Positions 1 to 64,000 are shown, counted from the first letter of the stretch. The stretch is 64,000 nucleotides of DNA from Podospora anserina (GCA_017654855.1 CM030337.1:1116001-1180000); one strand, 5' to 3'. Program-made: numbers and translations. The notes: a model not told the origin generated them from the letters alone.

Positions 1-3000
1 AATACTACCTTACGTACTCTAACCCAAGTTTTCCTCCGGCCCATCCGTCCGAGATCTTTGGAACATAAAAACAGAGGCAAGCTAGATAAGGCGAACATGT
101 AGGTAAGAAACAGGCGTCGACACTAGCACGAAGCGAGTACGAGCCAGCCCGCATGGTCGAGTTACCTATCTCTTATCTCTGTGGCAGCATATACAGTACA
201 CAGCAGCAGAAACAAAAACAGGGACACCACTGGGACACTGTTTTTCCGTCAGTCCAAAAGCTGCCGTCCAACCTGCACCCCATCCGTGTCTGTGTACACA
301 GCAAGCCACAACAAGCAGGCCAAGAATGCTTTGGTGAGATTTCTTCGATTTCCAAGATTTTTCGCACAAGAAGCCAAGGTATCGGATCAGGCACTTGATT
401 TTTTTTTTGATTTTTTTTTTGTTTCTCTCTGGAAACAATTCCGAGCGATTGTTTTTTCTCAGATTGGGTTGGATCAGGTAGGTAATTGGACCGTATTACG
501 ACCCTCAGGACCCGAATCCTCACCGGCATATCTATCTCTAACCTGGTCAATATCATCCCAGCGTTGCATCTCAACATGCGGATCGTATCTGTCTGTCGGT
601 GTCAGCCCTGCTGAGAGGATGGATGGTATCTTTTGCTTTGGGGTCCACTTGATAGAGAGCAACATGAAAAAAAATGCGGATGGACAGGAGGTTTGTGCGG
701 TTGAGGAGGTTGATGAGATGAAACACATCAACAGCTGTTTGGTCGGGATGAACTGATGGCAGTTGACAGCGCGGTTAGGTGGGTGGATTTGGGGGGGGGA
801 GGGGGGCAGAGCCGCAGCGCTGAACATGCCTGGGGGCTAGGTAAGAAATGATCTCTGGCAGGGAACCAAGATATTGCGATTTCCAGTGATTTAAGCCGTT
901 TATTTTTTTTTTTTTTTCTTGGGGGAAAATAACAAGGAAAGAAAACGGACAAGTGCCGACAACAGCGGCAAACACAACACCGCATCAACCTTGTGCTAGA
1001 GCAAGCAACAGAACTTGTCAGAAAAGAACGGCCGAGGTCGTTTCTTTCTCCTCTTAACCGAACGATTCTGCAGCTGAAACGGACGGTCCGTCCAACCGTT
1101 GCCTCTCTCCCCACTCCGGCGAGTGCCTCCGAGCAACGGACTGCTGTCAGTCAGACTGTGTGGGAATTTGTGAACTAATTAGCGTCAACGGTCCCCGCAA
1201 TACGCAATACATACAACACACGGTTTCTTTGGTTTCTTTGGAAGCGTTTAGAAAGAACTTCAACGGGGAAGACGGCAGCTTGGTAGCTGGAAATGCATGA
1301 CTGACAGCAAAAAAAAAAAAAAAAGATGAGACATCGTCCGTTGTTTTAACCTTTTCTCCGATTCCATCAACCCATGTTTTGGATTGTCCTGTTAGCGCAG
1401 ATCATTTGTGGTATCCAAAGCGAGTTTAGCTTGCCTAGCGCTGCAACCCCCCAAGAGGTTTAGCAAGCGAGGGTTTTTGTTTATTTTTATTTTGGAACGG
1501 TCACATCGGCGATAGGGAGTGGTGGCGCTATTGAAGATCGAGACAGCCGCGATAGGAATGGTTGGTTGGGCGGTGGAGGAGCTGGAAACTCTTCTTCAGA
1601 AAGAATGTCTCTGATCCAACCGACTTCCAGAGCTTTGTGATATGGAGCCCGGTGGCTGTCAAAAAAGATGCTAATAAAAGAAAGGACCCTGACTGTCTCA
1701 CAGCGCCTGTTTGCTGCGGCGGCGAGACATTCATCCAATTCATAACTTGGAGCAACAACAAACTGGGAAGGCTTTTATATAGGTATATATGGGTTTATTC
1801 AAAAAGGCAATCAAATTCTGTGCGAGGGTGGATATGATTTCATCTTCCCCTTGTACTGCGTAGAAATGGCGGCGGCACGGTCCATGTCAATTCAGACCCC
1901 TGCCCAGGCCCGAAAATTGCGGCTGGGCTCGACGTTGCATTCTGCCAAAAGATGGGTCTCTTTCTGAAAGAGAGAAACCGGGCGGGCGGTGTCCCGAGTG
2001 TCGACGATGATTTGTTGGTGAGCGGGAAGTCGGTCGTTCTGTCTGCGTGTCTGGCGTCGCACATGTGTGTGTACATACATGAGATGGTAGTAACTATCCC
2101 AGAGCATCGGGAACTGATAACGCCAAGTTTTCCCTTCCATTCTCGCGAGGGCTCGGCAGGTTCAAGGTTCAAGGTACTCGACACTGGAATACGAGGGGGG
2201 GGGGGGCCACTGTTTCTGTATGCGTGGCTCCAACAACGACAGGTCCAGAGGTCTCCCCCAATCCACCGACAAGATACCTGATTCTTTCTTGGAGAAGATT
2301 CACTTGTTGGAGAGAGGAGTAGGTGCATTTCTGCACCTGCCTTACTCGTCCCGTCGTTGCTTTGGGACCATCAGAATGGTGCACATTGTGCCTCCGTACC
2401 CCGCCAGGCCAGACCACCTCAGGGTAGCAAGGATGCATGGGTGGTGTGTGTGTGTGAGGTAGGTACCTGGGTACAACATGTCTTGGGGGTCGAGGAAAGG
2501 AAAACCCCCGCGTGGCTAACTAACCCCCTCCCCTGTTGATGCATGGATTGCCAATGCGGCGCCTGTTCTTGTCCTTGATGCCAGTCCGGTCTGAGCAAGT
2601 CTCGCACCCGACGGGACACTCGAGGGCTGAAAAAGCCCAGATTGGATCTAGCCGTGCCTGGAGTCGTTTGGAACACGTCTGTTCTCATATAATGCCCGCC
2701 TTCTCTCTGTCTGACCCTGTAAGGCAGAGCCCTCCTCCTGGAAATTCGCATCCCGAACCACACAGCCCTCCGAGTCTTTCGACTGACTGACTGACTGACA
2801 CACCACCAGCAGCCAGCCTTGTGTCTTCTCTTCTCTGTGTAGCATCCAGAGGCCTCTCTTCGCTACACTATCCTGCCTACCATCTAGCGCTGCTTGGCCA
2901 GACCGATCATTCTTGGCTGCTCTACTCGCCTCACTCAAAAGTTGGAGAGCTCCCATCCCGAATTTGCAACTGGATTTTCCCCGGTTTCGATCATTGTTCC

Positions 3001-3375
3001 TTGGATCTAGAACACGGCTGTCACCGAGCACGCCTGCTGCCTTCAGCCGAACTGGTCATTCAGCTTCGAGATTGCCCGAGGACCCTGAGTTGCACTCAAC
3101 CATTTAACCCCTTCGAACCTCGCTACCTCCCGTCCTTCCATGCGACCTTGAAGGCACTTAATATAAACAGACGCAACCTGCACCACCCCGCAGCATCCCA
3201 ACCAATATCGACTTTGATCAGGTGCTTTTGACACACGATTGTGACGTCGGAGACTCCCATTACCCGCTTCTGCCTCTCACGACGCTTCCATCTTCTGGAC
3301 TTGCCCCTTTCCTGGAAACAACACATCCTCCCGTGCGCAGATCGCTGGTCGGGGACGCAAGGCCAATCCTTCGCC

Positions 3376-4761
3376 ATGTCCATGTTCTCGTTCATCAGAA
3401 AGGGCCGACAGGCAGCCAAGGAGCACAAGGCCGAAAAGGCCGAGAAGGCAAAGAGGGAAGCCGAGAAGCCTCCTTACAGGCACATCCCAAAACATGCCGC
3501 CATCGACGCGGTATCATCGGGGCCTGCTGGGTGGAGGTCCGAGGACCGCCAGAAGATTGTTGATCAGAACAAGCGGAGGAGCGCCATGACCACCAGTGGC
3601 ATGAACATGACTGGCCAGCCTCGCATTCACAGCTCTCTCTCCCACGTTTCATTCCCAGCTGCCTTCGCTACCCCGGTGGTCCCCAGGACGTACAGCCACA
3701 GCAGCATGCCCGCCGGTTGGGCGTCTGGGGATATGAACTACAGCAACGTCGACGTCTCTAGTTCGTCGGTGAAGGGCAAGGAGGTCGACAGGAGCACATC
3801 AGCCTCGCTTTATCTGAGCCGATCAGCAGCTAGATTGTCAGCCGGGCGATATCCAATGAACATGAACGCCGTCATTGGCACCGGTGATCTCTCAGTCTCG
3901 CCTGTCGACAGCTCCAACAACTCGACAAGCTCGCAGGACGATCTGGAGATGAAGCCCATCAAGCACGCATCCCTCCCACCAGTGACGAGCAAGACAAGAG
4001 GCTACTCAAGACCCATGAGCGACAGCGGCTCCATCCACCGCCTTCACCCAGCCCGAAGACTCTCCGACGCTGAACAAAACACCACCCCCACCCCGGCCCC
4101 AGCGCGCACCTCCTACTCCCCACGCACGAGCTCCCTCCCCGCCGGCATCCCCCCCGTCCCAGCAATCCCGGCCATGCAATTCGGCGCCGCGATCACAACC
4201 TCCACCGTCTCCTCCACCACCGCCTCGGCAGCCAGCTCCGTAACCATGGTCCCCATCGCCTCGAGCGTTTCTCTCCACACCAACAATACCAAACCAATAA
4301 TCAAAAACGTCGAAGAACGCCGCGACGTGGCGGTTATTTCCCTGACCCCCGAACCCTCCAGCGACGAGGAAGTCTCCCCCGTCGGAACCGCCATCTCCCC
4401 CATCACCACCTCCCCTACCAAGAACAAGAGGAGGACGTGCAAACCCAGCCGGTTCCCCGAGCTGGAGACGATCAACTCGAATATTTCCATCGCCGCGGTT
4501 GAGACACCTCTCTCCTCGGTGCCGTCATCGGAGAAAGACGGTCCCAAACTTGCGGTGACGGAAATTCATGAGAAGATTCGGCCTACGTCCACGATTGCGG
4601 CGACGCTCCCGATTGATTTTGATGAAAACAGCCTGCCGACGCCAAAGGCGCTCGACCTGCCTGCGCCGGTGGCTCAAAAGCAGGGGAAGTTGAGCAAGAA
4701 CCCGGGGAGGAAGGGGAGGTGGTCGTTGAGGGGGCATAAGAGTGCTGCTGTCGCTGTTTAA
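3376..4761 (+). CDS. Uncharacterised Ser/Thr/Pro-rich fungal protein (~461 aa)
   Basis: Long intronless ORF. The track starts at GTG 3241, but the first in-frame ATG in good context is 3376 (MSMFSFIRKGRQAAKEHK...). C-ending codon bias; no recognisable catalytic motif. Confidence 0.8.
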   Translation: MSMFSFIRKGRQAAKEHKAEKAEKAKREAEKPPYRHIPKHAAIDAVSSGPAGWRSEDRQKIVDQNKRRSAMTTSGMNMTGQPRIHSSLSHVSFPAAFATPVVPRTYSHSSMPAGWASGDMNYSNVDVSSSSVKGKEVDRSTSASLYLSRSAARLSAGRYPMNMNAVIGTGDLSVSPVDSSNNSTSSQDDLEMKPIKHASLPPVTSKTRGYSRPMSDSGSIHRLHPARRLSDAEQNTTPTPAPARTSYSPRTSSLPAGIPPVPAIPAMQFGAAITTSTVSSTTASAASSVTMVPIASSVSLHTNNTKPIIKNVEERRDVAVISLTPEPSSDEEVSPVGTAISPITTSPTKNKRRTCKPSRFPELETINSNISIAAVETPLSSVPSSEKDGPKLAVTEIHEKIRPTSTIAATLPIDFDENSLPTPKALDLPAPVAQKQGKLSKNPGRKGRWSLRGHKSAAVAV

Positions 4762-5547
4762 CCAGGTAAACCAACACAATCACCACCCCCAACTGCAGCC
4801 GACGCAACCTCTCTTTTGTTTTGATGGGGGGGAGGGGAGTTTTGCTGTATCATCATGAGCACACATGGGCCTGTTCAGTTTCGCCCGGTCTTTTTCTTTT
4901 CTTTTGTATCAACCTTGGCAAGCGAGCGTAGCAGGGCGTTGGGATATTTTTTATTATTTAAATTCTTTTTTTTTAATCATAAGCGTGTTTATTTTGTGTG
5001 GGGGGGGGGCGGATGTAATGCCTGGCGTTAAAAGTTGGATCTTTTTATTATCTACTGTCTAGGTACGCAAGGAGGGGAATGATGATATGGAAACCGGAAT
5101 GGATTGGAAATATTTCATTAGATGGATGGATGGACGGGCATTGGGATAGCTACGATAGCAGAAACTCAGGAAGAACACACCCGCCAAAATAGGTCACTGT
5201 TCAATCTGTCGATGATAAGACCTCTCCAACATGCAGAAAATGTAATCGTATCAACATCCAGAGATAGGAGAAATCCATGATTCCAGACCAGGGGCGGCAC
5301 GCTTTTACCACGTGGGACTAAGCTATCCATAACGGGGTTGGTTTGGGATCATAAGGCTAGGCCTAGCTCGGCGGGTTCAGCTCTTGTCTTGCAAGCCACT
5401 TGAGTTGCAGGATTTGGAGTTAGCGGCGCGCCAGGTTGGGCAGAGGACGGTGTGAATGCGCGGAACGAGGCGGCGGGACGAAGAGAGTGACAAGACGGAG
5501 GGGTTTGGAGATGGACTGGGCGCTGCGCATGAGGAGGTAAGGCGGAC

Positions 5548-5692
5548 TGGTGGTGGTGGTGGTGGTGGTGGTGGTGATACACACACATGAGCACAGCCAG
5601 CGGACGGGCATCAATGCTAAGGACGGGGACTCACCGCGTTGCTCTTTTGCAGACCATGATGATGATGATGATGATGATGCTGATGATGATGA
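5548..5692. repeat. Adjacent microsatellites (TGG)n ~5548-5576 and (GAT)n ~5656-5692
   Basis: Trinucleotide runs seen directly in intergenic sequence. Confidence 0.9.
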
Positions 5693-7713
5693 CGGAGGCG
5701 GCGTAAAGCTAATACCTCTGGCGGATTCAATAATTCGTCTTTTGCAATTTCCACCATCTCATCGGTGCCTTATTAGATATCAGTGCCATATGACCGGTGA
5801 TGAAAACCTGCCGAATCTATTATTCTTTACTAGCAATACCCGAGACATTTCAGATCTGCCGTTTGGACAGTGTCAACTTGCCAGTCTGTGTGTGTGGAAT
5901 TCAACAGTCTGTCCAGACTGACTCCAACTTCTGCTCCAACAACCAACCCCAATATGTCTCCAACTACCTATCATGCAGCGATACACCTCCAGAATGGACA
6001 GCACAAGAAAAGGCTAATGCAGCGATTTGCCCATCGGGAGGCAACTGGTGGGGAGGGGAAAGACAGCAAATAATACCCCGTAGATAGCTTGGCTGTCCCA
6101 ACTCCGGAGAAAAGCTCCGGCCCCGAACAGACAGACAACTTCTTCTGACCGATCAAACAACAAATCAAGGAAATCCGAAACCAGACTATCCGTCCTGTTG
6201 TGCAAAAACCGGTGAGAATGTTGGGGAACGGGAGGGGGGTGGTTGGGTGGTTGGGCTCGACGAGGCCATACCATACCACATCGAATCCAACTTCACCGCT
6301 TGATGTCGAGGTTGCAGACGGACGTCATGTCAAAGTCCCGGATGGCGTCAGAAAACTAGTGATTCCAGCTGGTTGGGAAAGAGAAGAAATAAAAACTAGC
6401 TACCCATGCTAGGTGTGTTGTCAGTAAACCTTGCCTATTTGGGTGGTGGTGGTGTGGCGTGGGGGTCAGTCAATCAAGCTCACAACACCGGGATCTGCAC
6501 GTTGATAGATAAGGTCTGCCTTGCTAGACATACATGAACGGAAAGAATGTCTCACTCGTCTCTCTTGCTCAAAGATATCATTCACGAAGGAAGTCAGGTT
6601 GGCATGAAAGTTCCCGAACCACACAGCTCACATGTGGCCCGACATCATGTCATGCCCAACTTTCCCAAGCCCCCTCCATCTGATCAGTTTTGTAGGAAAA
6701 AGGGAGGGTGGCACTGGGGCTCAAGCCTCAGCGGGTGATCGCAGAGGAGAGAGGGGGACCCTTAGCTGGCCATTTCTTGTCCCAAGTACACCGACGGACC
6801 AGCCTCACCGGGATGAATTGATAGAAGCTGCGGTGTACCGCCTCCAGTGTGAGTGGTGGTGGGATGGGACTATGGTCGTATTGTAGATCCCCCAGCCGGA
6901 GGCGGTACCGGAAATCGTCTACCGGTGTGTTGACGCAAGTGGATGGGATGGGCTGATGGCGGGAGAAGAAAAGCTGATAGCGCATGCGGTGTTACCTGGA
7001 AAAGAGAGAAAATAGTTACACCGCGCTTCCCAAATCTGCAACAAGATGACTGGGACTGCGAGTGAGTAATTCTCAGCCTTTGTTAAAGAACATCTGAACT
7101 TTTCCGAGCCAGTGAAGTATCGTATCACCAGGCATAATCATGCTATTCTCCTCAGCTCGTCCCTAGGAGTGCTCACATGAGGGGTACCTGCAAACTTACA
7201 GCAAGATAACCGTCTTCAACCACCGTTAAACAAAGCAACAAAACCGTCTCCCACACTGTCGAAATCACATGCCTCCCGTTGTCCCAGAAATCCCAAGACA
7301 AGGAAGCGATGGCATGCCTTTCTCGAACTTCTCGAACTAAAAACCCCCCCGTCCATTGGAAGCAAGTGGATCTCCCTTGTGGGCCCCTCCCCGAAGATCG
7401 ACAGGAACTCCGCCAACATGATTCGCCAGCCTTGCTCCCGTCGCGCCCCACTGGGTCTCGCATTCAGTTCCCAGGTGTCATCATCTCGCAGCTCTCGCTT
7501 ACAGCCTTGCACCCTTCTTGTTGCCAAACCTCCAGATGGCCTTTTGAAGGTCGTCGAGTTGCAAAACAACTTTTGCCGAGCGGAGCGGATGATACCCCAT
7601 GATTTCCTAGTCCTGCTTTTTGTAAGATCGTTTCCAGCGCGCGGTGACAGCGCGACCGCTTTTTCTTGCCTTTCGTGTTCGGCGCCCCCGGCTCGGTGCA
7701 ATTCACCACCAAA

Positions 7714-9137
7714 ATGGCAGCCGACAACAGCAACACCACCGAGCGCCTCGTCGCAGCAGCCACCCAGCTCATATCCCTCCTCTTCACCACCGCGCGCGAA
7801 CAGCCAATCCGGTTGTTCTTTCTATTCGTCTTTCCCCTAACCCTCTTCGGCATAATCTCTGTAAGCCATCCCCTGCCCTTTCAGCACCCTCCTTACTTGC
7901 CCAACTAACCACCCCCTTCCCCCCGTAGATCTACCTCCTCCTCCACCTCCTAGCCCCCAAACCCCGCCCCCCCTACCCCTCGGAAAAAACCTACCTCACC
8001 ACCCTGCCCTCAGGCGCCATCTCCCACCCAAGACCCCTCCCCTGCTGGTACGACCGCTGGCACGCCGAAGGCTGCCTCAAAGAGCAATACCCCACCGTCC
8101 CCGACGGGTTCGACGTCCCCGACCAAGCCAGCATCGAGCCCGCAGAGGTCGAAGTGAGCGTTGTCGTCCCTGCCTACAACGAACAAGACAGGATAGAAGT
8201 CGCTCTCGAAGAAATGGTCGAGTATCTCGACGCGAATTTCGGGCGCGGTCAGGAAGGAGGGTCCGGGAGGTTGTTGCCTACGTTGGAGAGACCTAAGCCC
8301 GGAGCAGGGACGCCGGGATCGAGACCGTCGACGCCGCACAGGTTGGTTTTCAAGTGTGAGAATGCACTTGGTGGGGGGAGGGGGCAGTCGCCGCCGAGGG
8401 AGCGGCCGCCGAGGGGGTATGAGATTATTGTTGTTGATGATGGGAGCGAGGACAGGACGGTGGAGGTGGTGTTGGAGTTTGGGAGACGGCGTGGGTTGCA
8501 TGATGTGCTCAGGGTGGTGAGTCTGGAGAAGAATAGAGGGAAGGGGGGGAGTGTGACGCATGGGTTGAGGCACGTGAGGGGGAAATACGCCGTCTTTGCC
8601 GACGCGGACGGGGCGTCTAGGTTCAGCGACCTGGGCCGCCTCATTGAAGGTTGTGAGGATGTTGTTGATGGATCCAACCGGGGCGTTGCCATTGGCAGCA
8701 GGGCTCATCTTGTCGGGAGCGAAGCTGTCGTCAAGAGATCGGCCATTCGGAACTTTTTGATGAGGTCGTTCCACTTTGTGCTCATGATCCTCACCCCGCC
8801 GGCGACATCGAGGATACGGGATACGCAGTGCGGGTTTAAGCTGTTCTCGAGGGCGGCGCTGCCGCATATTGTGCCGTATATGCACGCTGAGGGCTGGATA
8901 TTTGATATTGAGATGTTGATGCTGGCGGAGAGCGCGCCGGCGACGCCGGTCCTGGCGAGTGATGGGAGCGTGATTGGGACCAGTTATGGGATCAAGGTGG
9001 CGGAGGTGCCGGTTGGGTGGGAGGAGGTGGGCGGGAGCAAGATGAGTCTTGTGAAGGACAGTGTTAGGATGGCGGTTGGGTTGGCGGTGCTGAGGGCGAG
9101 TTGGATGCTGGGGGTTTATAGGAGGAGGTTGACGTAG
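7714..9137 (+). CDS. ALG5: Dolichyl-phosphate beta-glucosyltransferase (GT2 family)
   Basis: Exons 7714-7860 and 7929-9137; intron GTAAGC...CTAAC...TAG keeps the frame. N-terminal transmembrane segment, plus motifs SVVVPAYNE, IIVVDDGSED, NRGKGG, FADADGAS, IRDTQCGFKLF and GWIFDIEML. Confidence 0.93.
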
Positions 9138-9386
9138 TTTTGGTAGGGGGGTTTTACGGCTGGTGTATATGTTGTAATATATGGGAATCTGTGTTGTCTT
9201 TCAGGGCTTTGGACTTTGGAGGTGTAAAGTGTGATTGATATATGGGAGTTTGAAGTGAGAATATATCTCGGGGTTGAGACTTGAGGGGTGTGGTTTGGGT
9301 ATCTAGGATCACGCGCTGGGCTTTTTCTATGCATAAGGGATGATAAATAGCAAAAAGACTAAAAACTATCTGGCAAAAGATCAAAA

Positions 9387-9505
9387 ACATACAACATCAG
9401 GGATTCCCCAGTCGTCACCGACCTGAGTACTGATCTGACCCTTAACTGCTTGACTAGGGGAGAGCGGACGGGATCCCGTATTTTCAGCTAGGTATGGTCG
9501 TATGT
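9387..9505 (-). rRNA. Dispersed 5S rRNA gene (~119 nt)
   Basis: Minus strand reads ACATACGACCATACCTAGCTGAAAATACGGGATCCCGTCCGCTCTCCCCTAGTCAAGCAGTTAAGGGTCAGATCAGTACTCAGGTCGGTGACGACTGGGGAATCCCTGATGTTGTATGT, ending in an oligo-T Pol III terminator. The 5' and 3' ends pair (helix I). Typical Pezizomycotina 5S sequence. Confidence 0.95.
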
Positions 9506-10028
9506 GATGGTTGGGGTAGGAAAAGAGGCTTATGGAGGGGCAGTGGTGGTGACAGAACATCGGTTTGAAAACCACCCGCGGACACGCTGATCTCGCAGAG
9601 GTTGTTTGCCAATCAACTCGAGGACTCACATTTGACGCAGGTACGCCAACGTCCACTTTTACCAGATGCTGCGACCTCTGTTCAAGGGGTAGGTTATAGC
9701 CGCCGGGGACTCGATATCACTGCCTGTGAGGGGGGAGGCACGTTTGAGCCATGTGCGGGCACGGCTTCATGAGTTTTGGTATCGGATTGTTGTTTTGATT
9801 GTACATTTAGAATACATCACATACAACTGTACTCTCCTCCGCCCTTGTTGACTCCGCCCTTGAGCCAACCAAATGCATCTCTATACACATCATGTCCTTT
9901 TGGTTCCCAGTCCTTTTACCCACCCCAAGCAAACATGTGCATAACCCCCTATTTTTTCTTTCCCTATCCTGTAATATCATCCCTTTTACATATATTACAC
10001 ACATCCGCCCTGCCCCTCTACCACTAGC

Positions 10029-11530
10029 TCAACGTCTCCTCAAGTACCAGTTGAAAGCCAACTGCGAGGTGTGCATGTTGAATGGCGTGGGAATCTCAGT
10101 CTTGCCCGGGCGAGCAACCGGATGACGGAGGTAGACAGCGGCGCAGATCTTGGGGTTGACCTCAAGATACCGGGGGATGAACGCAAATGCGGACATGTAG
10201 GGGCGGGGCCTCCACGGGGTGGCATATGGCTTGGAGGGGTCCCATGGGTTGATCTTCTCCTCCTCGAGCAGACGCTTGAGAATTTGGGACTCGACCATGT
10301 CGAATTTGGTTTGAGCTGTTGGTACTGGCGTTCTTGTCCTGAGCTGTGGGTAGTCGGGGGTGGAGGGGTTGGTGGGTGCCTCGGCAGCAGGGGCTTCCGC
10401 TTGTTGCTGTTGCCGAAGCTCTGCGCGCTCGGCGGGGGTGAGTTCCAGTTCGGACATGAGGGAGGCCAGGTTCTCCATGTCGTCGCCGGTTTCCTGAACA
10501 TCGGTGCCTACTTTGCGGGCTCTGTTCATGGCCTCCTTGATTTTCTTGGAGAGCTCACGGATCTCCTTCTTGTGGCCGCCTGAGAGCTTATCCTTGTTCT
10601 CCTCGATGATCTTCCTGGCATGCTGGTGCAGTTGTTTCAGCCCGTCGAGATGTTGAGCTTTGAGTTGTTCGGGGCTGAGCTCTTCGGCGGACTGCTCAGC
10701 GGCTTCGGCGGTTTCTTCGGCGGGCTCGGCATCCTCTTCGGGTGTGGGTGTCTTTGGTGTGCTGGACGACTCGGACTTGGAGGTCTTCTTGCGGCCGGTG
10801 GCAATCATTACTTTTTCCGGGTCGACCTGGAAGAGATCACCTGGGTTTAGGAGATATCCGGGATGTTGCATCTGTCACACAAAGACACGTGTTAAGAGGC
10901 TGAATTTGAACTGGTCGTTACGGAGAGGCATACCTTCTTCCCGTTCACCTTGACGGCACCGTGAATAACGAACTGGCGGGCCTGCCTCGCACTGCTGGCA
11001 AACAGAGCTCGGAAAACGGAAATATCGAGACGACGCTCTTGGGGAGCAAAGGTCATCTGCATATAGGGTGTCATGCCCTCGGCATTTCCAGTGTTGCGGG
11101 CGACATTCTTTTCGGACCTCCCTGGCTTGACGTCACGTCCAGAACCACGACCAGCTGCCTGCTCGCTACCGTCGTATTTGGCCATGTATGCTGGGTCCAT
11201 GTTGACGGCCGAGAGCAGCCTCCTGCTGAACATGCGCTCCCACTGCTTCTCCTTGATATGCTCGCCGTGATAGGCACGGGTGGCAGCTTTGGCGTGCCAT
11301 TTTTGCTGAAAGAAGGTGCCAAAGTTACCCTTCCTATCCCTCATCCGGAAGAGGTTGAACAGATTGTATTTGTTCCATGTTTGTCTTACGCGCTACACTG
11401 TGCATTAGAGGCCTGGATGTCATGGAGATCATGGACAGAGAGGGGTAGAGAGAGAGAGAGAGAGCAAGGTCCCCAGACTTACGCCACGCTTCAAGGAATG
11501 ATAGCGTAATATCCTACGCTCGCACCTCAT
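10029..11530 (-). CDS. NAM9: Mitochondrial ribosomal protein uS4m (Nam9-like)
   Basis: Exons 11530-11483, 11392-10934 and 10871-10029 with canonical splice sites. Contains [14 protein letters not shown], the S4 motif [33 protein letters not shown], and C-terminal [20 protein letters not shown]...AFNWYLRRR. Confidence 0.92.
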
Positions 11531-12379
11531 CTTGACGACTTTTTGGGGGCTCCCCTTGTTCAATGGACCAGGCCCGACTCTTGGAAGCGCAGGGTGAGCT
11601 GTGGGAGGCAGCTGGAGATACCCAAGGGACTCGGTATAGCGTCGTTGCGAGCTGATGCGCCCTATCGCTATCGCCCGAAAAAGTTTCCAATTGGGGCCGG
11701 TCCCCGGCAGCAGCTCACGTGAGATGCCGGCCAGCAACTGAACGAAAGGTACCTGGAGTTTGGACCAGTGAGGAGCGAGTGTTTGCCAGACGGGAGCTAG
11801 CACAATATGGGACTAGTCTGTGCTTATCCGGCAGGCAAATGTGGGGAAGATGCGGGTGCCCAGACCCCAAGCGGCGGGCGGTGACAAGCTGCACGAAAAA
11901 AAATCCAATTGAAGCAGCTCGATGTGGGGTTTGCGCCTGCGCGACAGCAGTTTCAGTGTTGACTTGGAGACCGCGCTGATTGACCAAAAAACACCCATAG
12001 CCAAAACTTTGCGACAAGGACAATAGCGACCAGAGAGACTCTCACAACAATAGTACTCGTCGCTCCAGCCCTAGCTTCCTATCGTTCGCTCGCTTCAATA
12101 GCCTTCGAGTCACTTGTCCGTAAGTCCATCTGACTCCTCGCCGCGCCTGGGAGGGCTTTTCACTTTGGCGCACTGCTTGCTTGCTACCCCACCATCCATA
12201 CCCATCCCATTAAAAGCTGCCCTCCTCCCCAGCTAGTTCTTTTCTCCCTCCGTTACACTTTTCCAACCCGCCAACCCAAACTCTGTCAAATTCTTCACTT
12301 CTCTTTCTAACCCGCTTCCCAGTAATTCCTCAATTCCCACGGTACTCTCAATCCATCACCTTCACATCACATCGCAACC

Positions 12380-13757
12380 ATGAGCGACGCTGCTGTCAAC
12401 CAGCCCGAGGTGGCCGCTGCCGCCACCGAAACCCCCGCCGTTGAGCAGACAACCGCTGCCCCTGTGGCCGAGGTCGAGATGGCCGATGCTGCCCCAACTG
12501 AGGCTGCCGCTGAGAAGTCGGAGGTGAAGGCCGAGGAGAAGACCGAGGAGCAGACTGGTGCCACCAAGCCGCTTCCAATGCTCAAGACCACGGCCAAGAT
12601 CGACACCAACTACAAGAACAACAGAAAGTACGATCCTTCTACTCAGGAAGTCACCGACGACCCCGTCCAAATTCGCGCTCAGGTAAGCTCAATTGCAACT
12701 GATTGCGTTGAGGCGACTGCTGACAATTGCGCAGGTTGAGTTTTGGTTCAATGACAGCAACCTTCCCGGCGACAAGCACATGTGGGAACAGACCGGTGGT
12801 CCCGAGAACAAGCCCGTTTCCCTCAAGCACATTTGCAACTTCAAGCGCATGCAGCGCTTCCAGCCCTACAGTGCCGTCGTGGCTGCTCTTCGCGACAGCA
12901 CCCTTCTCGAGGTCTCCGGCGAAGAAGGCGAGGAAGTCATCAAACGCAAGGTTCCCTATGTTCTCTCCACGCTCTCGCCACAGGAACGCCAAGCCAGAAG
13001 CGTCTACGTCAAGGGCTTTGGCGACGAGCACGGTTCCAGCCAGTTTGAGATCGAGCAATTCTTTTCCCAGTTCGGGAAGGTTCAGCACCTTAAGCTCCGC
13101 CGCACCAACGAGAACCTCTTCAAGGGGTCCGTGTTCGTTGAATTTGATTCGGAGGAGACTGCCGACGCCTTCGTCAACAAGGAACCTGCCGCAACGTGGA
13201 AAGGCCATGAGTTATTGATCATGAAGAAGGGCGAGTATTGTGAGATGAAGGCGAAAGAGATCAAGGAGGGCAAGATCCAAGCATCAAACTCCCGCAAGTC
13301 CACCTTCTGGGAGGGTAAGGAAAAGACCTCGACCCGTGGCGGTCGCGGTGGCGCTCGTGGTGGCCGCGGTGGCCGTGACAACCGCAATGGCGATAACAAT
13401 GAGGATAAAAAGAATGGTTTCAAGGGTGGCCGTGGTGGGCGTGGCGGGCGTGGCAGGGGAGGTCGCGGTGGCCGTGGTGGCAACAGGGATAATAATAAGG
13501 GACGGGATGGGAAGAGGGAAGAGAAAAAGCCCGCCGTTAATGAGTATGTTCCGTCATCTTGTCTTTGACATCAGTCCATTGCTAACTCATTGTTTCACAG
13601 CGGCGAGATGCCTACCATTCAGGCCACGAACGAAAAGGGCGAGGTCGTCGTCAAGCCTGCCGAGGCCAACGGCAAGCGCGCCCGCGAGAACGACGAGGCG
13701 GCTGCTCCCCCGGCCAAGAAGGTCGACACCAAGACCGAGACTGCCGCCGCGCAATAA
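12380..13757 (+). CDS. LHP1: La (Lupus antigen) RNA-binding protein: La motif + RRM + RGG tail
   Basis: Exons 12380-12682, 12735-13543 and 13601-13757. La motif QVEFWFNDSNLPGDK...FKRMQRF; RRM with SVYVKGF and FKGSVFVEF; RGG repeats; basic NLS-like tail. Confidence 0.9.
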
Positions 13758-14386
13758 AGGAGAGAGGGAGATTTACGACTCGATGTGGAGATTTTTTTGC
13801 AGCATCAAGGATAAAAAAAGGTACATTTCATTCAGGCCATCGACACCACATTTGCATCTTCCCTTTTGGCGGACAGATTGGGGACTGTCAAAGATATCCG
13901 GATGCTTTGCGTTGTAAAATTAGAGATTACTCTGGGCTGGCGTTTTAGGGCGGGTCACGTTGGGGGCTCTCTGGTTCTTTTTTCCATACCGGACAGGTTG
14001 ATTTTAGGGGAATATTATCAGCGTTTTGCTATCAAGTGGTTTGATGAGATGAATGGTAATTTGTGTGACTCTTTCAAACCATGTGCGTTTTTGTAAGTGA
14101 CATTGTTGATATACTATAACACGCATTTTTGGGGGGGACTTGAGAAACAGACATTTTGCTGCCGGGTTCCAAATTTGTGTGTTGAAATATTGATCGTTTG
14201 AGAGGAAGATGAAATTAGCCTATCGTGTCTTTTGATGAACGTTGTCGTAAAACTCACATTCTCGCCGTGCCCTTGTAATCGCCATGATGCTGGAATCCTA
14301 TTATCATCAGTGGCTATGTTGATCTAGCGTGGAATATATCTCCTCGTTGGGGTGGCCGTCCTCGATTTCAAACTTTCCTTCCCCCG

Positions 14387-15106
14387 TCAAGACGCCTCTT
14401 TGCCTAGGTACTTTTCCCACTTATCCTCGGCAAACAACTCCTTCATTATCCTGCCCTTTTTTTTCTTTTCTTGCTCGTATTGCTTTCTGGCTTTTTTGGC
14501 ATCTAGTAATTTCTCTTTAGGCCGTGGTATATTTTTTGTTCCCTTTGGAAGTTCAACCCCTAACCCAAGCCTGTCGTCTTTTGGCTTTGGCTTGAGGGGG
14601 TGTACGATACCCTGCTGATCAGACCCCAAACCCCTTCTGGAATCTGGATCCCAACCTTGGGAGGATAGATACTGCAACCCCATGCGGGAGCGGTCGAGGG
14701 AGGAGGGGGGGTGGGAGTGGGGGAGGGAGAGTTGGTGGGGGAGGGAGAGTTCGTGGTTGGGAAGGATGGGGAGGTTGCAACTTGGGCAGAGGGGGGGTGT
14801 TGGGGAGGGTTTTGTTGATGGGGGATCTGAGTGGTTGTTATCTGGGGAGTTTTCATGTCCTATGGGTGGTTTTGGTTCTGGTGGGAGGACGAGACCGAGA
14901 TAGAGGTCGGATATTGACTTTGACGTATCCCGTGCTGGCTCGTCGGTGGAGACTGTCTTGAGAGAGGAGGATGCCGGGACAAAGGTTACCGGGTTGCGGT
15001 AGAGGCCGGAGCCGAAGGGGCGTTTTTGCTGGAAGGGGATTTCATCTTCTGGGTTGTCGAATGGGTCGATGGGGAGGGTGGGAGTGGGTTCTGGTGGTGG
15101 TGGCAT
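14387..15106 (-). CDS. G-patch domain protein with a C2H2-like zinc knuckle
   Basis: ATG at 15106 after AAAA. G-patch SRMGLQYLSSQGWDPDSRRGLGSDQQGI...DDRLGLG; CPSC...H...H motif upstream. Confidence 0.85.
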   Translation of the reverse strand: MPPPPEPTPTLPIDPFDNPEDEIPFQQKRPFGSGLYRNPVTFVPASSSLKTVSTDEPARDTSKSISDLYLGLVLPPEPKPPIGHENSPDNNHSDPPSTKPSPTPPLCPSCNLPILPNHELSLPHQLSLPHSHPPSSLDRSRMGLQYLSSQGWDPDSRRGLGSDQQGIVHPLKPKPKDDRLGLGVELPKGTKNIPRPKEKLLDAKKARKQYEQEKKKKGRIMKELFAEDKWEKYLGKEAS

Positions 15107-15434
15107 TTTTTGTGGTTTGTGAGGGGTGAAGGTGTCTGTGAAGATGAAGGTGAAAGTGAGGACGAAGAATTGAGGTGCAAGGCAAAGAAAGCTTGGCTCC
15201 CGATCCCTGTTCAACCAACTTAAAAAAAAGCCCGCCCCACATTTGAATCAGGGGAGAGAGAGCAACCTACGTCAGCTAGGCTGGAGAACATTCGTGTCCA
15301 AATTTATTATTTTTCGTCGTTCAAAATCCCCTATTCGCGACCAAACCCGCCTCCTCGCGACAACTCGACACGCCTTTTTTTCCAAAAAATAAATAAATAA
15401 ATAATGCCCCCATAACCACACACAATCCACCAAA

Positions 15435-16694
15435 ATGCCCCTCCCCTTCCTCGCCTCCCTTTACTTCGACGGCCTCCCCCCCTGGTTCCCCGACCCCCTC
15501 GTCGCCCTCAAATACACCACCGCTCTCGGCTCCCTCGCCCTCACAAAATGGTACACCTCCGGCCGTCCCAACCCCTCCGAGCGCAAGCTCCACGGCCGCG
15601 TGGTAATCATGACGGGCGGCACCTCCGGAATCGGCGCCAAAACAGCCTTCCAGCTCGCCTCCCGAGGCGCCCAGCTCTGCCTCCTAACCCGACAACCCCC
15701 GAACGACCCCTTTCTAGTCGATTACATCGACGACCTCCGCACCCGCACAAACAACCAAATGATCTACGCCGAACAAGTCGACCTCGCCTCCCTCCACAGC
15801 ATCCGCCAGTTTGCGACAAAATGGATCGACAACGCGCCCCCGAGAAGGCTAGACATGGTTGTCCTCTGCGCCGCAACGCTCACCACCCCCGGGCATATGA
15901 GAAGCGAGACAGAAGAGGGGATCGAGACGGAGTGGATGGTCAATTACCTCGCCAACGTCCACCTGCTAGGGATTTTGAGTCCCGCGATCAAGGCCCAGCC
16001 GTTTGACAGGGACGTGAGGATCATCATCCCTACCTGCAGCAGCTACATTGGGGCGCCGAAGCTGGAGCCGGGGGATGTGACAGACAAGACGAGATTTTGG
16101 TCACCGAAGCTGGCGTATGCGAGGAGCAAGCTTGCGTTGATGGTTTTTGCAAAGACGTATCAGAAGCATCTGGATGCGTACAAGAGGCCGGATCAGCTGC
16201 CGATGAATGCGAGGGTTGTGATTGTTGATCCGGGGTTTGCGAGGACGGTGGGGATGAGGAGGTGGTTGACTAGGGGGTCACTTTTGGGCTTGTTTCTCTA
16301 CGTGGTTTTCTACTTTGTTGCGTGGTTGTTATTGAAGAGCCCGAATATGGCTGCGCAGAGCATTTTGTTTGCGGCTATGGATGGGGGGTTGTTGAGGGGA
16401 CCGGGGGGCAAGTTTATCAAGGAGTGTATGGAGGTTGACTTTGCGAGGAGAGACATTGAAGACGAAGAAGTGGCCAAGAAGCTGTGGGAGGAAAGTGATA
16501 AGTTGATTGAGAAGACGGAGAAGGCTTCTGCACTGAGAAGGGCGAGGGAGAAGAAGGAAAAGGAGGAGAGGGAGAAGGTGGAGGAGATTGAGAGCTTGGT
16601 GGAGACTATCAAGAAGGGGAAGGCGAAGCAGGGGGAGGAGAAGAAGAAGAAGAAGAAGAAGACGACGACGACGACGACGACGACGACGGATTAA
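15435..16694 (+). CDS. Short-chain dehydrogenase/reductase, resembling the yeast ER oxidoreductase YNL181W/Pbr1
   Basis: TGGTSGIG nucleotide-binding motif, catalytic YARSK (YxxxK), WIDNAPPRRLD, and hydrophobic segments. The C-terminal poly-K/poly-T is encoded by (AAG)n(ACG)n. Confidence 0.85.
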   Translation: MPLPFLASLYFDGLPPWFPDPLVALKYTTALGSLALTKWYTSGRPNPSERKLHGRVVIMTGGTSGIGAKTAFQLASRGAQLCLLTRQPPNDPFLVDYIDDLRTRTNNQMIYAEQVDLASLHSIRQFATKWIDNAPPRRLDMVVLCAATLTTPGHMRSETEEGIETEWMVNYLANVHLLGILSPAIKAQPFDRDVRIIIPTCSSYIGAPKLEPGDVTDKTRFWSPKLAYARSKLALMVFAKTYQKHLDAYKRPDQLPMNARVVIVDPGFARTVGMRRWLTRGSLLGLFLYVVFYFVAWLLLKSPNMAAQSILFAAMDGGLLRGPGGKFIKECMEVDFARRDIEDEEVAKKLWEESDKLIEKTEKASALRRAREKKEKEEREKVEEIESLVETIKKGKAKQGEEKKKKKKKTTTTTTTTTD

Positions 16695-17079
16695 AGTGCG
16701 AAACAATAGGGGGGTGGAAGGAAGTGAGTGTTGACTTATACCTATAGGGTATTTCTCGGCGTGTGGTGGTGGTCAGACCGATGGGCCGGCCGGGCTTATC
16801 CGTTGATCAATCGGTCGCTCGGTATGTTTGGTCAGAGCGGGGCCCAAGCCCGCATCTCGGCACTTCACGTGCGACGGGACGGACGTCATTGAAGCGACCT
16901 CACTTCAGCTATTCATCATCATCATCATCAAACATATCGGTTCATCATCACGACAAAGTTCTCATCATTCCACACCAGATCTCTATCAAATCTCATAATT
17001 TCAAACGACAGGCCAGCCCTTTTCCATCAGCTCAAAGGTCACCTCACGAGCCGAGGTTCAAAATCAGACAGCGCAAGCA

Positions 17080-17382
17080 ATGGCAGCTACACTACCACCA
17101 CCGCCAGCGCTCAGCAGCCAACAACATCCACGACAAGAGTTCATTGTGCCATGTCAAGCTGTCTGGCCACATGCACAACCAAATCCCACACAAATACAAC
17201 AACGCCCACCGCCACAGCCAGCCTTCAACCCTGCACACTGTCACCCAGTCTTCTTCAGCGATAAGCTCCGGCGTCCGCCATTTGCCCTAGGGTCAGGGCC
17301 ACAGTTGAACCCAGTCGCGCATGGATATGTATACCAGGATGGGACAAGGCCAAATGGCAAAACTAGTGGATCGAGGTTATGA
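17080..17382 (+). CDS. Putative small (100 aa) Pro/Gln-rich protein
   Basis: ATG in good context (GCAATGG) after a C/A-rich leader; fills the gap between the SDR and the convergent SNARE gene. No recognisable domain. Confidence 0.45.
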   Translation: MAATLPPPPALSSQQHPRQEFIVPCQAVWPHAQPNPTQIQQRPPPQPAFNPAHCHPVFFSDKLRRPPFALGSGPQLNPVAHGYVYQDGTRPNGKTSGSRL

Positions 17383-17711
17383 GGTTATTCAAGCGATATA
17401 GAGGCAAGGCAAGGCAACGAACGACGCGTGTATAGATAATATCAGTACAATACAAGTACAACCCAAGCTCATAAGCAAGAGGACAAACATCATAAAAGAG
17501 AGAGCCCATATACCACGGGCAAGGAAATAATAGAACAAAACATTCCCAAACTCAGACAACACAATTTGAAACCCATGAGTTCGCCTGCTTATACCCATCC
17601 CAAAACCAAACCCAAACCCAAAACTTCCCATCACCCCTTCTTCCGCCCGCACAATTTAAAAAAAAGAAAAAAAATATTGCTTGTGCAGGAATACAGTGTG
17701 ATGGCATAACC

Positions 17712-18569
17712 CTAAGGAAGATTATTCTTCACACTCACCACCACCGTCACAATAATCAACATCAAAACCAACCCCAACAGCCCCATCAGCTTCACATTCT
17801 TCCACCACATCCTCCTCTTCAGCCCCCTGCTCCTCACGCGAAACTCCCTTGCTGACCCGCCCAGGCGATCAGTCTTGTCGACAAGCAGGTCGATGCGTTC
17901 CCCTCTCTCCAACAGGCCCTCAATGTTTCTCGTCATGATGCCCCTCACATCCTCGATCTCCCTCTGGGCGGTACGAATGGCGTCGTCCTGCTCGGCGTTG
18001 TCTTCTCCTCTCACATTGTTGGTGCCGTACTCGATCATGAGCCTCTTTAGGTCAGAGTTCAGAGAGGCGCAGCCGTAGTTTGGGAGGGTGGCGAGGTCGG
18101 TTGATTGAGGGGGGTAGGCCTGGGGAGGTAGGGGTTAGTATGATACAGTCCTTTGGGGACTGTAGTGCGTGTATAATCAAGGGGGAAGGGGGAAGGGGGT
18201 GGGACGTACGGCGAGGAATTTAGTTCGGATCGCGGTGAGGTAGTTGAACGAGATGCGTCGGGATACGGAGGACGAGTCGGAGATCACGAGGAACGTGAGG
18301 GGGAGGGGGGACTCGGAGATGTAGTTGATGTGGTAGGTTCCGTGGGTGTAGGTTAGCTTTTGGGGGGTGGAGTGGTCGATTTTGGGGAGGATGAGGGTTG
18401 CTAGTTGGGGGAGGTTGGGGGAGGAGGAGGTGGAGGATTCGGTTAGGAGGGTGGAGGAGTAGGATATGCAGGAGCTGAGGGGGAGAGAGAGGTTAGTATT
18501 GAGGTGAGATAGGGTGGGAGAGGGATGGACGTACTAGAGGAGGGGGGTGGAGGTGGATGAGGAGGCCAT
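17712..18569 (-). CDS. Longin-domain R-SNARE (VAMP7/Nyv1-like synaptobrevin)
   Basis: Exons 18569-18535, 18474-18210 and 18119-17712 (GTACGT donors, CAG acceptors). Longin domain (ILPKIDHSTPQKLTYTHG), SNARE motif IMTRNIEGLLERGERIDLLVDKT with zero-layer R, then WWKN and a C-terminal TM helix. Confidence 0.9.
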
Positions 18570-19065
18570 TTTGATGGTGGTTGTGGTCTATCCAGCGGTG
18601 GTGGCGATGGCTTGGTGAGAAGCTTGCGGGTTGATTGATTGATTGCCGGATGTATATGGACGCACCGATGAAGAATCGAAGCTACTGCGCGTGTATGATG
18701 TGAGCGAGCGATTGATGATCACAAGTCTACGAATCGGGGGGTTGTGTATGGGGAATGCACAATGACGAAGCGTTGGCAGTTTCGCACGGTGGAAACCCTT
18801 ACCCAACGGTTGGAAACGCCAAGCCCAGGTCCCTGCCACCGTGGGGGCGGGTCTTGGCAGAAGAGGAAGTTGATAATCTCCGATAAGATAACAACTTTTT
18901 GTTTTGGGACGTGAACCGCCACCACTGACACCCCCCCTACGATTATTATACAACCACGAACGACCGAGTTTACGGGGAACAAACGAGCGGCCGATTTAGA
19001 CGGGGAGTCAGCGAGAGACTGCGCACGCACCCCAGGAGGATGGTGTCGAAACCCACGCTCCCGAC

Positions 19066-21513
19066 ATGAACGCCCTGCTCAGGAATGCCTACAAGTGGCC
19101 GAAATGCACACCACCAGTGTCCGTAGCAGCGTTTTCCACCGCGCCGTCGCCGTGGCGCAAAGCGGCCAACTCGTCGTCCAAGTCCAGGGAGCGTGAGAGG
19201 AACATTATAAATTTGCACCACGAAATCAACGACAGCCTCGACCAGCTCAAAGACAGCCTCGACCATGGCGAATCCTTGTCCCGCGGCGGCCGCCCCAGCA
19301 AGAACAAGTCCACCTTCAGCCAGAAGCGTAGCTATCAGATGTTTGAGGTGCTCGTCAACGCCAGGGTGAACAAGGTGATGCGAGAGATGGGCGATTATAG
19401 GGACCGGCAGGAGGATTGGCGCGCCTTTGGCGTCAACAACCAGGTGCAGCTCGACAGCTCGATCGGCCTCTTCAAGAAGGCGCTCGACACATGTTTTGCG
19501 AAAGCCACTGAGAAAGGCATGATTAGTCGTTCGGACAACCCCCTATTTTGGAATCTGCGGAATTCTTTTGTCAAAGGCGACAACAGGGGGCTCAGCTCGG
19601 AGCTGGTGCACAGTTTTCAGACGTTCTTGATGAAGGAGCGTTTCCCAGACGCCATCAACGAGCTGCACAGAGAGATCGCCGACCTGCGGTTTCCCTACGA
19701 GTGGTACCCGGCGACTAGGATGCTGCAGCGCACCGTTCATCTTCACGTCGGCCCAACAAACTCTGGGAAGACTTACAACGCCCTCAAGGCTCTGGAAGGC
19801 GCCAAGACGGGGATATACGCTGGGCCGTTGCGGCTGTTGGCCCATGAGATCTGGTCACGGTTTGCAGCCAAGGGCAAGCCATGCGCTCTGGTCACGGGTG
19901 AAGAGGTCAGGATACCCGAGGGCGTCGACAGGTGGTTCCACAGCTGCACGGTCGAAATGTCGCCCCTGAACAAACCGGTGGATGTGGCCGTCGTTGACGA
20001 GATTCAAATGATCGCCAGCGAGGACCGCGGATGGGCCTGGACACAGGCTGTTTTGGGCCTGCAAGCCAAAGAGCTTCATCTCTGCGGAGAGGACAGAGTT
20101 GTCGAGCTGATCCAGGACCTCTGCGCCAGGATCGGCGACAGGTGCATCGTTCACCGGTACCAGCGCCTGAACCCGCTCGAGACCATGTCCAAGTCTCTTC
20201 GTGGAGACTTTAGGAATCTGGAAAAAGGCGATGCGGTCGTTGCCTTCAGCCGTGTCGCACTGCACAAGCTCAAGGCCGGTATCGAGCAGGCAACCGGAAA
20301 GAGATGCGCCATCGTGTACGGCAGTCTGCCTCCGGAAACAAGAGCTCAACAGGCGGCGCTCTTCAACGATCCAAATAACGAGTACGACTACCTGGTCGCC
20401 AGCGACGCCATCGGCATGGGGTTGAACCTGGAGATCAAACGAGTCATCTTTGAGTCGTCTTCCAAGTTTGACGGCAACAAAGTGCGAAGTCTGACCGTTC
20501 CCGAAATCAAACAGATCGGCGGCCGCGCTGGTCGGTACAGGACGGCTTCCGCCGAGATTGCTTCCGCGCAAGAGGGTGCTGCCGGTGGAGAGGAAGCGGT
20601 GGAAGCAAAGGTGGAATCTAACACTGGATGGGTGACGGCGTTTGATTTTCGGGATCTGCAGGACATCCAAAATGCTTTTCAAAAAGAGGCAAAGCCCATT
20701 GAGACGGCCGGCCTGTTCCCTCCGGCGAACATCATCGAGCGCTTCCATACCTACTTTCCCCCAAGAACACCCACGTCGTTTGTCCTGACCAGATTACGGG
20801 AACTGGCCAGACTGTCGCCACGGTTCCACCTCTGCGACTTTGACACGGCGCTCGAAATCGCCGATGCCATCCAGCCATACAACCTCAGTGTCGCCGACCG
20901 CTGCGTCTTCCTCAACTGCCCCGTCTCCTTCAGGGTATCCCGCGACGGAGAGAGCAACGGCCAGAGAGAGGCGCTCCAGGCGTTTGCTAAGTGCGTCGCC
21001 GAGATGGGGAGCGGTCATCTGTTAGACTTCGACTGCATCGACCTGAGCATTCTGGACATGGACGAGGAAAAGAGGATGACCATGTTCAACAACCCAGCCT
21101 ACTTGCAGAGCCTCGAACGGCTGCACCAGATTATCACCATGTATCTCTGGCTGAGCTATCGCTACGAGGGCGTGTTCCAAAGCCAGTCGATGGCGTTCAA
21201 GGTCAAGGAGATTGTGGAGGACAGGATCACCGAGTTCCTTGACAAGCTTACGTATGTTACGTACTCGCAGGCCAGGCGTCGGCAGGCGATGCGCGAGGCG
21301 GCCGAGAGACATAAGAAGGCCGAGGAGCAGTTGCTGGGGGAGGAGGAGCAGGAGCATTTGCAGGAGCATCACGAGGAGGAGCCGGAGGAGCCGACCATCG
21401 AGATTGTGGAGGAGCTGGATCCGGAGGAGATCATTGGGGAGGTTATCGAAGAGGGGGGGACTGGGGAGCGGGAGCCAGGACCGGACGCTGAGAAGAATCA
21501 GGGGTCGGGGTGA
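19066..21513 (+). CDS. SUV3: Mitochondrial ATP-dependent RNA helicase Suv3
   Basis: HVGPTNSGKT, YAGPLRLLA, DEIQ...RGWAW, YGSLPPETR, ASDAIGMGLNL and KQIGGRAGR motifs; basic/Ser-rich presequence-like N-terminus. Confidence 0.95.
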   Translation: MNALLRNAYKWPKCTPPVSVAAFSTAPSPWRKAANSSSKSRERERNIINLHHEINDSLDQLKDSLDHGESLSRGGRPSKNKSTFSQKRSYQMFEVLVNARVNKVMREMGDYRDRQEDWRAFGVNNQVQLDSSIGLFKKALDTCFAKATEKGMISRSDNPLFWNLRNSFVKGDNRGLSSELVHSFQTFLMKERFPDAINELHREIADLRFPYEWYPATRMLQRTVHLHVGPTNSGKTYNALKALEGAKTGIYAGPLRLLAHEIWSRFAAKGKPCALVTGEEVRIPEGVDRWFHSCTVEMSPLNKPVDVAVVDEIQMIASEDRGWAWTQAVLGLQAKELHLCGEDRVVELIQDLCARIGDRCIVHRYQRLNPLETMSKSLRGDFRNLEKGDAVVAFSRVALHKLKAGIEQATGKRCAIVYGSLPPETRAQQAALFNDPNNEYDYLVASDAIGMGLNLEIKRVIFESSSKFDGNKVRSLTVPEIKQIGGRAGRYRTASAEIASAQEGAAGGEEAVEAKVESNTGWVTAFDFRDLQDIQNAFQKEAKPIETAGLFPPANIIERFHTYFPPRTPTSFVLTRLRELARLSPRFHLCDFDTALEIADAIQPYNLSVADRCVFLNCPVSFRVSRDGESNGQREALQAFAKCVAEMGSGHLLDFDCIDLSILDMDEEKRMTMFNNPAYLQSLERLHQIITMYLWLSYRYEGVFQSQSMAFKVKEIVEDRITEFLDKLTYVTYSQARRRQAMREAAERHKKAEEQLLGEEEQEHLQEHHEEEPEEPTIEIVEELDPEEIIGEVIEEGGTGEREPGPDAEKNQGSG

Positions 21514-21956
21514 GGGTGGAAATGCATGGGTTGTACGATTTGGGTTTGCATATAGGATGGGATGGGATGGGATGGGATGGATGTAACTTGTAACATTAGC
21601 AGTGTAGATGGTACGGCGTACGGTACATAACATGTCTGATGAGTTGGAAATCAATCAGTTTGCACACATGTTCCGGCCTTGATAAGGTGTGGACAACCCT
21701 TGCTTGTCTGGCCGGGCGGGCCGCCAAGCTAGCTATGAAGTCATTACCCCAACCCAGCTACCCCACCTGATCGACCTTGAAGGGCCCCCCTTTCAGGCAA
21801 CCAAACAGACGAACGCAGCGCTGCCCTCGGCAATCACAAACTCTCGGACCCATTCCGCATTCTTCGCACAAGCTATATCTGCTCTCTTTCTCTGTGAACT
21901 ATCCACCACCAAACATCAACACTCAGGCAAAGCCAACAACTCCCCAGACCGCCACA

Positions 21957-22691
21957 ATGTCCAACCCCGACCCCCCCACCACCACAGCGCCCGCCTTCAT
22001 CCCCCTCGAAGCCAACCCAGAGCTCATGACAACCCTCCTCACCAACCTGGGCATGTCCCCCACCCTCGCCCTCCACGACGTCTACTCCCTCACCGACCCC
22101 GATTTGTTGTCTTTCATCCCCCGCCCAGCCTACGCCCTCCTCCTCGTCTTCCCCATCACCCCAACCTACGAATCCCACCGTCTGGCGGAGGACTCCCTCC
22201 TCCCCGACCACGTCCCCACCCCGGACTACCCCGTGATCTGGTTCAGACAGACGATCCGCAACGCCTGCGGGCTCATGGGCCTCCTCCACGCCATTGCTAA
22301 TTCTCCCGCCGAGTTTATCACCCCCGACAGCGACCTTGACAGGATTGTCAAGACGGCGTTGCCGCTGGACACGATCGGACGGGCGAGGTTGCTGGAGACA
22401 GAGGAGAGTTTGGCGAGGGCGCATAGGACGGCGGCGGAGAGGGGGGACACGGCTGCTCCCGAGGCGACGGATGAGGTTGATTTGCATTATGTTGCTTTTG
22501 TCAAGGGGAGGGATGGGGGGCTTTGGGAGATGGATGGGAGACGGAAGGGGCCGATCAGGAGGGGGGAGTTGGAGGGGGAGGAGGATGTGTTGAGCGAGAA
22601 GGGGTTGGTGTTGGGGGCGAGGAAGTTTTTGGAGAGGGAAGGGGGGGATTTGAGGTTTAGTGCTGTTGCGCTGGCGAGGGGGTATGATTAG
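21957..22691 (+). CDS. YUH1: Ubiquitin C-terminal hydrolase, peptidase C12 (UCH-L3/Yuh1-like)
   Basis: ATG 21957. FIPLEANPE, catalytic QTIRNACG (Cys), LHYVAFV (His) and EMDGRR (Asp). Confidence 0.9.
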   Translation: MSNPDPPTTTAPAFIPLEANPELMTTLLTNLGMSPTLALHDVYSLTDPDLLSFIPRPAYALLLVFPITPTYESHRLAEDSLLPDHVPTPDYPVIWFRQTIRNACGLMGLLHAIANSPAEFITPDSDLDRIVKTALPLDTIGRARLLETEESLARAHRTAAERGDTAAPEATDEVDLHYVAFVKGRDGGLWEMDGRRKGPIRRGELEGEEDVLSEKGLVLGARKFLEREGGDLRFSAVALARGYD

Positions 22692-25371
22692 GTGATGGTG
22701 ATGGGTTGGGCATTGCTACGGGGCGTTTTTAGTGGTGGGGATTTTTATCTACTTTGTGTCAGAGGCAGGAGGAGAAAACAGGAGGGCGTTTGTGTCAGAG
22801 TAAGAGTTATGTTGGTTTGATCGCTGTAGGTCAGTGTGACTGGTGACGATACAATATAACCTTTTTTTCCCCTTTTCTCTTCGATATAACCATGACTTCA
22901 AAGTCCCGCTCCAACGCCCAGGTTTGGCTCCTCGGTCGGGTCGGTTGCAGATGTACTCCTCCTCCCCTCCTCCACCGCCCCTCCTACCACCTCTGATCTT
23001 CCGGATGTTGTGGAGGACTGTCTGTAAGGGTTGGCGGGAGAGTCGGACGTGTTTTGATTCTTGGGCGTCCTGCCATTGGGATATTTGGGAGGGGGTGGGG
23101 GGTTGGTATTCACCTATGTGGAAGCGGGAGAGAGAGGGTTGTGGTCATGATGGTTGATGCGCATGATGGCTGGAGGTTATCACGACGCAAGTAGGTGAGG
23201 CTCAGGTGAGGTTGGTGGGGAGATGCTCAGATGGTATTTGCAACATGGCACTTTTGACAGGTTTGGGGAAGCTGCTAGGTGGCAGTGAAGAGACGATTCT
23301 CCCATCTCAAAAAACACTTTGCTTCTGTGGAATATCGACGCCTCGCTTTCGAGAAGCAATGCTCACCTTTGACATGATGACGAGCATGATCATGGCATCA
23401 ATATTGACTCCCAGAAAGGAAGCTCTACCGCTCAGCTCGGGAGATGACGACTCTGATTGTATTGTGCAACGCCGCACAAGCAGCTCGGGGCGCGGGGGGG
23501 GGGTTATTTAAAGCATCCAGAACGGGAGAGGGCGTCGACGAGAATGCTTCAACGACAGCCGGAGGAACACGGTTGAGGAGGGAAAAACTTCGAGAACTTT
23601 GTTGTAGGACGACATCCTCAGCTGTCCCGGACGTCCCCAGGCGATGCGCATCGGCTGGCGGGAGAGGACATTGCCGTACGCAAATAAACGCAAACGAAGA
23701 CCGGTGTGTCTTCCTTTTCATACAGGGAACAAGACAAGCAGGGCAGTGTAGCAGCAGGAATCCGTACCTGCAGCCAGCTAAACAACATTCCCGTCGTCAG
23801 CACACATACATATCGCCGACCAACAAATGCGCCGAGATGCAGCCCATGTTAGCTCTCTCCCCGCCGCCACCCGACAGACAGCCTTGACTCGCCGTCACTC
23901 TCACCCTCGCAAAGATATCGCACTGCTCGGCGGTTAGAGAGAGTGAGGCATGCAGTGCCGTTGAAATGCGGGCGAGAAACAGCATGAGAAACAGCATGAG
24001 AAACAAAGCAGCAACAACGAGATCAAATCACCATCAAGAGATGCCGATCTCCCCCCTCCTCCCAACCCTGGCGCGTCTTGGGGGAGATCGTCACATCGAC
24101 AATCGACGCAGGCGAGGAACATCCTGGCAGATCGACGAGCAGGGGTTGGGGAGGCACGGAGGGGAGCCAGGGACCCTTGCGGCGGACGGACCCAAAAGAC
24201 GCAACCCACGATCCTCTCTCTGGGAAGACTCCGGAGATCGAGGTTTAGCTTGCCGAAAGAAGCAACGAGAGCCATGTGTCGAGGCCTGAAACCAGGCCAC
24301 GCTAAAAGACAAGAAGTGAAATCGAGTCTTCAGCAAAAGACTCTTTTTTTTCTGAAGAAAAACTGGTGACGACTGAAGATATGCATGATTCATGCTAATT
24401 TTCAGCCCGTCAATCTTCACCATCTTCACAGGGCAAACGGACCTGTGGTACCTGCCAATGTCTCATTTGCCGTCCGTCTTCAGCCACAGGCCATCGTTGG
24501 TCTCTCAAGTATCTATGTCGAGGATTGACTTCCAACAAGACCTGTCACTGTCATCCCAAAGGGACACAACTCCGGGGGATCAGACCTCTCTGCCGAGACG
24601 ACCCAACCACGCCGTCGACACGCAGGAGCAAACGCACGGTCTTTGAATGCTGCCTCGACTTGCTCGACAACACTGTTCGGACTCGTCCCAGAGGCCGCTA
24701 GAACAGTTTAGCCGCTTTGGCGCTGTTTTTTTCTTCCCATGCAAACGCAGAGAAACAACCCCTCCTCACCCTCCTCCTTCGAACAACGCCCCCCGTCCTG
24801 CCTTGCCCTGCAGATGCCGTGCCGTGCAGCTAGAAGACTGCTCGCCTCCAATGATAGGCTGCGAGACTTTTTGAATCCCCGCGGCGCGCAAACTTTTTGC
24901 TCTGGTCCTACGATGTGTGAGAGCCCATGGCTACACACGGGGGTGTTTGATGACTGAGTGTTATCTTCCTCTCACACTACGGAAGCGGCGTGTGGTACTG
25001 CCGGCACCCCCAGACAATGCTTTCTCGGTTCACATCCCAACCAGGTACTTGTGCTACCGAGCGTAGTCGTCATCTGCTAGCCCCCCCGCCGTTTGCCATC
25101 TCAATATATCCTACCACGACTCTAGCCTTGTCCCCGAGGTAGAGCTCAGCTGTTCCTCCCCTTTCTTTCCCCACCCCATGCTCCCAGGCGATCCTTTGAG
25201 TGCTGTCCACCTGATTCCTTGTGATTTTTCCATTCTATTCTGCTTCCCTCCTTTTCACTCTACATCTTTTTTTTTCTTTTTTCCTATCTTTTTTCTTTTT
25301 TTTTCTTTTTATTATTATTTTTTTTTGACCAAAGGTAGCCTGGGGACGAATGGGCTATCCTCTTTTCGAAT

Positions 25372-28137
25372 ATGGGCATCTTCAGCTTTCTCTCAAGAAA
25401 GTCTCATGACAAGCACAAGGCTGCTTCTCTAAGAGCACACGCCTATGACACGACAGCCGCTGGGACTGTCCCTGTTCAAGGTGAGCATATCAACAATATT
25501 GCTGCGGGTAGAGATCCAAGTGAGCTTACACATGTAGGAGCATACCCAGTAGCAGGCAATGGTCCCAATGTTTTCGATACGCTGTCTGGGGGACGACCAG
25601 ACTCTCGTCATGCACAGCTTTCGTCGACGGTGCCGGATAATCACAACGGAGCTGCGCCTGCCCCTGGGGTTCCTCGCTATCGAGACCCGACTACTGACCG
25701 ACCAAACACGGCTCCCAATGGGCAGCCAACGTTGCAACATGTGAGCTCCGGGACCAGGTTGAGGAAGGCCGCCAAGAAAGGTCCTCCCATCTCCTTCAAG
25801 ATGCTTCGAAGCGTTGGCTCTACCATCAGTGGCGACTCGCGACCAGGATCGAAGGGTTCCGAGTTCGAAACCAAGAGTACCTTGCGAGGGACCGTCAGCC
25901 ATTCACGCTCCAGTTCAATGCGTAGCGAAAGTGGCAGGTTCAGAGATATCCTCGACGCCCATTCCGAGCTCAAGCCTCCCGACTTTCGAGCCAGAGTCAA
26001 GGCTGCCGGTGCCAAGGACTATGGAGAGGACGTTGCCGAAAGGAACATGGGAGAAAATGGGTTTGATCTGGAGTCAGAGCATGTCAAGGCCTTCTACAAC
26101 AGCCATCCGAGCGCACCCCGGCCGAGAAGGTCAGCCCCTGCTCTCAACCCAAGAAGCTCGAGGCACACGATTCGGGAGGCACAGAATGGTCAACAACCAC
26201 CACAAAGGCCGATGGCCCCCCCACCTGCTTCCATCGCCCCGTCTCAGCGCTCTCTGCCCCAAGCACTGCCGGGCCAGACGCCCCGACACAAGCCCGCCGA
26301 GACCGCCCTGTACGCTGACATGAAAACCACGGGCGGCGGACACCTGAAGCGACGGGTATCAGTCAACACCTACATGCCTCCAGCTTCCTTCCAGAACACC
26401 AGCGCCGTCTCCTTGAGCAAGGTGCACGGCTCAGAGATCAACACCATCGACCTGGACATTCTGAAGCCGCCGATTGTGATGGGCGCTCCAAGGACAAGCG
26501 GGGAGACCCCGCGGACGGCGAGGATACCGCGGGATTCGGTGATGCTCGCGAGGAGGAAGGTGTCGATACCGGGCCACCTCGCTCGGCGTGACAGCTCTTC
26601 CCCAGAAAGGACGTTTTCTCTCCGGTCAGCTACCACCCGACCCCAGCACCACCACCAGCGTGCCTCAATGAGTAGTTCAGCCAGCGCATCGTTTTCCCCC
26701 CGCCACCGTCACAGTTTACACACGTTGCACTCGTCTATTTCTTCGTCTGGTGTTCAGAGCTGGGATGGCAGCACGTTTCTTCAGGAAACAACAACAACAA
26801 CAACAACAACAACACCGCTGGCTTACCCGCGTCGTCTTCACACTGCTACTCAACCCTTTCAGCCACCGTCCGTGTCTGAGGTTGATGTTGACGCTGTGGA
26901 TGATTGGGTGGAATTTTGTTCTTGTTAGTGATTTTTTTCTTCTTCTTTTTTCTCATTTTTTTCTTCTTTTTTTCCTTATTTCGACACTCACCCATTTTTT
27001 TGCTCAGCGATCATGTGCTAACTTTGCGTGTTCTCTCTTCTAGCCCACAAGACAGCTTCTACAACCCCTAAACCTACCGCTTCCCCATTGGCAAACCTGG
27101 GGTTTCGTCGTCCCCTCTCCATGATGGGAAGCACACCGCCACCGCCGCCCCTGAACCCCCCCGCCCGACCGGCAACCGCTGTACCGTTTGAGATCCCTGA
27201 ACATCACGTCCCGATTCGCACGAGGAGTTTGAGAGGTTACTCGGCCTCGTCCGGGACACCGACCACGCACACCGTCACGGTTAGATCCTCCTCCAGTCCT
27301 GGACGTCCGCAGTCACGAACGACGGTCACGTCTGCGTCTGTGGATGATGACAGTCTGGCGCCCGAGGCGGTCAAGCTTGCTGGGGGGGAGGATGATGATG
27401 GGTTTAATATGGATGATCACATTTCTTCGGATGAGGTCGATAGCGTTCTCGGGGGTGGGGGGAAACAGCCGAGCGGGGAGGGGGAGGAGGAGCTGCTCTG
27501 GAAGGAGGAGGGGTATGGGGGTGGGGGGTTGATGTTGCCGGGGTTGTGGGAGGTTTTTCCGGAGGCGAAGGTAAAGGGGAGTTATGATGGGATTGGGGAT
27601 AGTTTTGGGCCTAGGGGCGGGAGGAGGAGGAGGAGGAGGAGGAGGTATGTGATTGATACGGGGGTTGAGTATGGGAGTAGTGGTGATGAGGGAGAGGGGT
27701 TTGGGGAGGAGAGGAGGGAGGAGGAGGAGGAGGAGGAGGAGGAGATGGTGAGGGGGAGGGGGGTGGTTGTTGGAAGGGTGAGGGGCAGGGGAAGGAGAAG
27801 GGGGAAATTGGAGGGGATTTATGGAGAAAAGGAGGGGAGTGATGCTGATGATGAGGAGGGGACGCCGAGGGGGAGGAGGGCGTCGGTGGGGAGTTATTAC
27901 ATGGAGTTGAGGGAGAAGGTTGGGGTGGGGGTTATTGAGGAGGAGAAGGAGGCGATGGGCAAAGTGGATGCGGCTGCTGCGGTTAGGATGAGGAAGCAGG
28001 TCAAGTGTGCGGAGAGGGCGGCTGGTGGGGGGAGGGTTAGGCTGCGAACGGGAGGGGAGGGGGCGGCGAATATTGGGGTCAGGAGGAACAAGTCGGTGCC
28101 GGTGTTGTGTGTTGAAGGGGAGGAGTACAGGGGGTGA
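25372..28137 (+). CDS. Uncharacterised low-complexity fungal protein
   Basis: Two long ORFs joined by a phase-1 intron 26924-27043 (GTTAGT...GCTAAC...TAG) with consistent frames; probable in-frame intron 25481-25537. One conserved-looking block (FRDILDAHSELKPPDFRARVKAAGAKDYGEDVAERN); acidic/Gly/Arg-rich C-terminus. Confidence 0.75.
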
Positions 28138-29098
28138 ATTTGTGTTTCTGGTAGGCTTTGGTGTTTTGGATTTTGGTGCGAATAGGTCGGCACTGTTTGG
28201 GTTTTGCTGTTTGTTTTGGATTTCGGACACTCATTGCTAGGGAGTTGTTGGGTTTTCTTTTGTTTCCTCGAGGGGGCGGTTAATACTCTCTGAATGAATG
28301 GAGGCAGGAGGACCTCACGGGAGGAAGACTGGCGAGCGGACAAATGGCATCGAGATACCACGGCAGCAACAACGACATTGACGGGACATTATCATCTTTC
28401 TTACGGAATGGGACACAAAATGGCAGCACAACAACATATGACGGCGGCAAGGTAAAGGCTAGTAGGCCAGGAAAAGGGGGAAGGCATTGGCTTACTTACA
28501 TCTATCTGTCTGGCTTTGGCATGCATTGGGTACATAGATTGGGTGTTTTCTTGGTGGGAATCACATTTGGATATATTTAAGGGGTGATAATGTATGGGAT
28601 GGGAATCCAAAATGATAAACACATTTTTGCACCTCTGAATTGTGCTCGAGTTATTCTAGACATGACTACGTACGGGCTGCGAGATGGGGGAAAGGGAGGG
28701 TTAGGGTTAAGCACCTATGAATCACAAGCAGCCGTGAGCCGCAAACCCATTCTCCGGGCTGACTCAAACGGGCAAGCTTGGCCGAGCTTGATTTGTGAGG
28801 GGCAACTTATCAACGCTTAAACTCACTTCGTTGGGGGAAGGATTATCTGCGATTCTCCCGCCGTTGAAGAGCTCAGAGGGTTTCATCGCATCGGCAAAAA
28901 TAAACGGTCTGAAAACAAAGGGCATAAACAACAGCTCGACCTCTGGCCATTCCTTGACGACACAGCAGTAGCTCATCAGCCTGAGCCCACTATTCACAAC
29001 CTCACCACTTGATTACCTACCTACCTACCTTTGAGCCATCAACACCAGTATCATTCATTCCCACGGCACACAAATCCCAGGAATCTCACACGGCAAAA

Positions 29099-32000
29099 AT
29101 GACGACTCCATCCCTCAGCTTAGAAGAATGGCGCGCCCAGGTCTCAGCCATGAAATCAGCCGTCGCCTCGGCCACCCTCAAACCATCACCCCCGACGAAC
29201 AGCGACAACGAAGGCGACTGGACAGACGACGAGATTGAGCCCCGGCACCCCAGAAACGGGGACATCTGGGACTTTATCTCGGACGACGACGACGACGACC
29301 TCCTCTCCGACAGTGATGACTCTGAGGACATCTCCAGCGGTGGTGACGACCAGTTCAGCGGCCGGCCTTCCAGTTCGGAAACGGTTTACGACCTGAACTG
29401 GTTGGCGGCGAAATGCCAAAACCACCCCTCCGGTCTTGACGCCCAAGCATTAGAGGGGCAGATTCTGGAAATTTTGACAGCGGGAAAGAGGTCGGAAGAG
29501 GAGGTGCAAAGCCAACTGACTGACCTGATCGGTTTTGACGACTTGGACTTTGTGGTCGAGTTGTCTCTGCACAGGGGCGAGGTTGTTGCCGCTGCTGCCT
29601 CAGAGAGGTCTGGCACCCGGTTGCTGACAAAAGCTCAGAGGCAGGAGCAGTTACGGGAAAGGGATCGGTTGCACAAGGGCCGAAAGTTGCAACAGGCACG
29701 GGAAAAGGAGGAGGAGTATCCCCACGTTTACAAACAATACCATGGTGGAAACACGCTGTCGCACAGCGGGCACAAGTACAAGCTCCCGCCCAACAGTCAG
29801 AGGTTGGAGTTTGAAAAGCACGAGGAGTATGTCATCCCCGCGGGGCGGGCGGGGACGCTGTGGCCGGGGCACAGGCTTGTCAGCATCAAGGAGCTGGATG
29901 GGCTTTGCCGGGGGACGTTTAGGGGGTATGAGAGTCTGAATCGGATGCAGAGCTTAGTTTACCCGGTTGCGTACAAGACGGGGGAGAACATGCTGATCTG
30001 TGCGCCGACGGGGGCGGGAAAGACAGATGCTGCGATGTTGACTGTGCTGCAGACGGTGGGGCAGTATCTGACGCCGAGTCCTGGGGAGGTTCATGACGCG
30101 AGCGAGTTTGGGGTTGATCTGGCAGAGTTCAAGATTGTGTATGTCGCGCCGATGAAGGCGCTGGCGGCCGAGATTACGGAGAAGTTGGGGAAGAGGTTGG
30201 CTTGGTTGGGGGTCAGGGTGAGGGAGTACACGGGTGATATGCACCTGACGAAGAGGGAGGTGGTGGAGACGCAGGTTATTGTTACGACGCCGGAGAAGTG
30301 GGACGTGGTTACACGAAAAGGGACGGGGGATACCGAGTTGGTGCAGAAGGTCAGGTTGTTGATCATTGATGAGGTGCATATGCTTCATGATGAGAGGGGT
30401 GCGGTGTTGGAGAGTCTGGTGGCGAGGACGCAGAGGCAGGTGGAGAGCACGCAGAGCTTGATTCGTATTGTTGGATTGAGTGCCACGCTGCCGAATTATG
30501 TGGACGTGGCCGACTTTTTGGGCGTGAACAAGCAGAGGGGGTTGTTTTATTTTGATTCGAGCTTCAGGCCGGTGCCGTTGGAGCAGCACTTTTTGGGCGT
30601 GAAGGGGAAGGCGGGGACGAGGCAGTCGAGAGACAACATTGACGAGGTGGCGTTTGAGAAGGTGAGGGAGATGCTGGAAGAGGGGCATCAGGTCATGGTC
30701 TTTGTCCATTCGAGGAGGGACACGCAGGCGACGGCCAAGATGCTGTATGAGAAGGCTACGGATCAGGCTTGTGTCGGGTTGTTTGATCCGAGTGGGAGTG
30801 AGAAGTTTGAGGCGGCGATGAGGGATGTGAAGCAGACGAAGGCGAGGGAGATTAGAGACTTGGTGCCAAAGGGGCTGGGCATTCACCATGCGGGTATGGC
30901 GAGGTCGGACCGGAACTTGATGGAGAGGTTGTTTGGGGAGGGTGTGATCAAGGTCTTGTGCTGTACGGCAACGTTGGCGTGGGGCGTCAACCTGCCGGCG
31001 GCGGCGGTTGTCATCAAGGGGACCCAAGTCTACAGTGCCCAGGAGGGCAAGTTTGTGGACCTGGGCATTCTGGATGTGCTGCAAATCTTTGGTCGTGCTG
31101 GTCGTCCCCAGTTTGAGGATACTGGTATTGGCATGATCTGCACGACGCACGACAGGCTGGCTCATTACCTCACTGCCGTGACCGACCAGCTACCGATCGA
31201 GTCCAAGTTCTCGGCCAAGTTGGTGGACAACTTGAACGCTGAGATAGCGCTGGGCACCGTCACCTCGATCAACGATGCCGTCAAGTGGATCGGTTACTCG
31301 TATCTGTTTGTGCGGATGAGGAGGAACCCGATGGCCTATGGTATCGACTGGTCCGAGTACAGCGACGACCCTCAACTGGTCCAAAGACGACGCAAGCTGG
31401 CCATTCAAGCTGCCCGGACGCTTCGGCAGAGTCAGATGATCATCTTCAACGAGACGACCGAGGAGCTGCGCAGCAAGGACATCGGCCGTATTGCCAGCCA
31501 ATACTACATTCAACACACCAGCATCCAAATCTTCAACTCGCTGATGAAGTGGGACTCGGCCGAGAAGGACATCCTCATGATGATTGCCATGTCTGGCGAG
31601 TTTGACAACATTCAGTCGAGAAACAACGAGGCCGACGAGCTGTCGCGGATGAAGGCGAACCAGCACTTTATCCCGTACGAGATCAAGGGCGGCATTGACA
31701 CACCGCAGACAAAGACCAATATCCTGCTGCAGGCATACATCTCAAGGCTCCAGCCAGAGGACTTTGCGCTGACAAACGACTTGAATTATGTTGCTCAGCA
31801 GGCCGGCCGTATCTGCCGGGCTCTGTTCATGATTGCGCTGAACAGGAGATGGGGGTACCAGTGCTTGGTTCTGTTGACCATGGCCAAGTCGATTGAGAAG
31901 CGGATTTGGGCTTTCCAGCATCCGTTCCACCAGTTCGATCTCCCCAAGCCGGTTCTGAACAGCCTGGACGCGAAGGAGGCTTTGTCGATTGAGTCGATGC

Positions 32001-35000
32001 GCGAGATGGAGCCGGCCGAGATTGGGAATCTGGTCAATAACTTCAAGACGGGCCACAAGATTGCCAAGTTGCTTGACAACTTCCCCACCTTGAGCATCGA
32101 GGCCGAGATTGCGCCCTTGAACCGGGATGTCTTGAGAATCAGGCTGTTTGTCACTCCTGATTTCCGCTGGAATGATTACCTTCATGGGACCTCGGAGTCG
32201 TACTACATCTGGGTTGAGAACTCGGAGACGTCTGAGATCTATCATCATGAGTTCTTCATCCTTAGTAGGAGGAGGTTGCATGATGATCATGAGCTCAACT
32301 TTACGATTCCGCTGAGCGATCCGCTGCCGAATCAGATTTACGTCAGGGCGGTGTCTGACCGATGGCTTGGTGCTGAGACGGTCACTGCTGTTTCTTTCCA
32401 GCATCTCATCAGGCCGGACACCGAGAGCGTGTACACGGATCTCCTGAACCTTCAGCCTCTGCCTGTTTCGGCTCTCAAGAACCCGGCCCTGGAGGAGCTG
32501 TACGCCCAGCGCTTCCGGTACTTCAACCCCATGCAGACGCAGTTGTTCCACACGCTGTACCACCGACCAGTCAACGTTCTGCTGGGTTCGCCAACAGGCA
32601 GCGGCAAGACTGTGGCTGCCGAACTGGCCATGTGGTGGGCTTTCCGGGAGCATCCTGGGTCAAAGGTGGTTTACATCGCTCCCATGAAGGCCCTCGTCCG
32701 CGAGCGTGTCAAGGACTGGGGCGACCGCCTTGCCAAACCATTGGGGCTGAGGCTGGTAGAGTTGACGGGTGACAATACTCCCGACACCCGGACCATTCAA
32801 GACGCTGATATCATCATCACCACTCCCGAGAAGTGGGATGGCATCTCGCGTAGTTGGCAGACGAGAGGATACGTCCGCAAGGTTAGTCTGGTCGTTATTG
32901 ACGAGATTCATCTGCTGGCTGGTGACCGTGGTCCTATTTTGGAGATTATCGTGTCGCGCATGAACTACATCGCTGCGTCGACAAAGAATGCCGTCAGGCT
33001 GTTGGGCATGTCGACTGCTTGCGCCAATGCGACTGACTTGGGGAACTGGCTAGGTGTGAAAGGGGAGGAGGGGCTGTTCAACTTTAGGCACTCGGTTCGT
33101 CCAGTGCCGCTGGAGTTGTATATCGATGGGTTCCCAGAGGTTAGAGGCTTCTGTCCGCTGATGCAGTCTATGAACCGGCCTACTTTCCTGGCTATCTTGA
33201 ATCATAGTCCGGAGAAGCCCGTTATCGTCTTTGTGCCGTCCCGTCGGCAGACGAGGTTGACGGCCAAGGATCTGATCAATCTGTGCGGTATGGAGGATAA
33301 CCCGAGACGGTTCTTGAGCATGGACGAAGATGACTTGCAGGGTATCTTGTCTCGGGTCAAGGACGAGGCTCTCAAGGAGGCCATCAGCTTTGGAATTGGT
33401 CTGCATCATGCCGGTCTGGTCGAGGGTGACAGGCAGATCGCCGAGGAGCTGTTCCTCAACAACAAGATCCAGATCTTGATCGCGACGAGCACGCTGGCTT
33501 GGGGTGTCAACTTGCCAGCTCACTTGGTCGTGGTCAAGGGAACGCAGTTCTACGACGCCAAGATTGAGGCGTACAAGGACATGGACTTGACGGATGTGCT
33601 GCAGATGTTGGGTCGTGCTGGTCGCCCGCAGTTCGACAGCTCTGGTGTTGCTCGCATCTTTACGCAAGACTCCAAGAAGGACTTTTACAAGCACTTCTTG
33701 CACACCGGCTTCCCGGTTGAGTCGTCGCTGCACACGGTGCTGGACAACCATTTGTGTGCTGAGATTTGCGCCGAGACGATCATCACCAAGCAGGATGCGT
33801 TGGACTACCTGACGTGGACGTTTTTCTTCAGACGCTTGCACAAGAATCCGTCGTATTATGGGCTGGAGATCTCTGCCGAGGAGCACAACACCACTACGGC
33901 TCAGCAGCTGGCCAACGAGTTTATGATCTCCATGGTGGACTCTTCGCTCCATGAGCTGACAGTGTCAAAGTGCGTGGAGGTTTACCCCAACGGGGATGTC
34001 GACCCTACACCCCTAGGCAAGATCATGTCCTACTACTACCTCTCCCACAAAACCATCCGCCAGCTCGTCAAGAAAGCCAAACCCCAAGCCGCCTTCATCG
34101 ACGTCCTGTCATGGATGTCCATCGCGACCGAATACGACGAACTCCCCGTCCGGCACAACGAAGACCTCATCAACGCCGAGCTATCCAAGAACCTCCCCTT
34201 CCCAGGGACAGCCTTCGGTCTGCCCATGTGGGATCCCCATGTCAAGGCTTTTTTGCTGTTGCAAGCTCACATGTCGGGGATTACGCTGCCGATTACCGAT
34301 TACGTCGGTGATCAGACTTCGGTATTGGATCAGTCAGTTCGTATCATCCAAGCCGGCATCGACGTCATGGCCGAACTGGGTTATCTCTCCTCTCTCAAAT
34401 CGTTTGCTTCCCTCCTCCAGGCAGTAAAGGGTGGCATCTGGCCTGACGAGGACCCCGTCTCCTTGCTGCCGGGAGTCTCCCTCCCTGCAAACAACAAGCG
34501 CAAACCCACGCTGTTGCGGGACATCGCGAGGATGTCCCGCAACCAGAACCAACTCGATCGTCTTGCTCGCGAGCTTCACGTCCCGAGTTCTGCAATCGCC
34601 AAGTTCAAAAAAGCCGCGGCTTGCCTGCCTGATGTGAATGTCAGTGTCGACGATGTGAGAAACACGTCTTTGACCGTCACCTTGAGGCGTCAGAACCCCA
34701 TCACGGAAAGGGAGGGGAGGATCTACGCGCCAAAGTATCCCAAGCCACAGACAGAGGGGTATTTTGTTATTGTTGGGGATTTGGCCACGGACGAGGTGGT
34801 GGCTGTCAAGAGGGTGGGTTGGAGTGGACGGCAGGCTAGAGACAAAAATGGGAAGAGAAACCCCGTTGAGATTGGGGACAGGCCGACGGCGAGAGCGGTG
34901 ATCAAGTTGCCTGATTGGGAGGACAAGAGGAGGTATGATGTTTTGGTGGTGAGTGATGGGTATGTGGGTGTGGAGTGGGGGGTTAAGGCTGATGTGCCGG

Positions 35001-35080
35001 GGAAGCCGGTGGTGGATGTCGATGTCGGGGGGAAGGAGAAAGGGAAGATGCCTCAGGGGCAGGAAGGGGAGATGAGTTGA
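29099..35080 (+). CDS. SLH1: Ski2-like tandem DExH helicase Slh1/ASCC3 (ribosome quality-control trigger helicase)
   Basis: First ATG at 29099. Two helicase cassettes (APTGAGKT/DEVH/QIFGRAGRPQF and SPTGSGKT/DEIH/QMLGRAGRPQF), each followed by a Sec63 region. The intact second Walker A favours Slh1/ASCC3 over Brr2. Confidence 0.92.
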   Translation: MTTPSLSLEEWRAQVSAMKSAVASATLKPSPPTNSDNEGDWTDDEIEPRHPRNGDIWDFISDDDDDDLLSDSDDSEDISSGGDDQFSGRPSSSETVYDLNWLAAKCQNHPSGLDAQALEGQILEILTAGKRSEEEVQSQLTDLIGFDDLDFVVELSLHRGEVVAAAASERSGTRLLTKAQRQEQLRERDRLHKGRKLQQAREKEEEYPHVYKQYHGGNTLSHSGHKYKLPPNSQRLEFEKHEEYVIPAGRAGTLWPGHRLVSIKELDGLCRGTFRGYESLNRMQSLVYPVAYKTGENMLICAPTGAGKTDAAMLTVLQTVGQYLTPSPGEVHDASEFGVDLAEFKIVYVAPMKALAAEITEKLGKRLAWLGVRVREYTGDMHLTKREVVETQVIVTTPEKWDVVTRKGTGDTELVQKVRLLIIDEVHMLHDERGAVLESLVARTQRQVESTQSLIRIVGLSATLPNYVDVADFLGVNKQRGLFYFDSSFRPVPLEQHFLGVKGKAGTRQSRDNIDEVAFEKVREMLEEGHQVMVFVHSRRDTQATAKMLYEKATDQACVGLFDPSGSEKFEAAMRDVKQTKAREIRDLVPKGLGIHHAGMARSDRNLMERLFGEGVIKVLCCTATLAWGVNLPAAAVVIKGTQVYSAQEGKFVDLGILDVLQIFGRAGRPQFEDTGIGMICTTHDRLAHYLTAVTDQLPIESKFSAKLVDNLNAEIALGTVTSINDAVKWIGYSYLFVRMRRNPMAYGIDWSEYSDDPQLVQRRRKLAIQAARTLRQSQMIIFNETTEELRSKDIGRIASQYYIQHTSIQIFNSLMKWDSAEKDILMMIAMSGEFDNIQSRNNEADELSRMKANQHFIPYEIKGGIDTPQTKTNILLQAYISRLQPEDFALTNDLNYVAQQAGRICRALFMIALNRRWGYQCLVLLTMAKSIEKRIWAFQHPFHQFDLPKPVLNSLDAKEALSIESMREMEPAEIGNLVNNFKTGHKIAKLLDNFPTLSIEAEIAPLNRDVLRIRLFVTPDFRWNDYLHGTSESYYIWVENSETSEIYHHEFFILSRRRLHDDHELNFTIPLSDPLPNQIYVRAVSDRWLGAETVTAVSFQHLIRPDTESVYTDLLNLQPLPVSALKNPALEELYAQRFRYFNPMQTQLFHTLYHRPVNVLLGSPTGSGKTVAAELAMWWAFREHPGSKVVYIAPMKALVRERVKDWGDRLAKPLGLRLVELTGDNTPDTRTIQDADIIITTPEKWDGISRSWQTRGYVRKVSLVVIDEIHLLAGDRGPILEIIVSRMNYIAASTKNAVRLLGMSTACANATDLGNWLGVKGEEGLFNFRHSVRPVPLELYIDGFPEVRGFCPLMQSMNRPTFLAILNHSPEKPVIVFVPSRRQTRLTAKDLINLCGMEDNPRRFLSMDEDDLQGILSRVKDEALKEAISFGIGLHHAGLVEGDRQIAEELFLNNKIQILIATSTLAWGVNLPAHLVVVKGTQFYDAKIEAYKDMDLTDVLQMLGRAGRPQFDSSGVARIFTQDSKKDFYKHFLHTGFPVESSLHTVLDNHLCAEICAETIITKQDALDYLTWTFFFRRLHKNPSYYGLEISAEEHNTTTAQQLANEFMISMVDSSLHELTVSKCVEVYPNGDVDPTPLGKIMSYYYLSHKTIRQLVKKAKPQAAFIDVLSWMSIATEYDELPVRHNEDLINAELSKNLPFPGTAFGLPMWDPHVKAFLLLQAHMSGITLPITDYVGDQTSVLDQSVRIIQAGIDVMAELGYLSSLKSFASLLQAVKGGIWPDEDPVSLLPGVSLPANNKRKPTLLRDIARMSRNQNQLDRLARELHVPSSAIAKFKKAAACLPDVNVSVDDVRNTSLTVTLRRQNPITEREGRIYAPKYPKPQTEGYFVIVGDLATDEVVAVKRVGWSGRQARDKNGKRNPVEIGDRPTARAVIKLPDWEDKRRYDVLVVSDGYVGVEWGVKADVPGKPVVDVDVGGKEKGKMPQGQEGEMS

Positions 35081-35354
35081 GTTAAGACATGAAAATAAGA
35101 GATGGGCTCCAGAGGTTCGAGAAGTTGTCCAAGTAAAAGGCTCACAAATACATGAATCGAATATAACCCACACACACCAATAAACAACACTGCGAGAATC
35201 TGCGTGAATAAAACCTGTCCTTGAAACATCTCTTCATTACCATTACTAATATAATAACCTTCTTTCTTCACCTATCTTTTATCCTCATATTCCCCTTTCC
35301 CTCCCAATTTCCAACCAAAACCATCACGTCCCACCCATCCATCTCCCTCGCCCC

Positions 35355-36851
35355 CTACCACAACTCCGTCCCAAAAACCGGCAAAAACACCACGCAAGCC
35401 TTCCACAAAATCATCACCGCCTGAACAACCGCCAGCGGCAACATCACCGCCCCCAAAACCACATTCCCCCCGCACAACTCAACAGTGTTCATCCAGATCG
35501 CCAAAAACGCCACGGTAAAAAAATGCCTAGCCAGCACCAACGGCCTCTGCATCATCCCCCCCATCAGCGCAACCGGCTCGTCCGTCCTACCCATCTGAAA
35601 ATACCGAAAACACCCCCTCTGCAGCGCCCTCAGCTGCCAATCATTCGCCGCAAACAGGCTGTACAACGCCTGCGCCAAAACATTGATAATGCTCGTCAGG
35701 CTCTTCCGGCGGTAGTGAAACGTGCTCATTGCCGACGCCACCGCTCCGTGATCAGACAGGTTAGGGATTTGCTCCGGGGAGAGCAGATCCGACAAGACAA
35801 CCGCGTCGTTGAACGCGACAGTCATGCCTCCCCCCGTCAAGGGGTGGCGCATATTGTGCGCGTCTCCCAGGACTAAAACGCCAGGGGTGGTTGTCTGTTT
35901 CGTGGGCGGGAGCCAGCTGTTTGGCATTGATTTCGGAATCTTCCCGTCGGCGAGCGCCTTGACAACGGAGGGTTGGACTGATTTAGGGAGGGCAGGCAAA
36001 ACGACGTTTTGGATGTATCCCCTCACTCCCCCGTTCTGAGGGGAGGCAGCCGCGCAGTCGAGTGGGACGTCGATCAAAGCCCTGGTTTCGCGAGTGCCGA
36101 TTTGGTAGAGCAGAACGACCGACGCGTCCCCGATGCAGACGTGGCCGTAGTATTGCGGGGGGAAATCACAGTCGATCAACTCCAACGCATAAAACTTTGA
36201 CTTGACGATGGGGGTCTTGTTCAGAAGCGGTTGTCTGAACTTGCTGGCGTAACCATCCGCCACGATGGTCAAGTGAGCAAAGAAGGCCTCTTCCTTCTTG
36301 AGGTTCTTCTCCTTGTCTGTTGTCGTCCTCGTCTTCACACCTAGTACCTCCCCTCCCTTTTGGACGAGATCTGTCACCTCTGTTTCGAAAACAGTGATAT
36401 TCGGATGTTCATGACACGCCTTCCTCAGCTGCATGATGAACCTCCCGTGGTGAAACGCCCTCCCCTCTGGCCCTCTCCTGTCTCTCTTCTCCCCTCTTGT
36501 CACCACGACGTTTCCCTCCGGCGAGACAGTAGGGTATGGGATCGCGACGTCATCACCGCGGTACAAGACGTGGTAGCCGTAGCAAGGGATAGCATCGATG
36601 CCCTCCAGGCATTTCCCCAGGCCGAGTTTCTTGAGGGCGGCTACACCGCCCGGCTGGAGGAGTTCGCCTACGATGCGGTCGGGCTCGTGGAGCCAGCGCT
36701 CGAGGAGGATGACGGAGCGGCCTTGGTTTGCGAAAGAGAACGCGGCTGCGCAGCCGAAGACACCGGCGCCGATGACGACGATGTCTGCTTCGTGGTGTTG
36801 CTCGCGGCGGGTGCGCTCGTGGTCGAGGGCGGATTTTGGTTTGGAGGCCAT
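35355..36851 (-). CDS. ERG1: Squalene epoxidase (squalene monooxygenase)
   Basis: FAD motif VIGAGVFG, EPDRIVGELLQPGG, FHHGRF, VADGYASKFR and LGDAHNMRHPLTGGGMTV; C-terminal hydrophobic helices. Confidence 0.96.
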   Translation of the reverse strand: MASKPKSALDHERTRREQHHEADIVVIGAGVFGCAAAFSFANQGRSVILLERWLHEPDRIVGELLQPGGVAALKKLGLGKCLEGIDAIPCYGYHVLYRGDDVAIPYPTVSPEGNVVVTRGEKRDRRGPEGRAFHHGRFIMQLRKACHEHPNITVFETEVTDLVQKGGEVLGVKTRTTTDKEKNLKKEEAFFAHLTIVADGYASKFRQPLLNKTPIVKSKFYALELIDCDFPPQYYGHVCIGDASVVLLYQIGTRETRALIDVPLDCAAASPQNGGVRGYIQNVVLPALPKSVQPSVVKALADGKIPKSMPNSWLPPTKQTTTPGVLVLGDAHNMRHPLTGGGMTVAFNDAVVLSDLLSPEQIPNLSDHGAVASAMSTFHYRRKSLTSIINVLAQALYSLFAANDWQLRALQRGCFRYFQMGRTDEPVALMGGMMQRPLVLARHFFTVAFLAIWMNTVELCGGNVVLGAVMLPLAVVQAVMILWKACVVFLPVFGTELW

Positions 36852-37571
36852 GATGATGGGCGGTATGTGTTGTGTGTTTTGCGGAATAGGTGAGAGGGGA
36901 CGGGGAGGGAGAAAATATCAGACGAACGGTGAGGTCACCGTGGTGTCGTCGTGGCGGAAAAGGAAGGAATTGGCTTTTGGCGATTAAGTTTAGAGTAGAA
37001 GGTTGCAAACAAAACAACAAAAGTCCCGCGAAAAACCAGCGCCTTTTAGACCGCCTCCCAATTCCTCTAATCGTGATTCGTCAATGGGGGGTCGGAACTT
37101 TCTCTCTCTCTATCTCTCTCTCTCTCTCTTCAAGTACACGAAAAGCAAAAGAAAGCAAAAAAATAAAACAAAAAGTGGTGTGTGTTTCCTGGCTCTCGAA
37201 ATTGACCTCCAACTGATCTCGACGACAAATCGTCCCATAGCGGGAAGCACCGCTCATCGCCCCCGGTCCCAGCCAACCAATCACCGCCCGAGCGCATGGG
37301 CCCCCTTTTCCCCTTCTGCGCGTTCTTGCCCCTGACAAGCCCCACCCACCGCGACCCGACCGCTTCCAGAAATTCACATGTCAGTCGATGGCCAAGACGC
37401 TTGAATTCCAATTGCGTGGCCTGTTTTTATTCAAATATGATCATATTCGTCAAACTTTTCATGTTACATTTGTTTCCCTTTTTCGAATCCCCCAGTTCCC
37501 AAAAACCTCCCGATAATGCAATATGCTTGGTATATATGTATTGTACAACGGCCCCCCCCCTTTCCCAACCC

Positions 37572-40500
37572 TTACGCTTGGGTCAACACCAATATCGAAC
37601 CATCCCCGCTCTCTATCCTCCCCTCCTTCCCATAGGTACTATTCAACCAAGGGATCTCGTCAAAGTCCACCGGCGGATACCCAGCAGCAAGTGCGCTCTC
37701 CTTCATAACCCTCAGCGCATCCGTTCCCAGTCGTGCAGCGTCCACCCTCAGTATCTCCCTTGCTTCGACAATGGCTTTGATCGCCTTCTCCAGAACCTCA
37801 TAGGCCTGCTCTTGTTTCGACTTTGCTGTCGTAGACTCTGGGTTCGGCTCGAACCTCTTGACGTAGTTAAACGCCGTCTTGAGCATGTTGAGGCAGGCAG
37901 TGTCCTCTTTGTAACTGCTGCTCAGAGCCCGCCCAATCGCTAGCTTCAGCCTTGCCACGTCGAGGAGTTTGGTTGCCGCACTGAGGATGATGCCAAAGTT
38001 GGCGAGGTTATAGCACGGTGATTCACCTTTGGCCTTGGCGGCATGAGCAGCGTAGACTATCGCTCCAGAGTAGAACCGCATCGTGAGGCATATCCTCGCT
38101 GCTTGGTGCAGTGCCGTGTCTGTGGGGTTGATCCCTAGCTCTTCCATGCCTCTGAGGCTATCCTGAACAACCATCAGCATGCGACTTGGGTGCCACGCCT
38201 TCCTTTCCCTCTTCATGTCTGTGAAGAGGTTGCGAATCTTCCAGCCAACGATATAATTGATGATTCCCTCCGTCTCAAGCCCATTGTCTTGTGCATCCCG
38301 CACGAGTTCGTACGCGTCTTGATAGCTATCCGGCTCAGCCTGCAGCTGCGCCTGAACCGCCAGCCGCAGTGTCCCATGGGAGACATCCATCCCCTCGTGT
38401 CGAGACACCCTGTACATCCTCAATGCCACCCTCGGGTGGCCGTACGTCAGATGCTCCTTCATAACCAGCGCGAGCTCCCTCGCGTCCGCACACTTGCCCT
38501 TGTGCGGCAAAATATTGCGCTCAACACGTAGAGACAACAACCTCCCCCTCGTCGCCCTCCCCCCGCTCCCATCCCCCAACGCCGCCCTCACCATCACCGT
38601 CTCGGTGTACCTATCCGCAAACTTCGGACTCAGCAACCTCAGCTTCCGATAAAGCGTCCTCAAATCCCTAAACGGCATCTTCCACTCCCTCCTCAGAACC
38701 GTCAAAATAACATTGCTAAACGCCGCATCCACCTCAAACCCCAACCCAGCACAGTACTCCAACCACTCCACCATCCTGCCCACATCCCTCCCCTTCGCAT
38801 ACTTCGCCCCCATCACGCTGAAGATGTAATTGTTCAGCGGCACCCCCAACCCCTCCACATACCCCCTCAAAAACCCATCCGTCTCCTCCACCGTGTGCCC
38901 ATCCGCATACGCCTTCAGCACCGGCACAAAAACCTGACTGTAATTCTTCATCCCCTCTGGATCGTCCTCCTCAACCTTCATCCTCTCAAAAATCGCCCTC
39001 ACCGCCTCCCAGTCCCCCACGGCAGCATAATGCCTCGCAAAAACCCCCAGCATCCTCACATCCTCAAAAACCACAAACCCATCCGCCGCCGACTTTTCAA
39101 AATACCACTCCGCCAACGCCTCCTCCCCAGCCTCGAGAGAAATTTCCACCATGACCCGGTACAGCACGTCAGGGTAGAGGACCTCCTTCTCGATGCCCGC
39201 CTCCTCCCCAAGGGTATCAAACAGCCTCTGAGTCCCGCCAAAATCCTTATTCCTCCTCCAGTGCGCCACCAGCAACCTCGTAGCCAGCTCGGACGGCATC
39301 TTAAAGTCGATACCCCTGTACAGTTTTCTCAGCGTGTGCAGCACATCATCTGCCCGGTGGTTGTGCGCCTTTTCAACGCAATCGACCGCCAGCCTGGCGA
39401 TGTCATACAGCGACACCGAGTCCGGCATGCAGTTTGCGTAATTGAACCGGAATATCTGGATCGCCATCTTGTAGCTGTGTTGCTCGGCCAGTTTGGTCAA
39501 ATACCAATGCGTGAACTCGGGAGTTGCGTCCCCCATACGGAGGGCATAACCATGGCACCGCCGATAAATTTCTCGGCCGTTGATGAGGTGGCCAGCCGCG
39601 AATCTCGCTTCAAGCAGCCTCCGGCCGGTTTCGTGGAGGCCGGGGTCAACCACGGGGGTTCGGTCCGCAATTTTGGGACGGTAGACCACCGCGGCGAGGT
39701 CGAGGATGCGCAGGCGGGCGTCTTGGTTGGATTTGAGGGTTTCGGCGTGGGCCAGGAGGGAGCGGATGAGGGAGGATGGTTCAAAGGCGTAGTAATCGAT
39801 TTCGTTGATTTTTCCGCTTCGCAGGACTCGTGCGAGGACGTTGCCTGCTTCTTCGAGCATGCCTGCTTCTTGGCAGGTTCTGCAGAGGAGGGCGGTGCCG
39901 GATAACCAGCCTGGTTGTCCTGTGATGGCGCTTTCGGAGTTTTCTAGGACGAATTGAACGACGTGGCCGAGCCGGGTTGCGTTTTTGGAGATGCAGGCCT
40001 CCTGGATTAACCTCAGGATCTTTATTGTCGAAGGGAATTGAAGGGACTGGACGGTGTTGAGCCACGAGAGGGAAGCGGTTGGGTCGGTAGTCTGTCCAGC
40101 CGTCTTTCCTTCAAGCTGTGTTGTCGATACTGTGTTGGTGGGCACATCGGGAACACCTGCGCCGGTGGTAGCCTTCCTCTGAATGGAGGAGATATCCCGA
40201 AACGACCTCGCCTTCGCAGAAGCCTGATGCTCCCTATACCATTCCGGAACCGCCACCGACCTCTTCACTCCCTCCTCCCGCCCATCCCGCCACGCCGCAG
40301 CATTAAACTCGGCAAAAGGGTCCAATTCCGGCGGTTCAGCCACCAGCTCTACATCCCCCCTCCCCCCTCCCACCTCACCCTCCACCCCAGCATCTCTCTT
40401 CTCCTGCTTCTCCAAACAAGCCCCTCCACACTCCCCCCCCCCATCCGCAGGCGAAAGCACAACCGGCTCCTCATCAACCTGCACAGCCCGCTCAAGCAAC

Positions 40501-40703
40501 ACCCTCAACCTCGTCCTCCCCCCTCCCGGCCTGTACTGCCGACAGCTCTTGAGCCTCTCCCCATTCTCCACAATCCTCAGCGCGCTATTTATCCTCCGCC
40601 TCCGATCCTCGGCAATAATCGCAATGGTGCAGGTCGTGCCCACAACAAGCCCTTGGAGCGCCGTCAGGGCAGCCTTGGAGGGCACAGGTAGATTCGGCGG
40701 CAT
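37572..40703 (-). CDS. Large helical-repeat protein, probably a mitochondrial pentatricopeptide-repeat (PPR-like) protein
   Basis: 1043-aa intronless ORF with PPR-like helix pairs (e.g. VLYRVMVEISLEAGEEALAEWYF; RMLGVFARHYAAVGDWEAVRAIFERM; NYIFSVMGAKYAKGRDVGRMVEWLE). The family call is inferred. Confidence 0.7.
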   Translation of the reverse strand: MPPNLPVPSKAALTALQGLVVGTTCTIAIIAEDRRRRINSALRIVENGERLKSCRQYRPGGGRTRLRVLLERAVQVDEEPVVLSPADGGGECGGACLEKQEKRDAGVEGEVGGGRGDVELVAEPPELDPFAEFNAAAWRDGREEGVKRSVAVPEWYREHQASAKARSFRDISSIQRKATTGAGVPDVPTNTVSTTQLEGKTAGQTTDPTASLSWLNTVQSLQFPSTIKILRLIQEACISKNATRLGHVVQFVLENSESAITGQPGWLSGTALLCRTCQEAGMLEEAGNVLARVLRSGKINEIDYYAFEPSSLIRSLLAHAETLKSNQDARLRILDLAAVVYRPKIADRTPVVDPGLHETGRRLLEARFAAGHLINGREIYRRCHGYALRMGDATPEFTHWYLTKLAEQHSYKMAIQIFRFNYANCMPDSVSLYDIARLAVDCVEKAHNHRADDVLHTLRKLYRGIDFKMPSELATRLLVAHWRRNKDFGGTQRLFDTLGEEAGIEKEVLYPDVLYRVMVEISLEAGEEALAEWYFEKSAADGFVVFEDVRMLGVFARHYAAVGDWEAVRAIFERMKVEEDDPEGMKNYSQVFVPVLKAYADGHTVEETDGFLRGYVEGLGVPLNNYIFSVMGAKYAKGRDVGRMVEWLEYCAGLGFEVDAAFSNVILTVLRREWKMPFRDLRTLYRKLRLLSPKFADRYTETVMVRAALGDGSGGRATRGRLLSLRVERNILPHKGKCADARELALVMKEHLTYGHPRVALRMYRVSRHEGMDVSHGTLRLAVQAQLQAEPDSYQDAYELVRDAQDNGLETEGIINYIVGWKIRNLFTDMKRERKAWHPSRMLMVVQDSLRGMEELGINPTDTALHQAARICLTMRFYSGAIVYAAHAAKAKGESPCYNLANFGIILSAATKLLDVARLKLAIGRALSSSYKEDTACLNMLKTAFNYVKRFEPNPESTTAKSKQEQAYEVLEKAIKAIVEAREILRVDAARLGTDALRVMKESALAAGYPPVDFDEIPWLNSTYGKEGRIESGDGSILVLTQA

Positions 40704-41321
40704 CGTGGTGGTCGTCGGCGCTTGGTCTTCATTTCGTCTGGCGCATTGCTGGAAAAAGAAAAGAAAAGAGTCGTCAGATTCCCTCCCCTCTGAAACTGCC
40801 GTACGTCCCGTAGGTTGGTAAACTCAATCGAGCGCAGCGGCCATCATACGAGAAGAATAATTATTTTTTTGGGACCGAATGACATGATAGTTACTAGTTT
40901 GCGAGAAGCTCCCCCCCCCCCAAGAATGGGTCCTTCAAGCTGAGGTTCAAAGCCGCAGCCAATCACAACCCCGCCTTCTTGGGGGAGCTTAGGCGCGCCA
41001 AGACAAAACTGTTATGGTTGCATTACCCCGAGAATTACTGCAGCTGCTCTATGTAGCTCAGCTATCACCAAGTCTTTCAAAGATCTTCAGTTGTTGTTAT
41101 TATATCTTGCTGATTGAGGAGTTCATACATCTATCCCATCTATCTCCTTAAAAGTCTGTCTATCCAGCCCAACCCTCCCACCCATCCTCCCAAAAATAAC
41201 GCCCACATAAGTTAACCTCCCCTCCACCTTCCCTACCCATGCATGTCTTCATCTTTTCATATCATACAATGGTCTATATACAAGTACATTTCATGCTGCG
41301 CGCCATCTATTTACCCTAGAT

Positions 41322-42795
41322 CTAAACGACCTCCCGGCGCTCCATCGGCATGTACCTCTCCAGCTGACGGAGAACATTCTGGTACAAGAACAGCATGCAC
41401 CCACTCTGAATGCTGGTCCAAACCGCCCTCGGCCCAACACCCCTGAACCACCCCCCAATACCCTCGCTCTTGTAGATGATCTTTAGCCCAGTCATGACCG
41501 AGGACGTGTTGAGCGTTACAGCACCGGGTTTGGGCGTGTGTGTCGAGGGCGACGAAGTCGATATCAACCGCTTCTGCAGTTTCGGGCTCGCTGCTTCGGC
41601 GACTGGTGTGCCATGTTGTCCGTCTTTGACAACGGCAGGCTTTGCGATCACGGGCGAAGACTGTCCTGGTACCTCAACGACCTGAGTTTGGAGTCTCGTC
41701 TTCACAACGTCCAACGGGCATGTTATCGTCCCGGCCAAACCACCCGCTGCCGCACCAGTCAACAACTCGAGCTGCCAGCCAATATCCCGGCCATCCTTCC
41801 ACTTTCGAGCCCAGGCTTGACCCTGCTCGTAAAACATGAACTGGAGGGCCGAATAAGGCAGATCGCGCCATAATGTGGCACCGTAGCCGTAAAACAGAGC
41901 CGAGGGGCCTTCGTTGCGGACGATGGTCCTCAAGGCGTCTGTTGTTCCCCGATAGTTGTACCCCGAGGTGAAATGCGGGTTGTTGTATCGTCCCTGAAGC
42001 TGGAGTCTTGTCTTGAGCACCTCGGAGGGAACATAGACAAAAGAGGCAACAAAATCGCCGAAAAATCCTGCAGAAAACACAACCATCAGCCTACGATTCT
42101 CCCCCCAACATCAACCCCCCACCCTCACCCTCTTCAGAAATTTCCACTAACCAGCCGTGAGATATGTCAAATGTGGCTGGATGCCAAAGTCCAACATCTG
42201 CCTCTTGCTCCATTCATAGCTCCCAAAGAACAAAACAGTCCCCGGAAAAGAGCCAAACAACGCCGGCAGCCATCCACCATATAGCCCTCGCCGTATCCCT
42301 TCCTGTCGCCAAATCTTGTAATACGAGGATCCGAGAGACGTGTACTTTGGCGGAATGTGAGGGTCGCCCTGCTGTCGTGTTTTTACCGTATCGAGCGAGT
42401 GCATGAGCATATCGCCGCTCGTACCGCCTATCCCGCCCGCAAGCATGCACTGCACAAAAGTGAAGACAGGTCAGCGCACAAGTCGTCGGACCGCCGGACA
42501 GCCCTCAGAAACCGAGGGAGAAGCCAGCGGCAAGAAAAGAGAAATTAGAGTACAAGTGACGACGCACGTGCAGGTAAGGCGGGCGGCCTTCCAGCTGCTC
42601 TCCATCTTCGGATTCGGATCTCATATTATGCTGAATTTCTGGAGTGGTGGTATGCTGCGAGAGGATGCCCGGTGTCTGGGTAATAACATGATGGTCGAGG
42701 GGGGACTGCTGGCTCGAACTCGGCGACGACGACGACGACGATGTGGTGGTGGTGCTATTGCTACTGGCGGCGGCAGATCCAAAGCCTAGCACCAT
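41322..42795 (-). CDS. MME1: Mitochondrial carrier family protein, Mme1 (YMR166C)-like
   Basis: Exons 42795 (or alternative ATG 42624)-42568, 42449-42152 and 42067-41322. Carrier signatures MHSLDTVKTRQQG, VPSEVLKTRLQ and CPLDVVKTRLQ; the HSLDTVKTRQQG variant is characteristic of the Mme1 subfamily. Confidence 0.82.
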
Positions 42796-43140
42796 CGCTC
42801 GCCCCGGGGCAGAAAAAAGAAGAGAATTGCGCTATGCGCCGCCCAGGCCAGGGGGCTCAGGAAAGAAAATTCTCTCGTTATTTTTCTCGGCCTTCGAGTT
42901 TCGTCACAGGGTTCTTGCGTCGTCGGATTCGGGGTTGCTGCGCATATCGCAAATTCAATGTTTCCCAGTTCAAAATTCTGGGCGGCACCTGGTGCTCCAG
43001 ACCTCCGATCTTTTTTCGCTAGCGTCATTGGTGTCTCTTGGCCCGTGCCATGCACACCCCTTCTCTCTCTAAGAGAGAGACATGCATTTTGAGCCTCTTG
43101 AATTGGCATTTACAACTGTTGTACACATTTGATACTTACA

Positions 43141-43182
43141 CCCATAACCCATAACCCATAACCCATAACCCATAACCCATAA
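43141..43182. repeat. (CCCATAA)6 heptamer tandem repeat
   Basis: Six consecutive copies seen directly, downstream of the IMP2-like stop codon. Confidence 0.95.
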
Positions 43183-43226
43183 ATATACAGCCTTTCCCAT
43201 GTCCCTTATCCGTTCCCTTTGCGTGA

Positions 43227-43296
43227 CCATTCCCACAACCACTCCCACAACCCACTCCCACAACCACTCCCACAACCACTCCCACAACCACTCCCA
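43227..43296. repeat. 12-mer tandem repeat CCACTCCCACAA (~5.5 copies)
   Basis: Seen directly, immediately 3' of the IMP2-like CDS. Confidence 0.9.
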
Positions 43297-43311
43297 TACC
43301 TCCCATCCCTC

Positions 43312-43988
43312 TCACGCCCTCACAACCCCCCTCCCCGGCACCTCGGGAACAACCCTCACCAACCTCCACCCCCTCAAAACATAAACCACCCGTCCCGTAA
43401 CCAAACCCGCACTGACCGGCCCATAGTAATTACTATCCCTACTCCTATCCCTATTATCCCCCTCCACCCAAACATGCCCCTCCGGCACCACCATCCCAAC
43501 CGGATACAACACCTTCCTCGTCGGCCCGTCCGTCCCCCAAGTCGCAACCGGCTTCGGTATAATCCTATCCCCCTCCAAACCCACCACTCGCTTGACCACA
43601 ATCTTATCCGGATCAGTTGGGCTCCTGTTCCCATCATTAGCCAAAACCGCCGCCCCCTTCCCTTCTCCTTCCCCTTCCCCTTTCCCTTCCCCTCACCTCC
43701 CTCCCTCCCCATGAGACAAACATACCTAAAAGTCACCACCTCCCCCCTCCTCAACCCCTCTCTCACCCCAGCCTTCCAAACCAAACACCAATCCCTCCCC
43801 AAACCCTCATTATACCCCCTGTTCAAAAACGGGTACATGCTTGGCCCGTTGACAAGCGTCACCTGCGCAACGTAGGAATTGAACCATATAAATGCCGGGA
43901 GCCAGGTCGCGTATCGAAAGAGGTAGTGGCCAAATTGTCGTGCGAAGCTTCCCTTTTTTGGTATCCAGGACGTCCATCGTGGGGCCAT
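43312..43988 (-). CDS. IMP2: Mitochondrial inner membrane peptidase catalytic subunit (S26 family), probably Imp2
   Basis: Exons 43988-43726 and 43624-43312. Ser/Lys dyad GPSMYP and VKRVVGLEGD; VPEGHVWVEGDN...SRDSNYYGPV. The Imp1 versus Imp2 call is uncertain. Confidence 0.8.
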
Positions 43989-44534
43989 TTCATTGAGAGG
44001 GTGATGTGTCTTGAGGTCCAGGTGAAAATGTTGCTTCAAGTGATGGGTACAAGGTACATGCAGCTCGAAAGCTGGTGAGTGATTGACTGATGTGCCGTGA
44101 AGTGAGGTAAGCTTCTTGGCCGGCGAGAGATGGGATAGATAAGATAAGGAATTTAAAATAGTGGAGGGGTAGTTTTCGGTGAATGCACTCAGGCAACAAC
44201 AACATCAGGGGCAAACAGCCCAAAGCTAAAGGGAGATACGAGATGCATGTGAAAAGTCAAAATACACCCATCGCCATGTTCTCCTAGATGGTGGCGTTAA
44301 ATACATCATCCGCTTTTCATGACCAAATTACAAAGCAAATGACCACCCCCCAATCTTCATGTCTAAACCCTCCGCTGCCAGACATAAACCCCCAGCTCGA
44401 TCTTTGTGTATACTGGCACTTTTGTACCCTCATCATTCATCTTAAAACGCTATGAGACATCGAGAATAGCCATGTATCTATCATGCCCACGGCTTTTTGT
44501 CCCCCAAAACGCCTGCCCATAAACAATGTATGCA

Positions 44535-45633
44535 TTAAACCGTCTCGGGGATGTTGTCGTCAGACTCGCTGACCGACTCGTCACCGCTGACCTCGGCGTT
44601 CTCACGCTCCCTCTTCTCCATAAGAGCCTGGAGCTCGGCATCATCCGACTCGGTGACAGCCTTGGGCTCCATCTTGACCACCAGGTGGCCGCCAGCCGCC
44701 TCGATGCTTGTGCGGATGTCCACGATGGCCTCCTCTAGCCGAGCGATACCTGCGTTCTTGTCCAGGCACGTGTTGGTAAGACTGCGAGAGAGGTTAGCAC
44801 AGTGTGTTTAGAGCATATCTCATATTCACTTACACATAGAGAGGAGGAGAAACAAGTCTGCACTTGACCTGAGTATCGGCAGTGTTACGGGCCTCAGCGG
44901 TGCGGAGGGCAGTCTTGATGGCATCGATACCCTCATAACCGAAGCAGGTAACCTCAACATCGGCACGGACCTTGGTGGGCTGGGGGGTAAGACGCTTGCC
45001 AATGTAAGACTTGAGTTCATCGGCAACCGGGGTGCTGGGGAACTGGATATCGTTCCAGACATCAGGGTTGCTACATCGCCGTCAGTATGCGCTCAGCACC
45101 CCAGCACGACAGGTATACATACGTGATAGAAAGCTTGAAGGCGTCCAGCGAGTGGCCGTACTTCTTGTTGAGCGGCCAGCCTATTGTCTCATAGAGGGTC
45201 TCGATGGGGGTCTCGGTCTTCTCAGCAACGTGTCTCATGATGGAGTGCACAATCTTGGACTTGTTGTAGCGCTCCTCGCAACGAATGATATCCTCGGGCG
45301 ACACGCGACGCTTGGAAAGATCGATATACCCCTTCTCCTTGTCGACACGGAGAACAACGACAACCTCATTGCGACCGACGCGGATGAGCTTCTGGATCGA
45401 TCTGATGCGCCGTCTGGAGAGTTCGGAAAGCAGGATCATGCCGTCGATGTTATCGTACTCGAGGAGTTTGACATAGGCTCCCATGTCGGCGATCTGCAGC
45501 ACCCGGTCAGTACCTGCATACGAGAAAAACGACCCGGCAAGCGACCTGAACGTACCTGTTTTACGTTCACCATCACAAAGGAGTCGATTTCGGGGTACTT
45601 CTCCTCGTAGAATCTGCAGTTGGAGAGCGACAT
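44535..45633 (-). CDS. SUI2: Translation initiation factor eIF2 alpha subunit
   Basis: Exons 45633-45556, 45493-45123, 45070-44834 and 44781-44535, all with canonical splice sites. [10 protein letters not shown], phospho-site loop [25 protein letters not shown]. Confidence 0.97.
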
Positions 45634-46469
45634 TTTGACTGTGCTTGCCGTTCCCAGGCGGGGCGAACTCGGGATATGTGTTGGTTTTTGTTGTGAGGGA
45701 GAAGTTCGACCAGTCGAGAAAAAGGTGCGAAACGGGTGAAGACGGTGCTTTGGTGTCTTGGGAAGGACCTGGAAATAGTTGAAGCTCTTGGTATCGCTGC
45801 GTTCAACACTTGCCCTTTCAAAGAACAGTCATTGGGGCCCGCCCCGCGAAGCAAAAATCGGTGCCACCACTGAACAATACTAGAAAGTGGGCTGTGGCTG
45901 GTGCGCCTGGCCATTGGTGGGGTGAATTGTGGCCCCACTCTCCAAGAGCAACAGGCTTCCCTGTCGGGTTGAGCCAAAGGTGGGATGAAATGTGGGGGTA
46001 ATTTTGGTATTGCTCTGCGTAACATACGGTATTCTCTCTGCTTGGCGGCCCACCTGCGCCAGAATTCCGCAGAAGACCTACGTCAACGGTTGGAGCTCCA
46101 ATCACACGCCAACCTGCCACTCCTGCCAGGAACACCTCAATCTGAACAAGGGAGGTCGGCTGGCCGTTGCTACGTCTGAAGCCTGAAGTATAAATCTGGT
46201 ACCTTTGGAGATCCCTTCTTCTTTTGAGCTCTCACAATCCGTTTGTTGCTCTTGTGGCGTTCAGGTTCAGTTTGGGGGTTGCTGACTGTCTTTCATTGGA
46301 TTATTGATACCTCCTCCTGCTTCCTGTCTGGTCATGAGCAACAGCCGAGGAACGAATCCGATATGATATTTCAAAGTCACGCGTCCTTCCCAACAATACC
46401 CGATAACTTTCCGGGTGACCGTTTCTCGTCTCAAAAGCTACCATCAGCACCAAGCACGCCCGAATCGCC

Positions 46470-49400
46470 ATGACGGAGCTTAGTACAACCGTGGCGGTTG
46501 CTGCCGCTGCGGGCTCCGATGCTTTGTCCTCTGCCGTAGCCACGGCCAGCGATGTAGCAAACACCCACGGCTCGTCATCTTGGCTGGGCATGTTCACAAA
46601 GGTCCTCATCTGGGTTTTGCAGCTCCTGTCAACAATACTCTACTATGTCATCAAGCTGGCCACCATATCGGTCCCGACGCTGCTTTACAACAACCTGTTC
46701 TCCAAGAGCTGGACCGTCACCATGAACGCAACAACGCTCATGCTCATTATAGCTGCTATTGCCTTGGGCATGGCCTACTTTGTCCGCTATCACTATCTCA
46801 CTTCGTATGAGAGATTACCGCCAGAACCCCAACGCAAGCAGCCGAGCATCGAAATATTCTCAAACACCAGAGAGGAGGATGCGAAGGCTGCCTTGGCCAC
46901 CTATCTGGACCAGTTCATCAGCGCTATCAAGATCTTTGGCTATCTGGAGGCTTCTGTCTACCATGAGCTCACCCGAAGTGTCCAAACTAGGACACTCATA
47001 GCTGGAGAAACTTTGAATCTGGAGGAAGAGGAGGGGTTCTGTCTGGTGGTGAATGGGCTGGTGGAGATCTTTGTCAAGTCAGGAGAGAACCGTTCGTTTG
47101 CTCATAGCCCACATATCAGCGCTGTGGACGGGTTGAGTTCGAGCGACGATGAGCATTCGATTCCTGGGCAGCAGCGTTACCAGCTTTTGACCGAGGTTCG
47201 CAATGGTGCGCCCATGTCATCGATTTTCTCCATCATGTCTCTATTCACCGAAGATGTACCCCTGAGGTCTCCAGAAGATGAGGTGTCTGGGCCTGGCCTG
47301 TTTGCTGGGTATCCGCCGAGCGCAGGCTATCCGCCGAGTGCAGGACTGGGAGTGGTACGTCCTCGTCTGGCGCCCATGTCACAACCAGTGACACAGCCAG
47401 GGACACCTCAAAGGCATGATTCTGCGACGAGCTCAATAGAGAACCTACCAGAATCTGTCATTACGCCCGAGACTCCTGTCTCTGTTGATACACTGCCCCA
47501 TGTTCCGCCAATCAGCCTTGACACAGGCACGGCCAGCAGGCCAAAGAGACCAATCCCGAAGCGGGCAGCAACCAGCTCTGCTCATCCAGACATCATTGCG
47601 AGGGCGACGGTGGACACAACCATAGCCATCATTCCCGCCAGTGCCTTTAGACGTCTAATCCGCATCTATCCCAAGGCAACCTCACACATTGTCCATGTGA
47701 TACTGTCCCGATTCCAGAGAGTCACGCTCGCCACTGCGTACAACTACTTGGGTCTGACTGCGGAGGTCATGCAGATTGAGCGCAACATGCTCAAGTACAC
47801 GACACGTGAGCTTCCAAACCACTTACGGGGCGACGCGCTGGACAGACTCAAGGAGAAATTCAAGAAGGAGAGGGAGCGGCTAGGCGAGGAAGAAGTTGGT
47901 AAGGGGATCGCTCTCCACAATGCCGGAGCTGGCCGTCGCCGCCAGTCTCAAGCTACCTTGCGGAAAGACGCCGTGCTGCAAGCCTTCGCAAAGCAAAGAC
48001 ACCGATCGCTTGTTGGTTCGGGTGATGGCCCCAGCCCCGGAGACCTCTTGGGAGACATGCAGGCAGCCAGAAGTGGTGGCCATCACCACCGAGCTCCCAC
48101 TCTCTCGGCCACCTCACCTCAGTTTGACCTGCATGTCCCACGGGAAGCCATGTCTCCCCTTGCCCAGCGGACTCCCAACCCTTTCAATACGCTGAGGAAC
48201 CCCCATGTGTCCATAGCCAAAGGGGAATCGGTCGATGAAGATAACCTCTTCAGAGAGTCCATCCTGGAGTGCATGTTCAAAGCCCTGGGCTTGGCTAATA
48301 ATGGGACAGTCAAGGACACGGATTCTGTTCAGGCGTCTCCACGGCTAGTATCGCTTGATGGGCGCCGCCAGAAAGCCGTCTTTACTACTGGGGCATTTGG
48401 TCTCATGGGCGGCGTGGGGGCATCTGCTGATGGCGATACAGAGTCGGTAGCTTCTACAGGATTTTCTGCTGTTCCAGTCAACCCCACTGTTCTAGCACAA
48501 GAAATGAGAGACGAAGTGGAAATCGTCTTCTTCCCCAAGGGTTCGGTACTAGTGGAGCAAGGCGAGCGGAATCCTGGGCTTTACTATGTTGTCGATGGCT
48601 TCCTCGATGTCTGTACCCAGACGGAGGATTCGCACTCGGATATTATCCACTCGTCAGGGAGCACGTCGCTGCATGCTATGGATAGTTACGAATCACTCTG
48701 TGCACCCCACCAGAGACACTCGTCGATACCCGGAGCAAAGGATGGCCACTTCAGGAACGCACGCAAGAAAAAGACGGGACGACGGAGTGTGGCGCTGATC
48801 AAGCCTGGCGGTCTGGCAGGCTATATCGGGACGATTTCGTCCTACAGATCATTCATCGACGTTGTCGCCAAAACTGATGTCTATGTCGGCTTCCTGCCGC
48901 TGACGTCGATTGAGAAGATTGTGGACCGATATCCCATTGTGTTGTTGACCATGGCCAAGAGACTGACAAACCTACTTCCTCGCCTCATTCTGCACATTGA
49001 CTTTGCGCTGGAGTGGGTTCACGTCAATGCCGGACAGGTGATTTTCAACGAGAAAGAAGAGAGCGAAGCCATCTACATTGTGCTAAATGGACGTCTCAGG
49101 CTAGTAGAGCAGCGAGAGGACGGTGGCAGCAATGTCAAGGCCGAGTATGGTCAAGGCGAGAGTATCGGTGAGCTCGAGGTTCTCACAGAGTCGAGCCGCT
49201 CGGGAACTTTGCAGGCCATTCGTGAAACTGAGCTTGTCAAGTTTCCACGCACTCTGTTCAACAGTCTGGCACAGGAACACCCCAACATCACGATCAAGAT
49301 TTCCAAGATCATTGCATCCCGCATGAGAGCGCTGATCGACGACCCCACCAAGATGCTGAGCCCTAAGGATTCGGGCAGCAGGATATCAACCACCAGGATC

Positions 49401-51029
49401 TCATCGACACTCAACCTGAGGACGGTTGCTATCCTGCCAGTAACTTCGGGCGTTCCCGTTGTGGACTTTGGACACAAGTTGCTCAGTGCTCTGCAACAAG
49501 TCGGCATTCCCAACGGGGCTACCTTGTTGAACCACGTCGCGGTGCTCAACCATCTGGGCAAACACGCCTTTGCCAAGATTGGCAAGCTCAAGCTTAGCCA
49601 GTATCTTGCGGACTTGGAGGAAAAGTACGGGCTGGTGATCTACATTGCGGACACCAACCCTAATACTCCGTGGACGCAGACCTGCATCTCTCAGGCCGAT
49701 TGCGTGTTGTTAGTCGGGGTGGCTGAGGGATCGCCGGAGATAGGGGACTATGAGCATTTCATGCTGGGTCTCAAGGCCACTGCCCGCAAGATCTTGGTCT
49801 TGCTGCATCCTGAGCGGTATTCTAACCCAGGTCTTACCAGAGCTTGGCTCAAGAACCGGCCATGGATTAATGGTGGCCACTTCCACATCCAGATGGCCTA
49901 CAGTCCCACACTGCCGCCAATGCACACCGGAGCCAAGCGAACCCTTAAACAAACAGTCCAAAACATCCAAGCCGAGATTCAAAAGTTCACCTCCCGCCGT
50001 GTTCGCCATAGCTACATGCCTGACGCGCCTTACAAAGGCGACTTCCACCGTCTCGCCCGTCGCCTCTGCGGGAAGTCTGTCGGTCTGGTTCTTGGTGGCG
50101 GCGGAGCCCGTGGCATTGCTCAAATCGGCGTCATTCGCGCCATGGAAGAAGCCGGCATTCCCATCGATATCATTGGAGGCACCTCCATCGGCGCTTTCAT
50201 TGGCGCCCTCTACGCCCAGCACGCCAACATGGTACCGATATACGGCCTCGCAAAGAAGTTTGCCGGTCGCATGGCAAGCATCTGGCGTTTCGCCCTCGAC
50301 TTGACCTACCCCTCTGCCTCGTACACCACCGGCCACGAATTCAACCGCGGGATTTACAAAGCCTTTGCCAAAACCCAAATCGAAGACTTCTGGCTGGAAT
50401 ACTACTGCAACACGACGAACATTTCCAAATCCCGCGCCGAGTTCCACACGAGCGGTTACGCATGGCGATATGTCCGCGCATCCATGTCCCTCGCGGGTTT
50501 GCTCCCTCCCCTTTGCGACGAAGGGAGCATGCTCCTCGACGGGGGGTACATCGACAACCTCACCGTCTCGCACATGAAATCGCTCGGTTCCGACGTCATC
50601 TTTGCCGTCGACGTGGGCGCGCTGGACGACAACACGCCGCAGCAGTTTGGTGACACTTTGTCGGGGGTGTGGGCGTTTTTTAACAGGTGGAACCCGCTGA
50701 GCAATGTGCCCAACCCGCCCACGCTGGCGGAGATACAGGCGAGGTTGGCGTATGTGAGCAGTGTGGATGCGTTGGAGAGGGCGAAGACGATGCCGGGGTG
50801 CTTCTACATGAGGCCGCCGATCGATGAGTATGGGACGTTGGACTTTGGGAAGTTTAACGAGATTTATGAGGTTGGGTATGAGTATGGACGGGGGTATCTG
50901 AAGGAGTTGAGGGAGAAGGGGGTGTTGCCGTTGATTGGGGAGGATGGGAATGGGGGGAAGGAGAAGGGGGATGGGGGAGGGAAGGCGGGGTTGAGGAGGA
51001 CTATGGCGCCGAGGAGGAATAGTATCTGA
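46470..51029 (+). CDS. NTE1: Lysophospholipase NTE1 (patatin + cyclic-nucleotide-binding domains)
   Basis: 1519-aa ORF with N-terminal TM segments, cNMP-like domains, and patatin motifs GGGGARG, GTSIG (GxSxG) and DGGY. Confidence 0.95.
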
Positions 51030-51335
51030 ATTTTTGGGAATTTTTTATTTTTTATTATTTTTATTTATTTATTTAATTTATTTATTTTTTGGTTAGCGAG
51101 GGACGGGGGTGTAGATTAGCGTTTTTGTTTTTGGGGAGGTGTAAAAAGGGGCATGCATGTTTGGTGTTGTTGGTATTTGGTATTTATATACATGTTCTTT
51201 ACAAATAGTCTAACAAGAAAGAGATTTATTTTTTCAAAACTTCCAGCCATGATTATTACTCGCTTTTTATTTTTATTTTTACATGGTGTTGGTTATTCCA
51301 CTCCCACAATCAATCCAACCCCCGAGTGTGAAAAA

Positions 51336-52557
51336 TCACCACAAAACAGTAGTATTACAAACCATCCTCTGTCCCCGGACCTGGTCGACCACCTCCTTTT
51401 TATGCCAACACCTCGCGAAACGTTTCGCTTCGGAGGGGTGATCAAAGCCGATCAAGAAACGGGAATACACCTTGATTTCTTCCCCCTTTTTCTTCTTACC
51501 CCCTGTATCCCCGGTAGAATTATCATTTTGCGACTCTGGCAATCCGACATAGCTCATCGTCGCCCTCAGCGGTGTGATGGCGCCCTTTTTCCTGGTTTTG
51601 GGGAGTATCCCCCAGGGTGCGTCGTCGTTTTGGATCAGATGGGATAGATACCGGGGTGTGAGCTTGCCGTTGCTCAGGCGGAGGAGGATGAAATTCCCTG
51701 CTGCCTGTTGAGGGACATCGGAAAAGGGTTGGGGGATTGGTAGTAGACGGGCTTGGTTGGTCTTTGGGAGGGTGCTGGTTAGGAAGGAGGTTTGAAGGCT
51801 TGACAAGGGGTGGATGGAGGAGGTTATGGTCGGGATGTGAGGGGGGATGAGGGAGTGAGGTATGGATTGGGGGGTGGGGGGAGGGGGGGAGGAGAGACGG
51901 GATAGGAGGGCGGAGCGGGAGAGGGAGTGTTGGGTTTTGAGGAGGGAGAGGTAAGATAGGGCTGAGGGGCGGGAGGGGAAGAAGAGGTAGAAGATTTCGG
52001 TTGGGGAGAGGTGGTGGGGGGTACGGTGTTGGATTACTATAGCAGGCGGTTAGTCTTTGGGGGGGGGCCAAGAAGGGGGGAGGGGGGAGGGAACCTTTGT
52101 CGGGACCGCTGGTCCAGCCTTGGACGTGTTGGCCTGACGGGGAGACGCGGTAGAAGTCTGATTCTAGGAGGTCTCGGGGGGCGGAGAGGATGAGGACTGT
52201 TGGGGCGTTGGGGTCTTTGTCAGTGGTGGTGGTGGTGGTGGTGTCATCGGCGAAGGTGGACTGGAGCTGCTTTAGCCATTCGCCGAGTTCTTGGTCGTCG
52301 TGGAGGGATATTCGTGGTGGTTCGGGGTCATCGTTTTGGGCGGCGGTGGCGGTGGTGGTGTTGCCTAAGGGTGAGGCTTTGGATGGTTGGGGGGTGGAGG
52401 CTTTGGGGAAGAGCCGGTTGTAGAGGGAGGGTTTGGTTCTTTTTTGGTGATTGGTTTTGGGTTCTGATGAGGATGCGAAATGGCGACGGGCTACTGTTGT
52501 GAGTTGCCATGGTTGGGAGGTGAGTGGCTGCAGTATGTGCAGTCGTTTTGGTGGCAT
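51336..52557 (-). CDS. Uncharacterised, probably mitochondrion-targeted protein
   Basis: Exons 52557-52095 and 52036-51336; phase-1 intron GTTCCC...GACTAAC...TAG. The spliced frame is open through LLESDFYRV...GW...K-VIQHRTPHHLSPTEIFYLFF to the 51336 stop. Presequence-like start (...VARRHFASS). Confidence 0.7.
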
Positions 52558-52864
52558 TTTGTGAGATGGCTTATAGAGTTGTGAACTGTCGAATAAGTGT
52601 GAGCGAGTGTGTGTGAGTGAGAGGTGGTTGTGAAAACTGTGCCAAGACACGGCCCCACCCACGGCGCCGGGAACGCCTTCCGAGCCGGCACCGGCAGGTC
52701 GCTCTTTCCTGAGAAATATTCCAAATTCTAGGTTTTGGAAAAGTGTAATTAGTTTATGAGGCGTTATGTGGCTCACGAGCGCCCCAGATACAAGCCTCAT
52801 TATTCCCAAACTATTTCTTCCGACAGGTAAGCATCACAAATTTGCGCATGTTGCAAATTCTTTC

Positions 52865-53095
52865 AGGTGCCGAAAATACTAACTTGGACCTTCAGATATC
52901 TCGCATACGCCTCTCAAAATACTCAATAGGTGCTCAAAACACATCAATAGGCCTTAAATTATCTTCAATAGGCCTTATATTATCTTTGACAGGCCTTGAA
53001 CTATATTTGACAGGCCTTGAAATATTTTTGACAGGCCTAGAATCATCTCCAATACGCCTTCGACTATCGCTTTGACACCTTCAAGAGATCATTCG
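52865..53095. repeat. Degenerate 21-bp tandem array (~11 units, AGGCCTT core) upstream of the AAA ATPase
   Basis: Cores or variants at 52865, 52886, 52907, 52928, 52949, 52970, 52991, 53012, 53033, 53054 and 53075 (exact 21-nt spacing). Confidence 0.85.
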
Positions 53096-53105
53096 AGACG
53101 TCAAA

Positions 53106-55421
53106 ATGAAGAGTTTAGACTTCCGAATCCGGAAGCTACACGTCAACACCGACGCCGACAAGCGTCTACAGAAGCGACAACCTTCTCGGATCTATGTCAA
53201 CGAGGAGGCTCTGATCGAATTAACGGGCTCAAAAGACGGTGGCAAGGCTGTCTGTATCGAAAGGATCCATGAGCTAAATGCTGTGAGGCGTGAGGCCACT
53301 CTGTGGAAGGCCCCCGAAAAGCTGGATAAAGCCGTCACACAAATGTACGACGATTTTCGGACTGCCTGCGGCTTCAACCTTGGCGAGCAAGTGCGCATCA
53401 CTGCGCTTGGCGGAGCTCTCCCAGACGCCGATGAGGTCATCGTCGAGCAAAAGCCGAGCGAAGATGGTTCGCTACCAGACCCCATTTTCCCCGAAGATCT
53501 CCCAGGCTGGATTGTTCTTATCGCAGGGCGTCTCTCACAAATCGAACATGTACACACCGGCTGGACCATCAAGGACCTCTACGTCCGGGGCCCAAAACGT
53601 TCTTTCATTGTCACCTCGGTCAATGGGAGGCCTACTGGTAACGCACGATATATCGACAGGAAAACCCGGCTGGTTGTTGGGACAGCGGCGCGCACGAACG
53701 AGACTGGCGAGGGACCAGTCAAACCTTTGGAGAGGAAACTCGAATTAAGGGGTATCCAAGGTCTGGACGCACCCCTCAAGAAGCTCAACGACCTGCTGCG
53801 AGCCTTCACCTTTGGAGGCATCAAGAAGAGCTTCACGTTCCCAGGCATCGTCATCCATGGTGGCCACGGCACTGGGAAGACAATGCTCCTCAACAGTCTA
53901 GCCCACACAGGCTGGGGAACAGTTTTCCGTATCAAGTTCAAGGACAAACTCGGCGAGATTCAGGAGACTTTTCAGACAGCAAAGCTTCAGCAACCAAGTA
54001 TCATCCTGATCGACCAGCTCGAGAGGCTGATTGACAAGGACCGCAGCAACCGAGATGCCGTCATTCTCGCCCTCTGTGATTTGTTGGACGGCCTGGCGGC
54101 AGAAAAATCGACGAAGGGAGAGGCCCCCCAGGTGCTCGTGGTGGCCACCTGCTTGGATTATACGTCCGACATACCCGAAGACCTCAAAGACCCCGGTCGG
54201 TTCACTTCTGAGATTTACCTTCCCATGCCAGACGTAGAGGGTCGCCGTGAGATTCTCTCATCGTTGGATCTCTGTGTTCCACCAGACCAAGAGGACGAGC
54301 TTCTCAACCAACTGAGTGCAAGCACTCACGCCTACAATGGCAAGGACTTGAGGCGGCTGGCAGACGAAGCCTGCTTGATCGGTACAACCCGTCATCTATC
54401 GACACTTACGGTTTCTGCGCCCACCCCTGACCAATCTCGCCTTCTTTCTCCTCCACCCGAAACCGAAGAGGACGAATCTGCTCCCGCTTCGGCGCCCGCC
54501 ACCCTCATTCCCGCCGACTATCACAATGCGCTCCGGCTTGTCCGCCCGTCCCTGATGCACGATATCAACCTCAAGCCGCCCCCGATCCACTGGGACGACA
54601 TCGCCGGCCAATCTCTCGTCAAACAGTCCCTCCGTCGCGCCGTCCGTTTGTCCTTGGAACCCCCCGAGGTCCTCGCGCAATTCTTCGACCGTCCCCCGAA
54701 GGGCTTCCTGCTGTATGGACCTCCAGGTTGTTCCAAGACCATGGCGGCTCAGGCCATGGCTACCGAATCCGGCCTCAACTTCTTCGCTGTCAAGGGTGCC
54801 GAGCTGCTGAACATGTACGTTGGTGAATCTGAGCGAGCCGTCCGCCGGTTGTTCCAGCGTGCCCGCGAGGTTGCCCCCAGCATGATCTTCTTTGATGAAA
54901 TCGACAGCATCGCCGGCCAGCGCTCTGGTTTCTCGTCTTCGTCTTCCAAATCAAACGGTTCCAGCGGCGGTGTCAACGTTCTGACGACGTTATTAAACGA
55001 GATGGACGGTTTTGAAGCCCTCCACGGCGTCGTCGTCCTGGCAGCGACCAACCGTCCCCATGCTCTTGACCCGGCATTGCTTCGCCCAGGTCGATTCGAT
55101 GAACTGATTTACGTCTCACCGCCAGACCAGGAGGCACGCCGTGCCATCTTTACCAAGGTCGGTGCCAAGAGGAAGATGAACGACGACGTAGATATCGACA
55201 AGTTGGTTGAGGATACGGAGGGCTATTCCGGTGCAGAGATCAAGGGCATCTGCGCGGCAGCAGGAGTGGCGGCTTACGATCGGTTCATCAAGGAGGGAGG
55301 TACGGACGTGGGAATACGGATGGGTGATCTGGAGCATGCTATTAAGAACCAAAAGAAGCAGATCACACGGGAGATGATCAAGGGGTTTGAAGACTGGGAG
55401 AGGCAGTTTGGGAAGGTTTGA
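53106..55421 (+). CDS. AFG2: Type II AAA+ ATPase, Afg2/Drg1 (SPATA5)-like 60S maturation factor
   Basis: D2 has the subfamily-typical GPPGCSKT, VKGAELLNMYVGESERAVR, FFDEIDS and ATNRPHALDPALLRPGRFD. D1 has GGHGTGKT with a degenerate Walker B. Confidence 0.8.
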   Translation: MKSLDFRIRKLHVNTDADKRLQKRQPSRIYVNEEALIELTGSKDGGKAVCIERIHELNAVRREATLWKAPEKLDKAVTQMYDDFRTACGFNLGEQVRITALGGALPDADEVIVEQKPSEDGSLPDPIFPEDLPGWIVLIAGRLSQIEHVHTGWTIKDLYVRGPKRSFIVTSVNGRPTGNARYIDRKTRLVVGTAARTNETGEGPVKPLERKLELRGIQGLDAPLKKLNDLLRAFTFGGIKKSFTFPGIVIHGGHGTGKTMLLNSLAHTGWGTVFRIKFKDKLGEIQETFQTAKLQQPSIILIDQLERLIDKDRSNRDAVILALCDLLDGLAAEKSTKGEAPQVLVVATCLDYTSDIPEDLKDPGRFTSEIYLPMPDVEGRREILSSLDLCVPPDQEDELLNQLSASTHAYNGKDLRRLADEACLIGTTRHLSTLTVSAPTPDQSRLLSPPPETEEDESAPASAPATLIPADYHNALRLVRPSLMHDINLKPPPIHWDDIAGQSLVKQSLRRAVRLSLEPPEVLAQFFDRPPKGFLLYGPPGCSKTMAAQAMATESGLNFFAVKGAELLNMYVGESERAVRRLFQRAREVAPSMIFFDEIDSIAGQRSGFSSSSSKSNGSSGGVNVLTTLLNEMDGFEALHGVVVLAATNRPHALDPALLRPGRFDELIYVSPPDQEARRAIFTKVGAKRKMNDDVDIDKLVEDTEGYSGAEIKGICAAAGVAAYDRFIKEGGTDVGIRMGDLEHAIKNQKKQITREMIKGFEDWERQFGKV

Positions 55422-55694
55422 AGGCCTGGAATTTTGTGAATTAGGCGTAGGTACTATCTACCTAGGCCTTTTTGGTATGTAAACAGGCCTTCTTGGTATC
55501 CAAGTAGGCATTCGTACTATCAAAATAGGCCTTTTTGCCATTTTATTGTGCTTTTTAGAACCGAAATATGTGGTTTGACTAATACTGATCTGCCTTTTTA
55601 CTATTTTTATAGGTCTTCTTGAATGTCAAGAGGCCTACCATATGTGTGAACATGCCACCTTAACTATCATTGAAGGCGTTCTGACTAGCCAAGT
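55422..55694. repeat. Degenerate 21-bp tandem array (AGGCCTT core) starting directly after the AAA ATPase stop codon
   Basis: Cores or variants at 55422, 55443, 55464, 55485, 55506, 55527, 55590, 55611, ~55631 and 55674. Confidence 0.8.
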
Positions 55695-56711
55695 TTTAAA
55701 CAGCTCTCTGGGAACCATTCCAGCACACTCATTGGGCAATGCAAGAAATGCCCTCACCTAGCACAAACCAGCAACAGGCCAGAGGGACCGTCGGTGGTGT
55801 TGAACACAGACAGACTAGTCCTTTCGTGGTTTATTTCCCCTATCAGAATGCCACTAGGATTCCACAAGACAATGACTGACATGGGATAAATTTAGCGACA
55901 ACCCCCGCCATTTTAGGGGACTTTTTGCCTCTCCACAGACCCCCCCCGGCCGTCCCCCAGCTGAGTGCCGAAGTGACGTCAAGTAACCCACCATTTCTTA
56001 TCACGGGGAGCAGACAATCCCAAGGTCGCCATCAGAGAAGCAGTCACGAGCCAGCCAAAAGGGAAGGGAACAAGATAGTGTGTGAAGTGCGACCTGAAGC
56101 ACTGTGGGAGCAGCAAGAAACACAAGATAGTATTTTTTTTAATTTTTTTTTGGTTACGCTACCTAGGTTATTCACTGGCGCGGGCACTCCGAACGACTGA
56201 CTGAATATTGACAACGTCTTTTTTTCCCTCTCCCCCTTCTTTCCCCGCAGCCCGCTCGCGGTTCAGCCTTCTCTATTTTTTTTGTTTTTACACCCGCCGC
56301 CGCAGCCCATCCCTTGCGAACAGTTGTCTGTTTCGTTGCCTGTGTGTGTCGCATTCTCATTTTGCCCCTGTCGCAAAACTATTTTGCGACCAAGACCGCG
56401 CGCAACAAAAGGCAAAAAGAAATCAGTCGTAATATTCAACATATCGGCAGCGCGCGCGCGACGTAGGACACGACACACACCCCAATCCTGTTCCTGTTGT
56501 TTCCTCCCTCCCTCGAGTCAAGCCCCGTTGTTCCCCAGACGAGCAAACAGACTGAAACGAAACAGGTGGTGGTCTGTTACTCGTGTGTCAACACAAACAC
56601 ACAAACCCATCTGAACTACCATAACCCAACCTTCCCCGACCTCGATAATACCGAATAATCATACCAAAATAATCACCCAAAAAACACACGGGGCGACACC
56701 GTCACCAAAAA

Positions 56712-57850
56712 ATGTCGTCCGCCCTCGAAGCCAAAATCGTCATCCTCGGCTCCCAAGGTGTAGGCAAAACCTCCCTCGTAACCCGGTACTGCAAAGGCGC
56801 CTTCGACCCAGCCAAAACAACCTCCACCGTCGGGGCATCGTTCATGACGAAGAGGGTAGTAGACACAGACACCGACACCCTCGTCCGTCTGCAAATATGG
56901 GACACCGGTACGTTGCGTTCCCCCTCCTCTCCCCCTCGTTCTCCCCCTCCTCTCCCTTATCCCAAATCACTAACTAACCTCTTTTTCCCCCCGTCCATAC
57001 AGCCGGCCAGGAACGCTTCCGCTCCATCTCCCGCCTCTACTACCGCGGCGCAAACGCCTGCATCCTCTGCTACTCTATAACCGACTCGTCCTCCTTCCAC
57101 GAAATGTCCCTCTGGCTCACCGAGCTCCGCCGCAACTTACCTTCTGACATCATCCTCCACGTGGTCGGGACAAAGGCGGATATTGTCGCGAAGGACCCTT
57201 CGAAGAGACAGGTTCCGTTTGAGAGGTGTATCGCCTATGTGGCGGAGAATCTCGCTCCGGGAAGGGGCTCAACCCCCCCTCCGTCCGCCACCCTCCCTTT
57301 ACCCTTTGCACCGTCTTCTTCTGAACTAGCGGCTTCGTCGTCGAACCCGAGATCGAGCGGGTTGTTTTCGGCTATATCGTCCACCGACCCTGGACCGAAA
57401 TCTCCAAGCTCGAAACGGTCGTCTGGGTTTTGGGGCCAGGAGGTGGGGTGGGATGCCTGTCATGAGATTTCTGCCGAGAGCGGGGAGGGGGTGGAGGAGG
57501 TTTTTAGGGTCGTGACGAGGAAGCTGGTGGAGAGGGACAGGAAGATGAGGGCTGATTTGTTGGCTGCTAGTGGGGGGAGGTTGGATGGTGGTGGGTATAT
57601 GGGGCCGGAGACGCCTTTTTTCTCAAGTGTGGCTGCTACGGCGGGGACGGATGATCAGGATGGGGGAGGGCAAGGGGGGTATTTTGATGCTAGGTTTGGA
57701 GTAGGGGGGAATAGTGGGGGGAGTTTTAGGGTGGGAAGGGATAGGAGGAGTTGGTTGTTTAGTCCGGGGTTCAGCACGCCGGGGTTGGGGACGGGGGATC
57801 AGGGCCAGGGGCAGTATGTTGATGGGCAGAGGGGGGGGAGGTGCTGTTAG
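56712..57850 (+). CDS. Divergent Rab-family small GTPase
   Basis: Exons 56712-56907 and 57003-57850. G1 GSQGVGKT, G2 TVGASF, G3 WDTAGQERF, G4 GTKAD, G5 EISA, and a C-terminal CC prenylation motif. Confidence 0.9.
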
Positions 57851-58933
57851 TTTGGAGTGTGGTCGGGAGGAAGGGAGGGGGAGAGGGACAAGGAGGAGGG
57901 GAGGATATGATACCCAAGGAGGAGGAAGGAAGGTCTGGCACTTACACACATTAAGCATATGAGTAACATTGGTATCGATGGGGCGGCGTTACATTTGTTT
58001 TGGACTTTTTTTTCCACTTCTCTTCTCACTGTTTTGAGACTTTTTTTCATATATTTTCTGTTCTGGCATGGCATAGCATTTTTTTTCTTTCTTCGTTGTT
58101 ATCTTGATTTCTTTTAGCAGACACCAACAAGCCAGAAATGGGAAATTCATGGGATGGATATACTACCTAGCGTATTATGTGTATTAACGAGCACACACGA
58201 TTGCATGGCGAGGATGGATATCTGGTTTTCGAGTTCTTTGACCGTTCGAATTATATCCTCATTTCTGTCTCTGTAAATTCATCCGGTAGCGAGAGCGTTG
58301 ATCAAAAGATTCCAACCAGCAAGAGATAACCAGCAAGAGATGTATACCACGATAAGGCATCAATTCCAACCCGACGATATGTCAAGTCTCCAAACACATC
58401 TGCAGTGTGATGTGAACACGCTGTACCTACATTGCTGATCCCTTCCCTCCCACCTGCATGTGACAGCTACTCACACACACACCCTGCCCCCCCCAAACAC
58501 TCTCTCCCCTTCCCCAAGGATTCACATCTTCATATCTCAATCCAAGAAAATATCTCATGTACAAATATAATTAATAATTAAGGTATGTATAGACTTGTGC
58601 CCTTGCGCGTGCCCCTTGCCCGCACCAACGCCCTTTTCCTGTATGCGTTGTATACATGGGGCGTTGGTTTGCAAAACTAATCGCAGTGCAATATGCTGTG
58701 TGTGTTCGTGTAACTTTTTTCATCAATCACATCCCTTATCCTTCCTTTCCCTTTCCCTGTCCTGTCCAAGAACCAAAACCCACCCTCCCGCCAAACCGAC
58801 CCTTTCTGATCTTTTTTTGCCGTGACTAACCGCCCATCACATCCCATTATGGGATGGTCGGTCAACCGGGCCCCAAATCCTCTCCGAAAAATCAACCTTC
58901 TATAGGAGTATGGCATCACATGCCCACCACCAT

Positions 58934-60038
58934 TTACTGCGCCTTCTTGGCTCTAATCTCAGCCAGCTTGCGCTCGCGACGCTTCTTAGACGCCGCCTCA
59001 CCGGCCTCGGTGTCAAGGCAGTAGTCCCACCAGCGGAAAGAAGAGGCATAGTTGCCAATGAAGCGCTCATGGTGAAGATCGTGGTGGTCAGCACCAGCCC
59101 AGAAGGGGAGGATGTGACGAAGAGACCAGGGGAAGTCGTAACCGCTGTGGGCGTCGATGGCCTGGAAGAGGCGGAGGACGATCCAGAGGTACATGGTCAC
59201 AAGGTGGAAGTCGTTGGTGATCAAAGTCCAGACAATGGGGCAGCCGACAATGCCGAAACCGAGGAGCATGACTTCGATGGGAGAGGCGTACTCAGCGGCG
59301 AGACCGAAGGGGGCGCTGTAGGTGTGGTGGAGCTTGTGAATCGACTTGTAGAGGGGACCGTAGTGGAGCGCGCGGTGAAACCAGTAGTGCCATGCATCCT
59401 CGAGGATGAAGAAGATGACGATTTGCATGGCGATCTTCCAGGCGGGAGGGAAGGGGACACCGTACTCCATTCCGAAGTAGGTGGCGATGGGGTGGAAGAG
59501 CCAGATCTGGGGGAGTTCGACGGTGCAGTGACTGATGAGAACGAGAGCGGCGCATTCCCACTGCTCTCTCCATGTTGGGACCTTGGTCTGGGTGGTTGTT
59601 AGTCTGAGCTGCTGTGAATGTGCTTGGTTGCGCGCGCGAGAAACTCACGTTTTGCAACTTCCACTTGTTGAAGAAGGGGATGGCGTCGATGATGATCCAG
59701 GGGAGCGATCTGCCAAAGTAGACGAGCTCGTGCATGACGAAACTCATAATACCCGTCGCGATTGTGTCATTCTGCATCCAGAGGTACCAGGACTAGGTGG
59801 TTGTCAGCATGCTCGGTCGAAAGTGTTGAGATTGGGGGAGGAGGTTCGCGCATACCGCCCAGAGACGCTCGGCAACATTAAGGTCGACGGCGGCCTTGGA
59901 GACCTCGTCGAAGACATTAGAGAAGGTAGCTGTTGAACCCAGACCACCAATGGTCGAGTTGCTGTACAGAAAATGTTAGCTTTCGCCATGACGCGACCGG
60001 AGCGGTGAACGGGATACGGACAGAGCGGCGTACGCCAT
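58934..60038 (-). CDS. ERG25: C-4 methylsterol oxidase
   Basis: Exons 60038-60034, 59961-59856, 59792-59649 and 59587-58934 with consistent phases. His boxes [14 protein letters not shown] and [33 protein letters not shown]. Confidence 0.95.
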
Positions 60039-61236
60039 GATGGGTGATTATGATAAGGGTCCGCAAAGGCAGAGAGAAGAAGGAGTGTAAAGTGAAGATG
60101 TAGAGAGAGATCGCTCCAGCCAGGAGAAGCGGTCGTAGATAAGGGAAAAAAAGGGAGGAAGAAAAAGAACAACGGCCCCCAAGTCGAAAGCTGGTCGCGC
60201 GCGCAATCGAGGAAGATAGGGGAGAGGTAACAAAAAAAGGGTCAGGGATAGGATGGTTTTTTATCGAGAACTGCTGGCACGGTTTGGCATTCCCAATGCA
60301 AAGCTCTAAATGGGCCAATGGCACGGTTCACAGCTGGATCGGCCCACCTCCAAAAACCCCTTTCCGCCTTCCGTGCACGCCAAGTGGGGCATCACCAGCG
60401 AATCAATTGGCTGCGTGGAATCAGTTGAACCAATCCGTTGTCGGGTCGTCTGATGTGTGCCTGCCAAGACACCATACACCGTTACCTGCATGTAAACGGC
60501 AATTTCCGCCTCTTTGGGAACGCTGTTTCTTCCGCTTGTTCACCGTTCACCGCCCGCGTGCTTGTTTCTACCGACCTGTTTCGTTTCAACAACCACTTGA
60601 CTTGCAGGGCCACCGCTACTTGCACATGCTGTCACCGAACCCAGGGACATGGTTGATATCTCATTCAGAAGTGGCCGAGTTTCTTCGAGATCTCGAGACT
60701 GGAGAGCTTATAAAGCCGACTACTCTGTACTCAAGTATGCGTCAAACGGTGCTTGCTTTGTAACAAAGAGTGGGCCACACGGCAGCTATGAAATCATTAC
60801 GCAGCCTGACAGCTTCCCAGTTTGACGGCCACAGAGCCGCTCAGGTTGTATTTTCCAGTTTTTCAATTGATACAAACATTTTCTTTCTCAGCCCTGCGGT
60901 TCTTTCAAAAATTCCCAGTGTTACATTCGCTGTTCCAACATCCCCGCAGGTATTTCCATCGGCGTGATCTCATTTGAATATCTCACGACCCAAACCGCCT
61001 CAAGGATCCCAGCCCCACCAGGGTGGGTTTGATTCGCACCAAACCACCGGATTCCCAACTTCCGCCATCAGTTCGGATGGCCTGATCGGTCCTCTCGGGA
61101 GCCGAAGCTCTGGACTCACAACTCGCCACTTTTTGCGCGTCCATCTCGACACAGCCCCTGAGCAGTTACGTACGGCGGTGAAAGCAACGAATTCGTCGAG
61201 TACCCCGCCTAACCTCGTTTGGGAATCTTTATCAAA

Positions 61237-63503
61237 ATGTCGATTGTGGCCGAGTTAGTAACCCACCCACCACCCACCTACCCCTCCGCGGGGATGGGAT
61301 TCCCCATGTTTTGAAAGATGCATATGTTGACTTTGGCCTTTTTTTGTTGCTATGCAGTCGAGTGCGTCGTCTCGATGCACTCATCGACAAAGTCTCACTT
61401 GTACAGTTGGGGTTTGGTGAGGAAGATGACAATCTGCATCTACGTTCCAACCGTGGCGGGGACTTCCACCTGGCATCAGAACCCCGAGTTACTGAGCTGC
61501 TTCAGATTGCAAAGCAGCTCTCTTCCAGCTCGCTCTCACTGGGCCATATATCCAAGAGGCGAATTCGAAACTTGTTGATTGAGTCTGGCCTGGCAAACGA
61601 GGATCAAAATGAGGAGCTTCACGCTGAGAAATGGATGGTCGAGGTGGATGCTGAATGGCATTTGGTTGGAAAGGCCACTATTCAAACATATGGTCTTTTG
61701 ATGAGCTCCCTGCTTGATCAGATAAAGCCACTGAGCGACGATATCTGGTACTGGGACGAGATCTTGAGCTCCTACCCCAACAGCCTTCTTTACACGATGC
61801 AATCATCACCGGTGCGGATGGGGGAATGGACCAGGGAAGTCTGGCGAGAAAGTTTGGATCGCTTTAACGAGTGGCGACAGCAACAACTCGAGCATCGTTC
61901 AGCCCCTCGATCCCGGCGCGAGTCTAGGACAGACAGGGAGGGGGAGGTACTTACCGCCGGCACCTCATCAACACAGTCAGAATCAGGGTCTGGTGACAAG
62001 AACGCCGCCGCAGAGTCTGTAACTGAAATCAACTTGACACAGCAATGGCGCGAGTTTTATGGTATCGTCCGAGAAAGCATCACGGAAAAGTCTCTGGGTA
62101 ACATCAGGCGTGTCCTTGGTCGGGTTGATACCGGCCGTTCGGATGCCCGACGCAAGCTGGCTCGTCTCCAAAAACTCCGGGAAATGACGGCAACTGGTCT
62201 GGGCGTGCTTTTGGACGAGGGACTCGACATACGGACACCAGACGATGGTTCAGTGGTTGAAGCGACTGTTTACCACGAGGAGTGGCGAGTGGTGCTGGAG
62301 CGAAGCGTTGCTCTGATGGACTCGATCCTCCGCGGTTCGCTCACCCTCGAACACAATATGAAAGAGTTCGAAGACAACATCTTTTCCGGTGTTCAGCACG
62401 ATCCCGAGTTGTCAATTCACACAGATGACGCTGCGCAGGCTGCAAGACCTGCCATCCTTGCCCGCCGACTCCTCAACATCCTTGACGAGGGCATTCCCCA
62501 GCATGCCGTGTCTACCTCGGTGTTGGCCCGCAAGAATGGTCGCCCTTCCCGACTCGTCAGATACTGGATTCCGGCCATCGCTCTCCTCCTTTCGTCCTCG
62601 ACAATCCTCCGCGTTCTTGTAAACAGGAAAGCCGACATTATCAACTGGATACGGGATCTTGGTGCAACCACTCGGGATTTTTGGTTCAACTGGGTGGTGG
62701 AGCCGATCAAGAAGGTCATCGGTACGATCCGTCACGATGAAGCCAGCGAGATTGCCATCATGAGCCGCGACAGCTTGAAAGCCGATCGCGAAAGTCTGGA
62801 GCGCATGGTGGTGGAATTCTCTCGAGACAACCCTGACATTGCTGTTGGTAATTCAACCATCACCGAGGCCCAGGTTGCTGAGATCCGGACTCGGGTGAAG
62901 GAGGGAGATGTTACTCCCATCCTGAAAGCATACGAAAAGGATCTGAAGAAGCCCTTTGTGGGCGCCATCAGGGGAGATTTGGTCCGGTCGGTTCTCATCC
63001 AGGTGCAGAAGACAAAGGTCGATCTTGAGGTGGCTATCAGCGGCATTGATGCGCTGCTGAAGAGTCAAGAATTGGTGTTTGGTTTTATTGGGCTGACACC
63101 CGGTATTCTTGGTACGGTTATCCTTGGTTCTTGACAATCTGGACATGGCTGACACGTTGCAGTCTCGATTGGAATTATTCAATATTTCAGAACAGCATTC
63201 GGCAGCCGCAAGGGCTTGCGCCGTGGCCAGCGAGCTCGCCGCACCCGTCGTGTCTTGCGCAAGATGGATAGAATATTGACCGAGGCGCAACACAACCTCC
63301 AGGACAACACCATTTCTTACCGGGACCGCGGTCTGTTGGTCTGCGAAGCTCACGTCCTACGCAACCTCACTCAGGGAAATCTTCCTCGCGAGGTTGAAAA
63401 GGAGTTTATTGAGGATCTCGATGAGTTCGCAAAGGCTAGGGCGGTTCCCGAGCTGTTCAGGGTGCTTGACAGGATCCGCTGGGCATATTCGGAGTATTTT
63501 TAG
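61237..63503 (+). CDS. NCA2: Nuclear control of ATPase protein 2 (mitochondrial)
   Basis: Exons 61237-61253, 61358-63111 and 63163-63503. Contains DDIWYWDEI, RPSRLVRYW, SLERMVVEF, YEKDLKKPF and IQVQKTKVDLEVAISGIDALLKSQELVFG. Confidence 0.9.
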
Positions 63504-64000
63504 ACAAGAAATAGACCTATCATGATGATTATGAGAACAATGTCAAGACTGGCGGATTGATAACACGTTGTGGCGTAGTGGGGCTTGTCTGTGTGACCCT
63601 TGGCCCCAGCGCTCGGCCAGGCCCTGTGGTTGCTGCTGCCAAGACCCCTGGTGACCTGTGGCCGCTGTCCCTCTCGCTGCATGACCTCCCAAGCTTCCAG
63701 TTGCGTGTTGAGGCTCACCTCCAGGACAATTTGCAAAGGGACGTCACCGATTGCTCTTTGTCGCCATCTTTTCCCGCCGAGTCCGTTGTGTCTTCTGACC
63801 ATCCCGACACGCCCGCCGCCGTCGAGTTTCTCCCCGCCGGTGCCGCTGCAACCTAGAACACGACGCTTTGATTACGCAGTCCCTGGATTCCTGGGAAGCG
63901 ACCATTGCTTCCAGGTTGCTCTCTGCTCTGCTGCTCTTGTAAGTTCAAGGCCATCCTTTCGTCCTGCCCACCCTCACCGACTTTACACAACTACCGATCA

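Follow-up and report, generated by a model that had tools for sequence, protein, structure and literature searches.

Two 21-bp-period AGGCCT(T) arrays abut the opposite ends of one ATPase coding sequence in Podospora anserina

In the stretch of Podospora anserina DNA analysed here (GCA_017654855.1 CM030337.1:1116001-1180000; 64 kb, hereafter the window), two AT-rich arrays, each with an AGGCCT(T) core recurring every 21 nt, lie at the two ends of a single coding sequence. The arrangement raises the question of whether it reflects sites for a DNA-binding protein, elements acting in the mRNA, relics of mobile DNA or a pair of ordinary minisatellites. The presence of the two arrays, as proposed in a first-pass annotation, was confirmed by row layout, Tandem Repeats Finder and identity at lag 21. 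The features concerned are the following.

52865..53095, plus strand: upstream array, 11 units of 21 bp, consensus AGGCCTTnAAatATCTttnAt, GC 0.39
52949..53053, plus strand: five central upstream units, all with a perfect AGGCCT, at -157 to -53 from the ATG
53096..53105, plus strand: leader AGACGTCAAA preceding the ATG, which from its sequence would be an in-register, degenerate 12th unit
53106..55421 (stop included), plus strand: uninterrupted open reading frame Pa_6_6000, 771 aa, type II AAA ATPase
55422..55694, plus strand: downstream array, 13 units of 21 bp, consensus AGGCcTTtTTacTATnnAAnT, GC 0.39
55439..55537, plus strand: three-unit (63-bp) higher-order duplication within the downstream array

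The 11 upstream units run in register from 52865, and the last one stops at 53095, thus leaving a gap of 10 nt before the ATG at 53106. When written in rows of 21 nt, their cores read, in order, AGGTGC, GGACCT, ACGCCT, AGGTGC, five times AGGCCT (at 52949, 52970, 52991, 53012 and 53033), ACGCCT and ACACCT. The stretches TTATATTATC and CTATATTTG, within the five central units, may be regarded as TATA-like. The leader resembles the distal units (AGGTGCTCAAAAC) and provides the start context TCAAAATG. On the other side, the array begins at 55422, the first base past the TGA (55419-55421), with a gap of 0 nt to the coding sequence, and is mostly in register. The core is perfect in five of the 13 downstream units (55422, 55464, 55485, 55527 and, shifted by -1, 55631), while those at 55548 and 55569 are very degenerate and nearly unrecognisable; the units at 55631 and 55652 are off register by -1, the register being recovered at 55674. 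The higher-order duplication is visible as 81% identity between 55439-55474 and 55502-55537, with the variant cores AGGCGT and AGGCAT at homologous places, and as an identity at lag 63 (0.50) exceeding that at lag 42 (0.39).

Tandem Repeats Finder reported a period of 21 in both arrays, at 52944-53060 (5.6 copies, 79% matches, score 94; a period of 42 was also reported here, with score 126) and at 55463-55537 (3.6 copies, 70% matches, score 73). Identity at lag 21 was 0.59 upstream (z 11.1) and 0.46 downstream (z 7.3), versus 0.262 and 0.266 in dinucleotide shuffles, and the observed identity was matched by none of 2000 shuffles, even on taking the highest value over lags 4-59, so that the periodicity is significant against composition-matched sequence. 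Both arrays are thus tandem repeats in the usual minisatellite sense, with head-to-tail units and a constant period in the 10-100 bp range that stands above chance. The hexamer AGGCCT occurs 20 times in the window, 10 of them inside the arrays. Pairs of AGGCCTT (up to one mismatch) spaced by 20-22 nt, drawn from 88 single matches on the plus and 96 on the minus strand in the 64 kb, number nine and five, respectively, and all fall within the two arrays, in agreement with the earlier remark that nothing similar is found elsewhere in the window.

The consensuses of the two arrays agree at all seven core positions and at about two of the 14 spacer positions; the probability of an agreement so restricted to the core is 3.1e-4 (hypergeometric), or about 0.0065 allowing for the 21 possible rotations. 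In gapped alignment, the spacers of the two arrays are no more similar than shuffles, either direct (z 0.89) or inverted (z -1.16). When all units were considered and the core block of each array was fixed by the other array, core columns were less mismatched than spacer columns (position-permutation p 0.002 upstream and 0.007 downstream), a test biased by array ends picked by eye from core-like matches. The same test on the units delimited by Tandem Repeats Finder, which is less exposed to this bias and comprises only five and four units, gave p 0.018 upstream and 0.012 downstream. Uniform decay across unit positions, as expected of a neutral array, is seen in neither of them. The core and the period are thus kept while the spacers vary, as the first-pass annotation had proposed. 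A G+C-rich block conserved within arrays of GC 0.39 would be the opposite of what AT-biased decay should produce.

The register is also maintained through compensated indels. Downstream, the -1 shift at 55631 is followed by a +1 return at 55674; upstream, a local period of 20 nt (52913-52951) lies within an unbroken 21-nt register; and a TATC element is found one base later in the downstream units, whose length is still 21 bp. Retention of the register is unlikely if indels account for at least 10% of mutations (P 0.0005-0.02), and not unlikely if they account for 3-5%.

The secondary AT previously described within the units was found at positions 13-14 upstream (A in 8/11, T in 8/11) and at positions 14-15 downstream (A in 9/13, T in 8/13). 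This offset fits either an inverted orientation of one array with respect to the other, as had been suggested, or an indel of 1 nt. Unit positions 7 and 21 favour the direct orientation, with column correlations of 0.99 and 0.57, versus 0.11 and -0.79 when inverted; position 7 is T in 8/11 upstream and 9/13 downstream units. The spacer similarity is non-significant either way. Mutual inversion was not confirmed. An A precedes the core in none of the 11 upstream units and in four of the 13 downstream ones, and T follows it. The extended motif is therefore asymmetric, and a simple symmetric dimer on the palindrome is not its obvious reader. The arrays, their period, the core they share, its excess conservation and their position against the coding sequence can all be read directly from the DNA.

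The protein encoded between the arrays has a Cdc48/Afg2-type N domain, a divergent D1 (Walker A GGHGTGKT, with DQ instead of DE at the Walker B position) and a canonical D2; two PF00004 stretches and AAA_lid_3 give the type II AAA architecture. The predicted structure of the N domain (pLDDT 87.4) has its best fold matches in the N domain of AFG2A of the 55LCC complex, Drg1/AFG2, NSF-N, VAT-N and p97-N (E 8e-10 to 8e-8). Bit scores were 421 with yeast Afg2, 406 with archaeal VAT and about 355-381 with Cdc48/p97. Against Afg2, only D2 of the query (residues 471-768) aligns, to D1 and D2 alike. Orthology to yeast AFG2, taken as a full-length relation clearly closer than that to other members of the Cdc48 clade, is not supported. 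A published orthology table gives N. crassa NCU06393 as the orthologue of Pa_6_6000 and 'NA' for S. cerevisiae. The description of the gene as AFG2/Drg1-like is hence adequate for the fold and the D2 domain and does not hold as a statement of yeast orthology. Homologues covering nearly the full length, at 48-99% identity, are listed for species whose names place them in Sordariales, Coniochaetales and Diaporthales, for the most part with a single entry for each named species. The protein shows no sign of a DNA-binding or replication function.

The Pa_6_6000 region corresponds to about chr6:1,145,300-1,148,600, by an estimated offset of about +1,092,686 that is accurate to a few bp. The surroundings of the ATPase gene are occupied by housekeeping genes (NTE1-like, Rab GTPase, NCA2, Brr2, eIF2-alpha), its nearest neighbours being listed below together with a candidate exon.

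51526..52557, minus strand: divergent neighbour Pa_6_5995, proline-rich protein; distance between its ATG and the ATPase ATG 549 bp
52766..52895, plus strand: candidate upstream exon and intron signals (ATG at 52766, MWLTSAPDTSLIIPKLFLPT), splice signals being read from the sequence
56712..57850, plus strand: downstream neighbour Pa_6_6010, Rab/Ras-family GTPase whose single intron follows exon 1; the downstream array ends about 1 kb before its ATG

The ATPase and its divergent neighbour respond in opposite directions in two data sets. During vegetative incompatibility the former changes by -4.83x and the latter by +2.99x (PMC3689799 supplement); in ageing the ATPase goes up from 12.8 to 29.0 tpm and the neighbour down from 5.8 to 1.7 tpm (PMC3869774 supplement). 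Such a pattern would fit independent control of each gene but does not prove it.

Among the explanations considered, the best-fitting one, which we put forward tentatively and at less than even chances, is that the arrays are helically phased sites of a putative DNA-binding factor and form a regulatory or insulating module specific to this gene. It is favoured by a periodicity far beyond chance in the only such clusters of the 64 kb, both abutting the same coding sequence. Of the options raised in the first-pass annotation, that of phased protein-binding sites thus fares best with regard to core conservation, the shared heptamer and period, and the register, the protein itself being putative. 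The core is conserved above the spacers, and 21 bp corresponds to an integral number of helical turns (2 x 10.5 bp). Two turns of B-DNA would place all sites on the same side of the helix, where bound proteins could cooperate. A single sequence-specific factor might recognise YAGGCCTT in both arrays; each cluster of sites would have arisen by tandem duplication, and selection would then have maintained the core and the 21-bp spacing. With one cluster at the promoter and leader and the other at the 3' end, such a factor could mark or insulate a single transcription unit and so uncouple the regulation of the ATPase from that of the divergent neighbour only 549 bp away. From the observed conservation and phasing we infer protein binding, cooperativity and a regulatory or insulating role.

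Some observations speak against the binding-site explanation. The downstream array is weak, with few perfect cores and two units almost unrecognisable; the extended motif is asymmetric; the 63-bp duplication and the degenerate edges are ordinary minisatellite behaviour; and the UTR-like length of the arrays leaves room for a role at the RNA level. To our knowledge, an AGGCCT-binding factor has not been described in fungi, and in the literature searched no fungal factor was linked to AGGCCT. A more specific version, in which a dedicated putative factor would coat both arrays in an iteron-like eukaryotic arrangement and bridge the promoter and terminator ends, appears distinctly unlikely. The bridged arrays would form a one-gene loop or insulated micro-domain that uncouples ATPase expression from the divergent neighbour; the core and the two-turn spacing would be under selection, with the spacers free to evolve.

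Neutral minisatellites are a possible, if rather unlikely, explanation. A 21-bp unit would have expanded by slippage or unequal exchange in an AT-rich flank and then drifted, the other flank being seeded by local duplication or conversion, and the abutment would arise because expansion must stop at the coding sequence. Such an origin would account for the non-coding, AT-rich setting, for the 63-bp higher-order duplication and for head-to-tail units that are better preserved in the middle of an array than at its degenerate edges. Neither heterochromatin nor H3K4me3 peaks were called on Pa_6_6000. Moreover, bacterial and archaeal genomes contain at least 120 loci with three successive copies of AGGCCTT-N14. 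These are ordinary tandem repeats of young age, near-perfect (median lag-21 identity 0.94 among the matches listed) and unrelated to the Podospora locus, so the heptamer and the 21-bp period are not special per se. On the other hand, uniform drift does not predict full agreement of the cores together with spacers at shuffle level, and it leaves unexplained both the fewer core mismatches in the two arrays and the register kept through compensated indels. It also has to be reconciled with the two arrays of the window touching opposite ends of one coding sequence. Two further arrangements were set aside. For insertion of the gene into one continuous array, the comparison of registers is not informative: with the coding sequence alone taken out they are apart by 10, and they match only for an insert of 53096-55421, which is true by construction, and 53096-53105 is itself unit-like. 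A decayed second copy of the gene beyond the downstream array was not found, as 55695-56300 showed no similarity to the gene start in the repeat search.

A role at the RNA level, in which the arrays would lie in the UTRs of Pa_6_6000 and YAGGCCUU would be read in the mRNA, e.g., by an RNA-binding protein controlling stability, localisation or translation, we consider unlikely. In P. anserina, median UTR lengths are 178-191 bp (5') and 212-239 bp (3') (PMC9801653 Table 2). The arrays take up the 241 nt leading to the ATG and the 273 nt that follow the stop, near these usual lengths, and most cores are therefore probably transcribed. Candidate intron signals (GTAAGC at 52827, TACTAAC at 52876 and CAG at 52893-52895) would put the transcription start ahead of the upstream array. 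A P. pseudoanserina gene model instead joins the candidate upstream exon, over the entire array, to ..CAAG/AGATC (53085/53086). The asymmetric flanks of the core also run in the same sense, relative to transcription, in both arrays, and each array folds somewhat better than its own shuffles (z -2.4 and -3.0), although any self-complementary hexamer, when repeated, should improve folding in this way. An RNA reader, however, gives no reason for an exact 21-nt spacing; the RNA-seq re-annotation (PMC9801653, Table S1) holds no transcript model for Pa_6_6000, nor for Pa_6_5995 and Pa_6_6010; and an Rfam search of 52400-56300 returned 0 matches at E <= 1. Reading of the downstream array as coding or read-through sequence was discarded, since the frame continues as TGA, five codons and TGA, followed by 60 open codons without Met, which are open because one stop-free unit of seven codons recurs.

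That the arrays are relics of mobile DNA, either the ends of one gene-carrying element or two old non-autonomous insertions, is very unlikely. AGGCCTT would then be the subterminal transposase-binding motif of a non-autonomous element. In hAT, CACTA and Mutator elements, short motifs bound by the transposase do recur in subterminal arrays with variable spacers between them, and a core conserved amid free spacers would agree with this; a strict 21-bp tandem period would be atypical of such motifs and counts against this origin. Neither terminal inverted repeats nor target-site duplications were found around either array or the whole unit in a search of 52400-56300, where the only inverted repeats are short pairs dispersed over the region (12-27 nt, 70-93% complementary), none of which coincides with an array boundary. 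The flank bases point to direct rather than inverted arrays, and the window contains no further copy. The ATPase gene lies amid housekeeping genes, and its nearly full-length homologues, usually a single one for each named species, extend over three named orders of Sordariomycetes; in three other genera, the relatives of the ATPase and of its neighbour are on contigs of equal size. Judging from these sequence comparisons, the gene between the arrays appears as a conserved host gene, and the earlier suggestion of a decayed mobile unit carrying it is contradicted by the homologues in three orders, the lack of terminal inverted repeats in the searched region and flank bases that favour direct arrays.

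Pairing of the 5'UTR with the 3'UTR through the self-complementary AGGCCU cores, so as to circularise or mask the mRNA, is highly improbable: AGGCCU does self-pair, equal spacing would arithmetically allow several cores to pair simultaneously and a 12-nt inverted match joins CAGGCCTTGAAA at 53011 to TTTGAAGGCCTG at 55417 (92% complementary), but the flanks outside the hexamer are non-complementary and the cofold gain of -13.8 kcal/mol, versus -10.5 +/- 4.1 in shuffles (z -0.8), was equalled or exceeded in 35 of 150 shuffles, so that this option of the first-pass annotation is weakly refuted in silico.

Parallels to the Podospora arrays can be drawn with several known systems. The SV40 early promoter contains three near-perfect 21-bp repeats with Sp1 GC boxes and shares with the upstream array a GC-rich core, the promoter position and two helical turns between sites; it differs in being viral, in having few, near-perfect copies of a different core and in lacking an array at the 3' end. 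The Su(Hw) region of the Drosophila gypsy insulator repeats a short core a dozen times or so, in degenerate form and with AT-rich spacers, and insulators act pairwise, bracketing a transcription unit. The likeness lies in a degenerate short-core array with AT-rich spacers and in the bracketing pair, whereas kingdom, motif and protein are others and the gypsy region, inside a retroelement, has no strict tandem period; we know of no fungal insulator protein reading AGGCCT. In the F and P1 plasmids, iteron arrays, i.e., phased direct repeats of about 20 bp, flank the gene for the iteron-binding initiator. Here too, one gene lies between two helically phased direct-repeat arrays of about 20 bp, but those are bacterial replicons and their flanked gene is the initiator, while in Podospora it encodes a protein unfoldase on a fungal chromosome. 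With ordinary eukaryotic minisatellites the arrays share a unit length in the 10-100 bp range, the head-to-tail order, the degenerate edges and a higher-order duplication, and they depart from these in forming a pair with a common core and unrelated spacers, in their exact placement at the coding ends and in the better-kept core. Finally, the repeats of Magnaporthe PWL2 (PMC8035637) and the TR34/TR46 repeats of Aspergillus fumigatus cyp51A (PMC9239056) are fungal tandem-repeat cis-regulatory promoters. They are likewise reported as short gene-adjacent tandem duplications, there multiplying transcription-factor sites, with few near-identical copies on the 5' side only, whereas Podospora has 11 and 13 old degenerate units at both gene ends, in which nothing but the period and a 7-bp core has been preserved.

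Literature searches did not find AGGCCT together with Podospora, nor '21-bp repeat' with 'filamentous fungus', and matches for AGGCCT with Neurospora were unrelated as judged from titles and the first part of abstracts. The excerpted TRISS paper (PMC12366691) deals with gene-scale tandem repeats and is not applicable to these arrays, and in the available part of the Podospora genome paper (PMC2441463) minisatellites appear only as mapping markers. The main texts of the searched papers do not mention Pa_6_6000, Pa_6_5995, PODANS_6_6000, Pa_6_5990, Pa_6_6010 or NCU06393, and Pa_6_6000 is absent from the supplements of the PaRid paper. The supplements of the ageing study contain no SuperSAGE tag sequences, and the search turned up no functional data bearing on the release of Rlp24 from pre-60S particles, the role of AFG2/Drg1. 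Among known elements compared with the arrays, bacterial-type promoters and terminators (4 + 4 sites versus 2.4 + 4.4 expected) are irrelevant in a fungus, and TFIIIC B-box-like, zinc-responsive, GATA and other motif look-alikes each match no more than one or two units, and none of them matches the conserved heptamer.

Should the arrays be only minisatellites, the locus would be a clean case of one core surviving in two arrays with randomised spacers. If they are instead phased binding sites, it would point to a new DNA-binding factor with the motif YAGGCCTT, and it would provide, in filamentous fungi, a compact natural example of a gene bracketed by matching arrays and a test bed for promoter-terminator communication, for the insulation of close divergent genes and for selection on helical phasing.

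The 21-bp AGGCCT arrays reported in the first-pass annotation on both sides of the ATPase gene Pa_6_6000 were confirmed by layout in 21-nt rows, by Tandem Repeats Finder, which called period 21 in both flanks, and by lag-21 identity (0.59 upstream and 0.46 downstream versus 0.26 in dinucleotide shuffles, with 0/2000 shuffles reaching the observed values). The surrounding genes are of the ordinary housekeeping type, and the locus is organised as follows:

46419–51029: NTE1-like phospholipase, an ordinary housekeeping gene
51526–52557, minus strand: Pa_6_5995, proline-rich (ATG at 52557)
52865–53095: upstream array, 11 units
53106–55421, plus strand: Pa_6_6000 ATPase, unbroken ORF of 771 aa
55422–55694: downstream array, 13 units, starting at the base next to the stop codon
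ATG at 56712, plus strand: Pa_6_6010, Rab GTPase
Further neighbours: NCA2, Brr2-type helicase, eIF2-alpha, mitochondrial carrier

The window comes from the nuclear genome of a Podospora in the anserina complex: the Pa_6_6000 protein shares 99% identity with a P. pseudoanserina entry, Pa_6_5995 is 96% identical to PODANS_6_5995, and the coordinates published for the Pa_6_5990, Pa_6_6020 and Pa_6_6030 transcripts fall into place to within a few bp under a single offset. Pa_6_5995 has no match in the Pfam scan, and its relatives are confined to the genera Podospora, Triangularia and Apiosordaria; the gene also causes a strong plus-strand G skew (up to 0.87) at 51700–52500. Pfam recognised two AAA stretches and an AAA lid in Pa_6_6000 and gave no match for the N-terminal 220 residues, which are predicted to fold as a Cdc48-type N domain (pLDDT 87.4), the N domains of 55LCC AFG2A and Drg1/AFG2 being the best fold matches by a narrow margin. 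The first AAA domain (D1) carries the Walker A motif GGHGTGKT (residues 252–259) and, at the Walker B position, DQ instead of DE (residues 303–304), invariant in 8/8 aligned Sordariales sequences; judging from these residues, D1 is probably non-hydrolysing. Alignment with yeast Afg2 reaches only the second AAA domain (D2). "AFG2-like" is a fair description based on the N fold and D2, but orthology to AFG2 is not supported. A published table assigns no yeast orthologue and gives NCU06393 as the N. crassa one (PMC3689799, supplement file 3).

The G+C content is 0.39 in each array, compared with 0.56 in the coding sequence and 0.54 across the window, and both arrays have degenerate edges. The central five upstream cores are perfect AGGCCT, while the outer six match at 4–5 of 6 positions. 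Half of the AGGCCT hexamers of the window (10/20) lie inside the arrays, and all near-core match pairs spaced by 20–22 nt in the 64 kb are confined to them, in agreement with the earlier remark that no other gene in the window is similarly surrounded. Two similar T/C-rich tracts (25264–25326 and 26931–26981) lie either side of ORF 25339–26928; this ORF was rejected as a second bracketed gene, the second tract sitting in an apparent intron (GTTAGT...TGCTAAC...TAG, ~26925–27043) that links it to the next ORF. C/A-rich microsatellites at 43140–43311, comprising a perfect (ACCCATA)x6 (43140–43182) and the 12-mer ACCACTCCCACA repeated 5.8 times (43226–43296), overlap ORFs with no Pfam match. At 55384–55430, the final codons of Pa_6_6000 (GGTTTGAAGGCCTGGA, across the stop codon) match, at 81% identity, GGTTTGAAGACTGGGA lying 31 nt further upstream within the coding sequence; this duplication overlaps the first downstream core.

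Upstream units have the consensus AGGCCTTnAAatATCTttnAt and downstream units AGGCcTTtTTacTATnnAAnT; the two agree in the heptamer and little beyond. When every one of the 11 x 13 spacer pairs was aligned with gaps, similarity stayed at shuffle level (z 0.89 direct, -1.16 inverted). The first-pass annotation had noted that an AT at unit positions 13–14 upstream and 14–15 downstream would match if the arrays were mutually inverted, which is arithmetically right, but the core-adjacent bases speak against it: a T directly follows the core in 8/11 upstream and 9/13 downstream units, an A directly precedes it in 0/11 and 4/13. We read the arrays, with low certainty, as direct.

Since all unit positions share a common duplication history, position permutation is a fair null for equal rates. 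Core mismatches were below expectation (p 0.002 upstream, 0.007 downstream, the block being defined by the other array) and, because the array ends had been picked by core likeness, the test was rerun on Tandem Repeats Finder-delimited units (5 and 4), giving p 0.018 upstream and 0.012 downstream. Without a predefined block the signal was weaker (716/20000 and 1901/20000 permutations). The conserved block is G+C-rich although the arrays are AT-rich. Neutral minisatellites, the second-ranked explanation, are possible: a 63-bp three-unit block that includes AGGCGT and AGGCAT as variant cores is duplicated in the downstream array, which, with the degenerate edges, is ordinary satellite behaviour and counts against core constraint. 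Register is kept upstream despite a local 20-nt period (52913–52951), a -1 shift at 55631 is reversed by 55674, and the downstream unit still measures 21 bp with its TATC element placed one base later; in a rough model, such retention is unlikely if indels make up at least 10% of mutations and unremarkable at 3–5%, so that survival of the register through indels is only suggestive of constraint.

RNA-level UTR elements, ranked third, are unlikely. The arrays are comparable in length to typical P. anserina UTRs (reported medians 178–191 bp for 5' and 212–239 bp for 3'; PMC9801653), therefore most cores are probably transcribed; an Rfam search of 52400–56300 found no family in the arrays. The RNA-seq re-annotation table in that source has no transcript model for Pa_6_6000 and therefore no UTR ends. 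In a P. pseudoanserina gene model, a 20-codon exon at 52766 is followed by an intron spanning the entire upstream array (acceptor side 53085), so 52766–52895 may contain a 5'UTR intron or an upstream ORF, or may provide an alternative N-terminus. The corresponding ATG-started stretch ends CAG|GTAAGC (52827), with TACTAAC at 52876 and CAG at 52893; a shorter candidate intron, 52827–52895, would be equally readable.

In the published supplement data consulted, Pa_6_5995 and the ATPase gene are regulated in opposite directions: during vegetative incompatibility Pa_6_6000 is down up to 4.83-fold, Pa_6_5995, annotated as incompatibility-induced, is up 2.99-fold and the Rab gene is flat (PMC3689799), and with ageing Pa_6_6000 passes from 12.8 to 29.0 tpm and Pa_6_5995 from 5.8 to 1.7 tpm (PMC3869774). 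The supplements list no called H3K4me3, H3K9me3 or H3K27me3 peak on Pa_6_6000 in wild type and three mutants.

Transposon relics, fourth, are improbable. An inverted-repeat search found neither terminal inverted repeats nor target duplications, whether around each array or around the unit as a whole. The proposal of a decayed mobile unit carrying the gene fails also on the homologues listed from species named as Sordariales, Coniochaetales and Diaporthales (48–99% identity, most spanning 99–100% of the protein, mostly one per named species); Triangularia and Apiosordaria have relatives of Pa_6_6000 and Pa_6_5995 on equally long contigs. On these comparisons, Pa_6_6000 is not the cargo of a mobile element. 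The 5'UTR–3'UTR pairing once suggested can be practically set aside, the cofolded arrays pairing no better than shuffles. A coding role was rejected, the open frame past the stop having no Met: in 55419–55622 the TGA is followed by five codons, a second TGA at 55437 and a run of 60 open codons showing a 7-residue period (IRRRYYLPRPFWYVNRPSWYPS...), probably open only through repetition of a stop-free 21-nt unit. At least 120 bacterial and archaeal loci contain three successive copies of AGGCCTT-N14; those listed are near-perfect 21-bp tandem repeats of 3–12 copies, spanned by an open frame in 74/120, and probably represent 7-residue protein repeats along with other young arrays.

In the literature searched, covering few subscription journals, neither AGGCCT arrays nor the Pa_6_6000 locus were described. 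The gypsy insulator carries an array of Su(Hw) sites, SV40 has 21-bp repeats and some plasmid iterons flank an initiator gene; the Podospora arrays recall all three and are members of none. Fungal promoter tandem repeats are another resemblance, and the arrays are not a member of that class either. Because the heptamer and the two-turn period are kept, the spacers are unrelated and both arrays abut one coding sequence, phased protein-binding sites, among the options first offered, fit best, and we tentatively favour the reading that the arrays may be phased sites for a putative DNA-binding factor.
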